From: a virus
Lineage: Duplodnaviria > Heunggongvirae > Uroviricota > Caudoviricetes
Reading direction: 5' to 3' (one strand)
Virus record (IMG/VR): IMGVR_UViG_3300032242_001414
Span: 73,079 to 89,241 of that record
Length of the DNA stretch: 16,163 bases
Shown here in pieces: positions 1 to 16,163 of this stretch. The notes below the pieces were generated by a model. The model did no database searches. It saw only the letters and a list, made by a program, of their open reading frames with translations, and was not told the DNA's origin. The position numbers and the translations under genes are program-made. The first letter of the stretch is position 1; the number at the start of each line of letters is the position of its first letter.

Positions 1-3000
1 TATACATTTACTAATCAAGGTGGTGAGAAAGAAGTTTTACAAGAAGGAAGAGAGTATTTAAAAGTTAGTTTTGATAAAGCAAGTTCAGTTAAAGTTGATG
101 AGGATAGATATGCAGTGACTGCTCCTAATGGACAAGTTACGTATCATAAAACTCAAGAGGCTGCAGATAATGCTGTTGAGGAAATTAATGATAAAATCAA
201 TGACTTAATTAAGTTTAAAGTTATTGGATTAAATAATGATGGTACAGTTAAGGTGGAAGATAGTAATGGTAACATTCAAAATGTTTCTACTGATGAACTA
301 GTTGGATATGAAAGAATTCAAACTGACCAAGAGAAGTTACAGAAGTTTTCTGATGATATAAAAAAAGAACAAGCAGAGATTGAGCTTAACTCTGGTGATG
401 TAGCTACAGGTGATTCATCTGTTGTTGTAAATTTAGATGAGGGTAAGTTAAAAGATGCTAGTATATTATTTGAATCTACAACATCTGAATCTGAGGGAGA
501 GAACTTTGTACCTAAGCCTCATCAGGCACGTACTATTGAATTCTTAAATAATATTGGTGGATTTGCTAACAGAGCTAGAATCAAAGCTATTTTAGTTACT
601 GCTAATCAAGAGGATACTCTTGGATTAACAGGATTAAGTGAAATGCAATTTAGCAAACCTAAAGCTGATGTAGAAAATCTTACAAATGTAGATAAAGGAT
701 TTGTAGCTGCTGTATATGTAGAACAAGATGGTGATAATGTTTACTTTGTAGATAAAGAAGGTAAACGTATTGCTAAGGTGGGTGATAAGATGGATATGAG
801 CAAAGTGGTGTTTAACACTATGCCTACTACAGATTTAAGATATGAAAGTAGTAAATCTCCTAAATACAGAACTGAGCAAAAAGCACAAGCTGAAGCTAAA
901 GCTGCTGGATGGAGAGAAATGAGATCTAAGTTATTTGAAGCACCTGGATATAAAGTGTACAATTTCACAGTGTCTAATGGTATTCCTATCACTGTTCAAA
1001 ATGAAAGAAATAATGTTGCTGGTACATTAGTTCCTCAAAATGTAGTATCTACACAAGAGGGATTGATTCAAGTGTCTAATACAGGATTTATATTCCATAA
1101 AGGAAAACAAGTTAAGGTTCAAGTTGGACATCCTTACATTCGATATAATGATACATTACAAGGTGTAAGAGGTAGAACCTTTACAGCTAAAGAAGCAAAA
1201 GGTGTAGTTGAAGTTTTAAAGAACATCTCTGATGAAGTTAATAATCAATTAGCTGCTGGTAAACCAATCAAAATCAATAGGTTATATTCTACATATTTGC
1301 AGAATGTATTGTATTGGAAAAGTAAGGGAGCCAATGCTGCTAACCAAATCTTTATTAACACTAACACAATGAATCTTGAGTTAGGTAAGGAAAAGTATGA
1401 CCTAACTAAGATTGCTGAATCAGAAGATAAAATAGTTGACCAATTAAAAACTGTGTATCAGAATATTAATAGAGATACACTTACTAAGAAGTTTCATGAT
1501 AAGTTCTTAGAACCACATATTGGTCCTGATGGTAATTTAACTATCAGTGAGTGGGATAACTATCAAACATATTTATTAGCAGATAAGTTTCCTGATGGGT
1601 CTTCTAGATCTATTAGTGAAACTCCTTTGTCTACAAACGTAGCAAAGATTACAGATGCTGTTCCTTATAATTTCAAACAGAAGTATGCTATTCTAGAAGG
1701 AATGGAACTTCCTGAGGTGGTAGTTAAACCTACTGTTCAAACACAAGAAGTAACTGATGTTGTTGGTGGATATAAGTTAGATGGTGTTACAGAAAACATC
1801 TTTGACTTATCTAGTGGACCTGTATTGTTTACAGCTACACAAGATGCAAGTGGTAATACATTTGTTAAAATAGCTGATAATCAAACAGTTGCAGATATTG
1901 CTAAGGATGAAGCTAAGGTTAAACAAATTGTAGATGCTCTAAAAGCTAATGATAGTTTTGATGCAAGTAAAAGTGATGCTGATATAGTTAAGGACTTCCT
2001 TAAGCTTAGAATTGCTGCTGAGATTCAGAAAGAAGCACAAGCTGCTCCTGTAGTTCAGGCAGCTCCTGTTGCTCAAGCTCCTGTAGTTTCTGTTCAAGAA
2101 GATGTGGAAACACCAGAAACAAAAGAAGAATCTATCAATAAATTAATAAAAATATTTGTTCCTGATATAGATAATCCAAATTATGAATTAAATAAGTTTG
2201 ATGAAAATATCATAAATGAAATAAAAAATAACACTGTTGAATTTTTAGATAGAAATATAGATGGTTTAAGAAAAAGGATAGAAGATGATCCACAAAGTCC
2301 AATTATTGATATAAATAAAGATACTTTAAAATATTTTGAAAAAGTAAGAAAAAATTATTCTAATACAAAACTAGCTGCTTCAGAAGGTGGTGTTAAAACA
2401 GACTTAAGCAACTCTAAAGCACCTAAGGATTCTGAATATAGAATGTTAGGTCAAGAGAATGTTAAAGGAATGACAGATGCTGAGATTGAATTATTCAAAG
2501 AATGGCATGCTAAGAATGTTCCTAATATTCCTTTTGAAATATTAGATCGTATCATTACTACACATGATGGTCAAAAGGCTTGGGGTGTGTTTGAAGATGG
2601 TGTAGCTAAATTCTACAAAGCTGGTCAGAGAGGTACAGAATATCATGAGATATTTGAGGGTATATGGAAAGGGTTCTTATCTCAAGAAGAGCAACAAGCT
2701 ATTCTTGATGAGTTCAAAGCTAAGACTGGTAAGTTTAAAGATAGAGAATCTGGTAAGATGTTATTCTATGAAGAAGCTACAGATAAACAAGCTAAGGAAA
2801 GAATAGCTGATGACTTTGCTGATTTCAGACTTGGTAAATTACCAGCTAGAAGTATTGGTGAAAGAATCTTAAACTTCTTTAGAAACATTATTGACTTTGT
2901 TAAATCATTTGTAAACAAACCTTCTAGAAAAGAAGAGTTGTTTAAAGCTATTGATACAGGTAAATATAAAACTGCTACATTATCTGAAGCTGTTAAATCT

Positions 3001-6000
3001 GCAGCTCCTGAATATAAAGCAGCTGAAGGATTGACTCAAGGTCAAACTAATGATATAGTTAAAGATATGACTGCCAGAGTGTTTAGAAACATCTTTGGTA
3101 CAAATAGATCATTATATGAGATTTCTAACTTAACTGCTCCTGAAATATTTGGTGCTATCAAGACTGAATATGCAGAAGAGAATAAGGTGGTTGGAGATAA
3201 AACTTGGTCAGATCTTGTAACTAAAACAAAAGAGTTCTTACGTACATTTAAAATTGAGTTTGATGAGGATAACTTATTAGATATCAATGCAGATAATGTA
3301 ACTAATAGAATGTATGCTGCTGAAGCATTCACTACAGACTGGAAGAAGAATTCTCCATATCCTGTTAAATTGGTTGTAGGTACATTAGTAGAAACTGATG
3401 CTACAAATCAAGTGGATAGTTCTACATTATCTTTACCTAAAGCTGCTGTAACTAATGGTGCTACAAAAGGTTTCTTAAAGTTATTAAACTTCAGTAGAGC
3501 ATTTGCTACAGTGATAGATAAGTTAGCTAACACTACTAAGGTGACTAAGATGGTAGATAAGTTAGTAGACTTAGCTAAGTATGACTCTAACTATGTTAGA
3601 TTGTTCACTCGTCTTAAGGGTGATAGAAACTCAATGGAGATAGACTTTAGCAAGTTTGAACCACATGATTGGAGATTGTTTGTACAATTTTACCAAACAT
3701 TTACAAAACAAAATCCTCAAGCATTAGTACAATATGTTGGTAATGGAGATGTATATACAGCTCCTGCTAATCAATTCACTGTAACTAAGCAAACTAAAGA
3801 GGATTGGGTAAATAATCTTAAAGACTTATCTACAGATCCTAATTCATTTGTTAGATATAATAAGACTCAAAAGACTTACAAGGTTGTATCTACAGAAGGT
3901 GTAGATATTAGTACACCACAGAAGTCAGTAGAGTTTTTAAATAAGATTGGTATCACATATACATTAGATACTTATTTAAAGTTAAAGCCTGAGCAAAGAG
4001 ATGAATTTAATAAAGCTGTAGGTGCTATTCATACATATTTTGGAAAAACAGGAGAGATTGCTACAGTGAGTGGTGAGACATTAGGTATTAATGGTCCATT
4101 AGATACATTAGCTGACTTGTTTGTTAAGGTGGAAAATCCTGTTCAGGATAGTACATTTGCTAACGTAGAAGGTGAGAAGAGACAAGCTTATTCTGAAAAC
4201 AATGCTCCTTCAGTATTTGCAAATGAGGTAAATGAGGCTGAAACAATTGATGAGTTAAAAGAAGCTAGACCTGAGCTTAATGATGTATTCTCTACACATT
4301 CTCAATTCCTTAAAAAGGGAGGATTGTTCTTCAATGCTGCAGGTAAGAGAATCAAATCATTAGTAGTTTCTTACATTGATGGTACAAAGAATACAGATGA
4401 TGATAAGAGTGTAAGCACTACAGGATTGACTCTTGGTAACAGATTTACACAAGAGCTTAACCAAAACTTTAATGGTAACTACTATATATTAAACCCAGCA
4501 GATTCATCTACAGAATGGATGGTTAACTTGGGTAATAATATCAAGTTTGCTGAGGTGAGTGGTGGATTAGCTTGGAATAAAACATATACAATATTTAAAG
4601 GATATTTAAAAGATGATATTGCTTTAGCTCAAAGTGATAGAAGTTATTTATCAAACACTGCTCCTAGAGCTAAGGAGTTACGTTTCTTTAAAGATATTCT
4701 TACAGGTAAGACATTATCCGATGCTAACAACTTGATTATCAATGGTGCTACACAAGAGCAGATTGATGAGTTTATTGATAATAATATTGAGAAGATCAAT
4801 GCTGATGTGAAAGTATTCATTGAAAACAATGTAGCTGAAACTAAAAGGATATTGATGTACAACAATAAGATTGTCAACAATCCTAATGGTACATTGAAAT
4901 ATGAATCTTTAGATAATACATTCAGCACAGCTGAAAGATTAAATAAGAATGCATTAAGTAATGATGATGTTAATGAGATTTTAACATTTGCTAGAATTAA
5001 CTATGTTATCAATAACATAGAAATGCATAAAGCATTATTTGGTGATCCATATCAGTTTGATATTAAGAAAGGTAATTTAGATGAAACTAAGCGTATCAAA
5101 TCATTTTTATCTCCTAGAAGAACTACATTTGATAGCCCTGAGTTTAACTCATTCCATAATCAAGAATATAACAAAGCTAATGGAATAACATTAAATTCTA
5201 CTGACCCTGGATATCATACATTCAAACCATATACAAACACTGTAACTCTTAGAGATGTAGTTCTTGAAAATGGTACTAAAGAATCAGATGCTGCTTCTTA
5301 TATAATGGATGGTACATACAGAGAAGTTAAACTTAGAAATGGTGAGTGGGATTTAAATAGTCCTGCTGAAATATGGCATCAATGGCAAATGGCTTATACA
5401 AGAAATGCATATGCTAATAAAGGAGAATACACTTACACAAATAAAGCTCTTCAAAAGCAAGACGTTGAATTACTTAAAACTCCTGAACCTGAATATGTTA
5501 CAGAGGTAATGAAACCTATTGTATCTGGTAACAAGTATGGTAAGAACCAATTTGATCTTGTATTAGATAAGTTCTCTCAAATGCCTCTATATTATAAAGC
5601 TATTGAAGGAACTAACCTAGAGACTTTATATACTAATATGTGGAAGCAAGGAGTTGGTTATGCTGTATTTGAATCTGGTAGAAAGGTAGGTGCTGAGAAG
5701 TTATATGACTTATATAAAAATGGTGAAGTTAACACTGAAACATTTGATAATATTATTCCTGTAGCTTGGAAGACTTATGGTATTCAAGTGGAGAATAGCT
5801 ATGCAGGAGCTAAAGCACAAACACGTGGTTCTCAGCTTACTAAGTTATCTAGCTTAGATATATTTGATAATGGTGTTGCTACAAGTTCTGAAGCTGCTGC
5901 AGAATATACACGTAATAAAGAAATACTAAATGCATTACATACAGAAGCTTACACTCAACTGTTAGATAAATTAGGTATTGAAGATCTTGGTGATGGATTT

Positions 6001-9000
6001 AATGTAATAGATCCAGTGGCTGTATCTCAAACTCTTGAGTATGAAATGTTAAGAAGAGAGTTATCTGATAATATTAAAGATACAGTACAGCTTGATGAGA
6101 ATGGACAATTTAGAGTTCCATTTGAAGCATCTCCTGCATACGCACAGATTAGAAACATTCTTTACTCTATGGTAGATAAGGCTCTTATTTCTCCTAAGAT
6201 GAATGGTGGTGCTAAGGTGCAGGTTCCTTCAACTCTATGGGAGTCTGGAAAGAGAGACGCTAAACAAGCTAATCCTGTATTGAAGTTCTATACTAAAGAT
6301 AAACCATACATAGAAGTGATGCTTCCTCATTCATTTAAAGATCAGTTTAAAAAAGCTGGATTTAAGTCTGATGAAGAACTATTAGCATATTTAAACAAGC
6401 CTGAGAATGAATCAATTCTTAGAGGTATTGGTTTCCGTATTCCTACACAGGCATTAAGTTCTGCAGAGGTATTTAAAATCAAAGGTTTCTTACCACAATC
6501 TATGGGAGATACAGTTGTTGTACCTTCTGAGATTACTAGCAAAGCAGGATCTGACTTTGATATAGATAAGCTTAATATCTATTTAAAGAATACATATGTT
6601 AACTCTAAAGGTCAATTAAAAGAAGTTCCATTCTTTGGATATGGTGAAGAAGCTAAAGCAGCTATTAAGAAGTTTATATTAAAAGAAGATTTAGAAAGCA
6701 TCTTTGATATTAACGAAAGAACTATAGCAGCTACAGAAGATGATTATGGTACATTAGCAGATAAGTTATATAAACAATCTCTTGAGAATCAATACTTTGA
6801 TAGTCTTGAAAAGTTATTAACTCTTGATGAAAACTATGAAAGATTAATTAATCCTGTATCTGATGGTGGATTAGAAAAGGTTTCTGAAGATTTAGATAAG
6901 CTTAGAGGCACTGATGAAAGCAAGATTAAGAATAGAATTCTTGATGGTAACTACATGACATCATTAAGACATGCATTTGTTACTGCTAAGAAGTGGGTAG
7001 GTATTGGTGCTGTTAATATTACTAATCATTCATTAGCTCAGAAAGGACAAGTATTTCTTGATCCTGCTAAAGTGGCTGCATTAGATAGCTATGAGAAAAA
7101 GTTATTAGGCAATGGTCAAATAGCTCTTCCTCATAACAAATTGACTATTGGTGGTAGAGAAGTAGTATCTTTATCTGGTGTTAAGGATAGAGCAGGTAAA
7201 TATATCTCTGATAACTTATCTGGATTCATCACATCATTTGTGGATGTAGCTAAGAATCCATACATTCTTAAAGTGGTTGGTAGTAACAATGTTATTGGTA
7301 CAGCAATGTTCTTAACAAGAATAGGAAGTCCTGTAAAAACTACAGCATTGTTCTTGAACCAACCTATCATTAAAGAATACTTAAACTACTTAGATAGTAT
7401 TGATTCTAAATCTGTATACAGCAAGAAGAACTTAGATGTAATTAAAGCTAAGTTCCCAACTGATAGAAAGTCAGCTATTGCTGCTAAGATTGAAATGAAG
7501 AATCTTGCTCCTAATATTAAGAACTACTATGCTGGTAAGGCTATAGATAATGCTGAGCAACAAAGAATATTAGCTGAGTTCTTGAAATATCATAAGATGG
7601 CTCAATATGCATTTAAACTTACACAAGCTACTAACTATGACACTACTAAGTTCAGAAGTGCAGAAGCTATGGGTAAGAAGAGAATGAGAACAGAAACAGC
7701 TGAAGATTCAAACATATTTACGTCTGCTAAAGATATATTAAATAATTCATTTATAGGTGAGCAAGCTAACTTAGCTGAGAAGTCTATGAATTCTTTAGGA
7801 GCTATATTAAAACTTGATCAGCTTCAATACTCAGTTATTACTAGTAAGGTCTTAGATAAATATGCAGCTAATGAATACTTAGGTGCTGAGAACTTTGATA
7901 CAATTGCTGCTAAAATTAAGGCATCATTTATTGATTACATCTTCCAAACTAAGACTGATTTAACTGATAGAACAAAAGATTTATTAATTGATCCATATAC
8001 AGCAGTTGCAGGAGAAATAACTAAAGCTAGAAAGGCTAATCCAGATATAGAAATCTTACAACAATTAACTCAAGCTTCTTCTGACAGGGTGGGTGGTGCT
8101 AAGAGTATTAAATTGAAAGCTAATCTTAAAGATGCTTTTGATGAGAACTTGTATACAGATATGATGAGAGAGCTTAGAGATAACCCAGCTACAAATGCTT
8201 TATATAATAAGATTGTAGACTTGGGTATTCTTCAAGGAACATACCAATCAGCTATATCTATTAAGAATATTATTCCTATTGAGGATTATACTAAGAGAGT
8301 GGAGAATGCTATTAGCTCAGCATCTTCTGACTTAAACTTAGATAACTTCAGTAAGTTTGGTGCATTTGAAAGAAACAACTGGAAAGATGAGAATGTATTC
8401 AAGAAGGTAACAGTTGTACCAAGTTTATACAATGAAGGATTTAATGATAATGGAGAATTCATCACTGATATTCAGTTTGAACAATTTCCTACATTAGAAG
8501 GTTTATCTGAAGCAGGAGTTAAGAATGTATTAGTGCTTGACAGATTTGATAACTTTGCTGATGTTGGTTCTGATTACATATTAATTCCTAGAGTGGTAAA
8601 TAATGGTAAGCAAAGAATTGATATCATTGATGGTAAGCCTGTAAATAGTGCTGACTATGCTAGAAGAAAAGCTGCAGGTGATACATCTTTAAATGATGTA
8701 ATGGGCTTCCAGAAAGTTAGATTTGAGAATGGAGAAGAACTAGCTAGGGGTTCTAATGTATACTACAAAGCTATTAATCTTTGGGGAGATGGTCAGTATG
8801 CTACAGAGATGTACAATGATACTAGAAAATCTGTGTTTAATAATGGTACAGTGAAGATAGAAAATGAAATTCCTGATCAAAAAATTATTGATCATGTTAT
8901 GGGAGTAACTGAAGAAGTTGTACCTTTACAAGATCAAGCTGAAGAGATCAAACCAGAAGGATTACCTCCAATTAAAGATAACAACCAAAATAACTGCGGA

Positions 9001-9003
9001 TAA
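1..9003 (+). CDS. Giant virion-type DNA-dependent RNA polymerase polyprotein (crAss-like, phi14:2 gp66-type single-chain beta/beta' fusion) with an N-terminal extension and zincin-like module; 5'-truncated
   Basis: Frame 1 is open from base 1 (YTFTNQGGEKEVLQEGREYLKVSFDKASSVKVDEDRYA precedes the GTG at 115) to TAA 9001-9003. Motifs: GSDFDIDKL (DFDID 6553-6567), GFRIPTQ (R 6436), LFGDP..D..KR (5035-5094), SDAASY (D 5287), MKP (K 5512), DKFSQMPL (K 5569), ESGRKVG (K 5683), FVDVAKNP (7237-7260). DFDID is the established catalytic motif of crAss-like virion RNAPs. Confidence 0.92.
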   Translation, partial: YTFTNQGGEKEVLQEGREYLKVSFDKASSVKVDEDRYAVTAPNGQVTYHKTQEAADNAVEEINDKINDLIKFKVIGLNNDGTVKVEDSNGNIQNVSTDELVGYERIQTDQEKLQKFSDDIKKEQAEIELNSGDVATGDSSVVVNLDEGKLKDASILFESTTSESEGENFVPKPHQARTIEFLNNIGGFANRARIKAILVTANQEDTLGLTGLSEMQFSKPKADVENLTNVDKGFVAAVYVEQDGDNVYFVDKEGKRIAKVGDKMDMSKVVFNTMPTTDLRYESSKSPKYRTEQKAQAEAKAAGWREMRSKLFEAPGYKVYNFTVSNGIPITVQNERNNVAGTLVPQNVVSTQEGLIQVSNTGFIFHKGKQVKVQVGHPYIRYNDTLQGVRGRTFTAKEAKGVVEVLKNISDEVNNQLAAGKPIKINRLYSTYLQNVLYWKSKGANAANQIFINTNTMNLELGKEKYDLTKIAESEDKIVDQLKTVYQNINRDTLTKKFHDKFLEPHIGPDGNLTISEWDNYQTYLLADKFPDGSSRSISETPLSTNVAKITDAVPYNFKQKYAILEGMELPEVVVKPTVQTQEVTDVVGGYKLDGVTENIFDLSSGPVLFTATQDASGNTFVKIADNQTVADIAKDEAKVKQIVDALKANDSFDASKSDADIVKDFLKLRIAAEIQKEAQAAPVVQAAPVAQAPVVSVQEDVETPETKEESINKLIKIFVPDIDNPNYELNKFDENIINEIKNNTVEFLDRNIDGLRKRIEDDPQSPIIDINKDTLKYFEKVRKNYSNTKLAASEGGVKTDLSNSKAPKDSEYRMLGQENVKGMTDAEIELFKEWHAKNVPNIPFEILDRIITTHDGQKAWGVFEDGVAKFYKAGQRGTEYHEIFEGIWKGFLSQEEQQAILDEFKAKTGKFKDRESGKMLFYEEATDKQAKERIADDFADFRLGKLPARSIGERILNFFRNIIDFVKSFVNKPSRKEELFKAIDTGKYKTATLSEAVKSAAPEYKAAEGLTQGQTNDIVKDMTARVFRNIFGTNRSLYEISNLTAPEIFGAIKTEYAEENKVVGDKTWSDLVTKTKEFLRTFKIEFDEDNLLDINADNVTNRMYAAEAFTTDWKKNSPYPVKLVVGTLVETDATNQVDSSTLSLPKAAVTNGATKGFLKLLNFSRAFATVIDKLANTTKVTKMVDKLVDLAKYDSNYVRLFTRLKGDRNSMEIDFSKFEPHDWRLFVQFYQTFTKQNPQALVQYVGNGDVYTAPANQFTVTKQTKEDWVNNLKDLSTDPNSFVRYNKTQKTYKVVSTEGVDISTPQKSVEFLNKIGITYTLDTYLKLKPEQRDEFNKAVGAIHTYFGKTGEIATVSGETLGINGPLDTLADLFVKVENPVQDSTFANVEGEKRQAYSENNAPSVFANEVNEAETIDELKEARPELNDVFSTHSQFLKKGGLFFNAAGKRIKSLVVSYIDGTKNTDDDKSVSTTGLTLGNRFTQELNQNFNGNYYILNPADSSTEWMVNLGNNIKFAEVSGGLAWNKTYTIFKGYLKDDIALAQSDRSYLSNTAPRAKELRFFKDILTGKTLSDANNLIINGATQEQIDEFIDNNIEKINADVKVFIENNVAETKRILMYNNKIVNNPNGTLKYESLDNTFSTAERLNKNALSNDDVNEILTFARINYVINNIEMHKALFGDPYQFDIKKGNLDETKRIKSFLSPRRTTFDSPEFNSFHNQEYNKANGITLNSTDPGYHTFKPYTNTVTLRDVVLENGTKESDAASYIMDGTYREVKLRNGEWDLNSPAEIWHQWQMAYTRNAYANKGEYTYTNKALQKQDVELLKTPEPEYVTEVMKPIVSGNKYGKNQFDLVLDKFSQMPLYYKAIEGTNLETLYTNMWKQGVGYAVFESGRKVGAEKLYDLYKNGEVNTETFDNIIPVAWKTYGIQVENSYAGAKAQTRGSQLTKLSSLDIFDNGVATSSEAAAEYTRNKEILNALHTEAYTQLLDKLGIEDLGDGFNVIDPVAVSQTLEYEMLRRELSDNIKDTVQLDENGQFRVPFEASPAYAQIRNILYSMVDKALISPKMNGGAKVQVPSTLWESGKRDAKQANPVLKFYTKDKPYIEVMLPHSFKDQFKKAGFKSDEELLAYLNKPENESILRGIGFRIPTQALSSAEVFKIKGFLPQSMGDTVVVPSEITSKAGSDFDIDKLNIYLKNTYVNSKGQLKEVPFFGYGEEAKAAIKKFILKEDLESIFDINERTIAATEDDYGTLADKLYKQSLENQYFDSLEKLLTLDENYERLINPVSDGGLEKVSEDLDKLRGTDESKIKNRILDGNYMTSLRHAFVTAKKWVGIGAVNITNHSLAQKGQVFLDPAKVAALDSYEKKLLGNGQIALPHNKLTIGGREVVSLSGVKDRAGKYISDNLSGFITSFVDVAKNPYILKVVGSNNVIGTAMFLTRIGSPVKTTALFLNQPIIKEYLNYLDSIDSKSVYSKKNLDVIKAKFPTDRKSAIAAKIEMKNLAPNIKNYYAGKAIDNAEQQRILAEFLKYHKMAQYAFKLTQATNYDTTKFRSAEAMGKKRMRTETAEDSNIFTSAKDILNNSFIGEQANLAEKSMNSLGAILKLDQLQYSVITSKVLDKYAANEYLGAENFDTIAAKIKASFIDYIFQTKTDLTDRTKDLLIDPYTAVAGEITKARKANPDIEILQQLTQASSDRVGGAKSIKLKANLKDAFDENLYTDMMRELRDNPATNALYNKIVDLGILQGTYQSAISIKNIIPIEDYTKRVENAISSASSDLNLDNFSKFGAFERNNWKDENVFKKVTVVPSLYNEGFNDNGEFITDIQFEQFPTLEGLSEAGVKNVLVLDRFDNFADVGSDYILIPRVVNNGKQRIDIIDGKPVNSADYARRKAAGDTSLNDVMGFQKVRFENGEELARGSNVYYKAINLWGDGQYATEMYNDTRKSVFNNGTVKIENEIPDQKIIDHVMGVTEEVVPLQDQAEEIKPEGLPPIKDNNQNNCG
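2038..2088 (+). repeat. Short Ala/Pro/Val/Gln linker repeat (QAAPVV-QAAPVA-QAPVV) within the RNAP polyprotein
   Basis: Three imperfect copies read directly from the translation; composition typical of a flexible inter-domain linker. Confidence 0.7.
2434..3018 (+). other. Zincin-like (metallopeptidase-fold) module with degenerate motif HEIFE
   Basis: Layout W-G-x-F strand, then T-E-Y-H-E-I-F-E helix (2644-2658), then KERIADDF helix, then ILNFFRNIIDFVKSF helix. This matches the zincin-like domains known from crAss-like cargo and polyvalent proteins; the second His of HExxH is Glu. Boundaries approximate. Confidence 0.65.
5035..7260 (+). other. RNAP catalytic core (two double-psi beta-barrels) including the Mg-binding DFDID loop
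   Basis: Beta-like barrel residues (D 5287, K 5512/5569/5683) are followed in the same chain by beta'-like RxP (6436-6444) and DxDxD (6553-6567), 39 codons apart. Boundaries approximate. Confidence 0.8.
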
Positions 9004-9005
9004 TG
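9001..9005 (+). promoter_or_regulatory. TAATG stop/start overlap (translational coupling of ORF1 and ORF2)
   Basis: TAA 9001-9003 shares its last A with ATG 9003-9005. No properly spaced Shine-Dalgarno; A at -3. Confidence 0.8.
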
Positions 9006-12000
9006 GGCAAATGTTTATTAGATATCAAATATGACATCATTGATGAAGCTAGAGAACAGGCTTTAGGCTATGAAGGTTTCAAACAAGCTCTTGAGCAAAG
9101 AGATATGCTTGAGATAGCTGATGCACCTAAAGCTGCTGAATCTGCTAGAAAAGTTAATCAACAATTTAAAGAAGATGTAATCACTCCTAGTTTTTCTAGT
9201 AAGAATCATTACTATATTAGCCCATCAGAAAACTTAACTCAACAATACTTTGATCAATATAATAAAGCTCTAGAAAACGAAGCTTCTGCATTAACAGAAG
9301 CTGAAAAAGAAAGAGGTGGATATACAGAAGAAGATAGAGGTGAGTTCTTTCAGAAGGAAGGTAGTAAAGCATCTTCTGCATCTCCTGCTAGTATAGCTAT
9401 TATTAAAGACTTCTTAAAGAGAATAGGTGTTGATACTCAGACACTTAAGGCTATTAATATTAATGGTGAAAAGCAAGATGCTAATGGTGTTGCTAACATC
9501 ATGCAGAATCTTATACAGGTTGTAGAAGGTAAAGAAGCTACTGCACTTCCTGAGGAAGCAATGCACTTTGCTGTAGAAATCATACAACAGAATGATCCTA
9601 AGTTATTCAATCAACTATTGAAGGAGATTAATAACTATGCTATACTTAATGATGTGTTTAAGACCTATGGTAATGATAAGAACTATCAAACCAAAGAAGG
9701 TAAGCCTGATGTTATTAAGTTAAAGAAAGAAGCTATTGGTAAGGTGTTAGCTGAGACTATCATTAATAAAGCTGAAGGAACATTAGAAAATCCTGAGAAC
9801 TTAGCTAAGGTGGAAAGCTGGTGGCAGAAGATCATCAATGCTATCAAGAACTTGTTTGTTAAAACAGGATTTGATGAAGCTGCTATTAAGGTGATGTCTG
9901 GTGAGTTAGAAGGTACAGCTGCAGACATTAGAGCTCAAGAAGGAGATGTTTACTTACAGAAAACTTCTCAACAACAAGTGTATGATAAGCTTGTAGAGAT
10001 TCAAAATAAGATTGAGAAGAGAGATGATGGTTATTATGTAGATGGTAAGAAAGTGCCTAAGAGAGTTACAGAACTTGTTAAAGGTTGGAATAATGACTTA
10101 ATGCAAGCTAATGAACTTACTAAATCTGAATACAAGAAACTTGTAGATGAGGATAAAGCATTGAATGGTACTAACGGTCATGCTGATATTGAGCATGCAT
10201 TTAGTTTATTTGTAGATAAAGATGGTAACTTAAGAGATGATCAATTAGATGATTCAGGATATGTATCTCAATTAGATCCTAACAATAGAGACTATTATGA
10301 ACTGCTTAGAGATAACTTAAAGGAAAGATTAAAAACATTCCCTAGAGGAACTAAGTTTATGTCTGAGGTTAAGGTGTATGATGCTAAAAGAGGTATAGCT
10401 GGTACAATAGATTTCTTAGCTATCACTCCTGATGGAAAAGTGAATATCCTTGACTGGAAGTTTGTTGATATTGATATAAATAGAAATAAAGATCTACCTT
10501 GGTATTATGTAAATTCTTGGAGAAAGCAAATGGAACAATACAAGCTTATCATCCAAAACAACTATGGAGTTAATCTAAAAGACTTTGATCAAACAAGAAT
10601 GATTCCTATTAGGGCTAGATATGAACAAATGAATCTTACTACTAAAGAACTTCCTAAAATTTTAGGAGTTGAGATAGGAGATGTTAATGTTGAGAATATC
10701 AAGCAAGATTACTTAGTTCCATTAGGACTAGAAACAGAGACTACAGGAAACAAGAAGATTGATGCATTATTATCTAAACTTAATGCTGAATATAAAAGAC
10801 TTGCTGAAAAAGGTGTAACTCCTTCTGAAAGACTTAGTAAGAATGAGCAATTAAATATTCTATTTAAGAGTATTAGAGAGTTACAAATGAGAGGTAACCT
10901 TGGACCATTGTTAGTTCAAGCTAAGGTGTTGAATAGACAATTGTCTAATCTTATCACCAAGTACAATGAGCAGTTCAAAGGAAAAGATCCTAAGTCTTTC
11001 TCTGAGAAGGAGATTAATGATATGGTTAGAGAAATCAACCGTGCTGAAGAAACTATCACTATATATACAAACTTAGATACAGATCTTAAGTTCTTGTTCC
11101 AAGGAGAATTAGATGATGAAGAGAAAAAGCTTAGAGAAGATTTAAGAAACACTGTAGATGATGCTAGAGACTTACAAGTGCAGTTGAGAGAACTATCTGA
11201 TGAGTTTGCTGAAGATGTAATTGCTAGTAGCGTAGATGTAAAGAACTTACTATCTCCTGAGAAGATTATCAAAGGATTAGGTAAATGGTTTGGTTCTACA
11301 TCAATGTTTCAAAGTAAGGCTATCCAAACATTATATAAGAAAGCTAACAAAGCTTTTGCTTATGCTGGATATGATACACTTGATGAGACTAGAAAGCTAC
11401 AGGAGTATAAGAAGAATTATGATGAGTGGGCTAAGAGTAAAGGTTTAAATGCTAAGAACTACTTTGATATCATCAAGAAGAAAGATAGTAATGAGCTTAT
11501 TGATCAATACAGTCCTGAATTCTTTAATACATTAAGACAAAAGATTAATGATAAAGATGTAGAATGGATTAAGGATAATATAGATGTTGAAGCATACAAG
11601 AAAGCTCTTGAAGAAAAAATAGCTGAAGAGCAATTGAGAATTGAAAACAAGATGGCTGGTAGAGTGGGTACTGATATAGAGAACTTAGAAGCAGAGGCTG
11701 ATGAGATTTCTCAAATGAAAAGAAAGTATGACCTCTCTAATAAAACAAGTGCTGGTTGGTTCCAATATAACTTAATTAATAAACATCCTAACACTAGTTG
11801 GGAAACTGCTCAATGGAAAGAGTTACAAAAAACACCAGCTGCTAAAGCATTCTATAATTACATTATAGAAAAGAATAATGAATATGCTGATCTTGGATAT
11901 ATCAATAAAGGAGAAGCTAGAACATTCCTTCCATTTGTTAGAAAAGGGGTGTTAGAAAAGATAGTGTTTGGTGGAAAGATTTCTGTAGGAGAACAATTCC

Positions 12001-13928
12001 TTAGAAGTATTTCTATTGATGAAGGTGATACAGGATTTGGTAAGTTTGACCCTATTACAGGACAACCTATAAATACCATCCCTAAATATTTCACAAGAGA
12101 AATTGAGGGAGAAGTTAGTACAGACTTATTTAGAACAATGGCTTTATATAATGAAATGGCAATTAAGTATAAATATGTAAGTGATATTGAGGAACAAGCT
12201 CAAGCTTTATTAAATACAGAAAGAAACAAAAAAGCAATTGCTACATCTGTATTTGGTAAAACTCAAAGAGATGCTGCAGGAGATTTAGTGTATACACCAA
12301 ACAATAGTGAAAACACTAAGCTTGTTGATGATATGATTAAGTCCATCATTTATGGACAGAAGTATATATCAAGTGAAAGCTTTGACCAGATATTGGGTAA
12401 GTTTGGTAAGTTTGGAGAGAAGATTAATAATAAATTAGGACGTAAGATATTCCCAGAGAACTTAGAAGGAAGACAAGTTAGTTTTAATAAGGTGATTACT
12501 AATATTAATAACCAGTATCAGATGATAGCACTAGGAGGTAACTTACTATCTGCTGCATCTAACTACTTTGGTGGTAACGCTCAATCTGTAATCAACTCTG
12601 GTAAGTATTTTACCAAAACTGATTATGCACGTAATCAAGCTTGGATACTTCCAGGTAAGATGATTGGTGGAGATAAGATGAAATACATTGCAGCATTAGA
12701 ATATTTCTTACCTCTTAATGAAAACTATAATAAAGAAATAGCTAAAACATTATCTGTCAGCACCTTAACTCAAGAAAAAATTCAAGACTTCTTAATGATT
12801 CTTATGAGAAAGTCTGATTTGAATGTACAGACATGTAACTTCTATAGCTTCTTAGACAACTCTATTATACAAAACGGAGAGATTGTAAATGCTAGAGAGT
12901 ATTTAAGAAGTACAGATGAGTACAAAGATATGTTTGCTGGTACAAAAGAAGATAGAAAAGCTAGAAGTGATAAGTTTGAAAAGGATGTTAAAGAGCTTGT
13001 GAAAGATAAAGGTGTAATGAAATTAGCACAACTAGTTGATGGTAAATTAGTTATACCTGGTATTGAAAGAAAATCAGAATCAGTTGTTACACTAAGAAGA
13101 AATGTACAAGCTTTAACTAAAGCTGCATTGGGTAACTTAGGACCAGATGATATCCGTCCTATCAACCAAACTATATATGGGTCATCATTTATGATGTTTA
13201 AGAACTGGATTCCTAGACTGGTAGATGTTAGACTTGGTAATATGAAATACAATTCAGCATCTGATGCGTATGAATGGGGTAGAATGCGTATGATGTATAG
13301 AGTGATATCAGATGATTTATTAGGATCTTTAGATAGTTTTCAAAGTGCTATTAGAGGTAATGATGAGAAGTGGATTGCTCAAATGAGAAACTTATATGAA
13401 AAGAAATCAGCAGATTATAAAGCTGATACAGGTAAGGATCTTGAGATGACTGAGGGAGAATTCTTAAACTTAGTTAATCAAAATGCTAAATCTCAAATGA
13501 TAGATTTACTTTTCTTTGCTAGCATGTGGGCCCTTGTTGTTGGATTAAAAGCAGGACAACCTGATAAAGATGAAGATCCAAAAGTGAAGAATAAGTACAA
13601 ATTTATGATGAAAGCTGTTGATAAGTTTAGAGATGAGATTACTTATTTCTATGATCCAACTAGTATAGTTAGTCTTACATCTACAGGTATATTCCCAGCT
13701 ATGGCATCTATAAATAACTTCAGAAAGGTGATTGTAAACTCTGGTAAAGAGTTATTCTACTTATATGAAGGAGATGAGAAAAATGTTAAGAAGAACTTCG
13801 TACTTAAATATGCAATGAAAACATTTCCTGTAACAGCTCAAATAGGAGCATATCTTCCAGCATTCTTCCCAGAGGTAGCTAAAGATCTTGGAATTAAAGC
13901 ACAATCAGAATCAGGATACAGTAGATAA
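9003..13928 (+). CDS. Large putative virion cargo/ejection protein (1641 aa): degenerate zincin-like module, PD-(D/E)XK nuclease domain, long helical C-terminal region
   Basis: Uninterrupted ORF coupled to the RNAP gene. Contains LPEEAMH (EEAMH 9552-9566), nuclease motifs at 10167-10541, FMMFKNWIP in the C-terminal part and a hydrophobic segment at 13497-13547. Virion-cargo status is inferred from size and position next to the virion RNAP. Confidence 0.8.
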   Translation: MGKCLLDIKYDIIDEAREQALGYEGFKQALEQRDMLEIADAPKAAESARKVNQQFKEDVITPSFSSKNHYYISPSENLTQQYFDQYNKALENEASALTEAEKERGGYTEEDRGEFFQKEGSKASSASPASIAIIKDFLKRIGVDTQTLKAININGEKQDANGVANIMQNLIQVVEGKEATALPEEAMHFAVEIIQQNDPKLFNQLLKEINNYAILNDVFKTYGNDKNYQTKEGKPDVIKLKKEAIGKVLAETIINKAEGTLENPENLAKVESWWQKIINAIKNLFVKTGFDEAAIKVMSGELEGTAADIRAQEGDVYLQKTSQQQVYDKLVEIQNKIEKRDDGYYVDGKKVPKRVTELVKGWNNDLMQANELTKSEYKKLVDEDKALNGTNGHADIEHAFSLFVDKDGNLRDDQLDDSGYVSQLDPNNRDYYELLRDNLKERLKTFPRGTKFMSEVKVYDAKRGIAGTIDFLAITPDGKVNILDWKFVDIDINRNKDLPWYYVNSWRKQMEQYKLIIQNNYGVNLKDFDQTRMIPIRARYEQMNLTTKELPKILGVEIGDVNVENIKQDYLVPLGLETETTGNKKIDALLSKLNAEYKRLAEKGVTPSERLSKNEQLNILFKSIRELQMRGNLGPLLVQAKVLNRQLSNLITKYNEQFKGKDPKSFSEKEINDMVREINRAEETITIYTNLDTDLKFLFQGELDDEEKKLREDLRNTVDDARDLQVQLRELSDEFAEDVIASSVDVKNLLSPEKIIKGLGKWFGSTSMFQSKAIQTLYKKANKAFAYAGYDTLDETRKLQEYKKNYDEWAKSKGLNAKNYFDIIKKKDSNELIDQYSPEFFNTLRQKINDKDVEWIKDNIDVEAYKKALEEKIAEEQLRIENKMAGRVGTDIENLEAEADEISQMKRKYDLSNKTSAGWFQYNLINKHPNTSWETAQWKELQKTPAAKAFYNYIIEKNNEYADLGYINKGEARTFLPFVRKGVLEKIVFGGKISVGEQFLRSISIDEGDTGFGKFDPITGQPINTIPKYFTREIEGEVSTDLFRTMALYNEMAIKYKYVSDIEEQAQALLNTERNKKAIATSVFGKTQRDAAGDLVYTPNNSENTKLVDDMIKSIIYGQKYISSESFDQILGKFGKFGEKINNKLGRKIFPENLEGRQVSFNKVITNINNQYQMIALGGNLLSAASNYFGGNAQSVINSGKYFTKTDYARNQAWILPGKMIGGDKMKYIAALEYFLPLNENYNKEIAKTLSVSTLTQEKIQDFLMILMRKSDLNVQTCNFYSFLDNSIIQNGEIVNAREYLRSTDEYKDMFAGTKEDRKARSDKFEKDVKELVKDKGVMKLAQLVDGKLVIPGIERKSESVVTLRRNVQALTKAALGNLGPDDIRPINQTIYGSSFMMFKNWIPRLVDVRLGNMKYNSASDAYEWGRMRMMYRVISDDLLGSLDSFQSAIRGNDEKWIAQMRNLYEKKSADYKADTGKDLEMTEGEFLNLVNQNAKSQMIDLLFFASMWALVVGLKAGQPDKDEDPKVKNKYKFMMKAVDKFRDEITYFYDPTSIVSLTSTGIFPAMASINNFRKVIVNSGKELFYLYEGDEKNVKKNFVLKYAMKTFPVTAQIGAYLPAFFPEVAKDLGIKAQSESGYSR
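9345..9962 (+). other. Second zincin-like module with degenerate motif EEAMH
   Basis: NGVANI strand, LPEEAMHF helix, KKEAIGKVLAE helix and WWQKIINAIKNLF helix, the same layout as the ORF1 module; the first His of HExxH is Glu. Boundaries approximate. Confidence 0.6.
10167..10620 (+). other. PD-(D/E)XK (RecB/Cas4-like superfamily) nuclease domain
   Basis: GTxGH (10167-10181), SEVK (E 10365), IAGTID (D 10410), ILDWK (DWK 10452-10460), QMEQY (10527-10541): the canonical motif order of this fold. Confidence 0.8.
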
Positions 13929-13949
13929 AATTAATAACAACACATTACT
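13929..13949 (+). promoter_or_regulatory. A/T-rich, Shine-Dalgarno-less translation initiation region
   Basis: 21-nt spacer AATTAATAACAACACATTACT contains no G and has A at -3. This fits the established SD-independent initiation of Bacteroidota. Confidence 0.5.
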
Positions 13950-16163
13950 ATGGAAATACTTTGCCAAGGAGAACCTTGTCCAATTATACTGAGTAGTACC
14001 TGCGTTATATACGAAGGTCCTAACCTTGTTTATACAGGTATCAATACTAATGATAACTTAGAAATAGCATTACAAAAAATTGATGCTAGACTTGCTCATG
14101 TGAATGGCACATCAGGAACATCTGGTACTTCTGGAACATCTGGAAATGATGGAACCAGTGGTAGCTCAGGAACTTCTGGCACATCAGGAATAAGTGGTTC
14201 TAGTGGAACATCAGGAACCTCTGGTGAACGTGGAGCTCATGGAACAAATGGAACATCAGGAATTAATGGTACTAGTGGCACAGGAGGAACTAGTGGTACT
14301 AGTGGTTATACAGGAACAAGTGGTACAAGCGGAACTAGTGGAAGTAGAGGGTCAAGTGGTACAGCAGGTACATCTGGTACATCAGGTGTAAATGGTACAT
14401 CTGGTACTAGTGGAAGTAGTTCAACATCAGGATCTTCAGGAACAACTGGAACTAGTGGAACAAGTGGCACATCAGGCACAACTGGAATTGATGGTACATC
14501 AGGAACTAGTGGATCAAGTGGAAGTTCTTCAACTTCTGGAACAAGTGGAACCACTGGTACGTCAGGTACTTCAGCAACTAGTGGTAGTTCAGGTACAAGT
14601 GGTACTAATGGAACAGGTGGGACAAGTGGAACAAGTGGTACTTCTGCTACAAGTGGAACATCTGGAACTAGTGGTAGTACAGGTACTAGTGGAACAAGTG
14701 CTACATCTGGAAGCTCTGGAACTACTGGTTCAAGTGGATCTAGTGGTACATCAGGAACTAGCGGTACCAATGGTACAGGTGGTACTAGTGGAACAAGCGG
14801 AACTAGAGGCACTAGTGGAACAAGTGGAGTATCAGGTACATCAGGAACTACAGGTACATCTGGAACCTCTGGAACATCAGGAACTACTGGTTTGGGTGGT
14901 AATAGTATATTGTTTATTAGGAATAATGCTCCTATTAGTTTTGTAAACGGAAATTTCAATGTTTCATCATCTAGTACATTACAATTTGGAACTATTTTAC
15001 AATTATATCAAAATGATTTAAATGGTAATAGCATTTCAAATTGGGTAAACAATATTAGCGTAGGTTCAATTATTCAAATATTATATTATTCAGCTGGTAC
15101 ATCTGGTTCTAGTGGAGCTAATGTATATGCAACATATATAGCTACTAGCACTGCTGTTCCTAGTCTTGGTGTATATTCAATATCAGTAAGTTTTCTTAAT
15201 GGTAATGCTTCTTATACACTTGCTAATGGACAATATTGGTCAATATCTTATGTAAATCAAGGAACCTCTGGAACTGATGGTACAAGTGGAACTGATGGTA
15301 CAGGTGGAACTTCTGGAACTTCTGGCACTAGAGGTACATCAGGGACTAGTGGAACCACAGGAACAAGCGGTTCTTCTGGAACAACTGGTGCATCAGGTAC
15401 AAGTGGAACTACAGGTACTAGTGGAACTACTGGAACTAGTGGTACATCAGGTACAACTGGAACTAGTGGTACAACTGGAACTAGTGGTACCACAGGAACT
15501 AGTGGAACATCTGGTACCTCAGTATCAGTGAGTGGTACAACAAATACAGTGGTTAAATTCACAAGTTCAACTACCATAGGTAATAGTTCTATACAAGATT
15601 TAACAACAGGTGTATTAGTAAATAATAGTGTTACAGCATCAGGTGCTGTTGCTAGAGGTGTAAGTTTCACTCCTACATTAACTGCTGCTGCTAATAGTGA
15701 TGTATTATCAGGGTTGTATATAAATCCTACTTTTACTAATGGTGCTTTTACAGGGGTAAGTAACTATGCGTTGAATGTGAATGGGCAAAGCACTTTTTCA
15801 AACCTATTAACATTAAATTTTGCAGATGCTAATATTAAACTACAAGGAACAACAAGTCAGTATTTATTACAAATAGTAGATGCAAATAATAGATTTAGAA
15901 TTTTTGATAATGGTTCTAACCAAATAGAAAGATTTTCAATATCTTCTACTGGAAACGTAACTATTGGTCCAACTCTTTTAGGAGGTTCTAAACTACAAGT
16001 GAATGGTAATGCTGCTATTGGTTATTCATCATCTACCGCAGCACCTACTAATGGATTAGCGGTTGCAGCAAATGCAACAATAGGTACTTCAAGTAATACT
16101 GCATCATCTTCATTTGTTGTAAATAGTAGTGGAACTGCACCAAATTCTTGGGTAAGTGCCTTG
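13950..16163 (+). CDS. Tail fibre / collagen-register adhesin-like protein; 3'-truncated (738 codons in window); absent from the ORF track
   Basis: Manual translation from ATG 13950 (MEILCQGEPCPIILSSTCVIYEGPNLVYTGINTNDNLEIALQKIDARLAHVNGTSGTSG...) finds no stop before the window end (...SSGTAPNSWVSAL). It has two Gly-X-Y blocks and fibre-type motifs GTTNTVVKFTSSTTIGNSSI and ERFSISSTGNVTIG. Confidence 0.88.
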   Translation, partial: MEILCQGEPCPIILSSTCVIYEGPNLVYTGINTNDNLEIALQKIDARLAHVNGTSGTSGTSGTSGNDGTSGSSGTSGTSGISGSSGTSGTSGERGAHGTNGTSGINGTSGTGGTSGTSGYTGTSGTSGTSGSRGSSGTAGTSGTSGVNGTSGTSGSSSTSGSSGTTGTSGTSGTSGTTGIDGTSGTSGSSGSSSTSGTSGTTGTSGTSATSGSSGTSGTNGTGGTSGTSGTSATSGTSGTSGSTGTSGTSATSGSSGTTGSSGSSGTSGTSGTNGTGGTSGTSGTRGTSGTSGVSGTSGTTGTSGTSGTSGTTGLGGNSILFIRNNAPISFVNGNFNVSSSSTLQFGTILQLYQNDLNGNSISNWVNNISVGSIIQILYYSAGTSGSSGANVYATYIATSTAVPSLGVYSISVSFLNGNASYTLANGQYWSISYVNQGTSGTDGTSGTDGTGGTSGTSGTRGTSGTSGTTGTSGSSGTTGASGTSGTTGTSGTTGTSGTSGTTGTSGTTGTSGTTGTSGTSGTSVSVSGTTNTVVKFTSSTTIGNSSIQDLTTGVLVNNSVTASGAVARGVSFTPTLTAAANSDVLSGLYINPTFTNGAFTGVSNYALNVNGQSTFSNLLTLNFADANIKLQGTTSQYLLQIVDANNRFRIFDNGSNQIERFSISSTGNVTIGPTLLGGSKLQVNGNAAIGYSSSTAAPTNGLAVAANATIGTSSNTASSSFVVNSSGTAPNSWVSAL
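14106..14897 (+). repeat. Gly-X-Y triplet block 1 (88 triplets, consensus Gly-Thr-Ser)
   Basis: Unbroken 9-nt register. 83 of 88 triplets start with Gly, 2 with Ser and 3 with Ala; no Pro; synonymous codons highly varied. Confidence 0.95.
15261..15521 (+). repeat. Gly-X-Y triplet block 2 (29 triplets, GTS/GTT)
   Basis: All 29 triplets start with Gly; no Pro. Confidence 0.95.

Follow-up and report, generated by a model that had tools for sequence, protein, structure and literature searches.

Cysteines at the facing ends of two giant cargo proteins suggest a head-to-tail disulfide tether in a Crassvirales phage

Among phages of the human gut, crassviruses are the most abundant. The DFDxD motif of crAss-like RNA polymerases (RNAPs) has been described, single giant S1-S2-S3 polyproteins were noted in some of these phages, and cleavage of the polyproteins into parts was proposed by the same authors (bioRxiv 10.1101/2020.03.07.982082). 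In phage crAss001, gp47, gp49, and gp50 are cargo packed in the virion; the RNAP cargo is absent from the resolved maps, and the capsid partners of the three proteins were not visible (PMC10172136). The crAss001 virion has many structural disulfides, with inter-protein ones in the tail and portal vertex, and packing together with contacts among the cargo proteins is given as the probable determinant of extrusion order (PMC10172136). Terminal cysteines go unmentioned in both the crAss001 structural paper (PMC10172136) and the phi14:2 RNAP preprint (bioRxiv 10.1101/2020.03.07.982082).

Comparable features are found in unrelated phages. In cyanopodophage A4 (Anabaena phage A-4L), cryo-EM shows a disulfide between gp27 Cys1715 and gp26 Cys5 in the pre-ejectosome (PNAS 2025, PMC12002296). 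When the A-4L sequences were checked, gp27 (1717 aa) and gp26 (1114 aa) each had a single cysteine, i.e., residues 1715 and 5, respectively. The A4 paper gives the disulfide without calling it a general rule and describes it as stapling together a pentameric, folded ring, a structure that does not show threading (PMC12002296). Suppression of cysteine in ejection proteins has been reported in N4-like phages, i.e., N4 gp50 and DEV gp71-gp73 (PMC11445570).

The window analysed here is a stretch of 16,163 nucleotides of a Caudoviricetes genome (IMG/VR record IMGVR_UViG_3300032242_001414, positions 73,079 to 89,241), and its main features are two overlapping large ORFs, A and B (Table 1). By BLAST mapping of gp47, g067, gp50, g066, and Dulem S1/S2, A was recognized as S1 (gp47/g067-like) fused to S2, the catalytic part resembling gp50/g066. 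The phi14:2 g066 matched A at E 2e-32 in tblastn, the crAss001 RNAP matched it too, and crAss001 gp47 aligned to residues 101-717 and 1755-1814 of the full-length protein, whose length was taken from the whole genome record. The DFDxD motif, together with homology to phi14:2 gp66 and crAss001 gp50, a two-barrel RNAP, identifies A as an RNAP, while PHROGs and Pfam searches with A returned no match.

Table 1. Coordinates of the features of ORFs A and B in the window
Feature	Position	Strand	Description	Basis
ORF A	1..9003	+	3' 3000 codons of the 3898-aa virion RNAP polyprotein; open at 5' end	tblastn and BLAST mapping
S1/S2 seam inside A	~3150	+	Without Cys	BLAST mapping
Ile codon in A	6310..6312	+	Sole interior site where most relatives retain Cys (motif FYTK..PYCEVMLPHWF)	
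DFDID	6553..6567	+	DFDxD-type catalytic motif; full-length A residue 3083	Motif search
C-terminal tail of A	8941..9000	+	Pro-rich, acidic; 20 residues ending NNCG	
TGC, only Cys of A	8995..8997	+	Penultimate residue, 3897 of 3898 (2999/3000 in window)	
TAATG	9001..9005	+	Stop/start overlap of A and B	Sequence reading
ORF B	9003..13928	+	1641 aa; S3 cargo protein, homologue of crAss001 gp49 (RNAP-associated virion protein)	
TGT, Cys4 of B	9012..9014	+	Near-N-terminal Cys	
Head domain of B	9015..9317	+	Residues 5-105; small alpha/beta domain directly after Cys4	
TGT, Cys1278 of B	12834..12836	+	Sporadic, not conserved; most homologues without interior Cys	

B was aligned to crAss001 gp49 at E 6e-10 in BLAST, and the B-family HMM matched gp49 at E 2.7e-28, although phi14:2 g065 had no detectable match to this HMM. 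In phmmer, 773 homologues of B were found; PHROGs and Pfam gave only a weak nuclease match and one sub-threshold match. The S1 and S3 (gp49/g065-like) partners adjoin the RNAP, as in the Crassvirales virion RNAP cargo module. Cargo proteins of phi14:2 and crAss001 are known in virions from proteomics and, judged by homology, A and B are most likely carried in the particle and injected. In the AlphaFold2 model of B, residues 1-90 had a pLDDT of 82-94 and residues 105-112 one below 50, i.e., the head domain is predicted to connect to the core via a low-confidence linker. A Foldseek search of PDB with the model of B residues 1-500 gave no match at E<=0.001, and the head domain gets no fold class. 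No Rfam family was matched anywhere in the window.

Cysteine is scarce in this part of the genome. From codon-position base composition, approximately 36 cysteines are expected in A and 20 in B, whereas one and two are observed. Five consecutive large ORFs including A and B, 8992 aa in total, hold only three cysteines, far below the genome-wide frequency of 0.86%, and this suppression runs across the ejection block. The sequence-only reading had counted one cysteine in the 3000 in-window residues of A, at the penultimate position, and two in B, i.e., Cys4 and one internal, in genes coupled through TAATG; these positions and counts proved exact. A has a single cysteine because Ile replaces the interior cysteine common to most relatives. 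The tail that carries it reads ...EEIKPEGLPPIKDNNQNNCG. If three cysteines were placed randomly in 5539 residues, the probability of one in the last five of A together with one in the first five of B is ~5e-6 by our own arithmetic. The same pattern, which had been thought worth looking for in the upstream gene, does not occur there: no cysteine occurs at the N-terminal end of A (MATSNDKLIE) or in the three cargo-like proteins upstream.

The facing-end cysteines were conserved among homologues. A cysteine lay 0-5 residues from the C-terminal end in 120/120 homologues of A, none of which had one in the first eight residues. These tails fell into 56 distinct tails of varied sequence class, with cysteine in every one. 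Of full-length B homologues, 121/134 had a cysteine in the first eight residues, usually as residue 3 or 4, and it was the sole cysteine in 108 of the 150 B representatives listed. The outer ends served as negative control, with cysteine at 0/101 N-terminal ends of A and in the last eight residues of 1/134 full-length B homologues. The interior frequency was approximately 0.014% in 235 homologues; cysteine is several-hundred-fold enriched, and at the facing ends only. Both facing cysteines were present in all 27 split loci (27/27), at 27-61% identity. The exceptions were nearly all fragments, mis-called starts, or natural fusions, and one full-length B homologue (P0120) had no cysteine at all. 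Absence of conservation and absence of co-occurrence had both been named beforehand as outcomes that would speak against a role for the terminal cysteines, and neither was found. Because the pattern is kept in hundreds of divergent homologues, chance is excluded. Between A and B, relatives show anything from 4 nt of overlap to 16 nt of separation, and therefore the rule is not a nucleotide-level signal.

The same rule is obeyed in the homologous cargo sets of the cultured phages, i.e., phi14:2 g067-g066-g065 and crAss001 gp47-gp50-gp49. In these phages S1 and S2 are separate, which gives two links, whereas in the present phage S1 and S2 are fused, which gives one. The cysteine pair at the separate S1/S2 junction is formed by g067 C1797 and g066 C3 in phi14:2 and by gp47 C2339 and gp50 C5 in crAss001; it was also present in Dulem virus 41, where S1 and S2 are separate. 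The crAss001 gp47 gene lies on the opposite strand from those of gp50 and gp49 and the pattern is still kept, therefore the rule works at the protein level.

Where the proteins are fused, both cysteines are gone. No cysteine was found in the natural fusion of at least 4929 aa at L003 (= L034), in the S1+S2+S3 fusion P0042 (5544 aa), in the natural fusion P0032, or in the fusions of an S1 part with S3 (P0061, P0077, and P0094). P0071 is likewise a fusion without cysteine, while its split relative L041, 56% identical, has the ends ...NCIKPS and MAC.... All fusion points fall at B residue ~110-134, so that the B head domain is missing from every natural fusion, and the last ~20 residues of A are missing as well. 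Domain content and order are shared between the S1-S2-S3 polyproteins and A plus B, but the polyproteins have no cysteine, no A tail end, and no B head, with the first ~110-123 residues of B missing; the split form with cysteines would mimic this one-chain state. Two further breaks do not show the pair. In cr108_1, where nothing but a group I intron interrupts the gene, the break has none, and neither does locus L014, where the A gene is in two ORFs; a frameshift at an A-run may account for this break, and no Rfam family was matched there. Scans of viral contigs with P0061 and P0140 gave no match, and the sole locus from a scan of genome contigs with P0077 was L003, from Chitinophaga.

The A4 pair resembles A and B in arrangement. 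Neighbouring genes encode gp27 and gp26 in the same order as A and B, both products are capsid-internal and destined for ejection, the upstream giant protein has its cysteine two residues from the C-terminal end, and the next product has its cysteine at position 5. A and B carry this signature, i.e., a C-terminal cysteine upstream and an N-terminal one downstream in proteins otherwise (almost) free of cysteine. A and B are outside these protein families, with all BLAST E values against A4 gp27 and gp26 above 0.4 and no match of the B-family HMM at E<=10; by analogy, however, they may work like the A4 pair. The A4 system differs in having no RNAP and a single link, against a chain of up to three in Crassvirales. 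Giant virion RNAPs of N4-like phages and their ejection partners are almost cysteine-free relative to the proteome, as is the A/B block (~0.014% versus 0.86%), but these RNAPs are unrelated to A and form one chain with zero cysteine and no terminal pairs.

The reading considered most probable, at roughly 0.6, is that a head-to-tail disulfide links the C-terminal cysteine of A to the N-terminal cysteine of B and tethers the ejected cargo proteins. This had been proposed from the sequence, and it gains support from the conservation, the co-occurrence, the joint loss in fusions, and the cryo-EM precedent of A4; for this phage we infer the bond itself, its timing, the threading, and the reductive release. 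The cysteine near the extreme C-terminal end of A and that near the extreme N-terminal end of B would bond as an intermolecular disulfide, and if the initiator Met, which precedes a small residue, is cleaved off, Cys4 of B would become residue 3. The head domain of B would dock non-covalently, probably pre-positioning both ends. The product would be a nearly linear chain of 5539 residues, behaving like the single polyprotein of some relatives. Such a link would ensure that the two proteins are packaged at a 1:1 ratio and would keep the cargo complex from coming apart in the virion. The cysteine-purged proteins of the block, which are capsid-packed in the cultured relatives, must pass the tail at least partly unfolded. 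As each cysteine is only a few residues away from a chain end, the linked product could still move through the tail channel in a defined order, and in the cytoplasm the thiol reductants of the host would afterwards take it apart. The cytoplasm in which assembly happens is reducing, and anaerobes are common among the hosts, which counts against the tether, as do the cysteine-free B homologue P0120 and the two-ORF A gene of L014 with no pair. A search of this genome for an Erv/ALR sulfhydryl oxidase gave no match, but this carries no weight, because the control genomes gave none either.

The same tether could have another chemistry, i.e., a metal ion such as Zn or Fe, or another small moiety, bridging the terminal thiols. 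Any bridge would fit the pairing rule and the disappearance of both cysteines in fusions, a metal bridge could form in the reducing cytoplasm where assembly occurs, and acidic residues are common beside the C-terminal cysteine (tails KECY, NEC, and DDC). However, there is one cysteine per side with no conserved His or second cysteine nearby, the tails belong to many unrelated classes, and the only solved case with the signature, A4, is a disulfide (PMC12002296), so a metal bridge is regarded as unlikely. It is quite unlikely that each cysteine is instead modified or anchors its own chain end to some third component of the virion, e.g., the portal, the capsid inner face, or other cargo. Separate anchors would not predict the joint loss of both cysteines upon fusion, they leave the near absence of cysteine from the outer ends unaccounted for, and no partner cysteine is available in the remaining cargo proteins of this genome; nevertheless, the inter-protein disulfides of the crAss001 tail and portal vertex and the unresolved capsid partners of gp47, gp49, and gp50 (PMC10172136) are in their favor.

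The gp65 orthologues were proposed to contain a zincin-like protease domain (bioRxiv 10.1101/2020.03.07.982082), and the fold search gave weak, non-significant matches to anthrax lethal factor. The N-terminal cysteine of B might then be a latency "cysteine switch" or a catalytic residue of a zincin-like S3, with the cysteine of A unrelated. But B lacks an HExxH motif and has just five His, and the C-terminal cysteine of A, the S1/S2 pairs of phi14:2, crAss001, and Dulem virus 41, and the A4 pair would be unexplained, so the switch was rejected as very improbable. The overlap TAATG and the tolerance of protein ends to change would suit chance, relaxed selection at the ends, a gene-calling artefact, or a translational-coupling signal. 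Against these stand the cysteine-free outer ends, the variable spacing, the opposite strands of crAss001 gp47 and gp50, the persistence of cysteine through all the distinct tails, and the low probability of random placement, and explanations of this kind are considered negligible. Recoding or read-through between A and B was also rejected, as frames and spacings differ among relatives.

The sequence-only reading had regarded such a link as undescribed. This holds for Crassvirales, for which a terminal-cysteine link is not described within the literature searched, but not in general, because A4 is a published precedent (PMC12002296). A wider proposal, which is tentative and falls short of even odds, is that tailed phages with split giant cargo proteins connect them in series by end disulfides and eject them as one ordered thread, which is reduced apart once inside the host. 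Such a chain would stand in for a polyprotein, covalently but reversibly; Crassvirales and cyanopodophage A4 would each have acquired it independently, and it would be a general principle of ejection. In annotation, the terminal-cysteine rule can be used to recognize members of the cargo chain and to tell true protein boundaries from intron or frameshift breaks. Two cultured phages, phi14:2 and crAss001, would allow the link hypothesis to be tested at low cost. If true, the link would explain the free splitting or fusing of cargo genes, the purging of all other cysteines, and the same signature in an unrelated podophage. For the packing and injection by crassviruses of RNAP and partner proteins that together amount to approximately 0.7 MDa, the end-to-end link offers a concrete hypothesis.

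Three ORFs, all in the same direction, were found in the window (table). In tblastn, ORF A matched the phi14:2 (g066) and crAss001 virion RNA polymerases. The first ~1950 residues of A aligned with S1 proteins, i.e., crAss001 gp47, phi14:2 g067 and Dulem virus S1, and the later part aligned with the catalytic RNAP part, S2 (g066/gp50); thus, by alignment, A is an S1+S2 fusion. ORF B was assigned to S3 by its similarity to crAss001 gp49, i.e., E 6e-10 in BLAST and E 2.7e-28 with the family HMM. The gp47, gp49 and gp50 proteins of crAss001 are virion cargo placed in the capsid, and their exit via the tail needs partial unfolding (PMC10172136). It is already known that the S1/S2/S3 proteins are fused in some phages and separate in others (bioRxiv 10.1101/2020.03.07.982082). 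Several relatives' RNAP polyproteins (P0191, P0199, P0202, P0207-P0209, P0217, P0246, P0251, P0253-P0257) contained Pfam domains absent from A, i.e., PF08719 (NADAR/YbiA-like), PF13532 (2OG-Fe(II) oxygenase) and PIF1/UvrD-like helicase, which may be enzymes delivered along with the cargo. In B, a weak PHROG exonuclease match was detected, and the family-conserved motifs GH.D.E and ...IDL...DWKF resemble the PD-(D/E)XK nuclease core. The near-invariant E184, E185 and H188 are located upstream of these motifs.

Features of the window and of related genomes (unprefixed coordinates, window; G000:C1, whole record; L-numbers, relatives' loci; P-numbers, homologous proteins)
Feature	Position or length	Strand	Remark
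ORF A	1..9003	+	5' end open, 3000 aa in window
DFDID motif in A	6553-6567	+
A sole Cys in window	TGC 8995-8997	+	penultimate residue
ORF B	9003..13928	+	1641 aa
B Cys4	TGT 9012-9014	+
B exonuclease match	~9960-10580		residues ~319-526, phrog_298, E 8e-5
ORF C	13950..16163	+	3' end open
ORF C C5, C10, C18	13962-13964, 13977-13979, 14001-14003
Three ORFs upstream of A	G000:C1:59912-70383		1479, 1079, 895 aa
Thioredoxin	G000:C1:22971-23294	-	PF00085, 73.5 bits, CxxC at residues 15 and 18
phi14:2 g067	1797 aa		only Cys is the last residue
phi14:2 g066	2180 aa		Cys only at 3 and 2179
phi14:2 g065	1421 aa		Cys only at 3
crAss001 gp47	2341 aa		Cys only at 2339
crAss001 gp50	2412 aa		Cys at 5, 1334, 2404
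crAss001 gp49			Cys only at 5
P0042 (WP_168765770.1, Chitinophaga polysaccharea)	5544 aa		S1+S2+S3, zero Cys
P0032			C-terminal part of S2 fused with S3, zero Cys
P0061, P0077, P0094			S1 part fused with S3, zero Cys
L003 = L034 (Chitinophaga sp. YR573)	NZ_FOJF01000001.1:3728675-3753462		ORF of at least 4929 aa, zero Cys
P0071	2699 aa		start homologous to RNAP protein C-terminal domain, zero Cys
cr108_1 group I intron	L031:18375-18693 (MT774385.1 ~58374-58692)		RF00028, 80 bits, E 2e-20
L014 RNAP gene break	L014:4930-5001		two ORFs, different frames, 68 nt apart

The sequence-only reading had reported a nearly sole Cys at each of the adjoining ends of A and B, and TAATG coupling, i.e., overlap of the A stop with the B start. 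Every detail was confirmed on the translations. From codon-position base composition, ~36 Cys in A and ~20 in B were expected. The whole IMG/VR record has 89,241 bp, of which the window covers 73079-89241. Full-length A in this record (3898 aa) contains one Cys only, at 3897, and the second Cys of B is Cys1278. A and B are the last two of five large ORFs in a row (1479, 1079, 895, 3898 and 1641 aa), which together have 3 Cys in 8992 residues versus 0.86% Cys across all genome ORFs. The upstream continuation of the pattern, raised in the same reading, was not found in this genome; the A N-end and the three upstream block proteins have no Cys, so the pattern stops there. By position these three ORFs resemble crAss001 gp45/gp46, and they probably encode the rest of the ejected cargo. 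The ORF preceding them (1652 aa) has 26 Cys.

ORF C was identified as a tail-fibre protein with collagen repeats (Pfam Collagen, E 1e-39; tail fibre in PHROG), and C5, C10 and C18 are the only Cys among its 738 residues. At many related loci, the gene that follows B has the same N-terminal triad (M...C....PCP.......C), in many cases together with C28 and C49. The triad may anchor the fibre to the tail hub through disulfide or metal bonding. The motif was absent from crAss001 gp22. Elsewhere in the genome, a thioredoxin was found in the replication module. The search for Erv-type oxidase gave no match, and its control genomes were equally silent.

The facing cysteines were conserved and strongly enriched in relatives. 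B homologues (27-61% identity) are encoded at thirty IMG/VR loci. In 27/27 loci with a separate upstream RNAP protein, both cysteines co-occurred, i.e., the RNAP Cys at 0-5 residues from the C-end and the B Cys at position 3 or 4; in one locus the latter is at 7, where the TTG start is likely over-extended. Among 120 cluster representatives of A homologues (42-88% identity, searched with the A C-terminal domain), Cys was 0-5 residues from the end in 120/120, across 56 different 8-residue tails. Exhaustive phmmer with B(1-1200) gave 773 homologues, and the best 150 representatives (50% identity clusters) were tallied, of which 134 were full-length with an M start. Cys was present within the first eight residues in 121/134 of these (77 at position 3 and 39 at position 4). 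The outer ends, i.e., the A N-end and B C-end, served as internal negative control: no A homologue had Cys within its first 8 residues, and 1/134 B homologues had it within the last 8. The N-terminal Cys was the sole Cys in 108/150 B representatives listed. Interior Cys frequency was 0.0142% in A homologues and 0.0148% in B homologues, and Cys per residue in the first eight positions of B was several hundred-fold above the interior. Only one interior Cys recurs among A homologues, in the motif FYTK..PYCEVMLPHWF, where the window has Ile.

The same rule was kept in phi14:2 and crAss001, in the three separate proteins of Dulem virus 41, and in Suoliviridae cr118_1 and cr52_1 with fused S1S2. The crAss001 gp47 is on the strand opposite to gp50 and gp49, but the rule is nevertheless kept. 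When read with table 11, the cargo genes of cr52_1 (NC_055888.1) contain numerous in-frame stops (37 in the RNAP ORF), which fits reassignment of a stop codon in this phage.

The exceptions support the rule. P0057, P0063 and P0136 have mis-called starts, with an internal Met then x-C, and the cluster mate of P0140, P0271, begins MAC. P0113, P0133 and P0147 have a slightly longer leader, WG[ST]DCG, with Cys at position 9-10, and some other B homologues are fragments truncated at the N-terminus. Only P0120 (1814 aa, zero Cys) has no explanation. All fusions have zero Cys, and L041, a split relative of P0071 (56% identity), has ...NCIKPS followed by MAC.... In the fusions mapped against B except P0071, plus L003/L034, the join is at B residue ~110-134 and the last ~20 residues of A are dropped. 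Fused Cys-free S1-S2-S3 polyproteins were found on very large bacterial contigs of 4.83 Mb (L003) and 518 kb (P0042), which suggests crAss-like elements integrated in Chitinophaga chromosomes or co-assembled with them.

Gene breaks were also found inside RNAP. In cr108_1, the B homologue begins MANVC and the protein preceding it ends ...NLCK, and the break between the two annotated RNAP CDS, gp_22606 and gp_22607, has no Cys pair. This break holds a group I intron, so it is not a protein boundary and the two CDS are one protein. The L014 break lies directly after an A-run and showed neither a Cys pair nor an Rfam intron. It may be a frameshift or sequencing indel, not a true protein boundary.

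The part of B missing from the fusions corresponds to its head domain. In the AlphaFold2 model of B(1-500) (25 aligned sequences, mean pLDDT 78.8), residues 1-4 are coil and 5-22 form a helix, and the compact alpha/beta domain reaches ~105 (block means 82-94). A linker modelled with low confidence (105-112) comes next, and the conserved core begins at ~124. The model had no significant PDB match in Foldseek. It is reasonable to consider the head as a docking module, which would be required only for separate chains.

A terminal-Cys link has a single solved example, in A4 cyanopodophage, where a Cys1715-Cys5 disulfide stabilises the gp27 C-terminal helix, which is inserted into gp26 (PMC12002296). 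In the A-4L record, gp27 (1717 aa) and gp26 (1114 aa) have these as sole Cys. The signature is as in A-B but the protein families differ; A and B showed no detectable homology to gp26/gp27, which indicates likeness of mechanism, not of family. For the A4 disulfide, the sole role described is that of stapling a folded ring; threading is what we infer for A/B. The sequence-only reading knew of no earlier description of such a link, which holds for Crassvirales as far as we could find, but not in general given A4. The full-text search for a Crassvirales cargo disulfide surfaced only the crAss001 paper, which reports many structural disulfides in virions, and is silent on Cys of gp47, gp49 and gp50 (PMC10172136). 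The phi14:2 preprint mentions neither cysteine nor disulfide (bioRxiv 10.1101/2020.03.07.982082). For N4-like phages, suppression of Cys in the proteins that are ejected is already known (PMC11445570).

Other explanations of the facing cysteines were considered. It is unlikely that they are connected by a metal or other bridge, and quite unlikely that each is anchored separately to a third partner. A cysteine switch is highly improbable, as B has no HExxH, so that the zincin prediction for gp65 orthologues is not evident in it. Chance or a nucleotide signal is hardly credible. In relatives, the A stop and B start overlap by up to 4 nt or lie up to 16 nt apart, and no Rfam family was matched in the window, so the rule acts on proteins, not nucleotides.

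Every comparative test proposed for the head-to-tail link of the sequence-only reading came out in its favor, and as chemistry the link is putative. The best reading, with a probability of approximately 0.6, is an intermolecular disulfide that would join A Cys3897 to B Cys4. The product would be a nearly linear chain of 5539 residues, the equivalent of the polyprotein that relatives have in fused form. Although the tail and head sequences fall into many unrelated classes, Cys always lies no more than a few residues from a chain end, which suggests a topological need, i.e., the joined chain could still be threaded through a narrow channel. Such a link would ensure that the cargo is co-packaged 1:1 and holds together, and its reduction would take place in the cytoplasm of the host.
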